In this document: piece after piece, positions 1 through 23,254 of the stretch
How the letters are laid out: every line of letters begins with the position of its first letter
Position numbering within the stretch: the first letter of the stretch is position 1
Source of the DNA: a virus
Lineage: Duplodnaviria > Heunggongvirae > Uroviricota > Caudoviricetes
Virus record (IMG/VR): IMGVR_UViG_2651869755_000006
Coordinates: 1-23,254 of that record
Reading direction: 5' to 3' (one strand)
DNA: 23,254 bases
Notes under the pieces: generated by a model
Database searches by the model: none
What the model was told of the DNA's origin: nothing
The model's input: only the letters and a program-made list of their open reading frames with translations
Position numbers and translations under genes: made by a program

Positions 1-26
1 AGAATCGCTGATTCTGTCTGTGTCAT
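1..26 (-). CDS. Tail assembly protein K-like, first ~8 codons only (rest lies beyond the window start)
   Basis: ATG at 26..24 on the minus strand, 8 nt upstream of the gpL-like stop; reads MTQTESAI..., as I recall for lambda K. Position after L matches lambda order V-G-T-H-M-L-K. Confidence 0.35.
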
Positions 27-31
27 GGGAT

Positions 32-730
32 TTACTGCGAAAGTTTGTTAATGGAAAGGAAGCCGCCAAAGTTGCCGACGTTATTGCGGAACTCACAACC
101 GCTCAGGCATTTGCTGCATTTATCCTTCGTGATATCGGACGTTGGCTGGTCATATTCATCCGCGACCGCCGGACCGTGATAACCGCACTCATCGCCGCGA
201 TAGGTCCAGGTGCAGGTGTTGGCCAGCATGATACGTCCCGGAAAAACAGCGCCGTCCGTTTCCGTCGGCGTGGACAGTACAAAAGAGGCACTGACCGCGC
301 TCAGTTCGCTGCACTGCTCAATGCGCCAGCGGCTGATCACCTCCTGCTCCGGATCGGCGTCACTGTTTCCGTTGACGAAGTTCACCGCATCCAGAAAACG
401 GGCGTAAACCTTACGCCGGACCACCGTTCCGCCGACCAGACTCTGCAGATCTTCCGCCATCCCGGTGACCATACCGTACAGGTTAGAAACCGTCAGCGTG
501 GGGCGCGTACTGGTGCCTTTGCCATTCAGTTCGAAACCACTCCCCTGAATGGGATATGCCTGATACTGTCGCCCCTGCCAGGTGACCGGCTCACCTTTTT
601 CGTTCTGCTCATTACAGAAAAAATAACGTTCTCCACCAACCTCTGTCAGATCGATTTCCCAGAGCACCACGCTGGCAGACTGCTCCGCACGGGTGCATTC
701 ATTCAGTGTTTCCTGTCGGATATCCTGCAT
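32..730 (-). CDS. L: Minor tail protein L (lambda gpL-like), 232 aa
   Basis: ORF translation MQDIRQETLNECTRAEQSASVVLWEIDLTEVGGERYFF... is near-identical to lambda gpL as I recall it; same length; overlaps the upstream M-like stop (TGATG). Confidence 0.9.
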   Translation of the reverse strand: MQDIRQETLNECTRAEQSASVVLWEIDLTEVGGERYFFCNEQNEKGEPVTWQGRQYQAYPIQGSGFELNGKGTSTRPTLTVSNLYGMVTGMAEDLQSLVGGTVVRRKVYARFLDAVNFVNGNSDADPEQEVISRWRIEQCSELSAVSASFVLSTPTETDGAVFPGRIMLANTCTWTYRGDECGYHGPAVADEYDQPTSDITKDKCSKCLSGCEFRNNVGNFGGFLSINKLSQ

Positions 731-1071
731 CAGTTCACCACCTGCTCAATCGTACAGCTGAAATCACTGTACCGGGCGTTATCCGTGACGCTCCACTCCC
801 GACACACCACCCTCACCGTCCGGTTATGTTTCGGCGGTCGCCACAAAAAGGCACGGTAACCACCATGCCAGGATAAAAATTCATCCAGCCAGCGCCGGGT
901 TGACTCATCCGTCACCCGGAACACCGCCTGAAACGTCTTCAGTTGAGGATTCAGTCCTGTGGGGCGGCGCTGTTCATAACCGTCACCAAACCGAACCCTC
1001 ACCACCGACGGTTTCTCACTCACCTGCATCCCTTCACGCGGGACCAGATGCAGCGTTTTTATCTCAGCCAC
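730..1071 (-). CDS. M: Minor tail protein M (lambda gpM-like), 113 aa
   Basis: 113-aa ORF between tape measure and L, overlapping both neighbours; size and position match lambda M. Confidence 0.8.
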   Translation of the reverse strand: MAEIKTLHLVPREGMQVSEKPSVVRVRFGDGYEQRRPTGLNPQLKTFQAVFRVTDESTRRWLDEFLSWHGGYRAFLWRPPKHNRTVRVVCREWSVTDNARYSDFSCTIEQVVN

Positions 1072-4000
1072 TCAGCATTCCTCCGTCACGTCGCATGGAC
1101 AGCATCACCGCCTGCACCCGCTGGTCAATCAGCTGCACAAGACTGCCTGCCGCCTCCGGCCCTATCTGTCCGTTAGCCCCGTCATTCTGAATGGCGATGT
1201 GGTAGACCGGGGAATACACCAGACCGGCGCTGCCGTTCATACTGCCCACCGCGCGTACGCCCAGCGAGCCATCCGCCGCCCGGGTCAGGGGCATAATGGC
1301 TTCAGGTCCGGCTTCCCCCATCAGCCCGGCCCCTTTTGCAAACGCAAAGTACGTGGGCGTGTCCACAATGCTGTTGCTGTACGCACTCAGATTTGCCGAT
1401 GTGTAAACACCACCTTTTGCGTTTGCCACTGCCCCCGAAATCCATCCGCCGACCGTACCAAGCCACCCTCCGGCACCGGAGAGTGATTTCAGTCCGTTAA
1501 CAATGGCTGCATTCATCAGAATTTTTGAAACTTCCCGGAGAACTGAACTCCCCCAGTTCCTCCAGTCCACAACATTCCCGGCCAGTGCATCGGAAATATT
1601 TGATACCAGCCCGTCCATCGTGGAAACGACAGCATCTGCCGCCTGCGAAGCATAATCGGTGGCACTGTCTGCCCAGTTCGTCAGCCCCTCTTTGAGCCCG
1701 GCATTCCAGTTACTGCGTAAAGCATCAGCCTTTGCATAATAATCCTGCTGATCGCTGAGACGCTCTTCCAGATATTTTTTATTCAGCTCTTTCTCCTGTT
1801 TCCACAGGGCTTCTTCAATTTCTCCGGCCTGATACTGTCTCAGTAGCTCGTTATTTTTCTGCTCAAACTCCTGCCGGATGCTCCACATTTCCTGAAGTCG
1901 TTCACGCATCCGTGAGCCTTCACCATATCCCAGTAACTGAGCCTCATTTGATGCTCTGACACTGGCATTACTGTCCGCCAGACTGCTCTCATACGCAGCA
2001 AGCTGCTCACGAATCTTTTTCTGGTCGATAAGTGCTGCATTCTGCAAAAGCGTTTTTTTCTGCGCTTCTGACAGGGTTGATAATTCGCCCTGACTGACCT
2101 GATATTTCATCTTAGCCAGTTCAGTATTCTGCCCTGCCAGTGCTATCTGTTCTTTTTGCTGTTTAATCAGCCGTTTATAAATATCCTCTGTTTTTTCCGC
2201 TTCGGTCTTTTTATGCGCTTTGGGTTTATTTGCCTGGTTATTTCGCCATGCATCCAGTGAGTTATTTATATAATTCAGTCTTGCTGTCTGATACGCCTCT
2301 CCCACAAAGCCGAGATCATCCGCAGCATAACCCAGGCGGGCACGCTCACGAGCTTCCCCCTTCAGGCGGGACAGAGCCAGTTCGCGCTCGCTGTTATTCA
2401 GTGCGGTCTGCTGTTTATCATCCAGGGTTGCCTGTGGTAGCCGTAACGGTACATTCACCAGCCCCTGTCGCTGCTGAAGTAATTCATTACCGAGCCCGAG
2501 AAGGCGATTAAACTCGGTATGCTGCCCATTCATGATCAACAGGGACTGATACGCTTTGTTTTGTTCCGCTGCCTGTTGACGGATCAACGCCACCCGTCGC
2601 TCCTCCAGCCCGGCAAGCACATCCTGAATGGATTGCGCTTTGCCCTGCATTTGAGTGAGGCGAGACTGTTCAACTGCCAGTTGATTTGTTGCTTCTGCAA
2701 GCCCTTCTGTGACAGTTTTTACCGACGTCATGTGGTTAATCATAAAACCGTTATCGGTTGTCCAGCCCGGGTTTGCCAGCACATACTGATAGCCAGCAAT
2801 TTTTTCCTGTAAGGATTTAATCTTACTTTTCTGCTCGTCAATTAACCTGTTTTGCTCCTTCAGTGCCTGTCGCGTCTTTTCCTCATTATCTGACGCTTCA
2901 GGAAGCGACATTGCCGACGTTTTCTGGCGAATTTCGTCGATTGTTGCGGCATACTGGCGTGCAGATTCTCTGGCCTGCTCCTGATTCTGATACATCGTGT
3001 ACCAGGCCGCAGCCCCCAGCATGACGAGTCCCGGCACACCACCAACCAGCCCCAGCGCGCCACTTAATAAACGACTCCCCACTGACGTAACATTATTCAG
3101 CGTTGTCTGTGCCGCTGTTCTGGCCGCAATATTACGGGTAAGTGACACCTGGGCAGCTGTCAGCTTCGCTTCTGCTGCGGCCTGCCTTTCGGTACCGCGA
3201 GCAGCAACAACCGCCTGTTGCGCACGATAAACCGCCGCACGCGCCCTGGCGGTTGCTATCTGTGTCCCCCGAAGTTGCACTTCAGCAAGAGCCACTTCGT
3301 TTCTGGCTGCAGTAATTAATCCGGCAGTTGCAGATCCAGCAGACGACGCCATATTGCCAAAATATCGGGCTACCCCGACGGCAACCAGAGCACCGGCAGC
3401 GGTTGCCACGGTGTCAATATTGCCTGCAATACCATTCAGCACACCGGAGAGCGTCTTCGTCACTCCGCTTGCCTCGTTCGCACCACCAACCCAGGCCATA
3501 AAGGCGTTTTCAACTTTGGTTGCAGAGGATGAAACCGTATCAGGCATTGCCGCATATTCATCACGTAATGCCCCAAGCTGACTAATCAGTGCAGGAACAA
3601 CCTTATCGGCGGTCAACTTTCCGTTATCCGCCATGGCCTTCAGATCCTTACGGGCAACTCCCATTCCCGCAGCCAGAGCACGAATAACACGATCGCCGTT
3701 CTCATTCACCGAGTTAAACTCTTCACCGCGCAGCACTCCCTGCGCCAGAGCCTGACTGAACTGCGTGATCACCGAACTGGCTTCTGCTGTACTGGCACCG
3801 GATAATTTCAGGCCCGTGGAGATCGCCTCGGTGACTTTCAGTACCTCCTCAGAACTGTAACCATACTCCCGCATGGAAGCTGCAGAGCGGGCAAAAAGGC
3901 TGGCGTTATCAGAAAAAGCCGTCCCCGTTCTCTGGCTGATCGCCATTAATTCACGCTGTGATGACTGAAAATCATCACTGGACTGTGAGGCCTGCTTCAG

Positions 4001-4297
4001 ACGGGCATTTACTGAATTCCACTCATCGGCGAGAGAAATAAGATGACCGGTAGCAAAAGCCCCGGCAAATGCCCCCGCCATGTTCAGTGCCGAAGATTTA
4101 GCTGTATTTATCTGATCCGTCACTTCTGCCAGTGCACGCCGCATTTCACGGGATGCAGCAGCGGACTGTCGGCCTCCGTTCTGCATGGTACGGTAGTAAT
4201 CCTGCCCCATACGCGAAGCCCGGGAGATCTCTGACTGGAATGACCGGGAATTTGCCGAGATTTTAATAATCAGTTCACGTAATGTCGCCACACTCAT
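1064..4297 (-). CDS. Tail tape measure protein, 1077 aa
   Basis: Largest ORF, directly downstream of the G/GT chaperone pair; Ala/Gln/Glu-rich with long predicted helical/coiled-coil stretches and a Gly-rich hydrophobic segment typical of tape measure proteins; GGAG Shine-Dalgarno before the ATG. Confidence 0.9.
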   Translation of the reverse strand: MSVATLRELIIKISANSRSFQSEISRASRMGQDYYRTMQNGGRQSAAASREMRRALAEVTDQINTAKSSALNMAGAFAGAFATGHLISLADEWNSVNARLKQASQSSDDFQSSQRELMAISQRTGTAFSDNASLFARSAASMREYGYSSEEVLKVTEAISTGLKLSGASTAEASSVITQFSQALAQGVLRGEEFNSVNENGDRVIRALAAGMGVARKDLKAMADNGKLTADKVVPALISQLGALRDEYAAMPDTVSSSATKVENAFMAWVGGANEASGVTKTLSGVLNGIAGNIDTVATAAGALVAVGVARYFGNMASSAGSATAGLITAARNEVALAEVQLRGTQIATARARAAVYRAQQAVVAARGTERQAAAEAKLTAAQVSLTRNIAARTAAQTTLNNVTSVGSRLLSGALGLVGGVPGLVMLGAAAWYTMYQNQEQARESARQYAATIDEIRQKTSAMSLPEASDNEEKTRQALKEQNRLIDEQKSKIKSLQEKIAGYQYVLANPGWTTDNGFMINHMTSVKTVTEGLAEATNQLAVEQSRLTQMQGKAQSIQDVLAGLEERRVALIRQQAAEQNKAYQSLLIMNGQHTEFNRLLGLGNELLQQRQGLVNVPLRLPQATLDDKQQTALNNSERELALSRLKGEARERARLGYAADDLGFVGEAYQTARLNYINNSLDAWRNNQANKPKAHKKTEAEKTEDIYKRLIKQQKEQIALAGQNTELAKMKYQVSQGELSTLSEAQKKTLLQNAALIDQKKIREQLAAYESSLADSNASVRASNEAQLLGYGEGSRMRERLQEMWSIRQEFEQKNNELLRQYQAGEIEEALWKQEKELNKKYLEERLSDQQDYYAKADALRSNWNAGLKEGLTNWADSATDYASQAADAVVSTMDGLVSNISDALAGNVVDWRNWGSSVLREVSKILMNAAIVNGLKSLSGAGGWLGTVGGWISGAVANAKGGVYTSANLSAYSNSIVDTPTYFAFAKGAGLMGEAGPEAIMPLTRAADGSLGVRAVGSMNGSAGLVYSPVYHIAIQNDGANGQIGPEAAGSLVQLIDQRVQAVMLSMRRDGGMLSG

Positions 4298-4307
4298 TCT
4301 CCGGACG

Positions 4308-4329
4308 AAAAAAAACCGCCGAAGCGGTT
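4308..4329 (-). terminator. Intrinsic terminator-like hairpin between chaperone T segment and tape measure gene
   Basis: Minus-strand RNA reads AACCGC-UUCG-GCGGUU (6-bp stem, UUCG loop) followed by 8 U; sits in the 40-nt gap between the T stop and the tape measure start. Confidence 0.5.
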
Positions 4330-4337
4330 ATGTTGAC

Positions 4338-5026
4338 TCACTGAGACACTATTAAAAGCGCGTTTTCCAGTCCGGCAAATGGATCTGAGACGCCTTCTGT
4401 CTGCTCCTGCTCCCACTGAAGAAGCGCATCATTCAGTGGCACTTTGACCCCCTGCGCACCGTAAACAGCTGAAACAATCTGGGCAGCCCGGATATCAGCC
4501 CGCTCGTCACCCAGCGGGCTGAACCTGTCAAATTCTGCCCACATCATGATTTCTGATGCGGACATTTCCCGGCGTAACTCTGACAATGTGCGCCCCATCC
4601 TGAGCGCCAGCATCATCAGAAAACGCATCCCCGGAAGCGCTACTTTTTTTTAACCTCGCCGGCATCACTGATCAGTTCCAGAGACTGCCGAAGAAGCCGC
4701 GCATGCACCGGGCCATACACGGCAATCACCTGTTCACGATCATCCTCTGAAAATACGGGTTGCAGTCCGGTATCACACAGAACATCAATGAACAGTTCAA
4801 CATCTGCCTCCAGATTTCGGCGGGCGCGCTCCGCAACGGATAACGGTGTCTCATCATCTTTTGCTTTAACGATCTCCTGCCAGCGCAACCAGGCTTCTGC
4901 AGAAGGTTCCCGTAACACAACCGTTGCTCCCTCCCATTCAGGCACATCAACGGTTTTATGGCGAAACCCCGACATCGTTGCCAGTGCCAGATTACGGATA
5001 TTTTTAGTCATCACATCCATCCTCAT
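4338..5026 (-). CDS. Tail assembly chaperone G-T fusion, made by programmed -1 frameshift (T segment 4338..4628 is in the -1 frame of G)
   Basis: ORF 4338..4628 has no Shine-Dalgarno, starts 12 nt after the G stop, and is exactly in the -1 frame relative to G; heptamer A AAA AAG lies 3 nt before the G stop. Confidence 0.65.
4640..5026 (-). CDS. G: Tail assembly chaperone (lambda gpG-like), 128 aa; start may be the downstream ATG at 5011
   Basis: Sits between major tail and tape measure genes; contains ATVVLREPSAEAWLRWQE, resembling the VTVTLSELSALQRIEHL region I recall in lambda G; ends ...EVKKK-stop on an A-run slippery site. Confidence 0.75.
   Translation of the reverse strand: MRMDVMTKNIRNLALATMSGFRHKTVDVPEWEGATVVLREPSAEAWLRWQEIVKAKDDETPLSVAERARRNLEADVELFIDVLCDTGLQPVFSEDDREQVIAVYGPVHARLLRQSLELISDAGEVKKK
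4643..4649 (-). other. Programmed -1 ribosomal frameshift slippery heptamer A AAA AAG
   Basis: Minus-strand mRNA reads GTT AAA AAA AAG TAG in the G frame; X XXY YYZ heptamer of the same type as in E. coli dnaX; shifting to -1 reads AAA AAA GTA GCG CTT CCG GGG ATG... into the T ORF. Confidence 0.6.
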
Positions 5027-5730
5027 TAACTGACGGTTACAGTGCAGGAAGTAGAGGTCACTTTGTTAACCGGGCTTGCTGAATCAGAAATCTCGCAGGT
5101 ATATGCACCCGCATCACCGGATACTGCCGATGCCTTACTGAACGTTGCCGCCGTCTGTCCGGAAACAGGAGAACCACCTTTCTTCCAGACATAAGAATAA
5201 GGCGGCATACCACCCGCAGCCTCAACCGCCATTTCAAGTTTCGCTCCGGAAGCAACCCGCAGCGTGCTTTTTAAATTGGCCTTCACTTTCAGCGGCTCTG
5301 TCGTCAGCACAGGTTTACCTTTCAGACGCAGGGAAAACGTTGCAGCCACAACACCATTGGTTCCTGCAGACCAGGTATGCTGACGCACCTCTGCCATAAA
5401 GGTAAATCCGTTGCCTGACGGAAAAATAACTTTAAAGCCATACGTGGTGTCATTGTCATAGGCACTGCGCAACGCGTTCTGGGCAGCATTCAGATAAAAG
5501 TTGCCTGACATGGAAATCTCTGAAGCAGCCCCAAGGCCGTTAATATTTTCCTGCTCAACAGAACACAGCGTGGTGACATCAATATCCTGCTTTTGTCCTG
5601 CGGTAAACTGCACCTCTTTGATTGTACAGCTCAGGCCAAGATAGCTGGCAGAATCCAGGGTTTCTGCTGTTACCGGTGCAGACGAAATCATAATTTTCGT
5701 CAGTTGCGAACGCTCAAAATTAGAGGACAT
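5026..5730 (-). CDS. Major tail protein with C-terminal Ig-like domain (lambda gpV-like architecture), ~234 aa from the ATG at 5730
   Basis: Located between tail completion genes and G; C-terminal region ...PPYSYVWKKGG...AGAYTCEIS...TVTVS looks like an Ig-like domain. AGGAG Shine-Dalgarno 7 nt before the ATG at 5730; the ORF-track extension to 5781 is encoded by the terminator hairpin. Confidence 0.8.
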   Translation of the reverse strand: MSSNFERSQLTKIMISSAPVTAETLDSASYLGLSCTIKEVQFTAGQKQDIDVTTLCSVEQENINGLGAASEISMSGNFYLNAAQNALRSAYDNDTTYGFKVIFPSGNGFTFMAEVRQHTWSAGTNGVVAATFSLRLKGKPVLTTEPLKVKANLKSTLRVASGAKLEMAVEAAGGMPPYSYVWKKGGSPVSGQTAATFSKASAVSGDAGAYTCEISDSASPVNKVTSTSCTVTVS

Positions 5731-5747
5731 ACTCGTCTCCTGAAAAT

Positions 5748-5770
5748 AAAAAAACCCGCCAGCGGCGGGT
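5748..5770 (-). terminator. Intrinsic terminator-like hairpin just upstream of the major tail gene
   Basis: Minus-strand RNA: CCCGCC-GCU-GGCGGG stem-loop followed by UUUUUUU, immediately before the Shine-Dalgarno of the major tail gene. Confidence 0.5.
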
Positions 5771-5789
5771 GGGTAAATCATTAACGACC

Positions 5790-6134
5790 TCAGGCTATTA
5801 CCTGAAATTCAAGCGTGGCTCTGCTCAGACGGGAGTCAGGATCATACCCCTGCGTTTTAGAAATAACGGAGGGTGCCAGTTTTCTTACCGCATCAAGCGC
5901 CTGCTCACGAATATTATCTGCGTCATCAGGTACTGTCGCCCAGACATCGATCTGCACGGTAATTCTGGATTCAGCCTGCCCATCAAGCACATCAGATGCC
6001 GTGTCAGACACCACAGAAAACACCAGCCACGGCGGAGATACCGCAGGCTTTCCCTCCGTCAGCGGGACCACATAAGGATAAACCTGTCCTCCGGCCAGCT
6101 GAGACAACAGGGAATACAGTGTGCCCTCCCTCAT
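5790..6134 (-). CDS. Tail completion / tail-to-head joining protein (DUF3168-like), 114 aa
   Basis: Small ORF immediately upstream of the major tail gene in the standard siphovirus order; family name from memory. Confidence 0.6.
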   Translation of the reverse strand: MREGTLYSLLSQLAGGQVYPYVVPLTEGKPAVSPPWLVFSVVSDTASDVLDGQAESRITVQIDVWATVPDDADNIREQALDAVRKLAPSVISKTQGYDPDSRLSRATLEFQVIA

Positions 6135-6580
6135 TTACTTAAGACCTCATCAATAGCCTGATTCATTCGCTGTATGGCAACCTGCGCCGCCAGCTCCTCT
6201 GTCGTATCGAAAGCCGGACGAATGAATGGATGCGCGGGCATGTTTATCGTTCCCAGCTCCACAAAGCGCCAGTAAAATGCATTTCGGGGATCGCTGGCTT
6301 TCATGCTGTTATCACTGTTTCCGGTTCGCAGGTTCCGTCCGCGAATGTGGACACCCGAGATAATTTCCCCCCGACGCTTTGAACGCTGAGTGAGAACAAC
6401 CACATTTTTCTTCAGTTTCCCGGTTCGCTCCGGCGCACGTTCAACAACTGCATCCCGCATAACTTCAGCACCGGCACGGGTGGCATCGCGCAGAACCTTA
6501 TTGTTTTCTGCCCTGCTGAGCGCCTCCAAATCCCGTGCAATATCCGCCAGGCCGGAAAAATCAAGACTGAAATCCATCAC
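6131..6580 (-). CDS. HK97 gp10-like tail component, 149 aa
   Basis: Position between head closure and tail completion genes; 4-nt overlap with the downstream gene; sequence resembles the HK97 gp10 family from memory. Confidence 0.6.
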   Translation of the reverse strand: MMDFSLDFSGLADIARDLEALSRAENNKVLRDATRAGAEVMRDAVVERAPERTGKLKKNVVVLTQRSKRRGEIISGVHIRGRNLRTGNSDNSMKASDPRNAFYWRFVELGTINMPAHPFIRPAFDTTEELAAQVAIQRMNQAIDEVLSK

Positions 6581-6915
6581 ACATTTCCCTTCAGGCTGCA
6601 GAGCATTTCAAGCCGGGTAGCGCGTGCATCCGGTATTGGTGGACCTTCTATACCCAGAATCGCGCCTTTGAATGCACCGGTCAGCACTTTCAGACGTGAA
6701 GTCGCTGTCACATCGCGCCGGAATCTCATCCAGACTCTGACCGTAGCCTGAGCGGTTTCTGCTCCGCCTGAGATTATCTCCCTCCCGCTGATACCCTTAA
6801 CTTCTGCCCATACGGTAGCTCCCTCCGTCACCGTCTCCACCGGATGCCCTGACGGAGAGCGGGCGGTGGTGACATTCAGAATAATTACGCGATCACGTAA
6901 TCTGCCCGCCTGCAT
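6577..6915 (-). CDS. Head closure / head-tail adaptor protein, 112 aa
   Basis: Small ORF in the head-tail connector block, overlapping the downstream gene by 4 nt; order after the gp6-like gene. Confidence 0.6.
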   Translation of the reverse strand: MQAGRLRDRVIILNVTTARSPSGHPVETVTEGATVWAEVKGISGREIISGGAETAQATVRVWMRFRRDVTATSRLKVLTGAFKGAILGIEGPPIPDARATRLEMLCSLKGNV

Positions 6916-6923
6916 GTCTCCTC

Positions 6924-7241
6924 CTACAAAGGAATAAAACGATAAGGCTCCAGAAGAGAAGAAAAACCAAACGGGACTGGTGCCTTGCTGACATCTGAGG
7001 AATTTTCCCGGTTTTCGTACCAGTGCCCGACCAGCAACATGAGCGCCAGCAAAACATCATCAGCTATAAGCACCCCTTCAGGATCACCTTCCGGCACCGT
7101 CTCCTCATAAAGCTTACGGTTGATAAAATTTTCTGCCTTGCGGCAGGCAGCCCGGAAATACAGCATCAGTAACTCATCATCAGTTGCATCATCTGTATCA
7201 ATACGGCACTGCGCCCTGAGTTTTTCCACTATTGCTGCCAT
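6924..7241 (-). CDS. Head-tail connector (gp6-like DNA packaging) protein, ~105 aa from the ATG at 7241
   Basis: GGAG Shine-Dalgarno 8 nt upstream of the ATG at 7241; the ORF-track start at 7421 would overlap the capsid gene by 100 nt and span the terminator, so the internal start is preferred. Confidence 0.6.
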   Translation of the reverse strand: MAAIVEKLRAQCRIDTDDATDDELLMLYFRAACRKAENFINRKLYEETVPEGDPEGVLIADDVLLALMLLVGHWYENRENSSDVSKAPVPFGFSSLLEPYRFIPL

Positions 7242-7273
7242 CAGAAACTCCTGCCCGCAACACTGTGCGGGCA

Positions 7274-7296
7274 TAAAAAAACCGCGTCGGCGCGGT
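7274..7296 (-). terminator. Intrinsic terminator directly after the major capsid gene
   Basis: Minus-strand RNA: ACCGCG-CCGA-CGCGGU hairpin followed by UUUUUUU, about 20 nt after the capsid stop; a second hairpin (GCCCGCA..UGCGGGC, 7252..7271) follows. Confidence 0.6.
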
Positions 7297-7317
7297 CTGT
7301 AACTGAACAACGAGTGG

Positions 7318-8535
7318 TTATTTGCCAGTGAGCGCCTTGATGGCTGCCACATCTTCCAGCACACAGTCAAAACGATGGAAAGCCAGAAATGCCACCTGAT
7401 CAAACTCAGCATAACGCTCAACCAGACGTTTCAGTTCCATATAAGTAACGCGGCGAATGATAAAGCGGTTGAAATCCCCCAGGAAAATGAATTTTTTTCC
7501 GGTACCAATCCCGTCAATAGCCTGATCAATAACATAAGGGATCCCCAGCACAGTAGCCGGCGTACCGCCTGCAATATCCGGCAGCCATAACGGGCGTTTC
7601 TGTCCATCCTCCATCTCTTCAATAGTCTGCAATGTGGCATCATTGAATGCCCAGCGGTATTTCGGCCCACCACGATATGCCGGATCAATGGCATGTTTCA
7701 GGGCATTCATTTCTTTCCAGGTGAAAGCGGCAGAGGCTGCAGTCTGGATGGTTCCCGTCACCGACGCTGCCAGCCCTTTTGGCTGTAACGGTGATCCCGT
7801 TCCGGTCCCCTGAACCAGATATTTTGCCTCTCCACGACCAATACGCTGGGCAATACGGTTTGCCAGATAAGATTCAATATCCACCCCACTGTCCTGGAGC
7901 AGCTCATTGGACACACGAATTATTTTTGATGACAGCTTTTTAGCCCCCAGAATAGCGGTCCCGAACGTCACATCCTGTTCCGTTGCGGCTGTATTTTCCG
8001 CCAGCAGTTCGCCCTCTTCAGTCGTGCCATCAGACGTTGACCAGGTGATATCCTGCCCGGTTGATGTGGTCAGAAGTTGCGCCACACTGGCAATCCCGCC
8101 ATAAGCCTTCATGGTGTCAATGATTTTGTTACGCATCTGCGTGGGCACCGTATATCCGCCCTGAGAATCCGTTGTTACACTCTGAGCCCGCAGTTCACGC
8201 ATCAGATTACGCTCTTCAGCATTCAGTTCTGCAAATCCGGCACGCAGAAAACGGTTAAATGCCGCAGCGCGCTTCTCTTCCACCGCCTTTTTCCCGTTCT
8301 CCGCCTCATTATTCTGGCGCTCTTCCGGCCCGGACTCATCCACATATGCCTGATCCTGACGGCGCAACTCTTCTTCACGGGCGATTTGCTCATCCAGCGC
8401 ATCCAGCTCAGCTTTCGCCCTGTTCCACTCTGCCCGTTGCTCATCAGTCCATGCGTTATCACCAATTTTTTCATGCAGTGCACGCATATCCTTTGCAATG
8501 GTGTTTCGTTTTTGCTTCATCTCATGAAGTTTCAT
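7318..8535 (-). CDS. Major capsid protein, HK97 family, with N-terminal delta/scaffold-like domain, 405 aa
   Basis: About 100 aa of charged coiled-coil N-terminus followed by a capsid-like body; follows the prohead protease with no separate scaffold gene, the HK97 arrangement. Confidence 0.85.
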   Translation of the reverse strand: MKLHEMKQKRNTIAKDMRALHEKIGDNAWTDEQRAEWNRAKAELDALDEQIAREEELRRQDQAYVDESGPEERQNNEAENGKKAVEEKRAAAFNRFLRAGFAELNAEERNLMRELRAQSVTTDSQGGYTVPTQMRNKIIDTMKAYGGIASVAQLLTTSTGQDITWSTSDGTTEEGELLAENTAATEQDVTFGTAILGAKKLSSKIIRVSNELLQDSGVDIESYLANRIAQRIGRGEAKYLVQGTGTGSPLQPKGLAASVTGTIQTAASAAFTWKEMNALKHAIDPAYRGGPKYRWAFNDATLQTIEEMEDGQKRPLWLPDIAGGTPATVLGIPYVIDQAIDGIGTGKKFIFLGDFNRFIIRRVTYMELKRLVERYAEFDQVAFLAFHRFDCVLEDVAAIKALTGK

Positions 8536-8549
8536 CGTCAGTAGTATCC

Positions 8550-9149
8550 TTATGCATTAAGAAGGGTCAAAAGACGCTCACGCGCCATTCGTTCGTTAAC
8601 AGCTTTCTTCAGCGCACCACTCGCCCGCGCTTCCTGCCAGGCTTTCATTGAGCGGACACCAGAGTCTGCGTCCTGATAGGCCGGATATGTCACCGGGCTG
8701 ACGTCATACAGACGAGAAATGCGCGTGATTTCCCGGATAACAATCCCCTCGTCGTCTTCATACCAGCTCTCTCCGTCACGGGCGACACGAAACGCGAACG
8801 AGGACTGATTAATGTCACCACGCAACATTGGAGACAGCACCAGGTCACAAATAGTCGGAGTATCCGGTGCAACAATGTCATAACGTAAACCGCGTTCATC
8901 CACCGACAATGACAACGTGCCGGCAGAACTTCGTCCGAGAATGAAATTAGGATCATGATTAAACAAGCCACGTACATCATCATTCAGTACATCATCAAAA
9001 GCCCCCGGCTTGATGATTTCACGAAATCCCCACAGAGGTTCTGAACGACTGTTAAATACCGAGCCATACCCCAGAATGTGGGTCGGGGCATTATCATATT
9101 GTTCCGCCCGCACCTCCCCGCTGTAACAGCGCGTTTCACGGTCATTCAT
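8550..9149 (-). CDS. Prohead maturation protease, HK97 family, 199 aa
   Basis: Position between portal and capsid; overlaps the portal stop by 8 nt. Confidence 0.8.
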   Translation of the reverse strand: MNDRETRCYSGEVRAEQYDNAPTHILGYGSVFNSRSEPLWGFREIIKPGAFDDVLNDDVRGLFNHDPNFILGRSSAGTLSLSVDERGLRYDIVAPDTPTICDLVLSPMLRGDINQSSFAFRVARDGESWYEDDEGIVIREITRISRLYDVSPVTYPAYQDADSGVRSMKAWQEARASGALKKAVNERMARERLLTLLNA

Positions 9150-10368
9150 CGTTCTTTTCCTCTTTGCCTTTCGTATCTTTAAAGTTATTCAACGGATTTG
9201 CTGCATTTACGCTGACCAGCATTTCATCCAGACCGTCAACCGGGTTCATATCCTCAAATGCCCTGGCTTCATTCCGACTCATCCAGCCATCTGTAATGGC
9301 AAAGTGATAGAACTGCGCACGCTCCTGTGGGGTCCCACGGAGCAACCCCGTGAGGTTGAAACGAACGTAATACCCGGCAGCCCGTTCTGTACGGGTAAAC
9401 AGGCGACGGTTAAGCTCCTGCTCCCAGTTCGCAACCCAGGGCATCATCGTGTAGCGAACAAACTGAATCGCCTGCTGCGTAATATTCGAAAATGTGGCTT
9501 TTTCCAGGTCATTAATCATGTGCGCCGGGACATTAAAAATCCCGGCAATCATCGACCGGTTCAGCTTGGTCATATCAATGATCTGAGCATCCACCGGAGA
9601 AACTGTCAGAGCGCGGTAATCCAGTTGCGCAGGCAGCAACATGGTTTTATTTTCCTGGCTGCGAAGCGCTGTCACCGCCCGCTGCCACATATTTTTAAGC
9701 CTGCCCCAGCTTTGTTCGTTCAGTTCATTTTTCACAGAAATAATACCGGCAGGACGGGCATTACCGTTAAAAAAGGCGCTGGTATACTGCTGGCCACTCA
9801 TTCCCATACCAATGGTTTCAGCATGCTGCATGATCGGGCTCAGTCCCATTTTCTGATTGTTTCCCAGCGCCCTGATATGGATCATGTCGTCCGGACTTAC
9901 CGCAAATGCACCCTCTTCGTTATACACCCCGTAAGTATGACGCCCACCGGTGTTAAGTAACGTGGTTTCCCATGGCATACAGCATTCAAGGCTGGTAACC
10001 TCTCCACGACGATTACGTTTTACCCACGTATAACCATTGCCCCACCCCAGCACATGACGCTGCTTCAGTTCCCGCCACTTATAGCTGGTCTGCCAGGCAT
10101 TAGGTTCATCATGAACGAGCCAGAACAACGGATGATCGCGTGCCGGCTGAACATGCTCATTCGTTTTTCGCATCACATGCAGGGGCATCTGAGCCACACT
10201 GGATGAAATAACATAAATACAGGCATAGACAGCAGCCAGCTTCATGGATGTTTCCGGACTGACATACACATCCCGGGCAAAAATATTATCCGTCTCAGCG
10301 GCCTCTCCGGTTACCGGAACCGAGGGATTTTCCAGAGGCTCACTGCGAAACAGAGCATCAAGAAGCAT
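9142..10368 (-). CDS. Portal protein, HK97 family, 408 aa
   Basis: Size and position downstream of the large terminase, upstream of the protease. Confidence 0.85.
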   Translation of the reverse strand: MLLDALFRSEPLENPSVPVTGEAAETDNIFARDVYVSPETSMKLAAVYACIYVISSSVAQMPLHVMRKTNEHVQPARDHPLFWLVHDEPNAWQTSYKWRELKQRHVLGWGNGYTWVKRNRRGEVTSLECCMPWETTLLNTGGRHTYGVYNEEGAFAVSPDDMIHIRALGNNQKMGLSPIMQHAETIGMGMSGQQYTSAFFNGNARPAGIISVKNELNEQSWGRLKNMWQRAVTALRSQENKTMLLPAQLDYRALTVSPVDAQIIDMTKLNRSMIAGIFNVPAHMINDLEKATFSNITQQAIQFVRYTMMPWVANWEQELNRRLFTRTERAAGYYVRFNLTGLLRGTPQERAQFYHFAITDGWMSRNEARAFEDMNPVDGLDEMLVSVNAANPLNNFKDTKGKEEKNDE

Positions 10369-10498
10369 GTTTTCTCCTCATGGACACCACCAGTGCATAA
10401 AGCAGCAACAAACAGCCCGACAGCATCAGAGACGCTGGCAGACCTGCATACAGATAAACGCCAGCAGTGAGCAAACCGAAACCGATCAGCCCGGTCAT
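10358..10498 (-). CDS. Small hydrophobic protein between terminase and portal, 46 aa (53 aa if started at the GTG at 10519 overlapping the terminase stop)
   Basis: Reads MTGLIGFGLLTAGVYLYAGLPASLMLSGCLLLLYALVVSMRRKHAS; stop overlaps the portal start. Below the 60-aa cut-off of the ORF track. No clear Shine-Dalgarno. Confidence 0.3.
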   Translation of the reverse strand: MTGLIGFGLLTAGVYLYAGLPASLMLSGCLLLLYALVVSMRRKHAS

Positions 10499-10515
10499 AT
10501 CAGTAATAAGCTGTT

Positions 10516-12273
10516 TCACAGAATTAACAGGTCCTCATCAGGATCAAGCGTGGACAGAAAGTCATTCACGCCCCCTCCATTTACCAGAAAGCGGCTCATG
10601 GCTGTAAAAAGCGCAACAGGGCCGTCGATTTTGGCTTCCGGCGTGGATTTATTCGGGAAGATGTTGTCGTTTTTGTCCGGTTTTACAGTAACGTTAGACA
10701 TCATCCAGTTCATGACCGGATGATTGCTGTGATGGAAACGCCCGGCATAAACCAGTGATTCCGTTTCCTTCATGGCCTCTGACAGATTGCGGACCGTCTG
10801 CGGAACCTCCACCAGCGGTATCCCTTCTTCAGCCAGTGCCAGGCTGAACTGCATTGCGCTCCACGGGTCAAATCCCAGTTCCCTGAGGTTTTCACCGCCA
10901 ATCCATTCCAGTAAGTCACTTTTTATCTGTGCATGATCGATAACATCACCATCCGTCAGGATGAGCTTATCCATCTCCGCCCACTTCCGGTAAAGTTCTG
11001 CCTGCTGCCGCGAGCATCGTTCCAGCCGTCCTTCCGGAAGCCAGAATTTAAAATCAGCATGAACATGTCCGTTATCGGTTCGCCAGAGTTTTGCCGCCGC
11101 ACAGATATCAATCTTATGAGCAAGGTCGACGCCGACCCACATGGGATATGTTTTCAGCTCATGTTGTGGAGCAATGTATTCGCACTTCTCCCACTTAATC
11201 ATATCCATCCAGGCAGATTCGGCAGTGACCCACACATTCATGTGTTTGGTAAAAAAATTCACCCGCGCAGAGACCTGCTCCTTCGCTTTTTTCGCCAGAC
11301 GACGCAGATCATCCCAGCGTTTACAGATGCCCAGGCCAGGATTCGCTTTCTGCCAGACCGTTTCATCAAACGGATCATCTCCCTCATCAAGCGTGTAAAT
11401 GATCGCAAAGTAAGAGTCGTCTTTTACAGCGCCCTCCACGTCGCTGTTATAGCCTCGCAATACCTTGATGGCGTAATCACGCTGCTCGTAACAAATCCCT
11501 TCCTTGTTAAAGCCAGCCGTGGTGATACCAAATAACAGGGACTGCAGACGGGCACCGGTTGCCGTTTCCAGAACGTCCCACACGTCGCGGGTTTTATGTG
11601 CATGCAGCTCATCAATAATGGCGCAGTGGATGTTCAGACCGTCCAGGTTGTTTGCATCCGAGGAAAGCGGTTCAAATTTTGATGCGCTCTGCTCCTGGTA
11701 AATCGCCAGCTTGTTGAAATCAAACAACCGCCCGAGTGTCGACCGGGCTTTTCTGACCATATTTTTGGCGTCTTCAAACACGATTCTGGCCTGGTCACGC
11801 GTGGTTGCGGCTGAATACACCTCAGCTCCGCCTTCACTATCTGCCCCCGTCATATACAGGCCGATACCCGATGACAGTGTTGATTTTGCGTTTTTACGGG
11901 CGACTTCGTTGTACGCCGTCCGGAACCGGCGCACCATCACCGGACGTCCGCTGCCATCGCTGCGCATGACAACTTCCCCGGTTTCTTCATTGACCAGCGG
12001 AATGACAAAACCAAAAATATTAATGAGGATAAATACATGCCAGTCCATCAACTCAATGGGCTGGCCTGCCAGTGCCCCTTTTACATGAGGCACAAATTTG
12101 TAGAAATTCAGGATGTGCTGCGCACGGGGTTCACTGAAATAAATCCCCCGCTTTTCGCCGTACTTCAGATCATCAAGAAAACGCTGGCAGGCCAGGCGGA
12201 CAAATTCGCCAGCAACAATTTCTCCTGCAACAACACGTTCGGCGTAGCGGATCCCGTCAGCCACTTTTGCCAT
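10516..12273 (-). CDS. Terminase large subunit, 585 aa
   Basis: Large ORF starting on the terminase small-subunit stop (TGATG overlap), upstream of the portal; start ...VVAGEFVRLACQRFLDDL... consistent with terminase. Confidence 0.9.
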   Translation of the reverse strand: MAKVADGIRYAERVVAGEIVAGEFVRLACQRFLDDLKYGEKRGIYFSEPRAQHILNFYKFVPHVKGALAGQPIELMDWHVFILINIFGFVIPLVNEETGEVVMRSDGSGRPVMVRRFRTAYNEVARKNAKSTLSSGIGLYMTGADSEGGAEVYSAATTRDQARIVFEDAKNMVRKARSTLGRLFDFNKLAIYQEQSASKFEPLSSDANNLDGLNIHCAIIDELHAHKTRDVWDVLETATGARLQSLLFGITTAGFNKEGICYEQRDYAIKVLRGYNSDVEGAVKDDSYFAIIYTLDEGDDPFDETVWQKANPGLGICKRWDDLRRLAKKAKEQVSARVNFFTKHMNVWVTAESAWMDMIKWEKCEYIAPQHELKTYPMWVGVDLAHKIDICAAAKLWRTDNGHVHADFKFWLPEGRLERCSRQQAELYRKWAEMDKLILTDGDVIDHAQIKSDLLEWIGGENLRELGFDPWSAMQFSLALAEEGIPLVEVPQTVRNLSEAMKETESLVYAGRFHHSNHPVMNWMMSNVTVKPDKNDNIFPNKSTPEAKIDGPVALFTAMSRFLVNGGGVNDFLSTLDPDEDLLIL

Positions 12274-12755
12274 CAGTCTCTCGCTTTTAAAAGCTCTGCC
12301 AGCGGATCAACATTATCCGGTCCGGCGGTATTTACTTTTGCCCGGCTTGCCGGTGACATACCAAATTCTGCAAGCATCGCCCGGATCCGCTTCCAGGCAT
12401 CCGCTTTCATCGCAGCAGCTGGGTGTGCCTTAATCAGCACATCACCGTTCTGCGTTTCCGAGCGGTAGGTGTACCCCTCAACATCGAGTGTTTCGCAGTG
12501 ATGCCGGTATTCGGTATAGGCTTCCACCAGTAGCTCAAGCGCACGCGCATCAAGCTGAGAAATGATCCCTTCCGCATTCAGCTCTTCCGCCATTCGCCTG
12601 AACCAGTACTTCCCCTGCGCCCCTAAATGTTGCGGAATTTTAGGGAGACCTTTTTCATCCTTTTTAGCGGTTTTTTTGAGGTCTTTAACTGGCCGCTTTG
12701 AGGGGTTGCCTCGTATCAAATGCAGGCGTGGCGGGATTTTCGGGGGTCCAGACAT
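12273..12755 (-). CDS. Terminase small subunit (P27/HK97-type), 160 aa
   Basis: Immediately upstream of and overlapping the large subunit; basic N-terminus then acidic/helical body. Confidence 0.75.
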   Translation of the reverse strand: MSGPPKIPPRLHLIRGNPSKRPVKDLKKTAKKDEKGLPKIPQHLGAQGKYWFRRMAEELNAEGIISQLDARALELLVEAYTEYRHHCETLDVEGYTYRSETQNGDVLIKAHPAAAMKADAWKRIRAMLAEFGMSPASRAKVNTAGPDNVDPLAELLKARD

Positions 12756-12902
12756 AATCGGTTTTACCTATCAATCATTTAATCACATTCCAAAAAAAAG
12801 TTTTCGAACCTGCGGCGATGCGAGGAAAGGTCAGGCGGCGGTACTGAGCAGCCAGGGTTGCAGAGATTTGACCCGCCCCTCCCCTACAGATGGGAACTGT
12901 TA

Positions 12903-13253
12903 TCAATTGATGCGTTCGCGCGCTGTTTTTGCTTTATGACAGGGCCAGCACAGACTCTGCAGGTTACTGTCTGCATCTGTGCCACCATGAGCTTTCGGAA
13001 TGATGTGGTCCACAGTTCTGGCTTCAACGGCTCTCCCATTGCGCAGGCAGTTCTGACACAGATGATTATCACGCTTCAGTATGCGCGCACGTATGGCATC
13101 CCATTTCGAACCATAGCCACGCTGGTGGCGACTCAGTCCTCGTTGATGCTGTACCCATCCTTCGCCACGATGTTTATCGCAGTAACCAGAACTGTCTGTG
13201 GTTGTTCCTGCACATCCACGCTTACGGCAGGCACGTGGGATTAGTGATGGCAT
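12903..13253 (-). CDS. HNH endonuclease (HK97 gp74-like, terminase-associated), 116 aa
   Basis: Cys/His-rich ORF with ...VDHIIPKAHGG...NLQSLCWPCHKAKT... HNH motif; sits just upstream of the terminase small subunit as in HK97-like phages. Confidence 0.85.
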   Translation of the reverse strand: MPSLIPRACRKRGCAGTTTDSSGYCDKHRGEGWVQHQRGLSRHQRGYGSKWDAIRARILKRDNHLCQNCLRNGRAVEARTVDHIIPKAHGGTDADSNLQSLCWPCHKAKTARERIN

Positions 13254-13295
13254 AAATACCTCATACCCTGCGAAATGTTTACCACGATAAAAAGG

Positions 13296-13775
13296 CTACT
13301 TAATGCACTGAGTGCGGATATACTCCTGTGCCCCTTCCAGTTGCATCTGCATCGTCATCAGCCGCTCTCTGAGGGTGAAATAATCCCGTTCAGCGGTGTC
13401 TTCCAGTCGGGGGCTGGTTGCATTATCCACGCCGGAGGCGGTGGTGGCTTCACGCACTGACTGACAGACTGCTTTGATGTGCAACCGACGACGACCAGCG
13501 GCAACATCAGCGCGCAGAGTTTCATTTTCAGCTTTCGCATTGGCTAATTCTCTCGAGTACTTTGCATCGAGCGCAGCAACATCACGCTGACGCTGCTGCA
13601 TGTCAGCGATGGTGGCGATCGCCAGCTTCAGCTCACTGACTTTTTTATCACGCTGTTCTTTGTAGGCGATGGCGTTATCACGGTAATGATTGACCGCCCA
13701 CGACAGGCAGACGATGATGCAGATAACCAGAGCATAAATAATCGCGGCGACTCTGCTCACTGATCTATCCCCCAA
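13296..13775 (-). CDS. Rz-like inner-membrane spanin (i-spanin), 159 aa
   Basis: N-terminal transmembrane helix ([17 protein letters not shown]) followed by coiled-coil periplasmic domain; immediately after the endolysin; contains a nested lipoprotein ORF. Confidence 0.8.
13358..13540 (-). CDS. Rz1-like outer-membrane lipoprotein spanin (o-spanin), nested in Rz in the +1 frame, 60 aa
   Basis: [20 protein letters not shown] lipobox signal followed by a proline-rich short mature peptide (PPPPPAW...); entirely inside the Rz ORF. Confidence 0.75.
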
Positions 13776-14290
13776 CAGGCTAATGCGCTTTCCTGGTCAC
13801 GACGAATAACCTGTCCATAGCAGTTATTTGAACGTATGCGGCAATCGCGCCCACCATCTATTATCCACCAGCGAATCGCCTCGCATGCGCCCTTACGATC
13901 ACCGGCATTCAGCCGCTTATAAAACGTCGACGGAAAACACTTACCGGGGCCAATGTTATAGGGACAAAATGACGCGATACCCGCTTTTTGTGGTTCAGTC
14001 AGTGGTACTTTAATATTGCGCTCCACCCATGCCAGCGCCTTATCACGCTCAATGGCGTTGACCTGGTCGCATTTTTCCTTCGACAGTTTCATACCGGGAA
14101 AAACGGGTTTTCCATCCACCATCGTGGCACCCCGACAGATGGTCCAGATGCCGGACCCATCGCGGTATGCCGTTGTGTGGTTACCTTCTTTTTCATCCAG
14201 AAACTGGTCGAGAATATCAGGCGCGGGCGCACCGACGGCAATCAGTGCCAGAACGGCAGCCGACAGGCCGTATCTGATTTTTGCGTTCAT
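13757..14290 (-). CDS. SAR endolysin (phage 21 R / P1 Lyz-type lysozyme), 177 aa
   Basis: Weakly hydrophobic Gly/Ala-rich N-terminus ([19 protein letters not shown]) then lysozyme catalytic region [20 protein letters not shown]; pairs with a pinholin upstream. Confidence 0.85.
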
Positions 14291-14353
14291 GGATATTTAT
14301 CAGGATTTATCGGTTTCTGCCCACGGACAGGTTTATCTGTTCCGGTCAGTGAC

Positions 14354-14704
14354 TTAAGGTTGTGATTCCGGAGGAGTCTTCAGAGAACCAGTAATTCTTC
14401 CTGGTAGCTTTCCTTTGTAGGTTATCCACACATTCTGCGCATCTAAAATTACGGGGCGCTTTTCCGGCGGCTGCTCATCCCCTTCACATAACCCGGCAGC
14501 AACATCCAGGAAGACCTGTCTGATGCTCCTTCTGGCTGCTGCCTCATAAAACTCCAGCGCGGCACCTTCAACACGGTCCAGCGAGATGTCCAGGTCAAAA
14601 ATTTCACCGTCAAAGCGTTTTTTGTCCCGTAACGCTAAAGTTACCGTAACTTTATTCTCAAAATTGCGGATCCCTTTCACAATCAGTTCATAGTTTTGAG
14701 TCAT
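14354..14704 (-). CDS. Hypothetical protein inserted between holin and endolysin, 116 aa
   Basis: ORF with GGGGAGAG Shine-Dalgarno 9 nt upstream, starting 4 nt after the holin stop; no recognisable motif. Confidence 0.6.
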   Translation of the reverse strand: MTQNYELIVKGIRNFENKVTVTLALRDKKRFDGEIFDLDISLDRVEGAALEFYEAAARRSIRQVFLDVAAGLCEGDEQPPEKRPVILDAQNVWITYKGKLPGRITGSLKTPPESQP

Positions 14705-14708
14705 TGAA

Positions 14709-14924
14709 TTACTCTCCCCGTGCAGCCTTACGACGGTCCTCTCTGATTTTGAAATACAGGTTAGTCAGATATGTCAGGAAGCCCAGAACCAGACTCCCCA
14801 GTACACCAATCGCAGCCCACTGTGACGGACTGACCTGATCAAGCCACTGTAAAAACCAGTAGCCAGCACTGCCTGCGGAGGTGCCGTAGGCAATGCCCGT
14901 TGAAATTTTATCCATGGATTTCAT
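14709..14924 (-). CDS. Pinholin, phage 21 S-type, with dual-start MKSM motif, 71 aa
   Basis: Reads [71 protein letters not shown], matching phage 21 S as I recall it; GGAGGTGA Shine-Dalgarno 4 nt upstream. The ORF-track N-terminal extension to 15023 is rejected. Confidence 0.85.
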
Positions 14925-15061
14925 AGCCTCACCTCCGCAGCGAACGGATGGCGTAGTTATAAGGGGAGCGAAAAAGAAAGAATGCGCGATTGCGCAATAT
15001 GGTAACGTCAGGGTATTATCCACTGGCTGAATAGATCACTTCACGTTTTTTGTTCCTTGCC

Positions 15062-15089
15062 GCCCGTATCCATATGCGGGCTTTTTTTT
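15062..15089 (+). terminator. Plus-strand intrinsic terminator-like hairpin
   Basis: GCCCGTAT-CCAT-ATGCGGGC (8-bp stem with one G-T) followed by 8 T on the plus strand; faces the minus-strand hairpin at 15096..15125. Confidence 0.45.
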
Positions 15090-15095
15090 GCATGT

Positions 15096-15125
15096 AAAAA
15101 GGCCCCAACACATGTGCGTGGGGCC
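15096..15125 (-). terminator. Minus-strand terminator-like hairpin upstream of the holin gene
   Basis: Minus-strand RNA: GGCCCCA-(11-nt loop)-UGGGGCC followed by UUUUUAC. Confidence 0.35.
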
Positions 15126-15325
15126 TGAGAGTATACATGGTTTCAGTCAACTGCATGGTGCCGGGTGCCTCCCGGTGAATTCAGTACCAGCACCTGAATC
15201 CGCGATTATCCCATATACCTACTCGCTGATTGCCCCTCCGCACAGGGGGATTCACCATGCCAGTTTCTTTTAACAAACTCCCCGCAAAACAGACAACTGT
15301 CAACCGTCTGAATTGTGAGACATTT

Positions 15326-15354
15326 AAAAAAAAGGCCCGCAAAAGCGAGCCGGG
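15326..15354 (-). terminator. Intrinsic terminator immediately downstream of the tRNA cluster
   Basis: Minus-strand RNA: GGCUCGC-UUUU-GCGGGCC hairpin followed by 8 U, about 12 nt after the tRNA-Arg 3' end. Confidence 0.55.
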
Positions 15355-15365
15355 AAAAATAAGTC

Positions 15366-15442
15366 TGGCGCGTTGTACTGGATTCGAACCAGTGACCGAT
15401 TGCTTAGAAGGCAATTGCTCTGTCCGGTTGAGCTAACAACGC
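15366..15442 (-). tRNA. tRNA-Arg, anticodon UCU (reads AGA)
   Basis: Hand-folded cloverleaf: acceptor GCGTTGT/ACAACGC + G + CCA, D-arm GCTC/GAGC, anticodon stem ATTGC/GCAAT with loop CTTCTAA, T-arm ACTGG-TTCGAAT-CCAGT. Confidence 0.8.
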
Positions 15443-15455
15443 AGGGTACAGATAA

Positions 15456-15532
15456 TGGACCGCCATCGAGGACTCGACCCCCGCGCAACCAGCTTCGAAG
15501 GCTGGTGCTCTATCCTGATGAGCTAATGGCGG
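15456..15532 (-). tRNA. tRNA-Arg-like, anticodon read as UCG (CGA), with non-canonical features
   Basis: Hand-folded: acceptor CCGCCAT/ATGGCGG (C1-G72) + T73 + CCA, D-arm GCTC/GAGC, anticodon stem CCAGC/GCTGG with loop CTTCGAA, T-loop GTCGAGT (G where T54 is expected). Confidence 0.55.
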
Positions 15533-15539
15533 TATGTGA

Positions 15540-15615
15540 TGGTGGCCCTTGCTGGATTTGAACCAGCGACCTGGCGATTATGAGTCGCTCGCTCTCACCT
15601 CTGAGCTAAAGGGCC
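15540..15615 (-). tRNA. tRNA-Ile2-like, anticodon CAU (ileX/ileZ-type, probably lysidine-modified to read AUA)
   Basis: Hand-folded: GGCCCTT acceptor, anticodon loop CTCATAA, T-arm GCTGG-TTCAAAT-CCAGC, ends GGGCCACCA; close to E. coli ileX as I recall it. Confidence 0.75.
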
Positions 15616-15735
15616 GGGCGCAGGATAATAACGTTACGAAATCAATGTTGCAAGCATTCAAAAATCACCTGGTTAAAAATCACCCTTAGCTCCTCCACCA
15701 GCGCATTCACCATGTCTATCCGAAATAAGTGGCAC

Positions 15736-15759
15736 AAAAAAACCCGCTTGTGGGCGGGT
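15736..15759 (-). terminator. tR'-like intrinsic terminator about 70 nt downstream of the Q-like gene (works on both strands)
   Basis: ACCCGC-(6-nt loop)-GCGGGT hairpin flanked by 7 A upstream and a T-rich tract downstream on the plus strand, so a U-tract follows it on either strand. Confidence 0.5.
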
Positions 15760-15813
15760 TTTGTTTGCTTTTGCCATCACGTACAAAATCGGCAAAATAT
15801 CAGATTTGCATGA

Positions 15814-15842
15814 AATATATGCCTTTCAATCTACTTTTGCAA
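15814..15842 (-). promoter_or_regulatory. Candidate late promoter (pR'-like) overlapping the 3' end of the Q-like gene
   Basis: Minus strand: TTGCAA (-35), 17-nt spacer, TATATT (-10); predicted transcript of ~70 nt would end at the terminator at 15736..15759, the lambdoid pR'/short-RNA/tR' layout. Confidence 0.35.
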
Positions 15843-16515
15843 CACTTTGCTTTGAAAATGCCGCCTTTTGTTTTGAACGTGTTCTCATTACAAACAATAA
15901 AGCCTCACTATCCAGTCGTTGAAAAATGTGTTTCATTGCAACCCAGTGACGAGTATATGTTTTGGACCAGTTTTTAGTTGTCACTCCCGCCAGTAATGCC
16001 AGCTCCTGGTATTCATAACCTTCCCCACCAAAAAGTTCTGCTTTTACTGCCTGCGCCGCCAGCCAGATTAATTTTTTCAGGCGTTCCTGCGTTTTCCCTG
16101 CAATTTTTCTGGTACCGGATTGAGTATTAAATTCATTCCACGCCCACTGTGTTATCGCGATCTGATATTCCCAACAAATACTCTCGCCGTAACACCACAA
16201 CAACCAGGCTTTATGATGCTCTTCAAGAGACAGCAAAGCCCGCCGCCATGATGATGTCGAAAACTCAACCGGGCTGACCAGGGCAATTGATGAGCCATTC
16301 GCCAGTGATTGTTTTCCCGGGATTGGTGGATTATCCCGCGTTATCATTTTTCCAGTCACTTCATCGCGGTACCGGATTTTTTTTCGCCTGTAACGCCCTG
16401 TATCGAACATGGCATTCTCCTGCCAGGCTTCAAGCTGACCTTTTGTTGCCCCACTCAAATCAGCGGTGGCGATAATGAGCTGCTCACGCACAAACTGTAA
16501 ATACTGGTTATTCAT
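15826..16515 (-). CDS. Putative late-gene antiterminator Q, 229 aa from the ATG at 16515
   Basis: Position directly downstream of rusA and upstream of the pR'/tR'-like elements, tRNAs and lysis cassette; ATGA overlap with the rusA stop and GGAG Shine-Dalgarno. Family assignment is positional, not by sequence recognition. Confidence 0.55.
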   Translation of the reverse strand: MNNQYLQFVREQLIIATADLSGATKGQLEAWQENAMFDTGRYRRKKIRYRDEVTGKMITRDNPPIPGKQSLANGSSIALVSPVEFSTSSWRRALLSLEEHHKAWLLWCYGESICWEYQIAITQWAWNEFNTQSGTRKIAGKTQERLKKLIWLAAQAVKAELFGGEGYEYQELALLAGVTTKNWSKTYTRHWVAMKHIFQRLDSEALLFVMRTRSKQKAAFSKQSVAKVD

Positions 16516-16877
16516 GCGCACTCCAGTTCTGTGATTTTTATCCCCAGCCGCCCACCAGGAACGAGCTGACCGCGCACAATATTGATTTCATCAAACTGCT
16601 CGTCGTCTATGAGAAGTCCGGCATGCGTCAGCGCATCCAGTGGTGCTTTCAGGATATTGTCCAGGTCACGACGGCGCTTATCCGGTGGCTCTGCAATAAT
16701 TTTTATTGCCAGCCGTCCGGACAGGCTTAATTTCAGCCGCTGCTGGCGAACAATAAGCGCCACAGCCCGGCGATAACGCTTTCCCTCCTCCGAGATAAAA
16801 TATGTGCTGCCACGGCGTCGCCAGTAAGTGTTCACCGTCGGCGGGTAAGGCAAAACAAATTCTATGCGTTCGGTCAT
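16512..16877 (-). CDS. rusA: RusA-family Holliday junction resolvase, 121 aa
   Basis: ...PDKRRRDLDNILKAPLDALTHAGLLIDDEQ... closely parallels the [28 protein letters not shown] region of E. coli RusA as I recall it; typical position just upstream of Q. Confidence 0.85.
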   Translation of the reverse strand: MTERIEFVLPYPPTVNTYWRRRGSTYFISEEGKRYRRAVALIVRQQRLKLSLSGRLAIKIIAEPPDKRRRDLDNILKAPLDALTHAGLLIDDEQFDEINIVRGQLVPGGRLGIKITELECA

Positions 16878-17936
16878 TTATGCTTTCCACTTCAGAACAC
16901 CCGAATTTCTCGCGTGCATTAAAAAACGAATCAGCAACAACAGCTGACTGCCGTGTTTTTCTTCAAAATCTTTTACTCCGGCATGTAGTTTGTTATGGCA
17001 TTTACGGCACAACGGAATAACAAACAAATCGTCAGCCTTTGTTCCCATCCCTCCCAGTCCATGACCAATGATGTGATGCGGATCATCTGCCTGATTACCG
17101 CACGTCATGCATTTCTGCGTTTTTACCCAGCGCGTGTATACAGGCATCTCTTCCCGTTGTGGTTTCTGGCGCTGGAGATACTGAGCCGGTGACTCCGGAT
17201 CAACGGCAATGCTGACCACCGTCTTTTCCTGTGGCCGGATTTGTTGCTGGTGGGCGTGAGGCAGCGGCGCAAGATTTTTTGTGCGCTGCTTCAGTATGCT
17301 GGTGGCGGTCTGCTCTCCCGGTACGATGTCGCTTTCACGGTACATTGAGCGGATTTTTTCCACACGCAACCCCAGCGAACGACGTAATACCGCTTCCGGT
17401 AGCGCGTCCACCACCTGATTGCGGACCGCCCACCAGGATAATTCAGCCAGCGATAATTCCCGTTCCTGCGAGCCATTCATTGCATGGCGTATGACGTCAA
17501 TCATCCATGCAGACAGGTTTTGGTGAGCAAGTTGCCCGAGTGATTCGGAGGTCTGGTCGCGCAGTTGGTTGTCGCAGTGCCAGCACAACACCATTGCGCC
17601 GGTACCATAACGGTGAATGACGGTTTCACTGTGGTGATAATCGCCGTGTGGCCACTGGCAGGATTTAACATGGCGCAGTAACCAGTCAGACAATGCGCCA
17701 GCGCCACCAGCAGCACGAATCACTCGTTCGTCGCTGAAAAATGGCAGCAATGTTTTGTCTTCCACTAGCGGCTGGCGAACGGCAGGAACAACCCCGGACG
17801 GCAGATTACGCATGCTTTTCGGTTCCGGCTCCACCAGTACCCGGGTATTGTGGAATACCGGCATGGATTCACGGCCCGGCTTAACGATCACCAGCCCGAG
17901 TTCCGGTACCAGAACAGGTCGAAGTAATACCCGCAC
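16878..17936 (-). CDS. DUF968/YdfU-like protein with C-terminal HNH-like zinc-finger motif, 352 aa (GTG start)
   Basis: C-terminal CMTCGNQADDPHHIIGHGLGG...IPLCRKCHNKLH motif; position between the rem-like gene and rusA mirrors ydfU in the E. coli K-12 Qin prophage; family name from memory. Confidence 0.5.
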   Translation of the reverse strand: MRVLLRPVLVPELGLVIVKPGRESMPVFHNTRVLVEPEPKSMRNLPSGVVPAVRQPLVEDKTLLPFFSDERVIRAAGGAGALSDWLLRHVKSCQWPHGDYHHSETVIHRYGTGAMVLCWHCDNQLRDQTSESLGQLAHQNLSAWMIDVIRHAMNGSQERELSLAELSWWAVRNQVVDALPEAVLRRSLGLRVEKIRSMYRESDIVPGEQTATSILKQRTKNLAPLPHAHQQQIRPQEKTVVSIAVDPESPAQYLQRQKPQREEMPVYTRWVKTQKCMTCGNQADDPHHIIGHGLGGMGTKADDLFVIPLCRKCHNKLHAGVKDFEEKHGSQLLLLIRFLMHARNSGVLKWKA

Positions 17937-17937
17937 G

Positions 17938-18216
17938 TTACCTCCAGATGCGTTGCTGGAATGTGCGGGACGGACGCGGTGGGCGTTCGGAGTAAGGAAG
18001 CCTGACGGAGATTACCCAGTGACGATAATCGAGGCTGAGGGCTTTCTTAATCTCGTATCCGTGTCTGCGGTAGCACTGAATTAGCCACTCGGCCTGTTCT
18101 TCAGTGCATGGGGGATGCTGGAACCAGTCAGATTTGAAAGTGCGGGAACGCCGCCCGTGCCTGCTGGCAAAGACGGCAGAATCATCAGAATTGTGTAATT
18201 TGGTATCGTGCGCCAT
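17938..18216 (-). CDS. Hypothetical protein (position of rem in the Qin prophage), ~92 aa from the first ATG; ORF track extends to a TTG at 18270
   Basis: ORF ending 1 nt before the ydfU-like GTG start; no motif recognised. Confidence 0.4.
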   Translation of the reverse strand: MAHDTKLHNSDDSAVFASRHGRRSRTFKSDWFQHPPCTEEQAEWLIQCYRRHGYEIKKALSLDYRHWVISVRLPYSERPPRPSRTFQQRIWR

Positions 18217-18288
18217 CGGTTGTCTCTGCTGGCGCAGCAGGTGCCAGTTGTTCAGGCTGGCGTGCGGCAATATTGTCTCTGATTTCTG

Positions 18289-18316
18289 TTGTCGTCAACA
18301 GGCAGCGTGCTATCAT
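18289..18316 (+). promoter_or_regulatory. Candidate sigma-70 promoter for parDE
   Basis: TTGTCG (-35), 16-nt spacer, TATCAT (-10), about 35 nt upstream of the parD start. Confidence 0.35.
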
Positions 18317-18351
18317 CGAATAGTGTTCTATCCTACTCCGTGAGGTTTACC

Positions 18352-18609
18352 ATGCGTACAACCCAACAATTCAGCATTACATTAACTAACGAGATGGCTG
18401 ACATGGTGCGCGCCCGTGTGGCTTCCGGTGCCTATGCTTCAGAAAGCGAGGTCATTCGTGAAGGGCTTCGCGCACTGAATGAGCGCGATAAAGCAATCGA
18501 AGCGTGGTTAACGCATTCAGCCGCCCCCTCTCTTGATTCTATCCGCGAAAATCCAAACAACGGACGCTCCATTTCACAGGTTCGCGCCGCGATTCGATCC
18601 GGGAAGTAA
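18352..18609 (+). CDS. parD: ParD-family ribbon-helix-helix antitoxin, 85 aa
   Basis: GAGG Shine-Dalgarno 7 nt before the ATG at 18352; ...RARVASGAYASESEVIREGLRALNERDKAIEAWL... matches the ParD motif (G-Y-SASEV-R-LR-L); immediately followed by a ParE-like ORF. Confidence 0.7.
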   Translation: MRTTQQFSITLTNEMADMVRARVASGAYASESEVIREGLRALNERDKAIEAWLTHSAAPSLDSIRENPNNGRSISQVRAAIRSGK

Positions 18610-18614
18610 TCTGC

Positions 18615-18914
18615 ATGACATTTGAAGTCATCATTACCCCCGAGGCCGAACAGCAGATAATAAACCTGCACGGATATATAACGGAGAAAGCAGGAAGCGT
18701 CATTGCTGACAATTATGCCAATGCGCTTCTTGATTATCTTGATGGGTTTTCTACATTCCCACATCGGGGCAATAAACGCGATGATATTCGCCAGGGAATG
18801 CGAGTAACTCACTTCCGCCACAGAACGATTATTGCTTTTGCCGTTGATGGCAATAAAGTCTTTATCGCTGGCGTTTACCATGGAGGGCAAAGTTATGAAT
18901 CTGACTTTTTATAG
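18615..18914 (+). CDS. parE: ParE/RelE-superfamily toxin, 99 aa
   Basis: Starts 5 nt after the ParD stop; C-terminal ...RVTHFRHRTIIAFAVDGNKVFIAGVYHGGQSYESDFL resembles the ParE/RelE fold signature. Confidence 0.65.
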   Translation: MTFEVIITPEAEQQIINLHGYITEKAGSVIADNYANALLDYLDGFSTFPHRGNKRDDIRQGMRVTHFRHRTIIAFAVDGNKVFIAGVYHGGQSYESDFL

Positions 18915-18975
18915 TTTATATTTTCACTAACAAAAAACTTAAATAACCAAGAAACACTTATAAAAGGGCTTCTAA

Positions 18976-19329
18976 ATGAATAAAACAATTTGTTTTCTAT
19001 TGGTTTTTGCAATTTCAGGATGCGTCAACCCTTATAACTACAGAGAAGAACAAAATGTTATTATCTCGTTCAAAACAAATTCTCCACCACAAGAAATACA
19101 AGAATGCATTCTCAGTGAGTGGCAGCGTACACCTCTCTTAGCCACTATCACGTCTCAAAAAATTGGCAAGTATTACAGCGTATTAGCGGTTGCAGATAAT
19201 GCCGACATTTATAAGTTGGCAGATGGTTCTACTATCATTGATTTTTATTCCCTTCGAGGGGGCTTAGACCCCACCAATGGGAAAAGCAAGAGGATTCAGG
19301 GAATTAAATCATGTATTAGCACTAAATAA
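18976..19329 (+). CDS. Putative lipoprotein of unknown function in an AT-rich cargo segment, 117 aa
   Basis: MNKTICFLLVFAISGC signal peptide with lipobox Cys; gene and its 61-bp leader are visibly more AT-rich than flanking phage DNA. Confidence 0.6.
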   Translation: MNKTICFLLVFAISGCVNPYNYREEQNVIISFKTNSPPQEIQECILSEWQRTPLLATITSQKIGKYYSVLAVADNADIYKLADGSTIIDFYSLRGGLDPTNGKSKRIQGIKSCISTK

Positions 19330-19404
19330 TCATCAGTTCGAACCCAGAAACAGCCAAATAGATTTTATCTCAGGTGCGTTGAGGATGCCTGACACATCAG
19401 AGGT

Positions 19405-19426
19405 GGCGAGGGATTTCTCCCCCGCC
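19405..19426. terminator. Hairpin in the convergent gap between the lipoprotein gene and hok
   Basis: GGCGAGGG-ATTTCT-CCCCCGCC inverted repeat, 8 nt past the hok stop and 75 nt past the lipoprotein stop; no strong U-tract on either side. Confidence 0.3.
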
Positions 19427-19433
19427 TGGTCTC

Positions 19434-19589
19434 TTACTCCTCAGGTTCGTAAGCTGTGAAGACAGTGACCTCCGTCTGGCCGGTTCGGATTCGTACCTCG
19501 CAGAGGTCTTTCCTCGTTACCAGTGCCGTCACAATGACGGTAATACAGATGACGATCAGGGCGACTAACATCGCCTTTTGCTGCTTCAT
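19434..19589 (-). CDS. hok: Hok-family type I toxin, 51 aa
   Basis: MKQQKAMLVALIVICITVIVTALVTRKDLCEVRIRTGQTEVTVFTAYEPEE is near-identical to E. coli Hok/Gef family proteins as I recall them; AAGGAG Shine-Dalgarno 9 nt upstream. Confidence 0.85.
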   Translation of the reverse strand: MKQQKAMLVALIVICITVIVTALVTRKDLCEVRIRTGQTEVTVFTAYEPEE

Positions 19590-19646
19590 AGCCTGCTTCT
19601 CCTTGCCTTTCGGCGCGTAAGAGGCTAACCTAGATTTGCCGTTCAT
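19434..19646 (-). CDS. mok: Mok-like in-frame upstream reading frame overlapping hok, 70 aa
   Basis: In-frame ATG 19 codons upstream of the hok start, as in chromosomal mokC/hokC pairs. Confidence 0.5.
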   Translation of the reverse strand: MNGKSRLASYAPKGKEKQAMKQQKAMLVALIVICITVIVTALVTRKDLCEVRIRTGQTEVTVFTAYEPEE

Positions 19647-19800
19647 AGATTGAGCCTCAGATTAATGTTAAGCGTCTTGCCGGACGCGTAATGTTAACTG
19701 GGGCTTTTCTCTATCTGCCTTTTGGTGTTCATGCCTGAGACAGATAGCCTCAAGCACCCGCAGCAATTCTACTTAACTCTCCTTTTCCCGCAAACCGTTT

Positions 19801-19884
19801 TTATCCCCAGCGGCAAATCGAATACACCATCAGCGTCACCGCCATCGCAATTCCTACCGTTGTTAATGCTTCAGGCCAGGTCAT
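19801..19884 (-). CDS. Small hydrophobic peptide, 27 aa, coupled to the upstream gene
   Basis: Reads [27 protein letters not shown]; ATGA overlap with the stop of the 114-aa gene; GGAGG 11 nt upstream. Below the ORF-track size cut-off. Confidence 0.25.
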
Positions 19885-20225
19885 CGTAAAATATCCTCCA
19901 CGCTTATCAGTCCGTTCCGCTCCAGATAACTCATCGCCTTATCCGGTAATTTGCAGTCTGGCTTCGCTTTCCTCAGTTGCCAGGTTAACTGCTTTACCAG
20001 CATGGTTAACTCATCGACCAGACGCTGATATCCCACTGGTTTGTATTCATGCAATTTACCGGCTGGCTCTGCTGCCAGCGATACCAGTGCGATTTCCAGA
20101 ACAGCAATATCCATCTTATATGTGCGGATGATGTCATGGTCGATTGTACCCGGTATGCACAGTCTCTGTGCTTCAATAGTCTCCTCTGCGTGAGCTATTA
20201 ACTGCTCTCTGGTAAAAGTCGTCAT
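19881..20225 (-). CDS. Hypothetical early protein, 114 aa
   Basis: ORF with ATGA overlap to the upstream 55-aa ORF; N-terminus resembles that ORF. Confidence 0.55.
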
Positions 20226-20389
20226 GCCGTAGCCCCTTCTTGATATTTTTCAAACCAGAACACAACTGGCTCTGCTTCCAGCGATGCCAGCGCAATCCGT
20301 GCCAGTTCCATTTGTTCACCACGGGTAAGCCCGTTTTCAAGCGGGTTTTTAATGAACAATTCAATACGTTCTTTGGTAATAGTGGTCAT
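20222..20389 (-). CDS. Hypothetical small protein, 55 aa (not in the ORF track)
   Basis: Reads [55 protein letters not shown]; AGGAG Shine-Dalgarno upstream; stop overlaps the next start. Confidence 0.45.
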
Positions 20390-20399
20390 GTGTTACTCC

Positions 20400-20663
20400 T
20401 TAACCCGCAGTGCTTTCAACTGATGAGGGGAACAAAATCTTTTCATCAAACCCTGCATTCATATCATGAACAGCAACACACCAATCCATCGACGAACGAT
20501 TATCAAGAGCCTCCATGATTTCATCCATGCGGCGTAGGTCATACAGGTAAATGCTTTTATCGCCAATGGTGTAAAAACCAATTTTTTTCGGTGATGGGCA
20601 GCGATCAAGAACGTCCTGTAATTCGTTCAACCATGCCCGTTCTTTTTTTGTCAAAGTTGCCAT
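20400..20663 (-). CDS. Hypothetical early protein, 87 aa
   Basis: ORF preceded by AAAGGAGAG Shine-Dalgarno within the repeated linker; starts 1 nt after the upstream stop. Confidence 0.55.
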   Translation of the reverse strand: MATLTKKERAWLNELQDVLDRCPSPKKIGFYTIGDKSIYLYDLRRMDEIMEALDNRSSMDWCVAVHDMNAGFDEKILFPSSVESTAG

Positions 20664-20664
20664 A

Positions 20665-21156
20665 TCACTCTCCTTTGATGCGAATACCAGTGGTACTCAT
20701 TATCCTGATTTCCCAGAGCACACGAGGAACACCACCGTTTCCGACTGGATCGCGTTTACTCCGCAGGGCGACGCTTGATTCCGCCCAGCTTTTTCTTGGA
20801 GGAAGCTCTTTCACACGAACAAAACCAGCTGCGCGAAGAGATGCTCCTGATTCATCTGCCCGGGTGTACGTAATACAACGTTGATAACCCATAGCTTTTG
20901 CTGCCCGCCAGACAGCACCATAAAGCGCGCTGTTAGCGTTGCGTTCTCCTGTGGTACATGTGCGATTTACTTCAAGCGTTAATCCATCATCCAAATGTCG
21001 TGCAACAGGTCGACCGGCTGTCGCCACACCTATCAATTCTCCGGCATCATTTCTCAGACCAATGCTGAATTTATGCCCCACCGGGGGTTTATTGTGTCGG
21101 TGATGTCTGGATATAAACGCCTTCGCAACACGAAGAGTAACCGGTGAAATTTGCAT
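20665..21156 (-). CDS. Hypothetical early protein, ~163 aa from the ATG at 21156
   Basis: Internal ATG at 21156 has the AAAGGAGAG linker Shine-Dalgarno; the ORF-track start at 21195 would overlap the upstream gene. C-terminus ...GIRIKGE is encoded by the linker repeat. Confidence 0.55.
   Translation of the reverse strand: MQISPVTLRVAKAFISRHHRHNKPPVGHKFSIGLRNDAGELIGVATAGRPVARHLDDGLTLEVNRTCTTGERNANSALYGAVWRAAKAMGYQRCITYTRADESGASLRAAGFVRVKELPPRKSWAESSVALRSKRDPVGNGGVPRVLWEIRIMSTTGIRIKGE
20668..20690 (-). repeat. Linker repeat copy A: CTGGTATTCGCATCAAAGGAGAG (minus-strand sense)
   Basis: 23-bp sequence shared with copy C (one mismatch) and in its 3' 15 nt with copy B; encodes the ...GIRIKGE C-terminus and the Shine-Dalgarno of the next gene. 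Confidence 0.7.
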
Positions 21157-21158
21157 TC

Positions 21159-21518
21159 TCACTCTCCTTTGATGCCAATGTTTACAGACTGGCAAGCCTC
21201 TTTGAGCACCCAGTCAACAGCGTCTTTCCATGCTCCGGTTTCGACTGGCGGATTCTCACGCTTTACCTGTTCATAGAAACGCACTGCTTTAATCAATCCT
21301 TCTGGTGTCAGTGGCACAGGCGGGGCAGTGAATAACGCCTGAATTTCATAGTTCGGTCTGTCGTTGCAATCCTCTTTTGTCGGTACATATTTCCAGTCAC
21401 CAACCCACTGCTTCCCCTGAAAGTCTGTAACGCCTTTTTTCACGTAGCGATATCGCCATGCCACTGGTTTTGCCTGCCCTGCCTTTTCATGCCCTTCCTG
21501 ATAATTAATCTCGCTCAT
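21159..21518 (-). CDS. Hypothetical early protein, 119 aa
   Basis: ORF ending ...NIGIKGE on the linker repeat; its start overlaps the stop of the upstream acidic ORF (ATGA). Confidence 0.55.
   Translation of the reverse strand: MSEINYQEGHEKAGQAKPVAWRYRYVKKGVTDFQGKQWVGDWKYVPTKEDCNDRPNYEIQALFTAPPVPLTPEGLIKAVRFYEQVKRENPPVETGAWKDAVDWVLKEACQSVNIGIKGE
21162..21176 (-). repeat. Linker repeat copy B: GGCATCAAAGGAGAG
   Basis: Encodes ...IGIKGE-stop and the Shine-Dalgarno of the next gene. Confidence 0.6.
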
Positions 21519-21691
21519 TCATCGCCCCACTCATCACAATATGCTTCGACCGGTGTTTTCCCTGCTTCATAATCATCACGCCATGCTTCAGCATCAGCGG
21601 CACTTCCACCGCGTAACTCTGCATAATCCATTAACAGTTCATGCCATTCTTCAAAACTGGCGTTATATTTAGTTGAACCAAAATCAGCCAT
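21515..21691 (-). CDS. Small highly acidic protein, 58 aa (not in the ORF track)
   Basis: Reads MADFGSTKYNASFEEWHELLMDYAELRGGSAADAEAWRDDYEAGKTPVEAYCDEWGDE; 16 Asp/Glu against 4 Lys/Arg; translationally coupled on both sides. Confidence 0.45.
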   Translation of the reverse strand: MADFGSTKYNASFEEWHELLMDYAELRGGSAADAEAWRDDYEAGKTPVEAYCDEWGDE

Positions 21692-21866
21692 TTTGTTCTT
21701 CCTCTTCGTCTTTTATTTCGTGGTATGAGTAATTGCAGTAGTTAAAGAAAATATCTTTAGCTTCATCCTGTATTTCATCTGGTGTTGCATCATCATCCAC
21801 TTCGAATTCATCCTCGAAATCTCCACCGGCTATTCCCGTTTCAATAATTATTTTGAATTTTCGCAT
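21684..21866 (-). CDS. Small highly acidic protein, 60 aa
   Basis: Reads MRKFKIIIETGIAGGDFEDEFEVDDDATPDEIQDEAKDIFFNYCNYSYHEIKDEEEEQNG; 20 Asp/Glu against 5 Lys/Arg; 8-nt overlap with the next acidic ORF. Confidence 0.5.
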   Translation of the reverse strand: MRKFKIIIETGIAGGDFEDEFEVDDDATPDEIQDEAKDIFFNYCNYSYHEIKDEEEEQNG

Positions 21867-21961
21867 TTCACTACCGCCCTTTCGGACGGCCTCCTGATGT
21901 TCTGAGGGTGCAGAAATCCCTCCGGTTAAGGATTTGATTTTATTTACAGTGCTAAATTTAA

Positions 21962-22318
21962 TTATTCAGTTCTGGATTTTGTCGCCCTGCGTATCCGCGC
22001 TTTCGCGTTACGCTCAATCTGAATTAACTTTTCTATATTTTTCCGCCTTTCCTGTTCCTCCTGGCGCAATAGCCTTACATCATCTGCCAGTCTGGTTTCT
22101 CTTTTCGCCACAGAGAGCATCCAGTCAAACGGCTCCACAACTGCACCGCAGATTTTACAGCGGACCTGACGCTCTTTTTCGTCAACCCGGACAGAAGCGT
22201 GATGGCAATATGGTCTTTCCGATGGCTCATAAAGAAAATTAACCTGATTACGAGGGTCATCCTCTTTTACCGGAAATAAAACGATATTGCTTAACTCATC
22301 CTCTGGTTTTATTTCCAT
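21962..22318 (-). CDS. Hypothetical protein with Cys/His cluster and basic helical C-terminus, ~119 aa from the ATG at 22318
   Basis: YCHHASVRVDEKERQVRCKICG possible zinc-binding cluster, then RRKNIEKLIQIERNAKARIRRATKSR; AAAGGAGAGG linker Shine-Dalgarno before the ATG at 22318. Confidence 0.5.
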   Translation of the reverse strand: MEIKPEDELSNIVLFPVKEDDPRNQVNFLYEPSERPYCHHASVRVDEKERQVRCKICGAVVEPFDWMLSVAKRETRLADDVRLLRQEEQERRKNIEKLIQIERNAKARIRRATKSRTE

Positions 22319-22322
22319 GCTC

Positions 22323-22345
22323 CTCTCCTTTGATGCGAATGCCAG
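22323..22345 (-). repeat. Linker repeat copy C: CTGGCATTCGCATCAAAGGAGAG
   Basis: Lies in a 58-nt intergenic gap and supplies the Shine-Dalgarno for the gene starting at 22318. Confidence 0.7.
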
Positions 22346-22375
22346 CGGTAATTGAAGCCTGATAGCTAATTTCAC

Positions 22376-22813
22376 TCACAGTACCGTCTCCTGAAAATTA
22401 CCCTGATAGAAAGCCAGTACACGCTGCATAGCTTCACTCTTCCGGCACTCGCGACAGATTATGTTTAGGCGCCTGTCGTAGCGGCGTATTTCGCCGTCTG
22501 GTAATAGCCAGATAAGGTCCGGATCAACCACAGATGGTTTCTTCAGCTTTGCCCTTGAGAGTTTTTTGCGGGCGTTTTGCCAGTCCTTGCGCGCCTGCTC
22601 AGACGGGAATACTCCGTAACCAGAATTGTAAACATCACCACTGGCGGCCAGCTCCATGCATAAACGACCGACAGACGCATGACTGACACCAATTTCATCC
22701 GATAACTGCCGAATCGTGCCTCGTCCGTTAAGGCGTACGAATTCCACGATCAGCCCTTTAATTTTTTCCCGCTCTTCTTGTGTAAATACTTTTGCCATAA
22801 GCGCCTCCGGCAA
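22376..22813 (-). CDS. Putative winged-helix DNA-binding protein, 145 aa
   Basis: HTH-like segment GTIRQLSDEIGVSHASVGRLCMELAASGDV; similar layout to the adjacent upstream ORF. Confidence 0.5.
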   Translation of the reverse strand: MPEALMAKVFTQEEREKIKGLIVEFVRLNGRGTIRQLSDEIGVSHASVGRLCMELAASGDVYNSGYGVFPSEQARKDWQNARKKLSRAKLKKPSVVDPDLIWLLPDGEIRRYDRRLNIICRECRKSEAMQRVLAFYQGNFQETVL

Positions 22814-23251
22814 TCACTTTTCCGATACAACACGGCGGGAAGAATCAGTAATCTGTCGAACAATATCCCGGTGCTTGTTCAGCTCCCGCAGCGCGGCGCA
22901 GACTCGCTCCCACTTCTGAACATCACTTTTCGCCCTGCGCAGCGCCAGGTTTGCCCTGCGAAGGGACGGAAAAATCAGCTCATCTGCTTGCGTTTCGGTA
23001 AACGCAGCACCTGCTGGCTGAGGAAAGGCCTTACCATCACTTTCCGTTACCAGCGCGGCTTTCGGCTCTGCTGGTAAATTATCGCCCGGCATGCAGTAAC
23101 GAAATTTACCGTTCTGATTAACGCGTGCCAGCCGCCCCGTTGCGGTTACCACCGCCAGCGTGGAAGCAACCTTGCGAGTACTGACACCGAACTTACCCGC
23201 CAGTTCCTCACACGTTTTAGCCCCATCCTGACCGATAAACTCAATCATCAT
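22814..23251 (-). CDS. Putative winged-helix DNA-binding protein, 145 aa; start is 3 nt from the window edge so the N-terminus may be incomplete
   Basis: HTH-like segment [28 protein letters not shown]; stop abuts the next gene. Confidence 0.45.
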
Positions 23252-23254
23252 GTC

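Follow-up and report, generated by a model that had tools for sequence, protein, structure and literature searches.

A YdfR-family (DUF1327) gene between the pinholin and RrrQ-type endolysin genes of a lambdoid prophage

Introduction

The closest described lysis cassettes to the one studied here are those of phage 21 and of the Qin cryptic prophage of Escherichia coli K-12. In phage 21, the genes are arranged in the order S21, R21, Rz/Rz1, and the S and R genes overlap (TAATG), with nothing between them. S and R of phage 21 alone suffice for lysis. In Qin, the order is essQ, 4 nt, ydfR and rrrQ, and the stop codon of ydfR overlaps the start codon of rrrQ (ATGA).

A literature search for DUF1327, the family to which YdfR (b1555, P76160) belongs, gave one incidental mention, and most hits for the term 'YDFR' concern a melanoma cell line. 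The only experimental functional data found for the family come from a 2026 study (PMC13232886), in which a bacterial two-hybrid screen picked up residues 1-72 of K-12 YdfR three times, and the full-length protein gave a two-hybrid signal with RNase E 1-597, the catalytic half of the enzyme. In the same study, Strep-YdfR co-purified Rne 1-598-FLAG from lysates, and the eluate contained about 30-fold more nucleic acid than the controls, which was resistant to DNase. Overexpression of ydfR was non-toxic and altered few transcripts. As an earlier case of a small phage protein that attaches to this N-terminal half of RNase E, the authors cited Srd of phage T4 (PMC13232886). Srd stimulates the decay of host mRNA. 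A deletion of K-12 ydfR is also among the hits of the Paradis-Bleau envelope-integrity screen.

Here we describe a ydfR-family gene in the lysis cassette of a lambdoid prophage, its distribution among related loci, and the readings of its function that these data support.

Results

Organization of the lysis cassette

The window, which is the whole stretch of DNA that was analysed (23,254 nt), is the late region of a lambdoid, HK97-like prophage. The genes occur in the order Q, three tRNAs, holin, ydfR, endolysin, Rz/Rz1, HNH, TerS, TerL, portal, capsid and tape measure. The whole lysis cassette lies on the minus strand, with the following features.

13296-13775, minus strand: Rz i-spanin (PF03245, 7e-49)
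13358-13540, minus strand: Rz1 o-spanin, embedded in Rz (PF06085, 2e-19)
13757-14290, minus strand: RrrQ-type lysozyme, 177 aa, with a SAR-like N-terminus (PF00959, 1e-23)
14291-14353, minus strand: 63-nt spacer, no Shine-Dalgarno (sequence)
14354-14704, minus strand: ydfR-family gene (DUF1327), 116 aa, ATG start, TAA stop (ORF list, PF07041, PHROG, RefSeq)
14709-14924, minus strand: S21-type class II holin (pinholin), 71 aa, MKSMDK dual start (PF04971 'P21 holin S', 8e-36)
14712-14719, minus strand: Shine-Dalgarno GGGGAGAG, within the last holin codons, serving ydfR (sequence)
15826-16521, minus strand: antiterminator Q, driving the late transcript that bears the cassette (PF06323, 2.7e-91)

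The holin stop codon (TAA, 14711-14709) is followed by the spacer TTCA (14708-14705) and the ATG of the 116-aa ORF at 14704, and the GGAG core of GGGGAGAG (14719-14712) ends 9 nt 5' of this ATG. A longer GTG ORF extending up to 15023 in the mechanical ORF list was rejected as the holin gene. The ydfR-family gene ends at TAA (14356-14354), and the endolysin ATG is at 14290, giving a gap of exactly 63 nt. The final 20 nt of this gap (AAATCCTGATAAATATCC, 14291-14310) contain neither GGAG nor GAGG. The last 15-17 nt or so (TCCTGATAAATATCC) form an endolysin leader that is conserved whatever is upstream. An initial annotation from the sequence alone had described an ORF inside the lysis cassette that starts 4 nt past the holin with its own strong Shine-Dalgarno and precedes an endolysin gene that lacks a good one. 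All of these points hold, and Pfam matches confirmed the holin upstream, and the lysozyme and Rz/Rz1 downstream.

Inspection of the endolysin sequence showed the catalytic spacing E-8-D-5-T (E35, D44, T50) and an N-terminus that is rich in Gly and Ala and weakly hydrophobic, both of which are typical of SAR endolysins. A scan for terminators and promoters between the holin and the endolysin returned nothing, and we therefore rejected an own promoter for the ydfR-family gene and a terminator before the endolysin. The gene must share the Q-dependent late transcript with the holin, in agreement with the earlier suggestion that the two are made together at lysis.

Several other elements of the window were recorded. 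Three phage tRNA genes (Arg-TCT, Arg-TCG and one with a CAT anticodon) occupy 15366-15615 (minus strand) between Q and the holin, with a terminator-like hairpin just downstream of the cluster (15351-15334, minus strand). An Rfam STnc100 sRNA (15090-15289, minus strand; 140 bits, gathering score 47) sits between the tRNA cluster and the holin, in the late-transcript leader. An HNH endonuclease gene (12903-13253, minus strand) directly upstream of the small terminase subunit corresponds to the HK97-type packaging arrangement, and a 352-aa DUF968/HNHc protein is encoded at 16878-17936 (minus strand), adjoining RusA and Q. A hok/sok-type toxin-antitoxin lies at 19434-19759 (minus strand). It includes an Rfam sok antitoxin RNA (19584-19759, 111 bits) and an ORF (19434-19646) ending in a Hok-like peptide, MKQQKAMLVALIVICITVIVTALVTRKDLCEVRIRTGQTEVTVFTAYEPEE.

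Family identity and distribution

The 116-aa protein had been described as having no recognisable motif. HMM searches instead placed it clearly in Pfam DUF1327 (PF07041; 143.6 bits, E = 2.2e-42, residues 1-112), far above the curated gathering cut-off of 25 bits. PHROG 406/2091, which are families of unknown function, matched at about 1e-67 (PHROG 406, 8e-67), and RefSeq labels the same DNA 'YdfR family protein'. No NCBIfam model matched the protein. Judged from these matches, membership of the YdfR/DUF1327 family is certain. The Pfam and PHROG scores, together with the dN/dS of the N-terminal domain described below, indicate that the ORF is a real gene and not a chance ORF.

A megablast search of 5426 complete E. 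coli genomes recovered the holin-gene-lysozyme stretch at 80% coverage or more in 1301 of them. Parts of the 351-nt gene alone matched 4261 genomes (about 79%), 1903 of these at a coverage of at least 80%, with up to nine matching places per genome. Among phage records, 101 contain the gene. They cover H-19B, BP-4795 and numerous Stx1a and Stx2c phages, and the copy in Escherichia phage PhiR49_2 is 100% identical. The GenBank record of H-19B (AF034975.3, locus L092, 2501-2836) gives no annotation for the DUF1327 ORF that separates S from R, and many Stx1a and Stx2c phage records likewise leave it out.

The family as a whole is very narrow. It comprises 311 clusters at 90% identity, and a set of 1.84 billion proteins contained only 90 representatives. 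Nearly all members belong to Escherichia/Shigella, with a few in Salmonella, Yersinia and Pantoea. A genome-wide scan for the locus with a narrow alignment returned a single Pantoea locus. Two distant members, P0184 (176 aa) and P0191 (170 aa), apparently contain two tandem DUF1327-like domains.

Domain structure and evolution of the protein

The window protein (13.1 kDa) is hydrophilic, with a GRAVY of -0.40 and a pI of 5.5. As the initial annotation had stated, it has no signal peptide or transmembrane segment, the highest 19-residue Kyte-Doolittle window being 0.69. It thus lacks the transmembrane, signal or SAR sequence expected of a holin, antiholin or other membrane lysis factor. The gene can be divided into three parts.

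14489-14704, minus strand: conserved N-domain, codons 1-72 (alignments, AF2 model, dN/dS)
14369-14488, minus strand: linker CEGDEQPPEKRP and 'middle' module, codons 73-112 (VILDAQNVWITYKGKLPGRITGSLKTPP) (family alignment)
14354-14368, minus strand: junction-derived tail, codons 113-116 (ESQP) and stop (variant comparison)

An AlphaFold model of the N-domain from a 37-sequence alignment was confident (pLDDT 90.8, pTM 0.77), and consisted of three antiparallel strands (residues 5-14, 18-27 and 34-43) followed by a long helix (50-73). Residues Y5, Y53 and E54 are invariant across the family, from Escherichia to Yersinia and Pantoea. Comparison with diverged homologs gave a dN/dS of 0.23-0.35 for this domain, at dS values of up to 0.67. 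In the structure-based search suggested in the initial annotation, Foldseek against BFVD returned no match with E<0.01. A profile search of the PDB with the 37 sequences found nothing below E = 0.38 and no relative with a solved structure. A dsRBD (Pfam dsrm), which would call for an alpha-beta-beta-beta-alpha fold and a significant match in sequence or structure, was considered and rejected.

K-12 YdfR and other variants diverge completely past about codon 70, and the family is mosaic after residue 72 or so. The 'middle' module (28 residues) is present in a subset of the family only and absent from K-12 YdfR, reaches a dN/dS of 0.7-1.25 in close pairs, and is modelled with a pLDDT of about 40. 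Because the full-length AF2 model is poor (pLDDT 56, with the C-terminal 45 residues below 50), this module is structurally undefined. An indel hotspot lies directly after codon 112, and the C-terminal ends of the variants read ESQP, KW, LG, EF, or run on as TALRSEK.... Other E. coli variants are 103, 104, 114, 174, 183, 243 or 268 aa in length. A Pfam search with the long C-terminal extensions (variants of 183-287 aa) found nothing besides DUF1327.

Survey of the slot downstream of the holin

Following a further suggestion of the initial annotation, we surveyed 80 IMG/VR loci with a holin 90-100% identical to that of the window. Their arrangements were as follows.

47 loci: holin, 4 nt, DUF1327 gene, variable stretch, RrrQ-type endolysin
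2 loci: holin and DUF1327 gene, the locus ending short of the endolysin
28 loci: phage-21 order, holin and R21-type lysozyme overlapping (TAATG), no DUF1327 gene
1 locus (L074): holin, 4 nt, RrrQ-type endolysin directly, no DUF1327 gene
2 loci: uninformative

In the 47 loci, the endolysin ATG lay 312, 374, 399, 418, 692, 877/888, 1085 or 1263 nt from the holin stop, the window being of the 418-nt type, and the endolysin leader lacked a Shine-Dalgarno in all of them. In L074 (2501-3251), GGGGAGAG, which is the Shine-Dalgarno of ydfR in the window, serves the endolysin directly.

The DUF1327 gene accompanied 47 of the 48 RrrQ-type endolysins and none of the 28 R21-type enzymes. In Salmonella, a 68%-identical DUF1327 gene is followed by a lysozyme 71% identical to the RrrQ-type enzyme of the window, and the holin before them belongs to another family (PF16080). 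The gene is linked to the endolysin type and not to the holin. The window gene, which had been taken for an unknown gene in an unusual position, has the same order as K-12 Qin. As a member of a catalogued family at the site customary for that family, it is ordinary, adds nothing new to the family and is not a new lysis element.

Because the gene is absent from the 28 loci with phage-21 order and from L074, it is dispensable for a cassette of this kind and does not accompany every S21-type holin. More distant homologs occupy other late-operon slots. In Pantoea, a 72-aa homolog that comprises just the N-domain is located between Q and a holin of PF05106, and Yersinia-like prophages have homologs of 76 and 99 aa between the tail genes M and L. 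The gene is thus not tied to lysis, and these slots reflect the behaviour of a moron-like accessory gene rather than that of a dedicated lysis factor. The initial annotation had named two observations that would speak against a lysis role, namely absence from close relatives with lysis unchanged, and membership of a known family of late morons of unrelated function. Both were largely borne out, with the gene missing from relatives with near-identical holins, and distant family members located outside lysis cassettes or upstream of the holin.

Convergent ORFs downstream of DUF1327 genes

An ORF of 79-104 aa lies 3' of the DUF1327 gene on the opposite strand in four genera and three prophage slots, frequently overlapping that gene's 3' end. 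In E. coli, it accompanies the longer variants. Representative ORFs are the following.

L002, 4479-4739, minus strand: convergent partner ORF
L091, 3809-4048, minus strand: convergent partner ORF
L089, 3778-4029, minus strand: convergent partner ORF
L087, 3747-3986, minus strand: convergent partner ORF
L085, 3740-4045, minus strand: convergent partner ORF

These ORFs belong to PHROGs of unknown function (E. coli, phrog_2572, phrog_2411 and phrog_1853; Salmonella, phrog_21218; Yersinia-like, phrog_6806; Pantoea, phrog_25324). The window copy has no such partner. Its slot corresponds to the 688-nt variant from which about 300 nt, encoding a 90-aa convergent ORF, are missing, with the junction directly after codon 112.

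Discussion

Possible function of the window protein

Our preferred reading, which we put forward tentatively, is that the window protein has an accessory role in the cytoplasm during the late phase, with an N-domain that engages RNase E, RNA or both. This small acidic protein would be translated from the Q-dependent late transcript by way of GGGGAGAG in the last holin codons, and its functional unit would be the N-terminal beta-beta-beta-alpha domain (residues 1-72). By homology to K-12 YdfR, this domain would engage the catalytic N-terminal half of host RNase E, RNA, or both. The protein would therefore act on RNA metabolism in the cytoplasm towards the end of the lytic cycle, by modulating RNase E, by serving as an adaptor for it, or by protecting late mRNA, and would not be part of the holin-endolysin-spanin machine. 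We infer from the homolog that association with RNase E or RNA would be the biological function, which could take the direction of stimulation, inhibition or an adaptor role. The gene itself would be a moron-like accessory insertion, which came to be linked with the gene for the RrrQ-type endolysin and whose loss does not abolish the cassette.

The RNase E link comes from one study of a homolog, by two-hybrid and by co-purification from lysate without nuclease treatment, and could be RNA-bridged or an artefact of overexpression. Also against this reading, few transcripts changed upon overexpression of ydfR, it does not account for the C-terminal 44 residues of the window protein, which are absent from K-12 YdfR, and the K-12 deletion scored in the envelope-integrity screen. 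The linkage to RrrQ-type endolysins and the ATGA overlap in K-12 would fit a role in lysis as well.

Such a role was among the proposals of the initial annotation. On this view, the pinholin/SAR-endolysin pathway would be adjusted by a cytoplasmic factor synthesised alongside the holin. The factor might bind the basic cytoplasmic tail of the holin, retain the SAR endolysin until its export, or, from its position upstream of the leader without a Shine-Dalgarno, determine the translation of the endolysin. Small cytoplasmic regulators of lysis have a precedent in the RIII protein of phage T4. The position of the gene inside the cassette, 4 nt past the holin, is consistent with this proposal, as are its strict pairing with the RrrQ-type endolysin (47/48 loci, against 0/28 R21-type loci), the persistence of this pairing in Salmonella behind a PF16080 holin, the ydfR/rrrQ overlap in K-12, the leader without a Shine-Dalgarno in every DUF1327-containing variant, and the envelope-screen hit. 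The last of these might stem from polarity of the resistance cassette on rrrQ, which lies downstream, and co-occurrence among close relatives may reflect plain linkage within one mosaic module. In L074, moreover, an RrrQ-type endolysin directly follows the holin with no DUF1327 gene, and distant homologs are found in the tail operon or upstream of unrelated holin and endolysin types. The protein is cytoplasmic, whereas control of SAR endolysins takes place in the membrane and the periplasm, and overexpression of ydfR caused no growth defect. On balance, we consider a lysis regulator unlikely. A further reading is that DUF1327 is normally paired with a small helical protein encoded just downstream, with or against which it would work as a regulator, antidote or co-factor, the window copy being an orphan that has lost its partner and may be functionally reduced. 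This is in line with the occurrence of convergent ORFs in four genera and three prophage slots, with the weak similarity of the Yersinia and Salmonella partners (BLASTP, E = 2e-4), and with the derivation of the window slot by loss of about 300 nt from a partner-encoding variant. For two partner types, a convergent DUF1327 gene was present in 74/74 (with enough flank) and 80/80 IMG/VR loci, counts that are not independent because the loci are close relatives. The partner families are, however, not demonstrably homologous overall, and BLASTP gave no alignment between the 86-aa E. coli partner and that of Salmonella. Neither the partners nor the DUF1327 protein, including its long variants, had a match in PADLOC-DB (E<=0.1), and Pfam gave none for the partners. 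Solo forms (103, 104, 114 and 116 aa) are common, with an N-domain that is still under purifying selection, and the convergent ORF could be an independent moron using the same insertion hotspot. We regard a two-gene cassette as distinctly improbable.

The gene could also be an inert passenger, either a decaying remnant or a mere translated spacer between holin and endolysin. Its dispensability in nature, the narrowness of the family, the highly mosaic C-terminal half with frameshifted or truncated variants (P0077, P0111 and P0114), and the high dN/dS of the 'middle' module in close pairs (reaching 0.7-1.25) are what such a passenger would display. The N-domain argues otherwise, as its dN/dS of 0.23-0.35 is maintained at dS values of up to 0.67, and Escherichia, Yersinia and Pantoea all keep the domain, with Y5, Y53 and E54 unchanged throughout. 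In addition, the gene is retained in most E. coli genomes, often in multiple copies, and its own strong Shine-Dalgarno is conserved. An inert passenger is a very unlikely explanation.

The reading that we favour, an accessory protein engaging RNase E or RNA, can be extended. The DUF1327 N-domain may be a dedicated temperate-phage ligand of the RNase E catalytic half, with interchangeable C-terminal modules and often a convergent partner. It would serve as a late module, so far unrecognised, that reprograms host RNA decay, or governs how the endolysin mRNA lacking a Shine-Dalgarno is processed, just before lysis. In this extended form the proposal is speculative and rather improbable. The ydfR-family gene is among the commonest uncharacterised prophage genes of E. 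coli, and is present also in Shiga-toxin phages. If the RNase E contact is real, it would be the first factor of lambdoid phages to be directed at RNase E, and would provide a handle on the stabilisation or processing of late transcripts, including stx-linked lysis genes.

Comparison with known systems

The gene closest to that of the window is K-12 ydfR, which belongs to the same family and occupies the same slot in a locus of the same order (L001). Residues 1-72 of the two proteins, which in K-12 YdfR are the fragment reported to bind RNase E 1-597, are identical at 59 of 72 positions (82%). Past residue 70 or so, K-12 YdfR (103 aa) has an unrelated helical tail, whereas the window protein has the CEGDE-PEKRP linker and the 'middle' module, and the ATGA overlap of ydfR and rrrQ is replaced in the window by the 63-nt gap.

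The phage 21 cassette shares with the window the holin family (PF04971), the dual-start motif and the logic of the cassette. It differs in that the window has a DUF1327 gene where the S and R genes of phage 21 overlap, and the R21 lysozyme, like the R21-type lysozymes of the surveyed loci, is only about 33% identical to the RrrQ-type enzyme of the window.

With respect to the proposed function, the closest known systems include Dip (gp37) of phage phiKZ, an inhibitor of the RNA degradosome (PDB 5FT0), and Srd of phage T4. Like YdfR, Srd is a small cytoplasmic phage protein reported to bind the catalytic half of RNase E, an analogy of function with no homology claimed. Srd is the product of an early gene of a virulent phage, whereas YdfR is that of a late gene of temperate phages.

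Follow-up and report, generated by a model that had tools for sequence, protein, structure and literature searches.

An ileZ-argN-argO tRNA cluster at a lambdoid prophage locus in its toxin-free form, with a rare G54 allele of the tRNA-Arg(UCG) gene argN

The DNA analysed here (hereafter the window) is the whole 23,254-nt stretch of IMG/VR record IMGVR_UViG_2651869755_000006, a mosaic lambdoid prophage with an HK97-type head. Its best match among complete RefSeq genomes is 96.9% identical over 89% of its length, and none is identical. ARAGORN finds exactly three tRNA genes in these 23 kb, all on the minus strand and lying together between the late antiterminator gene Q and the lysis genes. The features of the locus, listed from Q towards the lysis cassette, are as follows.

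15826..16521, minus strand: late antiterminator gene Q (Pfam PF06323, 305.6 bits), upstream of the tRNA genes
15814..15842, minus strand: pR'-like promoter, TTGCAA-17-TATATT, at the 3' end of Q (consensus scan)
15739..15762, minus strand: tR'-like hairpin, AAACCCGC-CCACAA-GCGGGTTT and then a run of T, lying after Q and ahead of the tRNA genes (the scan reports the hairpin on the plus strand; the minus-strand reading has T7)
15625..15653, minus strand: sigma-70-like promoter, TTGCAA-17 nt-TATTAT, ending 9 nt before the 5' end of ileZ (consensus scan)
15540..15615, minus strand: ileZ, anticodon CAU, read as tRNA-Ile2, a lysidine-dependent AUA reader (ARAGORN; Rfam 70.6 bits; CCA encoded)
15456..15532, minus strand: argN, tRNA-Arg with anticodon UCG (ARAGORN tRNA-Arg(tcg); Rfam 51.2 bits; CCA encoded)
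15366..15442, minus strand: argO, tRNA-Arg with anticodon UCU, an AGA/AGG reader (ARAGORN tRNA-Arg(tct); Rfam 70.1 bits; CCA encoded)
15326..15351, minus strand: intrinsic terminator after argO, GGCTCGC-TTTT-GCGGGCC then T8 (consensus scan)
15090..15289, minus strand: STnc100-family RNA element, full-length match (Rfam RF02076, 140.2 bits), between the tRNA terminator and the holin gene
14709..14924, minus strand: holin S gene of the P21 type, first gene of the lysis cassette (Pfam PF04971, 122.2 bits)

Downstream of the cluster, Pfam matches identify the P21-type holin, DUF1327, lysozyme and Rz in turn. The positions of the two features next to and behind Q suggest that the 15814..15842 promoter is pR' and that the 15739..15762 hairpin is tR'.

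An earlier reading of this DNA, made from the letters without database searches, had described a three-tRNA cluster at this place, where Shiga-toxin phages carry ileZ-argN-argO, and had taken its outer members for tRNA-Ile2(CAU) and tRNA-Arg(UCU). ARAGORN and Rfam place the three genes on the minus strand at precisely the coordinates of that reading, and the outer two genes score 70.6 and 70.1 bits. All three exceed the gathering score of Rfam RF00005 (29 bits), with E-values from 7.6e-14 to 1.7e-08, and all three encode their 3' CCA end. A 401-nt query covering the cluster matches 289 phage records, mostly of Stx2-converting phages, several of which carry features named ileZ, argN and argO; in AP012539 (Stx2a_WGPS6) it is the equivalent DNA that is annotated with these names. 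Identity of the window cluster to those of Stx2 phages and of PhiR49_2 is 91-98%, and in an alignment with the Stx2a phage and PhiR49_2 the mean column identity is 96%, with ileZ and argO almost invariant. Among complete E. coli genomes, 2,953 of 5,426 match the query, at up to 12 places per genome, and nine records agree with it at all 401 nt. The window has the three anticodons in the order CAU - UCG - UCU, all on a single strand, with Q/tR' on one side and, on the other, the lysis genes (stx in Stx phages). This order recurs in 97 of 159 pooled IMG/VR segments; an unbiased, ileZ-anchored subset of 73 loci has it at 41. The three genes are thus almost certainly the ileZ-argN-argO cluster of lambdoid phages. 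This cluster is already known, and because it has long been annotated in Stx and other lambdoid prophages, finding it in the window adds little. As no paper using the names ileZ, argN and argO was found in the literature searched, they are taken here from GenBank annotation; reportedly they originate with Plunkett et al. 1999, for phage 933W.

The general layout of the locus is promoter, ileZ-argN-argO, terminator, the stx genes where present, STnc100 and lysis genes, and the window has it without stx. In the Stx2a phage the STnc100 element follows just after stx2B (4723-4934 of the extracted locus L002). Since the stx operon there sits between the tRNA terminator and STnc100, the window is the toxin-free form of the locus. 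The cluster of Stx2a_WGPS6 (AP012539) is 92.7% identical to the window over 353 nt and resembles it in genes, order, strand, spacers (7 and 13 nt), anticodons, the upstream -10 element and the terminator, but has stx2AB between the terminator and STnc100/holin, where the window has no stx genes. Closer still is PhiR49_2 (PV340570), which is 98.5% identical over the cluster and, together with non-Stx lambdoid prophages of commensal and ExPEC E. coli, shares with the window the layout Q - tRNAs - STnc100 - holin S - DUF1327 - lysozyme - Rz; it differs in the segment upstream of the -10 element and in having T54 in argN, where the window has G54. In many lambdoid E. coli prophages the operon lies between Q (with pR' and tR') and the lysis genes, with the toxin genes directly downstream of it in Stx phages. 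Phages SfI, Sf6 and P21 carry Asn-GUU and Thr-UGU tRNAs downstream of Q (PMC3636060); these are alike in position and in their proposed role, the reading of codons used more by the phage than by the host, and differ in the tRNA species.

Elsewhere in the window, a sok antitoxin RNA (Rfam RF01794, 111 bits; 19584-19759, minus strand) adjoins a small hok-like ORF (19434-19646, minus strand), and in a related prophage, that of NZ_AP022105, hokD is annotated at the equivalent place. The tRNA cluster of the NZ_AP022105 prophage is identical to that of the window, and its early region contains queH, coding for epoxyqueuosine reductase, a tRNA modification enzyme (23768-24433 of locus L123). No queH counterpart was found in the window, of which positions 18266-19373 are without a match to the NZ_AP022105 prophage; a 152-aa ORF in this differing segment (18432-18890, minus strand) has no Pfam match.

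The -35/-10 pair in front of ileZ is kept across several otherwise different upstream contexts. The 9 nt between the -10 element and ileZ (15616-15624, minus strand) are the G+C-rich CCTGCGCCC, which resembles the discriminator of stringently controlled tRNA and rRNA promoters, and a C-rich version of this stretch is kept in the most common upstream contexts. In a Stx2a prophage, differential RNA sequencing has located a tRNA start site between tR' and stx2AB (PMC7547250). At the other end, the strong terminator that had been noticed by eye after the cluster was recovered by the consensus scan as a stem at 15351-15334 on the minus strand, with 7 pairs (6 of them G-C) and a 4-nt loop, followed by TTTTTTTT; the terminator is conserved at sequence level in both the Stx2a phage and PhiR49_2. 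The operon of the window is probably transcribed from its own sigma-70 promoter, with transcription stopping at the terminator after argO, and the lysogen can probably express it. Once the prophage is induced, polymerase that has been modified by Q and starts from pR' is expected to continue across the operon and beyond its terminator. The precursor would be cut by host RNase P and 3' nucleases, and CCA addition would not be needed.

Two of the three genes are phage-borne paralogues of host genes. ileZ is identical to K-12 ileX at 68 of 76 positions (89%), with a compensatory change at 6:67 and with C4-G69 and C5-G68 kept, the two pairs that are determinants for TilS. The ARAGORN label of elongator tRNA-Met, which derives from the anticodon only, is ruled out by the identity to ileX; because of this identity and the retained TilS pairs ileZ would be a reader of AUA, and the PGAP label of the identical sequence is likewise tRNA-Ile. 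At the top of its anticodon stem ileZ has an A27-C43 mismatch where K-12 ileX has G27-U43. The mismatch is kept in 82 of 83 ileZ copies of a first IMG/VR scan, a later ileZ-anchored scan having fixed position 43 in its pattern. The anticodon loop of argO is identical to that of K-12 argU, and the two read the same codons.

For argN the situation is different, as it has no counterpart among the Arg tRNA genes of K-12. The Arg tRNA genes of K-12 include CCG and CCU anticodons, and those shown in the K-12 annotation have ACG and UCU. [quoted passage not shown] The same reading had called argN non-canonical, which is right in relation to the host; the UCG anticodon itself is the standard one of argN, shared by the argN genes of the Stx2a phage, PhiR49_2 and the window, so the gene is unusual for the host yet canonical for its kind, and only G54 is odd.

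The hand read on which that description was based (15491-15505, agcttcgaaggctgg) is correct and gives CCAGC-CUUCGAA-GCUGG on the minus strand, with the anticodon U34 C35 G36 at 15498-15496; the anticodon loop CUUCGAA, C1-G72, U73 and G54 were all read correctly. The acceptor stem is CCGCCAU/AUGGCGG, and the T arm, in the Rfam alignment, is C49GGGG53 / G54 U55 C56 G57 A58 G59 U60 / C61CUCG65. All 21 stem pairs are intact, with no mismatches and a single G-U pair. Among 18 conserved positions checked, G54 is the only deviation, A14, G18, G19, A20, U33, the anticodon, G53, U55, C56, R57, A58, C61 and the CCA end being intact. Broken stems, loss of several invariant bases, truncation or a missing anticodon arm, by which a tRNA pseudogene would be recognised, are thus not seen in argN. 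The centroid fold is a cloverleaf of -29.5 kcal/mol; the structure energy z-score is weak (-1.7), such z-scores being no useful test for tRNAs, and the minimum free energy (MFE) fold is not a cloverleaf for two of the three real tRNAs. By Rfam the window allele (51.2 bits) ranks between those of PhiR49_2, which has T54 (56.2 bits), and of the Stx2a phage AP012539 (43.0 bits). The last of these has two G-U acceptor pairs, an A51-C63 mismatch and T54, whereas the window gene has a fully Watson-Crick acceptor stem, G51-U63 and G54. ARAGORN, Rfam and the PGAP annotation, in which the identical sequence is labelled tRNA-Arg with no pseudogene flag, all agree, so that neither a pseudogene call nor a different anticodon was obtained.

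The elements by which ArgRS recognises its tRNA are A20 in the D loop, C35, and G36 or U36. All are present in argN, whose D loop AUCAGGAUA puts A at position 20, a base that is invariant across 41 distinct sequences of the argN family. The minor element, the discriminator base, departs from the rule: E. coli tRNA-Arg has A73 or G73 (A73 in K-12 argQ, G73 in argU and also in argO), and U73 together with C1-G72 makes argN atypical. argN is predicted to be charged by ArgRS, and its decoding range and the modification of its U34 are likewise inferred. In the alignment of the 41 family sequences 97.1% of the pair cells are standard pairs, versus 29-54% when the 3' partners are slid. Three double compensatory changes occur in it, all contributed by relatives with a UUU anticodon (described below) and probably reflecting one event, and none was found within argN proper. 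Because the compensatory changes come only from the UUU relatives, covariation supports the argN scaffold and not the G54 allele.

T54 is near universal in tRNAs and normally forms a reverse-Hoogsteen pair with A58. The window gene lacks the canonical elongator T loop (T54-Psi55-C56-R57-A58, with T54 paired to A58), having G54 U55 C56 G57 A58, with G54 at window position 15478. The frequency of the allele was assessed with a 41-nt probe centred on position 54, such that each 28-nt megablast seed word includes that position. The G54 probe matches 10 of 5,426 complete E. coli genomes, and the T54 version in the same context matches 782. T54 is also found in both aligned phage copies (PhiR49_2 and the Stx2a phage) and in 88 of 96 callable argN copies of the IMG/VR sample. 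By these counts G54 is a rare derived allele, seen on at least two backgrounds of argN, and does not characterise the gene as such. Apart from this uncommon T-loop change, U54 to G, the argN gene of the window is intact.

How strongly the middle slot of the cluster is maintained elsewhere bears on the fate of this allele. Because the pattern of the first IMG/VR scan required UCG as well as portions of both the D and the T arm, anticodon conservation was measured in the ileZ-anchored scan, in which the slot was not pre-selected and of which the first 80 listed rows gave 73 usable loci. The slot holds a UCG tRNA at 44 of these, a relative with a UUU anticodon at 7 (about 10%), a UCU anticodon at 1 and no callable tRNA at 21 (about 29%). 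In the pooled sample, 30 of 94 callable argN copies have a mismatched stem pair or differ at a conserved position, and at some loci the anticodon arm has been replaced or deleted. Nucleotide diversity (pi) is 0.004 for the free 5' part of ileZ, 0.014 for argO, 0.065 for argN (about five times argO) and 0.21 for the argN-argO spacer. The high diversity, the damaged copies and the wrecked, chimeric and UUU forms at other loci make argN the least constrained member of the cluster.

These other forms are of several kinds. A common pseudogene class (L246, L250, L257, L260, L262 and about 15 more loci) keeps both halves of the acceptor stem and the CCA, has the anticodon arm replaced by unrelated sequence (…GAAGAGCAGACGACACGATAACAGGGTTGTTGG…) and has a degenerate T loop. 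At L256, L272 and L301 a hybrid gene joins the 5' half of argN to the 3' half of argO, with the junction in the shared GCCUUC of the anticodon loop and the acceptor stem unpaired; it looks as if recombination between argN and argO had deleted the intervening DNA. An otherwise normal argN at L261 (IMG/VR 2671181028_000005) has the loop CUUCUAA, in which a single G36-to-U change has turned UCG into UCU, so that this cluster holds two UCU Arg tRNAs. The UUU relatives (L247 at about 7270-7350, L268, L269, L270 and others, and PhiR47_1, PV340566, 15274-15426) have the acceptor, D and T arms of argN, differ by the compensatory double changes at 7:66, 27:43 and 30:40, and are followed by tRNA-Thr(UGU), often with tRNA-Gly(UCC), in place of argO; in some records, that of PhiR47_1 among them, they are annotated as tRNA-Lys. 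A scan of genome contigs with the 17-nt anticodon stem-loop of argN was too unspecific, the matches listed including unrelated tRNA-Arg(UCG) genes and chance G+C-rich matches; among these matches argN was found at one locus, L232, in a MAG.

The most serious alternative is that the window argN is itself decaying, that G54 cripples the T loop, and that only ileZ and argO matter, argN being kept because it lies between them. The low constraint on argN keeps this alternative alive for the G54 allele, though we regard it as unlikely. It is favoured by the rarity of G54 beside T54 in complete genomes, by the 21 slots with no callable tRNA and the 30 damaged copies, and by the fivefold diversity relative to argO. 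It also gains from the MFE fold, in which a G54-U60 pair would leave a T loop of 5 nt (the canonical loop is less stable by only 0.4 kcal/mol), and from one G54-carrying prophage that is clearly defective, its capsid gene being frameshifted and its integrase disrupted by an IS element. A 2026 survey of stx2i prophages, moreover, records "tRNA-pseudo" variants of the Ile-Arg-Arg cluster (PMC13641118). For the window copy, however, the proposal made from the sequence that it might be a decayed argN-like gene fits poorly, common as decay is in the slot of other prophages. The stem pairs, the other conserved bases, the anticodon and the CCA end are all in place, the gene outscores the T54 allele of the Stx2a phage, PGAP sets no pseudogene flag on it, and the capsid ORF of the window is full length. 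In addition, many conserved T-loop bases of tRNAPhe reportedly proved dispensable for EF-Tu binding and elongation in vitro (Nazarenko et al. 1994). G54 may weaken the elbow formed by the T and D loops and probably does not abolish the function of argN; we think it rather likely that the G54 copy is still functional.

A comparison of codon usage, proposed in the earlier reading, bears on what the operon is for. Thirty window ORFs taken as genes were compared with one 50-kb region of K-12, which is not the actual host, and the window genes use AUA, AGA/AGG and CGA/CGG, the five codons that the cluster would read, two to six times as often as ordinary K-12 genes do. Per 1000 codons, CGA+CGG amount to 20.8 in the window, 8.7 in ordinary K-12 genes and 1.3 in ribosomal and elongation factor genes (odds ratio (OR) 2.4, p=7e-8); the corresponding values are 12.3, 2.1 and 1.1 for AGA+AGG (OR 5.9) and 6.7, 1.9 and 0.4 for AUA (OR 3.5). 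CGA alone is modestly enriched (40 codons, OR 1.8, p=0.035) and CGG more so (93 codons, OR 2.8), so decoding of CGG by wobble may be no less important than the direct decoding of CGA. In the mechanism we propose, host TilS would convert the CAU anticodon of ileZ such that the tRNA-Ile2 reads AUA, argN would read CGA by Watson-Crick pairing and CGG by wobble, and argO would read AGA and AGG. Since the host seldom uses these five codons and the window genes over-use them, the operon probably tops up scarce decoding for phage and other acquired genes.

Its main role might instead lie elsewhere, by analogy with phage tRNAs in other systems: in replenishing Arg and Ile tRNAs cut by anticodon nucleases (of the colicin D type, or of defence systems), or in serving AT-rich acquired genes of the lysogen. 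A conserved promoter and terminator of its own, which make expression in the lysogen without Q possible, would suit such a role, as would the presence of up to a dozen matching places in one genome and the early window genes, in which the five codons are no less frequent than in the late ones. We consider it improbable all the same, given that no nuclease or defence gene is linked to the cluster in the window or at related loci and that the codon usage of the phage genes is what a simple supply role would lead one to expect. That the tRNA-like folds arose by chance or are not genes can be dismissed, being refuted by the ARAGORN calls and Rfam E-values, by thousands of conserved homologues with annotated tRNAs, and by the slid-register controls. 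Taken as a whole, an ileZ-argN-argO operon supplying rare-codon tRNAs, with an intact argN that carries G54, is the explanation we hold with good confidence.

The host reportedly reads CGA through an inefficient I-A wobble, a finding credited to Curran (1995), and argN would be the only Watson-Crick reader of CGA in E. coli, as well as a second reader of CGG. The low constraint on argN bears on whether it contributes to the yield of late gene products or of toxin. A tentative further idea, which we hold as possible and not as likely, is that the argN scaffold serves lambdoid prophages as an evolvable anticodon cassette, with UCG, UCU and UUU set on arms that share C1-G72, U73 and A20. If so, the G54 allele would be a further state through which a gene drifts when selection acts on it only at times; and should the UUU and the UCG form each receive the amino acid that its anticodon specifies, the cassette would be a case of natural tRNA identity switching on a mobile element.

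Follow-up and report, generated by a model that had tools for sequence, protein, structure and literature searches.

The Cor protein of phages phi80, N15 and HK022 acts on FhuA, and HK97 gp15 and other tail-operon morons were reportedly treated by Juhala in 2000 and Cumby in 2012. In HK97, the slot flanked by the genes for tail chaperone and tape measure is taken by the exclusion moron gp15 (PMC3594210). Blocking of phage receptors by periplasmic outer-membrane lipoproteins has precedents in the pairs Llp-FhuA and Rtp45-LptDE (PMC12685063). The closest described toxin-antitoxin systems are the ParDE pairs of Caulobacter (ParD1/ParE1, 3KXE), Mesorhizobium (5CEG and 6X0A) and RK2, in which, as in the locus reported here, the gene for a ribbon-helix-helix antitoxin lies 5 nt before that for a toxin of ~100 aa.

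We analysed a stretch of 23,254 nucleotides (hereafter, the window) from a lambdoid E. coli prophage. Its plus-strand genes are parD, parE and a lipoprotein gene only, all three intact (Table 1), and the same three CDSs were called in NZ_CM171611.1 (99.9% identical, PGAP annotation). The preliminary description had noted them as the only plus-strand genes in 23 kb, and among the 44 PGAP features over the window span all besides these three were indeed on the opposite strand. Chance open reading frames were ruled out by HMM scores and cross-genus conservation. Overall, the locus combines ordinary prophage cargo with a single uncharacterised protein family, and we are confident of its anatomy and modularity: the insert is made up of two prophage cargo genes ("morons") that are unrelated to each other and mobile on their own.

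Table 1. Features of the composite insert and its neighbours (window coordinates)
Feature	Position	Strand	Description
DUF968/YdfU-family flanking nin-region gene	16878..17936	-	PF06147 E=1.5e-63; PGAP "DUF968 domain-containing protein"; outside insert
92-aa phage ORF (orf92), left border of cargo slot	17938..18216	-	phrog_1212 E=6.4e-35
parDE module 5' end	18267..18351	+	promoter-like site and candidate operator
parD	18352..18609	+	85 aa, ribbon-helix-helix ParD-family antitoxin
parE	18615..18914	+	99 aa, ParE-type toxin
AT-rich spacer, lipoprotein module start	18915..18975	+	61 bp
Lipoprotein gene, PHROG 914	18976..19329	+	117 aa
Lipoprotein module 3' tail	19330..19372	+	blastn junctions; right insert junction 19372/19373
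hok/sok module	19373..19799	-	hok CDS 19434-19589, mok ORF to 19646; convergent with insert

The insert spans 1.1 kb (18267-19372). Comparison by blastn with empty-site, alternative-cargo and parDE-only loci placed the junctions at 18266/18267, 18913/18914, 19372/19373 and 19799/19800. Homology of the flank to empty-site phages stopped at 18266, and the left module boundary fell at 18267/18269 when L016, L017 and ArgO145 were aligned. The insert had previously been treated as a single unit; instead, it consists of two separately mobile modules which meet exactly at the parE stop codon. The GC content in 300-bp windows was 0.34-0.40 over 18850-19299 versus 0.50-0.56 in the flanks, a contrast that supports the earlier impression of AT-rich foreign cargo, and the lipoprotein gene alone had a GC content of 0.37 (0.49 for flanks). 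The 61-bp AT-rich spacer was also borne out.

The insert appears to sit at a recombination hot-spot in the nin region of the prophage, between orf92 (beside ydfU) and hok/sok. The DUF968 gene was 78% identical to K-12 YdfU (tblastn), the 92-aa ORF had an unannotated counterpart in Qin (76% identity) that lies between ydfU and rem, and Hok, on the right, was 94% identical to K-12 HokD. The hok/sok module was recognised by PF01848 (78.4 bits, E=2.9e-22) and by the Rfam sok family (RF01794, 111 bits at 19584-19759). The neighbours had been described as rem/ydfU-like genes and hok, of which the ydfU-like gene and hok stood, but the ORF on the left gave no BLASTP alignment to K-12 Rem and was rejected as Rem. 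The slot between orf92 and hok was empty (56 bp) in phage vB_EcoS-640R1, held a different 130-aa ORF in vB_EcoS-689R5 and was occupied by rem in K-12 Qin, in agreement with the suggestion of a recurrent cargo slot. The further statement that Qin carries relBE-hokD in this place did not hold: relBE of Qin lies beyond hokD, on its far side, and was rejected as an occupant of the same slot. The two regions have the backbone (ydfU/DUF968, orf92 and hokD) in common, as well as the habit of gathering toxin-antitoxin cargo; however, relBE is co-oriented with the phage operon, whereas the cargo in the window is opposed to it. The parDE-only loci were devoid of the hok/sok module, and their homology to the window resumed at 19800 (blastn).

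Identification of the pair as ParD and ParE, also proposed in the preliminary description, is very probably correct. ParD passed the curated cut-offs of PF03693 (32.1 bits, cut-off 21) and TIGR02606 (53.8 bits, cut-off 46.2), matched phrog_6494 ("antitoxin", E=1.7e-56) and had Caulobacter ParD1 as its best PDB match (3kxe_C, E=3.9e-4, residues 6-51 aligned); in the PGAP annotation it is WP_001260977.1. ParE passed the cut-off of PF05016 (38.3 bits, cut-off 23), with residues 5-94 aligned to profile positions 1-89, and matched phrog_5232 ("toxin", E=7.5e-41). A ParE profile made from 17 homologs retrieved only ParE structures (6x0a, 5ceg, 7ycs and 8c24), and at E<=1 no RelE, YoeB or HigB and no mRNA interferases were found in PDB. 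The 85 residues of ParD are counted from an ATG with a GAGG Shine-Dalgarno sequence 6 nt upstream; the start formerly placed at 18289 is an upstream in-frame TTG that falls inside a promoter-like site. The distance of 5 nt from the parD stop codon to the parE ATG was as reported earlier. The pair is divergent in sequence from all solved ParDE pairs (best E=6.8e-5, profile) and is borne as a moron by lambdoid and Stx prophages instead of by a plasmid; in the window it has lost its customary terminator and has an extra gene behind it.

Upstream of parD, a consensus scan detected a putative promoter, TTGTCG-N16-TATCAT with a TG extension (18289-18316), and an inverted repeat, CTGTTG-N4-CAACAG (18286-18301), lies over the -35 and is a candidate ParD operator. 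Family knowledge is the basis on which we infer ParE activity, binding of ParD to this operator and localisation of the lipoprotein. ParD would neutralise ParE and may repress its own synthesis at the repeat, and ParE, once ParD is depleted, would poison DNA gyrase. Such a pair would penalise loss of the prophage and possibly abort some infections. In parDE-only loci a strong terminator, absent from the window, directly followed parE, and the small promoter-hairpin-terminator unit 3' of parE in these loci matched no Rfam family. The pair itself is routine: it is annotated automatically, its PHROGs are labelled toxin and antitoxin, and it was present in 328 of 5,426 complete E. coli genomes (6%). 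Stx phage ArgO145 carried parDE alone at another genome position. Nothing was found in the prophage ParDE literature on this specific parDE, and the same literature and that on HK140/mEpX2 yielded nothing on the PHROG 914 lipoprotein.

The product of the third gene matched phrog_914 over its full length (E=2.9e-27, residues 1-114 aligned to profile positions 1-118), and all 33 family members also matched phrog_914 (best 1.8e-42). It begins with a predicted signal and lipobox (MNK-TICFLLVFA-ISG/C16) followed by Val at position +2; the lipobox Cys predicted earlier was borne out at C16. A PROSITE PS51257-type rule was used ([LVI][ASTVI][GAS]C no further than residue 35, a positive n-region and a hydrophobic h-region), and 32 of the 33 family members matched it. 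Among the 32 members scored, position +2 was A, S, V, T, M, Q or N and never Asp, and by the +2 rule these proteins are predicted to be Lol-sorted lipoproteins of the outer membrane that face the periplasm. Cys16, Cys44 and Cys113 are invariant, and a Cys44-Cys113 disulfide is probable.

The AF2 model of the lipoprotein (pLDDT 84.5, pTM 0.77) had Flpp3, a Francisella outer-membrane lipoprotein, as its best Foldseek match (E=3.8e-4, TM 0.51). Flpp3/DUF3568 and the N-terminal domain of BamC are likewise small lipoproteins with a beta-alpha-beta4-alpha TBP-like/helix-grip fold, but identity was 13-15% with no sequence-level relationship, and this generic fold carries little functional information. 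Except for one lipid-attachment-site match among the 33 relatives, neither these nor the window protein matched any Pfam family, lambda Bor (PF06291) included, and the window protein also had no match in NCBIfam or to the Cor PHROG. A search of PDB with the family profile returned neither Llp, Rtp45 nor any other protein. A role as o-spanin was rejected, since the gene is not part of a lysis cassette and separate lysis genes are present in the prophage. The family is small (~35 clusters at 50% identity in 1.84 billion proteins) and confined to phages, namely those of Escherichia, Klebsiella, Rahnella, Pantoea, Serratia, Pseudomonas and Bordetella. The window protein showed 49-60% identity to proteins of Rahnella, Pantoea and Serratia; its tblastn search against 50,697 phage genomes gave no hit at 1e-3, and phage members were reached only via the more distant relatives P0021 and P0025.

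In 28 of 29 non-E. coli loci, a set that is phylogenetically non-independent and, having been gathered with the closer alignment A1, biased toward the Enterobacterales clade, the lipoprotein gene was located in the phage tail/host-recognition module. M and L were its neighbours in Rahnella-type prophages, and K and I in HK140/mEpX2, Klebsiella ST846-OXA48phi9.1 and Pseudomonas PseuP_222. In at least 14 loci it followed J and the side fibre, and in Serratia it separated the tail chaperone gene from that of the tape measure, the same slot that is used by HK97 gene 15. The promoter-like extended -10 motif TGnTAnnnT was present upstream of the gene in 27 of the 29 loci (2.8 expected) and a terminator in 20. 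The GC content of the gene was low in all loci, and in 16 of 17 relatives examined it was below that of the neighbours (0.38-0.46 versus 0.46-0.56). In other phages, the PHROG 914 gene appears to be a self-contained transcription unit composed of an extended -10, the gene and a terminator. In these respects the homologs resemble HK97 gp15 and similar morons, which are AT-rich units with promoter and terminator between tail genes; on the other hand, gp15 is an inner-membrane protein rather than a lipoprotein and is unrelated in sequence, and the window copy differs from morons of this type by having no moron signals of its own.

The situation in E. coli was different. The lipoprotein gene was present in 7 of the 5,426 complete genomes, every time directly behind parDE, and neither in the window nor in any other E. 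coli-type locus was it beside tail genes; in the window ~18 kb separate it from the tail-tip genes, and no second copy is located among the tail genes of the prophage. The E. coli-type copies (7 genomes and 5 viral contigs) were intact, with 81-100% DNA conservation and no frameshifts. None of the 7 E. coli-type loci (the window and 6 others) contained TGnTAnnnT or a terminator, and no terminator-like site was found in the window between 18000 and 19900. Copies that have neither promoter nor terminator were probably captured into the parDE transcript. The spacer in front of the gene contained no good promoter and was poorly conserved between E. coli variants, save for an AAGGG Shine-Dalgarno sequence ~8 nt before the ATG and a TTAAAT (window) or TAAAAT (86% variant) element ~31 nt upstream of the ATG. 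This element is a candidate for a weak promoter of its own, which counts against co-transcription of parE and the lipoprotein gene; even so, we judge it rather probable that the lipoprotein is co-transcribed with parDE. The gene would have lost both signals in the E. coli lineage and become fused directly behind the parE stop codon, where it would be third in the operon, and in the repressed prophage the lipoprotein would most likely be made from the parDE promoter.

Regarding its function, gene position and moron anatomy suggest, as a tentative best guess, that the lipoprotein is a superinfection-exclusion factor, a role which the preliminary description had raised as a hypothesis. As T5 Llp, Cor and Rtp45 do, it may act from the periplasmic side and mask a receptor or entry factor in the outer membrane. 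Like these, it is a small phage lipoprotein which is predicted to reside in the outer membrane and face the periplasm, and the gene of its homologs is located among or next to tail-tip and receptor-binding genes and is seemingly expressed independently of the late operon. However, it shows no sequence or fold similarity to them, its ~100 mature residues are roughly twice their size, and the gene in the window is away from the tail genes. In addition, HK140 carries Cor besides a PHROG 914 lipoprotein, which suggests that the family is not simply the receptor-masking gene of the phage.

The same presence of Cor, by which HK140 is already equipped for exclusion, would fit a lysogenic-conversion envelope factor whose benefit to the host has nothing to do with phage entry, on the model of lambda Bor or Lom (for instance serum resistance, adhesion or tolerance of envelope stress), with parDE as a mere neighbour and promoter donor. 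The anatomy of the homologs is that of a classical moron whose promoter does not depend on the late operon, lambda lom is likewise located in the tail region (PMC3594210), and Flpp3, the closest solved fold, belongs to an outer-membrane lipoprotein. Yet the absence of Bor and other family matches speaks against this reading, and family members are almost restricted to the tail modules of phages from many genera, environmental Rahnella, Pantoea and Pseudomonas among them, a spread that argues against a virulence role in host animals; we regard such a factor as unlikely, although it deserves attention. Location within late tail operons, co-oriented and at times with gaps of 30-60 bp to K, I or L, could also mean that the lipoprotein works mainly in the lytic cycle of its own phage. 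Like T5 Llp, it could then hide the receptor on infected cells and lysis debris and so save progeny from being lost, or it could aid tail function, the E. coli copy being displaced and possibly decaying. Protection from debris has precedents in Llp and Rtp45 (PMC12685063), and the promoter and terminator are gone from the E. coli copy. However, the conserved extended -10 and terminator elsewhere indicate expression apart from the late operon, the E. coli copies are intact in all 7 genomes and 5 viral contigs, and a lipoprotein that is exported cannot serve as a component in virion assembly, which together make a mainly lytic role quite improbable.

It had also been proposed that the lipoprotein works with the toxin-antitoxin pair; ParD, ParE and the lipoprotein might then be a functionally integrated defence system of three components, in which, for example, the lipoprotein senses infection at the envelope and ParE is the effector. 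The genes are indeed adjacent and co-oriented with no terminator between them, and the fusion was kept wherever E. coli genomes (7) or viral contigs (5) had the lipoprotein. However, 321 of the 328 parDE-positive E. coli genomes had no lipoprotein gene and all 29 non-E. coli lipoprotein loci had no parDE. This distribution contradicts the role of an obligate partner and lends no support to the idea that the lipoprotein and the toxin-antitoxin pair must function together. Moreover, none of the three proteins matched a defence model in PADLOC-DB 2.0 at E<=0.1, and it is not evident how a lipoprotein in the periplasm would reach a ParD-ParE complex in the cytoplasm; a system of this kind would be very surprising. 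Taken as a whole, a composite insert with a captured lipoprotein, for which superinfection exclusion is the likeliest role, is the explanation that we favour on balance, if with some reserve. A bolder proposal, which we consider possible but doubtful, is that PHROG 914 is a previously unrecognised family of exclusion lipoproteins unrelated to Llp, Cor and Rtp45, of which a rare E. coli lineage rewired one copy into a ParD-autoregulated operon. If true, exclusion would be expressed together with, and controlled by, an addiction module.

The locus offers an example of cargo assembly, in which a moron without a promoter and terminator of its own has probably turned into the third gene of a toxin-antitoxin operon. 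As an almost always self-expressed unit among host-recognition genes, PHROG 914 is a well-defined candidate for a new protein of either superinfection exclusion or lysogenic conversion, and may point to an unidentified receptor or entry factor.

The three plus-strand genes of the preliminary description (parD, parE and a predicted lipoprotein gene) were found to be real. A record of an E. coli chromosome from buffalo milk (NZ_CM171611.1) was 99.9% identical over the region, and PGAP called the same three CDSs in it. All remaining features annotated across the span of the window were on the opposite strand, beginning with genes of the replication region, followed by Q, four tRNAs (Ile, Lys, Thr and Gly) and the genes for lysis, head and tail as far as minor tail protein L; these are indeed the sole plus-strand genes in 23 kb. 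The reported AT-richness was also observed, with a GC content of 0.34-0.40 over 18850-19299 against 0.50-0.56 in the flanks. A longer, TTG-initiated parD ORF from 18289, given by a mechanical listing, takes in a promoter-like site. The observation was confirmed, and its interpretation was partly supported.

Features of the window and of related loci (L-numbers, collected relatives)
Feature	Sequence	Position	Strand	Remarks
STnc100 sRNA and three tRNAs	window	15090-15289, 15369-15615	-	Rfam, STnc100 140 bits; between Q and holin gene
orf92	window	17938-18216	-	92 aa; phrog_1212
parDE module	window	18267-18913		blastn junctions
Inverted repeat	window	18286-18301		6 bp, CTGTTG-N4-CAACAG; overlaps -35 of sigma-70-like site
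Sigma-70-like site	window	18289-18316	+	promoter-like; TTGTCG-N16-TATCAT, TG extension
parD	window	18352-18609	+	85 aa from ATG; GAGG 6 nt upstream
parE	window	18615-18914	+	99 aa; starts 5 nt past parD stop
Lipoprotein module	window	18914-19372		blastn junctions
Lipoprotein gene	window	18976-19329	+	117 aa; 61-bp spacer after parE
hok/sok module	window	19373-19799		Pfam Hok 2.9e-22; Rfam sok 111 bits; product 94% identical to HokD
hok/mok	window	19434-19646	-	convergent
relB/relE	L001, same prophage	13065-13546		past right end of window; adjoins cI-like repressor gene
Compact unit	L002; L003 (parDE-only)	4815-4938; 4646-4769		directly 3' of parE, absent from window; TTTACC-N16-TAGAAT with TGG extended -10, CCGCC...GGCGG hairpin, terminator
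94-aa TonB C-terminal domain gene	L007; L043 (Pantoea-type)	4247-4531; 4685-4921		adjoins lipoprotein gene
PHROG-914 lipoprotein gene	L013, phage HK140	5001-5342		between K and I
cor (annotated)	L045, phage HK140	1366-1599		downstream of J
130-aa hypothetical gene	L017, phage vB_EcoS-689R5	1914-2306	phage's own	between orf92 and hok
orf92-like frame	L018, K-12 MG1655 Qin	2810-3085 (1644309-1644584)		unannotated; 76% over 92 aa

The assignment of the first two genes to ParD and ParE was borne out by profile searches. ParD exceeded the cut-offs of PF03693 (Pfam; 32.1 bits, cut-off 21) and TIGR02606 (NCBIfam; 53.8 bits, cut-off 46.2), ParE exceeded that of PF05016 (38.3 bits, cut-off 23), and PHROG labels agreed (phrog_6494, antitoxin, 1.7e-56; phrog_5232, toxin, 7.5e-41). 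The first 50 residues of ParD aligned with solved ParD antitoxins, Caulobacter ParD1 (3kxe) being the top match. Because PF05016 spans the entire RelE/ParE superfamily, a ParE profile was built from 17 homologs; its PDB matches were ParE-type toxins only (6x0a, 5ceg, 7ycs and 8c24), with no RelE, YoeB or HigB among them. From what is known of the families, this ParE would be expected to poison gyrase and this ParD to neutralise it. The inverted repeat at the -35 element is, by inference, a plausible ParD operator. The pair is already known and common: parDE was present in 328 of 5,426 complete E. coli genomes (coverage ≥80%), always on the chromosome and on effectively no true plasmids, and Stx phage ArgO145 carries the module at a quite different site, near the integrase end.

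With parDE, hok/sok and relBE, this one prophage has three toxin-antitoxin modules. Its head module is of the HK97 type and its tail genes are of the lambda type (window 1-23254; L020); it has a small terminase of the P27 family with an HNH endonuclease adjoining the terminase, and its integration site is a tRNA-Ser gene next to the hya operon.

Comparison with relatives by blastn revealed sharp junctions. Phage vB_EcoS-640R1 had the same flanks with just 56 bp in place of window 18267-19372, and vB_EcoS-689R5 had a different 130-aa minus-strand ORF in the slot. The match to E. coli 06-00048 and ArgO145 was limited to 18269-18913 and was followed by 124 bp of unrelated sequence, with homology back at 19800. 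The region therefore consists of three modules (parDE, lipoprotein gene and hok/sok), and the insert, judged by these junctions, is two modules within a hot-spot. The lipoprotein module was detected in 7 of the 5,426 genomes, always directly after parDE. With the 130-aa gene of vB_EcoS-689R5, the hot-spot has a further uncharacterised cargo.

In the Qin prophage of K-12 the order is relB-relE-hokD-rem-ydfU-ydfT, all on the same strand. The DNA of the window was homologous to that of Qin up to 18233 and again from 19373; therefore, rem is the Qin occupant of the slot that parDE and the lipoprotein gene fill in the window. relBE is outside this slot, separated from rem by hokD. The idea of a recurrent cargo slot thus survived, but not the proposal that Qin keeps relBE-hokD there. 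Nor is the left neighbour rem-like: orf92 had no similarity to Rem, and this identification was rejected. It shared 76% identity with a reading frame that lies between ydfU and rem and bears no annotation; the K-12 homolog of orf92 at this place is apparently unannotated or decayed.

The third protein has, as predicted, a textbook lipoprotein signal (MNK, hydrophobic core, lipobox ISG-C16, Val at +2), and the lipobox pattern was kept in 32 of 33 relatives. Asp was absent at +2 among these relatives, so the Lol sorting rule predicts an outer-membrane location. Cys44 and Cys113, invariant throughout the family, sit in the two helices of a confident AlphaFold2 model (pLDDT 84.5, pTM 0.77; beta-alpha-beta4-alpha), suggesting a possible disulfide. 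The protein had no match in Pfam, NCBIfam or PADLOC; along its full length it matched PHROG 914 (function unknown; 2.9e-27), as did all 33 relatives. With 12 clusters in a word-indexed search and ~35 representative clusters among 1.84 billion proteins, the family is small; it is uncharacterised but already catalogued. BFVD gave only weak, unnamed matches, and the family profile matched PDB sequences in the signal peptide only. On these results, homology to Llp, Rtp45, Cor or Bor was rejected.

Outside E. coli, we found a new and consistent moron-type context for this gene: of 29 loci with readable context, 28 had it within the tail/host-recognition module. Rahnella-type prophages (L004-L006, L010, L033) have it between M and L, whereas its neighbours are K and I in phages HK140/mEpX2, Klebsiella ST846-OXA48phi9.1 and Pseudomonas PseuP_222. 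In at least 14 Pantoea-type and metagenomic viral contigs it follows J and the side-fibre genes, and in Serratia fonticola it is placed between tail chaperone and tape measure, where HK97 has its gene 15 exclusion moron (PMC3594210). In tail-located loci the gene was an AT-rich island. An extended -10-like element (TGCTAACAT, TGCTATCAT, TGTTAGTAT and similar) was present 20-46 nt upstream in 27 of 29 loci, compared to 2.8 expected from shuffles, and a GC hairpin with T-run followed the gene in 20 of 29, although these loci are partly non-independent, so that both figures exceed the number of separate events. The presence of its own promoter within late operons implies that the moron would be expressed in the repressed prophage, i.e. 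would have a lysogenic-conversion function. HK140 has two different predicted envelope lipoproteins, Cor and the PHROG-914 protein, within one tail region. The TonB_C gene of Pantoea-type prophages, between J/DUF8377 and the side tail fibre, is an unusual phage-borne fragment beside host-recognition genes.

All eight E. coli-type loci examined (window, L001, L012, L024-L028) had the order orf92-parD-parE-lipoprotein-hok, and no tail-located copy was present in the window's prophage. Neither the extended -10 nor the terminator was detected in E. coli-type loci (0/7 each), and window 18000-19900 contained no terminator-like site. Loci with parDE only have a strong terminator (AAAGATCCCGGC...GTCGGGATCTTTTTT) inside the 124 bp after parE, which the window lacks. 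In the simplest reading, a lipoprotein moron would have been truncated and fused by recombination to the stop codon of parE, and the parDE promoter would now drive production of the lipoprotein; the spacer could conceivably also hold a weak promoter (TTAAAT in the window, TAAAAT in an 86% variant). The compact unit after parE in L002 and L003, which had no Rfam match, may encode a small RNA and not serve solely as the parDE terminator. Since no terminator follows the lipoprotein gene, plus-strand transcripts might, speculatively, run antisense through hok/mok (region 18914-19646) and affect hok mRNA.

Superinfection exclusion by siphophages has a known solution in periplasm-facing outer-membrane lipoproteins encoded beside tail-tip genes, such as Llp and Cor on FhuA and Rtp45 on LptDE (PMC12685063, PMC9586334). 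By this analogy, we tentatively favour masking of a receptor or entry factor, although the protein lacks homology to these lipoproteins and is ~2 times their size, and HK140 has Cor besides its PHROG-914 protein. A Bor/Lom-like host-benefit factor is possible but doubtful, and a role chiefly in the lytic cycle, with debris protection as for Llp, is improbable. An integrated defence of ParD, ParE and lipoprotein, as suggested in the preliminary description, is very hard to credit: parDE and the lipoprotein gene are distributed separately (328 and 7 of 5,426 genomes), and no PADLOC match was found. The whole locus is a case of ordinary prophage mosaicism that offers one inexpensive lead for experiments. 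What is new in it is that, in a rare lineage of E. coli prophages, a toxin-antitoxin operon has apparently captured the lipoprotein.

Follow-up and report, generated by a model that had tools for sequence, protein, structure and literature searches.

A small toxin gene of the hok type, convergent with a parDE toxin-antitoxin pair, raises two questions: whether it belongs to a complete type I toxin-antitoxin locus, and whether its encounter with a type II system makes that locus anything new. The window, by which we mean the whole 23,254-nt stretch of DNA that was analysed, is a lambdoid prophage with tail, head, terminase and lysis genes, a tRNA cluster, Q, RusA, DUF968/YdfU, the hok region and nin-type genes. 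Within it, positions 19373..19799 most probably constitute an intact type I toxin-antitoxin module, hok/mok/sok, that belongs to the hokD/hokW subgroup, with a mechanism that can be transferred from its relatives. The prophage is one of E. coli, and the module sits in its nin region. The first-pass annotation had placed the locus at 19434-19800; hok is indeed there, but the 3' UTR down to 19373, with its 3' stem-loop and fbi box, also belongs to the locus, and the functional unit is 19373..19799. The sequence is free of IS elements, frameshifts and truncations, unlike the damaged K-12 copies hokC, which has IS186 at its 3' end, and hokD, which is leaderless. It is an ordinary, complete copy of an already known element and holds nothing new, because 933W already has the element annotated, a relative with 93% identity has been characterised, the enrichment of hok genes in prophages is known (preprint 10.1101/2025.08.07.668861), and the allele is found in ~30% of complete E. 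coli genomes. The main uncertainty concerns the function of the module and not its identity.

The coding part of the module lies on the minus strand and consists of the following features:

19589..19434, minus strand: hok toxin gene, 51 aa, product MKQQKAMLVALIVICITVIVTALVTRKDLCEVRIRTGQTEVTVFTAYEPEE
19436..19434, minus strand: hok stop codon
19604..19599, minus strand: SD of hok, AAGGAG
19646..19434, minus strand: mok-type ORF of 70 codons in the hok frame, starting 19 codons ahead of the hok ATG
19658..19655, minus strand: SD-mok, GAGG, 8 nt before the mok ATG

The 51-aa product had been proposed as a Hok-family toxin, and the profile searches agree. It matches Pfam HOK_GEF (PF01848) with E=2.9e-22 and 78.4 bits (cut-off 22) and PHROG 251, 'MokW-like host killing', with E=5e-32; it is 94% identical to K-12 HokD (RelF) and 86% identical to 933W HokW. 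These matches place it in Hok/Gef, a family of small (~50 aa) single-pass membrane toxins. The NCBIfam Hok models score the protein under their cut-off (46.8 against 73); they cover other subgroups, and the Pfam and PHROG matches are decisive. In a genome that is identical across window positions 19330..19800, PGAP labels the ORF hokD. The proposed in-frame, Mok-like start upstream of hok is found at the ATG at 19646. It has its own SD and is arranged just as mokW is annotated in 933W and mokC in K-12, and translational coupling to hok is predicted. The mok of plasmid R1 likewise starts 19 codons upstream of hok, and its GAGG motif has been shown to be necessary (PMC9841398). Across the six loci that we aligned, the sequence GAGGC in the SD-mok region is invariant. 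We considered whether an in-frame mok is an unusual trait of this copy and rejected the idea, as it is the annotated state of both mokW and mokC.

One codon of hok falls in a sequence context of separate note. At 19448..19451 on the minus strand, the UAC codon for Tyr47 is followed by G, which gives UACG, the context in which TadA edits A to I (Tyr to Cys). Such editing has been reported for hokB and, according to a preprint (10.1101/2025.08.07.668861), also for the corresponding cysteine position of hokC, hokD and hokE. An anticodon-arm-like local fold at this UACG is not seen in the global MFE structure.

Upstream of hok, the leader was identified by covariance model. In a scan of the whole window, positions 19759..19584 on the minus strand match Rfam RF01794 over the full model (1-157) with 111.1 bits (gathering 59) and E=7.6e-25. 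Despite the family name 'sok', the match is in the sense of the hok mRNA and ends at the hok ATG. The model also hits the hok-sense strand in K-12 hokC, whose annotated sokC runs the other way, and likewise in 933W, Pantoea, an R1-type IncF plasmid and a copy on a phage-plasmid; it gives no match in the leaderless K-12 hokD. Given this same-strand behaviour in hokC, the match is evidence for a hok leader, and Sok corresponds to its reverse complement. The covariance-model search suggested earlier therefore succeeds (111 bits), and what it identifies is the hok leader on the minus strand, not the Sok strand. An untranslated leader of about 150 nt had been expected; the leader exists, but its length is 170 nt when measured from G19759, its predicted 5' end, to the hok ATG, or 113 nt to the mok ATG.

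The analysis shows the sequence elements of the module, their conservation and their predicted alternative folds. The elements of the hok transcript are:

19766..19793, minus strand: predicted hok promoter, with -35 TTGCGG at 19793..19788, a 16-nt spacer and -10 TAGAAT at 19771..19766
19373..19759, minus strand: predicted full-length hok/mok mRNA, 387 nt, from tac to fbi
19759..19748, minus strand: tac (translational activator) box GGGUGCUUGAGG, at the mRNA 5' end
19708..19700, minus strand: ucb / anti-SD box AAAAGCCCC, in which AGCCCC is invariant in six loci
19426..19405, minus strand: 3' stem-loop GGCGGGGGAGAAAUCCCUCGCC, presumed to shield the end of the mRNA once it has been trimmed to its active form
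19384..19373, minus strand: fbi (fold-back inhibition) box CCUCAACGCACC, which pairs with tac

The 5' end of the mRNA was placed from position 1 of the Rfam model, and its predicted 3' limit is the end of fbi, which coincides with a homology breakpoint. The predicted start, G19759, lies 7 nt downstream of the hok -10 element. The promoter is a weak match to the consensus; 933W, K-12 hokC, pE92-3, Pantoea and the R1-type locus all have their -10 element at the same position. A 27-aa hydrophobic ORF (19801..19884, minus strand) ends 7 nt upstream of the hok -35 element; its start overlaps (ATGA) the stop of a 114-aa gene (19881..20225), and the homology to 933W spans it. A PHROG search with this ORF returned no match.

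With tac, ucb, SD-mok, the 3' stem-loop and fbi, all classical elements of a hok mRNA are present. The fbi box is conserved in 933W, K-12 hokD, pE92-3 and Pantoea, and the R1 counterpart of the 3' stem-loop is necessary for mRNA stability (PMC9841398). The full-length RNA (19759..19355) is predicted to fold with -149.5 kcal/mol, z = -6.6 relative to shuffled sequences, into a structure in which tac and fbi close the molecule over a long range and ucb pairs with, and thereby masks, the SD-mok region. By partition function (19759..19373), the closure comprises 11 tac-fbi pairs, each with p = 0.97-1.0. A different partner for tac, UCAGGCAUCC at 19392..19383, was preferred over fbi when tac was matched against the 3' region with RNAduplex (-19.2 kcal/mol); it was overruled by the partition function (tac-fbi p>0.97), on which basis fbi was kept at 19384..19373. 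When the 3' end is trimmed (19759..19395), the predicted structure changes to a stem of tac with ucb, together with a GAGGCU...AGCCUC hairpin, the target of Sok. The tac-ucb stem, an inner hairpin and the target hairpin are retained in the consensus fold of six leaders, in which five pairs carry compensatory changes. Closure of the 5' and 3' ends is also predicted in 933W, the phage-plasmid copy, Pantoea and the R1-type locus, and where tac is of the GGCGC (R1) type instead of the GGGUGC type, the U-A pair that it forms with fbi becomes C-G, a compensatory change. The predicted folding of the window RNA thus reproduces the closed-to-open switch of hok mRNA that has been described for R1 (PMC9841398).

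On the opposite strand, the antisense gene is represented by two features:

19603..19631, plus strand: predicted sok promoter, with -35 TTGCCT at 19603..19608, a 17-nt spacer and -10 TAACCT at 19626..19631
19638..19708, plus strand: putative Sok antisense RNA, ~71 nt, mapped from the sokW annotation of 933W through the 93%-identical alignment

The promoter sequence had been given correctly in the first-pass annotation, but at about 19606..19634, a shift of 3 nt from its true position. It occupies the position of the R1-type promoter TTGCGC-17-TATCCT and of TTGACC in hokC, and it matches the consensus at 7 of 12 positions. Both hexamers are identical to those of sokW, and the spacer differs from that of 933W by one substitution. 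A generic scan of 19250..19900 on both strands for sigma-70 promoters and terminators gave no matches. We did not count this result against either the sok or the hok promoter, since both are of known weak-consensus types and their poor consensus matches explain why the scan reports neither; the support for them comes from homology and not from consensus strength, and both are best described as predicted. The earlier proposal of a plus-strand Sok gene is in keeping with these predictions, as the candidate -10 element TAACCT is the one mutated in a promoter-less sokW construct. The putative Sok begins with GCCGUUCAU at its 5' end and overlaps the mok start by 9 nt, like sokC and mokC in K-12. 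Its predicted fold (-31.4 kcal/mol, z = -5.2) starts with 9-13 single-stranded nt at the 5' end, continues as a long hairpin and finishes in a CUUUU tail.

The closest relative that has been studied experimentally is hokW-mokW-sokW of 933W and of Sp5 (VT2-Sakai), which is 93% identical in nucleotide sequence over window positions 19373..19800 and shares the mok geometry, the sok -35 and -10 elements, tac, ucb, fbi and an 18-nt extension of the ucb/Sok hairpin. In Sp5, HokW is toxic, and sokW neutralises it when transcribed from the sokW promoter itself (Takada et al. 2021, PMC8621323). Protection is lost in a promoter-less sokW mutant, in which primer YO-421 changes CTAACCTA, the same -10 as in the window (PMC8621323), and it depends partly on RNase III and Hfq (PMC8621323). 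Upon induction of the prophage, sokW is depleted and HokW then appears in the inner membrane (PMC8621323); deletion of hokW-sokW delays lysis and halves the phage yield (PMC8621323). The pair is an experimentally established type I toxin-antitoxin system, dependent on RNase III and Hfq, that assists lysis on induction (PMC8621323). The two loci occupy different positions in their phages: 933W hokW lies near attR, beyond the tail genes, whereas hok in the window sits within the nin region, with the replication genes on one side and DUF968/RusA/Q on the other.

Differences from 933W are concentrated in only one block of 12-15 nt, which covers mok codons 2-6 and also the 5' end of Sok. At these codons, which include the first nucleotides of Sok, the window has AACGGCAAATCT and 933W has CTGAACACATGT, encoding MNGKS and MLNTC, respectively. 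Five of the six aligned loci differ from one another in this block, 933W hokW and K-12 hokC being alike, while the boxes on either side of it are invariant. This pattern may reflect diversification of the recognition between Sok and its target, and recognition may be allele-specific. Such differences could matter for cross-talk where a cell carries several hok copies, and diversity of this kind would be expected of the family.

The comparison with chromosomal hok loci that the first-pass annotation had advised was made with those of K-12. The closest Hok protein, HokD (RelF), is encoded in the Qin prophage, in the same surroundings as in the window, with ydfU/DUF968 and Q downstream, and it shares the 3' UTR, the 3' stem-loop and fbi. 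However, homology to K-12 hokD covers window positions 19373..19603 only. Beyond that point relBE stands where tac, ucb, the start of mok and the -10 element of sok would be, and hokD comes third in the relBE operon, whereas the window holds the complete autonomous form. The contrast that had been drawn with relBE-hokD is thus borne out, as hokD is without these four elements and has no Rfam match, and relBE-hokD of K-12 is a derived, truncated form of the complete module seen in the window. The type II neighbour also differs: relBE in K-12, and in the window parDE, downstream of hok and convergent with it. The leader architecture matches that of K-12 hokC (gef)-mokC-sokC, with an RF01794 score of 118 bits and mokC in frame; hokC, in turn, has IS186 just downstream, has lost fbi and is without the 18-nt hairpin extension. 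The hok/mok/sok (parB) locus that plasmid R1 and its IncF relatives carry has the same order of elements (promoter, tac, ucb, SD-mok, mok, sok promoter, hok, 3' stem-loop and fbi) and the same tac-fbi closure of a ~390-nt mRNA. It is plasmid-borne and distant in sequence (RF01794 87 bits in the R1-type locus; HokW is 44% identical to R1 Hok), and its tac reads GGCGC where that of the window reads GGGUGC, a difference compensated in fbi.

For transcription, processing, toxicity and a role in prophage addiction and/or as a help to lysis, we draw on homology, transferring the mechanism from plasmid R1 hok/sok, for which it is established, and Sp5 hokW-sokW. Both of these systems have been shown to have a toxic Hok that Sok neutralises. 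By analogy, a weak constitutive promoter would give a stable mRNA of ~390 nt, which would be locked by pairing of tac at its 5' end with fbi at its 3' end, with ucb hiding the mok ribosome-binding site. Slow trimming of the 3' end to the 3' stem-loop would remove fbi and permit refolding, upon which tac would pair with ucb and the mok start region would be shown in a hairpin. The unstable Sok, made from the opposite strand, would bind this region via its 5' tail and block translation of mok and of the coupled hok, and the Sok-mRNA duplex would be marked for RNase III. If Sok were not replenished, Hok would be made and would depolarise the inner membrane. The supply of Sok could fail through loss of the prophage, shut-off of transcription or prophage induction, the last of which has been shown for Sp5.

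That the window copy is active is extrapolated from hokW-sokW, because some intact chromosomal hok loci have been reported not to mediate post-segregational killing (10.1101/2025.08.07.668861), and an intact hok locus does not guarantee activity. The locus could be structurally intact but phenotypically silent, with Hok never released under natural conditions, and be carried as a neutral passenger of the prophage and not as an addiction module or lysis helper. We consider this unlikely, though less so than the other alternatives. Intact chromosomal hokA, hokB and hokC are reported to have given neither post-segregational killing nor activation by rifampicin (10.1101/2025.08.07.668861). The Tyr47 codon with its following G is in the TadA-editing context, and editing there may be required to supply the second cysteine for full toxicity. 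Insertions of IS elements in sister copies indicate that loss of the module is tolerated. On the other hand, the closest relative that has been tested, hokW-sokW, is toxic, neutralised by sokW and induced with the prophage, and every regulatory box is under apparent constraint across divergent loci. An intact module that would behave like hokW-sokW is the reading we prefer.

Downstream of this module, and reading towards it, are the genes of a second toxin-antitoxin system:

18267..19372, plus strand: variable-slot cassette, outside the module, convergent with hok
18352..18609, plus strand: parD, PF03693 ParD_antitoxin 32.1 bits (against 21) and TIGR02606 53.8 (against 46.2)
18615..18914, plus strand: parE, PF05016 ParE_toxin 38.3 bits (against 23)
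18976..19329, plus strand: lipoprotein-like ORF, 117 aa, with a signal peptide and the lipobox FAISG/C

The parD and parE genes are separated by 5 nt and encode a type II pair of ParD (RHH) and ParE. The PHROGs of the cassette are 6494, 5232 and 914. The last of these, with function unassigned in PHROG, is matched by the lipoprotein-like ORF with E=3e-27; searches of Pfam and NCBIfam with this ORF gave no family, and it accompanies parDE in only a few genomes. The reported convergence is correct: parD, parE and the lipoprotein ORF are on the plus strand and hok is on the minus strand, with 1,295 bp from the parD start to the mok start. The description of parDE and the lipoprotein gene as an insert needs refining, and they are better regarded as one alternative filling of a variable slot. 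A simple insertion was rejected because Qin and phage 689R5 carry other DNA between the same breakpoints, namely rem in K-12 Qin (456 bp) and a different ORF in 689R5 (721 bp). By BLAST, the homology with 689R5, 933W and Qin begins exactly at 19373, the last base of fbi. In ECOR29, which is without hok, it resumes at 19800. On the left side, homology stops at 18266 for 689R5 and at 18233 for Qin. These breakpoints delimit the hok module as a discrete cassette of 427 bp, 19373..19799, and the case illustrates how hok/sok moves in this form beside a variable slot in lambdoid prophages.

The full cassette adjoins hok in 7 of 5,426 genomes. Sequence matching the cassette occurs in 365 genomes, mostly as parDE without the lipoprotein ORF. 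The convergence of parDE, the lipoprotein gene and hok is therefore a rare mosaic combination, and interaction between the neighbours is unsupported. In a sister copy of the parDE-lipoprotein-hok arrangement, in E. coli 214-4 (L005 4862..6354, equivalent to window 19631..19699), IS150 lies in the mok/sok region, a disruption that recalls the IS-disrupted hok loci of K-12.

The junction between the two systems raises the question whether their transcripts meet. In Qin and 689R5, a hairpin and T-run directly follow fbi. In the window, this terminator is replaced by the cassette, which leaves the 3' end of the mRNA uncertain. The generic scan found no terminator-like site on either strand of 19330..19430, between the lipoprotein stop at 19329 and hok. 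With the terminator removed by cassette replacement, the convergent parDE-lipoprotein transcript and the hok mRNA may overlap across 19330..19430. Plus-strand read-through could then serve as another antisense RNA, covering fbi and the 3' stem-loop, and expression of the type II toxin-antitoxin operon would be coupled to activation or decay of the type I toxin mRNA. We regard such a coupling as very improbable, and it is the sole route by which this locus could yield anything new. The plus-strand terminator fold at the lipoprotein-hok junction is no better than shuffled sequences (z = -0.12).

A wider proposal would treat hok/sok, parDE and the lipoprotein as one co-selected defence or exclusion island, cross-regulated by convergent transcription with read-through over fbi and the 3' stem-loop. 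The compactness of the junction speaks for it, with 43 nt from the lipoprotein stop to fbi and no terminator-like site on either strand, as do the loss in the window of the terminator found behind fbi in Qin and 689R5 and the recurrence of the same arrangement in seven genomes. Yet the three parts occur independently. Most of the 365 cassette-matching genomes have parDE without the lipoprotein ORF; ECOR29, the one locus of this kind that was inspected, is also without hok; and thousands of genomes have hok without the cassette. The breakpoints fall exactly at module borders, as expected for mosaic shuffling, the plus-strand fold at the junction is unremarkable (z = -0.12), and published work, in the portion available, reports that hok is not enriched near defence systems. 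We give the island scarcely any weight, and continue to regard the hok module as a self-contained cassette. That the hexamers and the ORF are chance features with no toxin-antitoxin locus behind them has practically no probability, for although the empty generic promoter and terminator scan would suit it, it is ruled out by the family matches (Rfam E=7.6e-25, Pfam E=2.9e-22), alongside 93-100% identity to annotated hok loci.

The module is common in E. coli. Using a 65-nt probe across the mok/sok block at >=95% identity, the window allele was detected in 1,633 of 5,426 complete genomes (~30%), and 4,939 genomes match the whole 471-nt region (median, 2 copies per genome). In the matched records, RefSeq/PGAP annotates the 51-aa 'hokD' CDS alone, leaving mok and sok unannotated; in the five records listed for the 65-nt probe of the sok promoter and 5' end, all of them 100% matches, the annotation at this site is 'none'. 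Coordinates for all regulatory elements of so common an allele are useful for annotation, although their practical value is limited.

Elsewhere in the window, a three-tRNA cluster is accompanied by an sRNA family. A match to Rfam STnc100 (140 bits, gathering 47) and the cluster occupy 15090..15289 and 15366..15615 on the minus strand, with the STnc100 match directly downstream of tRNAs Met-CAT, Arg-TCG and Arg-TCT, a set of the ileZ-argN-argO type, which lies downstream of Q. In GXU-23-25-310, in other respects the closest genome, another set, of four tRNAs, takes the place of these three.

Follow-up and report, generated by a model that had tools for sequence, protein, structure and literature searches.

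A conserved element of about 30 bases, containing the end of one gene, the ribosome-binding site and the start of the next, occurs at three gene junctions in the stretch of DNA analysed here (the window, 23,254 nt of a Caudoviricetes virus record from IMG/VR). We consider it probable, at roughly three chances in four, that temperate phages of enterobacteria use this linker as a portable module for joining genes, one that serves translation coupling and at the same time offers a short homology for the exchange of gene cassettes. The window derives from a Rac/lambdoid E. coli prophage, and its linker genes belong to the rightward delayed-early operon, where they follow the replication genes in the nin-like region; the description of these sites as early-gene junctions in the first-pass annotation thus holds for that operon and not for the early-left one. 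The recombinase genes and the integrase of the prophage lie outside the window.

The linker, (CTGGY)ATTSGCATCAAAGGAGAG, is present in three copies on the minus strand, at 22345..22323 (copy A, CTGGCATTCGCATCAAAGGAGAG), 21178..21162 (copy B, with the core GGCATCAAAGGAGAG at 21176..21162) and 20690..20668 (copy C, CTGGTATTCGCATCAAAGGAGAG), each 4–7 nt from the next start codon. The first-pass annotation had placed it before three different start codons at these same sites; its extent of 15–23 bp needs enlarging, as copies A and C are similar across 28 nt (TACCRCTGGYATTCGCATCAAAGGAGAG, 26/28), and copies B and C have ATTSGCATCAAAGGAGAGTGA in common (20/21, with an exact run of 17 nt that includes the TGA stop). 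Such a set of matches is not expected by chance: the 17-mer TTCGCATCAAAGGAGAG, allowing up to 3 mismatches, matches the window three times where 0.08 matches are expected and reached three or more matches in 0 of 100 shuffles, and ATCAAAGGAGAG, with at most one mismatch, gives 3 matches against 0.12 expected. A Chi site (GCTGGTGG) was rejected on sequence grounds, since the linker has GCTGGCAT (A), AACATTGG (B) and ACTGGTAT (C). The full extents of the copies and of the genes around them are given in Table 1.

Table 1. Linker copies and neighbouring genes in the window, in the order in which the minus strand is read.
Feature	Position	Strand	Basis and remarks
DUF977 (LygF-like) gene, upstream of copy A	22376..22798	-	Pfam PF06163, E 2.7e-29
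Remnant of upstream gene tail, VSEISYQASITAGIRIKGEEHGNKTRG followed by a stop	22296..22379	-	Sequence
Linker copy A	22316..22347	-	CGCTGGCATTCGCATCAAAGGAGAGGAGCATG; from the start of homology with related phages to the ATG of the Zn-ribbon gene
Zn-ribbon gene, 118 aa, downstream of copy A	21962..22318	-	phrog_1621
119-aa gene ending in copy B	21159..21518	-	phrog_660; C-terminus ..NIGIKGE, stop
Linker copy B	21154..21179	-	ATTGGCATCAAAGGAGAGTGAGAATG; IGIKGE-stop end of the 119-aa gene, Shine-Dalgarno and XF1762 gene start
XF1762 / Mom-like DNA-modification gene, 163 aa	20665..21156	-	NCBIfam NF045478, E 1e-60, residues 3-136/163; phrog_1384; C-terminus ..TTGIRIKGE, stop
Linker copy C	20661..20695	-	TACCACTGGTATTCGCATCAAAGGAGAGTGATATG; TTGIRIKGE-stop end of the XF1762 gene, Shine-Dalgarno and 87-aa gene start
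87-aa gene, downstream of copy C	20400..20663	-	phrog_1714

The anatomy of the junction can be read directly from its consensus, (CGCGCC)GCTGGCATTCGCATCAAAGGAGAG-TGA-K-ATG. As protein, the linker makes up the last 8–10 codons of the upstream gene, (RA)AGIRIKGE, and its K-G-E codons are themselves the Shine-Dalgarno (SD) sequence AAAGGAGAG, the last three codons of the consensus being AAA GGA GAG; AAGGAG stands 6 nt 5' of the ATG there and in both copies B and C. This double role, proposed for two of the copies in the first-pass annotation, is borne out by the translated open reading frames and by the spacing to the starts after copies B and C, at 21156 (TGA + 2 nt + ATG) and 20663 (TGA + 1 nt + ATG), respectively. 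Two features that mark translationally coupled junctions are therefore present: an SD complementary to the 16S 3' end, 5–9 nt from the start and within the upstream open reading frame, and an upstream stop 1–2 nt before the downstream start. Of the complete non-redundant junctions, 168/169 have a start within 1–2 nt after the stop, or 4 nt after the linker in a variant that has no stop (stop + 1 nt + ATG in 93, stop + 2 nt + ATG in 13, stop + 1 or 2 nt + GTG in 13, and the overlap GAGCATG in 49). No sigma-70-like promoter was found on the coding strand in 19000–23254, and neither a promoter nor a terminator within the linker element. A promoter-less gene arriving behind the module would be translated off the polycistronic early mRNA; the probable mechanism is termination-reinitiation coupling.

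Copy A has GAG in place of the stop codon and sits between the DUF977 stop (22376) and the ATG at 22318. As the first-pass annotation had described, it is intergenic with the IRIKGE frame still visible: the frame is open and belongs to no sizeable gene, at most to a possible 27-codon GTG mini-ORF (the remnant in Table 1) that would overlap both neighbours, the DUF977 stop at its start (GTGA) and the Zn-ribbon start at its end. On other contigs, this tail is found at the end of DUF977 fusion proteins and of an Ea22 head-to-tail mini-gene of 47 codons, and the position of copy A in relatives is taken by a full Ea22-like gene ending in the linker, by the 47-codon mini-gene or by an in-frame DUF977 fusion. 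Copy A is accordingly a gene remnant, left in our reading by loss of an upstream Ea22-like gene, and the earlier suggestion that the upstream gene had been swapped at the shared linker gains support from the same comparison.

Alignment of the window with its relatives places the ends of homology directly at the linkers. Compared with phage vB_EcoS-689R5, 97% identity begins at 22347, the start of copy A, and ends at 21159, in the stop codon of copy B; homology is back at 20676, inside copy C, and between 21159 and 20676 that phage has an Ea22-like gene in place of the XF1762 gene. Two further loci (L077 and L094) have the same flanks with no cassette and a single linker between them. In L077 this single linker is a hybrid at which the two segments aligned to the window have 36 nt in common; together, these features are the signature of a homologous crossover. 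Relatives at this locus thus occur in three states, with an XF1762/Mom-like cassette, with an Ea22-like gene instead, or with no cassette and one hybrid linker. The XF1762 gene itself behaves as a cassette between copies B and C, and its 494-nt linker-to-linker unit was found in 21 loci. On the strength of these alignments, we infer that the linker is the exact place at which cassettes were exchanged, gained and lost.

The linker is by no means restricted to this prophage. At least 119 IMG/VR contigs carry it, as do 389 phage records (among them lambda, at the end of ea22, HK620 at hkaG/hkaF, Stx phages, a P22-like phage and the P1-like P7, SJ46 and D6) and 3087/5426 complete E. coli genomes (57%), where it occupies 6795 places and up to 11 per genome. 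The copy at the hkaG/hkaF junction of HK620 is perfect, and P22 has none, even when up to 5 mismatches in 24 are allowed. The contexts include the PL exo-xis region, the PR nin-like region and the P7 hea operon, and the hosts of the element include both lambdoid and P1-like phages. In loci sampled via the Zn-ribbon protein, this linker or a near variant lies upstream in 80/80. The possibility that the linker is found only here, raised in the first-pass annotation as a way for its reading to fail, is removed by these counts. A full-text literature search for the linker DNA or IRIKGE found no related description.

Over all loci, 61 combinations of gene families meet at the linker, drawn from 15 upstream and 18 downstream families, so that its flanks are far from being always the same pair. 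Six upstream families have 7–8 different downstream partners each, and when flanks are clustered, 11 × 15 clusters are joined in 37 combinations, with a cyclomatic number of 12 and 33 four-gamete squares. The genes brought together are unrelated: the 60 aa before the tail fall into 10 groups without mutual BLASTP similarity, and in pairs unrelated on both sides, flank identity is about 25% while identity over the 17-mer is about 100%, climbing from position −9 and dropping directly after the ATG. Conservation between unrelated flanks, a place at a gene boundary, reassortment of the flanks and coincidence with the ends of homology, which are comparative marks of a boundary sequence, were thus all observed for the linker. 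Between unrelated junctions, the stretch of exact identity is 24 nt long at the median, at least 23 nt in 58% of cases and at least 31 nt in 9%. As the minimal pairing segments are 23–27 bp for Red-beta and 31–34 bp for RecA (PMC3945230), the median run is close to the Red-beta minimum and fits an exchange of the Red-beta type.

We propose that, because many co-infecting phages and resident prophages have these same 24–37 bp between genes that are otherwise unrelated, the linker would provide identity just sufficient for homologous recombination, chiefly through single-strand-annealing recombinases of phages (Red-beta, RecT or Erf type). If a crossover fell inside the linker, it would insert, delete or replace a whole gene and leave an in-frame, still expressible junction, making the linker, as we infer, a cause of exchange rather than a mark of it. 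The comparative pattern records where exchanges ended, and not their rate or the enzyme. The linker is not the sole point of exchange: 3' of the 87-aa gene there is no linker, and diversity starts after a conserved Ea22-like 5' head (MTTITKER). Upstream of that gene, roughly one junction in three is without the linker. The linker is one among several conserved short segments in these genes.

The protein tail deserves separate consideration, given that Ea22 proteins were all reported to end in '+GE', a feature whose significance was left unexplained (Dydecka et al. 2020, PMC7093339). The C-terminus of lambda Ea22, ..SDAGIRIKGE, is encoded by the linker, and the residues in question are identical to those of the linker tail; what was presented as a protein motif is, in our reading, a ribosome-binding site, with '+GE' being the SD sequence AA(A/G)GGAGAG of the next gene in a shared DNA junction that is also found on non-Ea22 proteins. 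Neither of the two tail-bearing proteins of the window (the 119-aa protein and the 163-aa XF1762 protein) matches Pfam PF13935 (Ead_Ea22), while some other tail carriers do; the tail therefore neither defines the Ead/Ea22-like family nor is confined to it. It is unlikely, although compatible with a role in recombination, that (A)AGIRIKGE is instead a functional C-terminal peptide (for interaction, sorting or turnover) kept by selection on the protein, with the DNA identity as a by-product. The general occurrence of '+GE' on Ea22 proteins (PMC7093339) would suit such a peptide, as would the ends of unrelated proteins encoded upstream of diverged XF1762 homologues (80–93% aa identity), which read AAGIKEESE, AAGIGVKGE, AGVNVEFE, AAGIKVEAE, AGIQIQGGE, AGVDVREAE and AGINLETGGE, each before a stop. 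Their A-G-[IV] codons differ mostly at third positions (GCT/GCA/GCG, GGC, ATT/ATC/ATA/GTT/GTC), and distant phages keep the pattern A-G-[IV]-x-[IV]..E-stop in other codons, so that conservation may be partly at the protein level. However, the stop is missing in 49/171 junctions, giving a protein 9 residues longer in which the motif is not C-terminal; copy A belongs to no real gene; and the K, G and E codons are accounted for by the SD. The enzymes, moreover, bear a tail that their homologues lack, as XF1762 homologues in other phages end ..EIRRMK or ..EIRRGV and the NF045478 family model leaves the tail uncovered. Variants within E. coli phages are synonymous in some cases and non-synonymous in others (R>G, R>H, G>D), and in the C-terminal domain of lambda Ea22 only 64 residues are structured, the longer terminal helix modelled by AlphaFold having been judged implausible (PMC10834534). 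A scan with the back-translated peptide in one genome per species gave 38 matches to the exact DNA, 32 of them lambda contamination, and 27 matches in other codons that fell in unrelated taxa, did not exceed the approximately 40 that chance would give by rough estimate, and included no codon-variant relatives of the tail, which is weak evidence given the few enterobacterial phages in that collection. A distinctly unlikely extension of the peptide idea would have both levels maintained together as a 'docking site', with R-A-A-G-[IV]-x-[IV]-x-G-E as a common tag on accessory/anti-defence proteins and its DNA moving promoter-less cassettes between PL, PR and P1 hea operons. Roles suggested for such a tag are a shared partner, turnover timing or coupling to the next protein, and the arrangement, if true, would be an integrase-free analogue of integron cassettes.

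The other explanations concern the DNA. We think it very improbable that, as in the Hendrix/Juhala model, illegitimate recombination produced the joints and selection then filtered them, the linker travelling merely as the leader of the downstream gene. The 3' part of the linker does co-vary with the downstream gene, and a type-2 leader, CAAGGAGGAGTCTGAGTGATG, always accompanies one XF1762 allele (a scan for this type returned 16 contigs, none beyond those already known); identity begins on the left anywhere from −1 to −9, depending on the upstream family, and XF1762 or DUF977 must at first have gained the tail through a non-homologous fusion. Yet the boundary is fixed for each upstream family despite up to 8 downstream families, the reverse is also true, and even a single upstream allele with a single fixed boundary is joined to at least 8 downstream genes, an outcome that independent illegitimate joints would not give; the single hybrid linker and 36-nt alignment overlap of the cassette-less allele argue in the same direction. 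It is more doubtful still that the similarity has no part in recombination and reflects nothing more than a strong ribosome-binding site and an overlap of stop and start, whether of independent origin or selected for translation. The most conserved part of the linker is indeed its 3' half, AAAGGAGAGTGAKATG, a near-consensus SD at optimal spacing, which recurs in other junction types, CATGGGAAAGGAGAGTGATATG and GTACCAAAGGAGATTGATATG. Translation accounts for some 9–16 nt, however, and not for the fact that unrelated genes have an identical 5' half, GCTGGCATTCGCATC; it also leaves unexplained the coincidence of homology ends with the linker, and other junctions of the same operon have quite different SDs. 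Hardly credible, finally, is a linker recognised by an enzyme of its own, such as a homing endonuclease or an integron-like site-specific recombinase, or one that acts as an RNA element, structured or regulatory. HNH endonuclease genes do occur in some related regions, and the cassette behaviour resembles that of integron cassettes, but no enzyme gene consistently adjoins the linker among the 18 downstream families, the linkers contain no inverted repeat and match no Rfam family, and shuffled sequences fold as well as the consensus and the three copies of the window (z = 0.76, 0.88, −0.32 and −0.69).

It is a long-running question whether the mosaicism of phages comes about at conserved linkers (Botstein, Clark) or from random illegitimate joints under selection (Hendrix), and the present linker, a clear new example of the known linker or boundary-sequence idea, gives a defined sequence for testing the linker model. 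The modular theory of Botstein and Susskind reportedly already included such 'linker' sequences, and Clark et al. (2001), as discussed in PMC3029335 and PMC2839356, are said to have described 'boundary sequences' in HK620. Those elements are likewise short, conserved between dissimilar lambdoid genomes, located at gene boundaries and proposed as a focus of the homologous recombination that reassorts modules. In contrast to boundary sequences, which reportedly delimit functional modules, this linker separates single accessory genes, lies within the coding end of the upstream gene, and occurs up to 11 times per E. coli genome across operon contexts and phage groups. Clear linkers have been described as hard to find at most boundaries (PMC3029335); this one is an unusually clean and abundant case: 57% of complete E. 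coli genomes carry it, as does lambda itself, and it has dozens of flank combinations and a size at the Red-beta minimum.

Studies of the relaxed homologous recombination carried out by Rad52-like phage recombinases (Martinsohn 2008, PMC2327257; De Paepe 2014, PMC3945230) supply the enzymology that we propose, namely exchange between temperate phages and prophages over short or diverged homology; they found 'HR traces' statistically and in engineered crosses, and described no specific recurrent linker. The promoter-early stem-loop (PeSL) cassettes of T4-type phages (Arbiol et al. 2010, PMC2839356) are similar in that short repeats around single non-essential genes mediate insertion, deletion and replacement while giving expression signals. 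A PeSL is, however, an intergenic promoter plus terminator stem-loop, whereas the linker has no promoter-like site on the coding strand and no significant fold, is partly coding, and supplies translation rather than transcription signals, and we accordingly rejected an identity with PeSL. The linker also shows how DNA-modification cassettes (Mom-like, queuine-transglycosylase-like) may pass between prophages without promoters of their own. In this they recall integron cassettes, likewise promoter-less single-gene units bounded by a recurrent site, attC; but the linker, rejected as an attC-type site on its fold (z from −0.69 to 0.88) and on the lack of a recombinase among the flanking families, has neither the folded imperfect palindrome nor the integrase of that system, and exchange at it would proceed by general homologous recombination.

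The linker, a repeat of about 30 bases that spans the end of one gene, a Shine–Dalgarno (SD) sequence and the start of the next, is flanked by differing gene pairs across genomes, as the first-pass annotation had anticipated. Among 131 distinct junctions from all fetched loci, 15 upstream and 18 downstream families occur in 61 combinations, with 7–8 different downstream partners for each of six upstream families. Clusters built from the 300-nt flanks of 125 occurrences (11 upstream, 15 downstream) formed 37 combinations, and the bipartite flank graph had a cyclomatic number of 12 and 33 four-gamete squares. By BLASTP, the 60-residue stretches ahead of the tail (the linker-encoded C-terminal peptide (A)AGIRIKGE) form 10 mutually dissimilar groups, the lambda Ea22 C-terminal domain, an XF1762 enzyme and a DUF977 fusion among them; on the downstream side the families include a Zn-ribbon protein, an 87-aa protein, XF1762/Mom-like proteins, a queuine tRNA-ribosyltransferase-like protein, a ClpX-zinc-finger protein, DUF551 Ea22-like proteins and several PHROGs of unknown function. 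DNA-modification genes are present among the cassettes (Mom-like XF1762, and queuine tRNA-ribosyltransferase-like phrog_887, downstream family d8, in locus L061), which suggests that anti-restriction cargo is shuffled at the linker.

Three copies, read on the minus strand (the gene strand here), precede start codons in the window, and this part of the first-pass annotation is upheld by coordinates, ORF translations and counts: the linker 17-mer, with up to 3 mismatches, matches 3 times against 0.08 expected, 0 of 100 shuffles reach 3, and the 12-mer core gives the same outcome. The repeat itself stood; its length (given as 15–23 bp) did not, as copies A and C are alike over 28 nt (26/28). Copy C is the 3′ end of the 163-aa XF1762 gene (..MSTTGIRIKGE, stop), followed by T and the 87-aa gene's ATG at 20663; copy B ends a 119-aa gene (21159..21518; ..NIGIKGE, stop), followed by GA and an ATG at 21156. 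The DUF977 gene stop (22376) and the Zn-ribbon gene ATG (22318) flank copy A, whose IRIKGE frame is open (VSEISYQASITAGIRIKGEEHGNKTRG, stop), forming at most a GTG mini-ORF. In contig L027 the mini-ORF peptide forms an in-frame fusion with DUF977, and in 6–9 contigs it is joined to an Ea22 N-terminal head.

Linker copies and neighbouring features of the window
Feature	Position	Strand	Remarks
Copy A	22345..22323	-	CTGGCATTCGCATCAAAGGAGAG
Copy B	21179..21162	-	ATTGGCATCAAAGGAGAG
Copy C	20690..20668	-	CTGGTATTCGCATCAAAGGAGAG
XF1762 gene	20665..21156	-	Mom-like
Possible 27-codon GTG mini-ORF	22296..22379	-	start overlaps DUF977 stop (GTGA); end overlaps Zn-ribbon start
Two conserved Ea22-like segments (5′ head, 14-residue motif)	20256..20296, 20366..20389	-	phage vB_EcoS-689R5 (L001): 5516..5556, 6432..6462
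GNRA-tetraloop hairpin CCGTCC-GAAA-GGGCGG	21889..21874	-	8 nt before DUF7167 start (21866)
hok/sok-type toxin-antisense module	19434..19759	-	Rfam sok 19584..19759 (111 bits)
70-aa hok-like ORF	19434..19646	-	overlaps Rfam sok match
DUF1627 (YdaW-like) and DUF977 (LygF-like) genes			upstream of linker genes
hok/sok, YdfU-like gene, RusA			downstream of linker genes

Homology breaks at the linker, as had been proposed. Between junctions unrelated on both sides, flank identity is ~25%, climbs from about -9, is 91–100% from -2 through the 17-mer and 76–85% at the ATG, then drops to background directly after it. Compared with vB_EcoS-689R5, the window is 96.9% identical from 22347 (start of copy A) to 21159 (copy B stop codon) and 98% identical again from 20676, within copy C, with an Ea22-like gene in that phage in place of XF1762. 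The same phage has two extra genes at the position of the copy A remnant, of which the second has a perfect linker at its end. In L077 and L094, one linker connects a 119-aa-type gene to the 87-aa gene; the window alignments on either side share 36 nt, the signature of crossing over between copies B and C. Twenty-one loci contain the 494-nt linker-to-linker XF1762 unit.

Loci picked via neighbouring genes provide linker-independent samples. The linker or a near variant lies upstream of the Zn-ribbon gene in 80/80 loci, in at least 6 upstream contexts; the 87-aa gene is preceded in about a third of cases each by the linker, by a same-length sister tail CGCGCCGCTATGCTTCATGGGAAAGGAGAGTGATATG (RAAMLHGKGE, stop) and by an unrelated junction. 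XF1762 has at least 8 upstream partners on its 5′ side, through type-1 (window-type) or sister linkers. More distant XF1762 homologues end in ..EIRRMK or ..EIRRGV without any tail, and the NCBIfam XF1762 model stops short of it, so on XF1762 the tail is an appendage. Sister junctions 5′ of diverged XF1762 genes in more distant phages (L389–L426) keep the peptide pattern and SD with different DNA (AAGIKEESE, AAGIGVKGE, AGVNVEFE, AAGIKVEAE, AGIQIQGGE, AGVDVREAE, AGINLETGGE and RAAMLQGKE, each before a stop). There, type-1 and type-2 (variant) tails both occur with the same upstream families, and the exact type-2 26-mer always precedes one XF1762 allele (16 contigs).

Exact matches between unrelated junctions have a median length of 24 nt, with at least 23 nt in 58% of runs and at least 31 nt in 9%; minimal efficient pairing segments are 23–27 bp for Red-beta and 31–34 bp for RecA (PMC3945230). 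Judged by these lengths, the most likely mechanism would be homologous exchange at the linker, with co-resident phages and prophages as partners and phage single-strand-annealing recombinases as the enzymes. The fixed boundary of each upstream and downstream family, whatever its partner, argues against independent illegitimate joints, although a new gene must have gained the tail initially by non-homologous fusion. The tail may also have a protein-level role: distant phages keep the peptide pattern with other codons (AAGIKEESE, AGIQIQGGE, AGVDVREAE and others), so the tail is translated and moderately constrained. A back-translated scan of one genome per species, a collection with few relevant phages, gave no codon-variant relatives beyond chance. 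The linker has no significant RNA fold, Rfam family or Chi octamer.

The linker is not the sole exchange point. The next junction downstream lacks it, diversity there starting after the conserved Ea22 5′ head, and a 40-nt motif within these genes is also shared. The head (ATGACCACTATTACCAAAGAACG, MTTITKER) and a 14-residue motif are further short conserved segments of Ea22-like genes; as variation beyond the 87-aa gene sets in only past the head, they are probably exchange points too.

The 3′ half of the linker is a translation signal: AAA GGA GAG supplies AAGGAG 6 nt before the start. Of 169 complete junctions, 119 have the stop 1–2 nt ahead of the start, and at GAGCATG junctions (n = 49) there is no stop here and the upstream frame continues past the start. 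Ea22 proteins have a reported '+GE' end of unknown significance (PMC7093339), which these codons explain, being the next gene's SD.

The neighbours listed in the table, with Q and late genes next by comparison with vB_EcoS-689R5, mark the linker region as nin-like: it belongs to the rightward delayed-early operon in a Rac-type lambdoid E. coli prophage. The coding strand has no sigma-70-like promoter across 19000–23254, so linker-region genes depend on a polycistronic message. The GNRA hairpin occupies the region's only sizeable intergenic gap and lacks a following T-run; its vB_EcoS-689R5 counterpart (CCGCCC-GAAA-GGGCGG) replaces a T.G pair with C-G, keeping the stem. The 3.4-kb arrangement as a whole is uncommon: among 5426 complete E. 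coli genomes, just 17 contain 80% or more of it, and 4800 contain pieces.

The 17-mer TTSGCATCAAAGGAGAG occurs in at least 119 IMG/VR contigs, and the 37-nt consensus in 389 phage records and at 6795 E. coli places (3087/5426 genomes; median 2, maximum 11 per genome), the majority under genes annotated 'ead/Ea22-like family protein'. Carriers include the lambdoid Stx1/Stx2 phages, HK620 (hkaG/hkaF junction) and lambda (last codons of ea22), a P22-like Salmonella phage, and P1-like P7 (upf88.3/upf89.0; 37/37 identical to the consensus), SJ46 and D6; the HK620, P7 and lambda sites were each confirmed by a separate check. Three operon contexts are represented: the PL exo-xis region, the PR nin-like region and the P7 hea operon. 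Lambda is the sole complete junction without a start codon (ATG to ATC). There (L269 2501..2720, lambda 29655..29874), the ea22-end linker runs into TGAGATCGG, with loss of the ATG, and then into a gap of 190 nt up to ea8.5; it resembles a decayed cassette site. In the one-genome-per-species scan, an identical lambda ea22 3′ end appeared in 32 contigs (among L204–L262) from assemblies of unrelated taxa (Streptococcus, Prevotella, Streptomyces, Bradyrhizobium and others). Most of these contigs are short and many have a low-coverage label; public assemblies contaminated with lambda DNA are the most likely explanation.

The linker differs from T4 PeSL cassettes, which have a promoter and stem-loop, and from integron attC sites, with their hairpin and integrase. 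The linker sequence was not found in open-access literature text. This linker is a very clear example of the concept embodied by the linkers of Botstein and the HK620 boundary sequences of Clark (cited in PMC3029335 and PMC2839356).

What the first reader, a model, noticed from the sequence alone, without database searches (positions are those of the whole stretch)
21515..21866. Two tandem, overlapping, extremely acidic small proteins in the early region
The 60-aa and 58-aa ORFs are each roughly a quarter to a third Asp/Glu with very few basic residues, and are coupled to each other and to the next gene by overlapping stops and starts. Small strongly acidic early phage proteins are the typical form of DNA-mimic anti-restriction and anti-defence proteins, and of proteins that bind host DNA-binding proteins. 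This is a candidate only.
Basis: inference. Interest (0 to 1): 0.5.

Follow-up and report, generated by a model that had tools for sequence, protein, structure and literature searches.

The report
Two small acidic phage accessory proteins
Two real, conserved, very acidic ~60-residue early proteins of an E. coli lambdoid prophage belong to two unrelated families of unknown function found in many phages and plasmids; they may block host DNA-binding or defence proteins, but nothing yet shows this.

Summary
ORF-A (21684-21866, 60 aa, 20 D/E, 5 K/R) and ORF-B (21515-21691, 58 aa, 16 D/E, 4 K/R) overlap by 8 nt. B overlaps the next gene by ATGA. They are the two most acidic of 149 ORFs in the window and are under strong purifying selection (pN/pS about 0.09).

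A belongs to Pfam DUF7167. B has no Pfam family (PHROG 519). Neither family has a named or studied member.

The two are not an obligate pair. Outside E. coli-type lambdoid phages each family occurs alone: A in Klebsiella, Salmonella, Pseudomonas and Enterococcus phages, B in P2-like and Vi01-like phages and 554 plasmids.

Acidic residues are conserved position by position in both families. The pair is in 36% of complete E. coli genomes.

Best reading, at about 0.4 confidence: two independent early inhibitors that occupy basic nucleic-acid-binding surfaces of host proteins, probably defence proteins. This is inference only.

The parts
21684..21866 (-). ORF-A: 60-aa acidic protein, Pfam DUF7167 / PHROG 1997. 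Predicted beta-beta-alpha-beta domain plus acidic C-terminal tail.
   Evidence: ORF and translation. DUF7167 E 1.2e-14, 54.5 bits against a cut-off of 24.4. phrog_1997 E 2.7e-30. AF2 pLDDT 78.8. pN/pS 0.089.
21515..21691 (-). ORF-B: 58-aa acidic protein with no Pfam family, PHROG 519. Predicted three-helix bundle.
   Evidence: ORF and translation. phrog_519 E 8.5e-23. No Pfam hit. Exhaustive HMM search gave 80 clusters of mostly 48-65 aa stand-alone proteins. AF2 pLDDT 87.5. pN/pS 0.089.
21684..21691 (-). 8-nt A/B overlap ATGGCTGA (start of B, stop of A): a translational-coupling junction that belongs to the 5' end of B.
   Evidence: Sequence. Same spacing in 81 of 82 related loci. The identical ATGGCTGA junction couples B to a different upstream gene (DUF1187) on an IncI2 plasmid.
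21515..21518 (-). ATGA overlap between the stop of B and the start of the downstream 119-aa gene.
   Evidence: Sequence.
21159..21518 (-). Downstream coupled gene: 119-aa protein with an Ea22-like C-terminal part (PHROG 660). This is context, not part of the acidic pair, and it is variable between phages.
   Evidence: phrog_660 E 7.6e-46. Replaced, truncated or absent in related loci (67-100% identity) while A-B stays constant.
21867..21961 (-). 95-nt spacer upstream of ORF-A with no predicted promoter or terminator. A and B are probably read through from the upstream early genes.
   Evidence: Promoter/terminator scan found nothing on the minus strand here. The local hairpins are not better than shuffles (z -1.13).

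Best explanation
ORF-A and ORF-B are two unrelated, independently mobile accessory proteins expressed early from the rightward operon. Each is a single compact domain (A: beta-beta-alpha-beta plus acidic tail; B: three-helix bundle). The hydrophobic and aromatic core of each is conserved, and the surface carries a position-conserved array of Asp/Glu. The most likely mode of action is stoichiometric inhibition. The protein would dock its carboxylate surface onto a basic nucleic-acid-binding surface of a host protein and keep DNA or RNA out, in the manner of Ocr, ArdA, gp5.9, Gp2 and acidic anti-CRISPRs. The target is most probably a defence or DNA-surveillance enzyme met by incoming mobile DNA. 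Shown: the genes are real, the acidity is conserved, the distribution is as described, the two families are independent, and they lie in the early operon. Inferred: the folds (predicted only), that the conserved acidic positions lie on the surface, and the binding, the target and the anti-defence role.
Confidence: 0.4

Rival explanations
1. Host-takeover or regulatory proteins that target housekeeping DNA- or RNA-binding machinery (RNA polymerase as T7 Gp2 does, nucleoid proteins such as H-NS or HU, SSB partners) rather than defence systems.
Against: Profile comparison with Gp2 gives 0.3% probability. From my own knowledge of Gp2, its jaw-binding arginines lie in the last strand, and A has none there (YSYHEIKD). 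B is carried by conjugative plasmids and by prophages in a third of E. coli genomes, where shutting down host transcription would be costly.
Confidence: 0.2
2. Accessory subunits or modulators of the mobile element's own DNA replication or recombination proteins, for example an acidic partner of an exonuclease, annealing protein or initiator.
For: A overlaps the PD-(D/E)XK exonuclease gene in Klebsiella Guernseyvirinae, next to a Gp2.5-like SSB and the DNA polymerase gene. A sits between Erf/SSB/Dam and a DNA pol III theta homologue in Salmonella prophages. B directly follows replication gene A in P2-like phages and lies about 1.8 kb from repA on the IncI2 plasmid, in the next operon. In this window both follow the replication module.
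Against: The neighbouring replication or recombination gene differs in every lineage, so there is no conserved partner. In Vi01-like phages B follows the major capsid gene. The Enterococcus 'exonuclease' next to A is really an ASCH/DUF3850 protein. Accessory genes simply accumulate in these early regions.
Confidence: 0.15
3. A and B act together as an obligate two-protein complex or toxin-antitoxin-like pair.
For: 8-nt overlap and adjacency in 81 of 82 related loci, with a constant block inside mosaic flanks. Both halves are present in 1750 of the 1931 E. coli genomes that have either.
Against: All those loci are 93-100% identical, so they reflect common descent. In every distant locus one family occurs without the other (HMM scan). 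The ATGGCTGA junction travels with B and couples it to DUF1187 on plasmids. Both proteins are strongly negative. Neither matched a toxin, an antitoxin or any defence-system model.
Confidence: 0.05

Closest known systems
T7 Ocr (gp0.3) and ArdA: DNA-mimic inhibitors of type I restriction-modification and BREX
   Same: Early expression, no catalytic motifs, the same charge density (Ocr -0.24 per residue; A -0.25; B -0.21), and carriage by both phages and conjugative plasmids (B).
   Different: No sequence or profile similarity (hhalign probability at most 2.4%; no Pfam hit). Half the size. Different predicted folds. A dimeric, DNA-shaped charge array has not been demonstrated.
T7 Gp2, the acidic 64-aa inhibitor that binds the RNA polymerase beta-prime jaw
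   Same: A has the same size and beta-beta-alpha-beta order of elements, and a negatively charged helix face.
T7 gp5.9 and lambda Gam: RecBCD inhibitors by DNA mimicry
   Same: gp5.9 is a 52-aa acidic protein encoded immediately upstream of the phage exonuclease gene. A occupies that position in Klebsiella Guernseyvirinae.
   Different: No homology. From my own knowledge, gp5.9 and Gam are helical dimers, whereas A is predicted alpha/beta.
Small acidic anti-CRISPRs and T4 Dmd (AcrIIC3, AcrIC9, AcrIE2)
   Same: Compact alpha/beta domains of similar size appear among A's weak structural neighbours.
Lambda exo-xis and nin small ORFs (Orf60a, Orf61, Orf63, NinD-H, Ea8.5)
   Same: The same genomic niches (nin-like region here, exo-xis region in ArgO145) and the same status as non-essential early accessory genes.
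   Different: No detectable homology to any of them (best BLASTP E 0.27).

Membership tests
Pfam DUF7167 (PF23768) | Score above the curated gathering threshold of the family HMM | tested here: met
   ORF-A scores 54.5 bits against a cut-off of 24.4, E 1.2e-14, over residues 2-53. RefSeq also names the E. coli copies 'DUF7167 family protein'.
PHROG 519 (unknown function) | Significant match to the family profile | tested here: met
   ORF-B E 8.5e-23, matching profile positions 76-137 of 143, so it corresponds to the C-terminal part of a profile that includes longer members.
Pfam DUF5419 | Score above the gathering threshold | tested here: not met
   One Morganella phage relative of B is annotated DUF5419. 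That protein, ORF-B and five other relatives give no hit, and only 1 of 39 family members reaches E 0.02.
DNA-mimic proteins (functional class) | High density of surface Asp/Glu and very few basic residues | tested here: met
   A is 33% D/E with net -15, and B is 28% D/E with net -12. This is conserved position by position in the families. That these residues lie on the surface is inferred from the predicted folds.
DNA-mimic proteins (functional class) | Carboxylates arranged with the spacing of B-DNA phosphates, usually on a dimer | not testable with these tools
   The predicted models returned only confidence and secondary structure, not coordinates, and no oligomer prediction was available.
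DNA-mimic proteins (functional class) | Competitive binding to the DNA-binding site of a target protein | not testable with these tools
   This needs pull-down, complex prediction or biochemistry.
Ocr / ArdA anti-restriction families | Sequence or profile homology to Ocr or ArdA | tested here: not met
   hhalign against T7 Ocr gives probability 0.1% (A) and 2.4% (B). No Pfam Ocr or ArdA hit at E up to 0.1.
T7 Gp2 RNA polymerase inhibitor family | Homology to Gp2; the beta-beta-alpha-beta fold | tested here: inconclusive
T7 gp5.9 / lambda Gam RecBCD inhibitors | Sequence homology | tested here: not met
   hhalign probability at most 0.3% for gp5.9. BLASTP against lambda Gam gives no hit.
Known anti-phage defence systems (PADLOC-DB) | Match to any defence-protein model | tested here: not met
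   No hit for A, B or six neighbouring genes at E up to 0.01.
Two-gene operon system (obligate A+B pair) | Co-occurrence of the two families across distant lineages | tested here: not met
   HMM scan of loci holding distant A or B relatives: A loci lack B and B loci lack A. The only locus in that scan with both is the E. coli Rac-type phage record L092.

The most novel reading that the evidence does not exclude
ORF-B, and independently ORF-A, found new families of broad-host inhibitors of bacterial immunity. These would be minimal single-domain acidic decoys carried by about a third of E. coli genomes, by virulent phages of Gram-negative and Gram-positive bacteria, and by hundreds of conjugative resistance plasmids. 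They would neutralise a widespread DNA-targeting defence or surveillance enzyme, so B would promote both phage infection and plasmid spread.
Probability: 0.25. Interest if true: 0.7.

Novelty: new member of a known kind. Interest (0 to 1): 0.4.

Why it matters
Both proteins are very common and wholly uncharacterised. The pair is present in 1931 of 5426 complete E. coli genomes. B relatives are on 554 plasmids, mostly conjugative, including an IncI2 plasmid that carries blaCTX-M-55. If either protein disarms a defence or DNA-surveillance system, it would be a small, easily expressed tool. It would also help explain how Stx-type and other lambdoid phages, virulent therapeutic-type phages (Vi01-like, Enterococcus Kochikohdavirus) and resistance plasmids establish in new hosts. 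If neither does, they are two more small accessory proteins of the lambdoid 'ea/nin' kind.

Tried and rejected
- **Lambda genes:** no homology to lambda exo-xis, nin, ral, gam or ea genes (BLASTP).
- **T7 inhibitors:** no homology to T7 Ocr, Gp2, gp5.9, gp5.5 or gp1.2 (hhalign).
- **PDB by sequence or profile:** only chance-level hits.
- **NCBIfam and PADLOC:** nothing for A or B.
- **DUF5419:** the label on a Morganella relative of B could not be reproduced.
- **Literature:** DUF7167, DUF1187, DUF5419, lygF, MN652886 and six protein accessions gave nothing relevant. The exo-xis modelling paper (PMC8614690) returned nothing relevant on a term search.
- **AcrIE9:** considered as the abundant enterobacterial anti-CRISPR. 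It is a different protein (it begins MNFTIKSR) and binds DNA.
- **Own promoter, terminator or structured RNA upstream of A:** not supported, and Rfam finds nothing in the region.
- **Exonuclease link for A:** holds only for Klebsiella Guernseyvirinae. The Enterococcus 'exonuclease' is an ASCH/DUF3850 protein.
- **Search limitation:** The search for related loci with the diverse B alignment failed for lack of a conserved stretch. The closer alignment returned only near-identical E. coli prophages, which cannot test co-occurrence independently.

Full report
**Observation**

The two ORFs are real and lie on the minus strand. ORF-A is 21684..21866 (60 aa) and ORF-B is 21515..21691 (58 aa).
- A has 20 Asp/Glu and 5 Lys/Arg, net -15.
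- B has 16 Asp/Glu and 4 Lys/Arg, net -12. Both have pI 4.05.
- A's stop and B's start share the octamer ATGGCTGA.
- B's stop and the next gene's start share ATGA.

Among all 149 ORFs of at least 50 aa in six frames of the window, these two are the most acidic by a clear margin. Across 32 (A) and 28 (B) distinct DNA variants from related loci, pN/pS is 0.089 for each, so both are translated and constrained.

**Where the window comes from**

The window is an E. coli lambdoid prophage, 97% identical over this stretch to Escherichia phage vB_EcoS-689R5. All genes run on the minus strand in this order: DUF1627 and DUF977/Ren-like genes, a 137-aa zinc-ribbon protein, A, B, an Ea22-like 119-aa protein, a Mom-like XF1762-family protein, further ea-type ORFs, hok/sok, a YdfU-like gene, rusA, Q, three tRNAs, then lysis and structural genes.

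A and B therefore sit in the nin-equivalent part of the rightward early operon. In Stx phage ArgO145 the same pair (gp15, gp14) sits in the int-exo region of the leftward early operon. No promoter-like or terminator-like site lies on the coding strand in the 95-nt spacer upstream of A, and its hairpins are no better than shuffles. Read-through early expression is the simplest reading; this is an inference.

**Family assignment**

- **A** is a member of Pfam DUF7167 (54.5 bits against a cut-off of 24.4) and of PHROG 1997.
- **B** has no Pfam family. It matches PHROG 519 (unknown function). A DUF5419 label on one relative could not be reproduced.
- NCBIfam, PADLOC and PDB sequence or profile searches give nothing.
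- All database names are 'hypothetical' or 'DUF7167 family protein'.
- Searches of the literature library for the DUF names, neighbouring gene names and accessions found nothing.

**Structure**

- **A** (AF2, pLDDT 78.8) is predicted as strand 2-9, strand 16-23, helix 29-39, strand 45-51, then an acidic C-terminal segment.
- **B** (AF2, 39-sequence alignment, pLDDT 87.5) is a three-helix bundle: 13-27, 34-42 and 47-55.
- B's list is generic (AAA+ lid domains, UBA).
- Foldseek against BFVD finds only uncharacterised small phage proteins at E 0.03 or worse.
- Profile comparisons with T7 Ocr, Gp2, gp5.9, gp5.5 and gp1.2, and BLASTP against lambda exo-xis, nin, ral and gam proteins, are all negative.

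The folds exclude membership of the known mimic families. They neither support nor exclude mimic-like action.

**Are A and B a pair?**

In 81 of 82 related viral or phage loci, A and B are adjacent with the same overlap. Meanwhile the upstream 137-aa gene, the Ea22-like gene and the Mom-like gene (present in only 7 loci) come and go. The block is present in 1931 of 5426 complete E. coli genomes, and 1750 of these have both halves.

These copies are 93-100% identical, however, so this is shared descent rather than independent evidence.

Distant A relatives occur as follows:
- in Citrobacter and Klebsiella prophages, followed by an unrelated basic 59-aa protein;
- in Salmonella P22-like prophages, between Dam and a pol III theta homologue;
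- in a Pseudomonas prophage;
- in virulent Klebsiella Guernseyvirinae, overlapping the PD-(D/E)XK exonuclease gene;
- in virulent Enterococcus Kochikohdavirus, after an ASCH/DUF3850 gene.

Distant B relatives occur as follows:
- in P2-like prophages, directly after replication gene A;
- in Vi01-like Ackermannviridae, after the major capsid gene;
- in a Morganella phage and in metagenomic phages;
- on 554 plasmids, 516 of them conjugative. These include an IncI2 plasmid with the operon CaiF/GrlA regulator, DUF1187, B, SPFH, NfeD. They also include IncT and IncU plasmids.

An HMM scan of all these loci finds A without B and B without A. The one exception is the E. coli Rac-type phage record (L092). 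On the IncI2 plasmid the same ATGGCTGA junction couples B to DUF1187. The overlap is therefore a property of B's first codons (Met-Ala-Asp), not of an A-B partnership.

**What is conserved**

Acidity is conserved in both families over large distances. A relatives carry net -10 to -13, and the B family has a median of -10.

The conservation is positional.
- **A** has 13 columns that are at least 70% Asp/Glu across 48 sequences: E9, D19, E22, D24-D26, D30, E31, E35, D38, E50 and the tail. These sit between invariant hydrophobic or capping residues (I8, F21, V23, A27, T28, I32, A36, F40, C44).
- **B** has 12 columns that are at least 60% acidic across 39 sequences, interleaved with W16, L20, A24, W37, Y41, G44 and P47.

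This is what one expects if the carboxylate surface is itself the functional element.

**Mechanism**

I commit to the reading that A and B are two separate, stoichiometric inhibitors. Each would present a negatively charged surface to a basic nucleic-acid-binding site of a host protein, most probably a defence or DNA-surveillance enzyme met when mobile DNA enters a cell. My confidence is about 0.4.

Support for this reading is indirect:
- charge density equal to that of Ocr;
- positional conservation of the acidic residues;
- early expression;
- the pan-mobile-element distribution, including virulent phages and conjugative plasmids;
- persistence of the block inside mosaic accessory regions;
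- recurrent neighbours of anti-restriction type: the Mom-like protein here, orphan methylases, and one Lar_restr_allev protein next to a B relative;
- A's gp5.9-like position upstream of an exonuclease gene in one lineage.

Against it:
- there is no partner, no phenotype and no homology to any known inhibitor;
- fold matches are weak;
- the one IncI2 locus examined has no anti-restriction-type gene annotated nearby;
- small acidic ORFs are common in lambdoid accessory regions.

Three rivals remain:
- housekeeping host targets such as RNA polymerase or nucleoid proteins (0.2);
- accessory roles in the element's own replication or recombination (0.15);
- an obligate A-B complex (0.05, largely refuted by the distribution).

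**Novelty and verdict**

The sequences are known as hypothetical proteins, and one family already has a DUF number. What is added here is the following:
- the two are independent families rather than a pair;
- both have position-conserved acidic surfaces on minimal predicted folds unlike known mimics;
- their distribution spans virulent and temperate phages and, for B, conjugative plasmids.

Under the best explanation they would be new members of a known kind, small acidic inhibitor proteins. Interest is moderate (0.4): this is a well-founded and very prevalent candidate, but still only a candidate.

Noticed in passing
window 20665-21195 (-): 176-aa basic protein (pI 11) of the NCBIfam XF1762 family (E 1.4e-60) and PHROG 'Mom-like DNA modification protein' (E 2.9e-42). 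It is below threshold for Pfam Mom. It is present in only 7 of 82 related loci and may be a DNA-modification (anti-restriction) gene two genes downstream of ORF-B.
   Followed up: partly
window 20665-20688 (-) and the C-termini of the genes at 20665-21195 and 21159-21518: The Mom-like protein ends in ...GIRIKGE, the same C-terminal motif as lambda Ea22 (...AGIRIKGE). The 119-aa protein ends in ...IGIKGE. The DNA (GGTATTCGCATCAAAGGAGAGTGA) also supplies the Shine-Dalgarno sequence of the next gene. It looks like a shared module-boundary sequence that could promote the mosaic reshuffling seen around A-B.
   Followed up: partly
window 19434-19759 (-): A hok-type toxin ORF (19434-19646) with a full-length Rfam sok antitoxin RNA (19584-19759, 111 bits) inside the nin-like region.
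   Followed up: no
window 15090-15615 (-): Downstream of Q lie three tRNA genes (Met-cat, Arg-tcg, Arg-tct) followed by a full-length STnc100 sRNA match (140 bits). The closest phage relative, vB_EcoS-689R5, carries Gly, Thr and Met tRNAs at this place instead.
   Followed up: no
L106 8793-9177 (IncI2 plasmid NZ_CP031550.1): The B homologue (86% identical) is coupled by the same ATGGCTGA overlap to a DUF1187 gene, in an operon: CaiF/GrlA-like regulator, DUF1187, B, SPFH, NfeD. A 127-aa DUF1187-B fusion protein also exists (P0145).
   Followed up: partly
L111 3001-4171 (metagenomic phage contig): A 51-aa B-family protein lies directly upstream of a 319-aa protein with a Lar_restr_allev (restriction alleviation) domain, downstream of RecT and an AAA_23 protein.
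   Followed up: no
PP818812.1 (Actinobacillus phage vB_Apl-pPE4), hits H11 and H60: A phage recorded as infecting Actinobacillus pleuropneumoniae carries this region at 94% DNA identity to E. coli prophages. This is surprising for a Pasteurellaceae host and may reflect a host-assignment or contamination problem.
   Followed up: no
L095 3013-3513, L103 3013-3513, P2 orf91 (L110 5317-5646), L087 759-1094: DUF3850/ASCH-like small genes recur next to, or in the same slot as, A and B relatives: upstream of A in Enterococcus phages, and after gene A in P2 where other P2-like phages carry B. In Enterococcus phage records this gene is annotated 'exonuclease', which the Pfam hits do not support.
   Followed up: no
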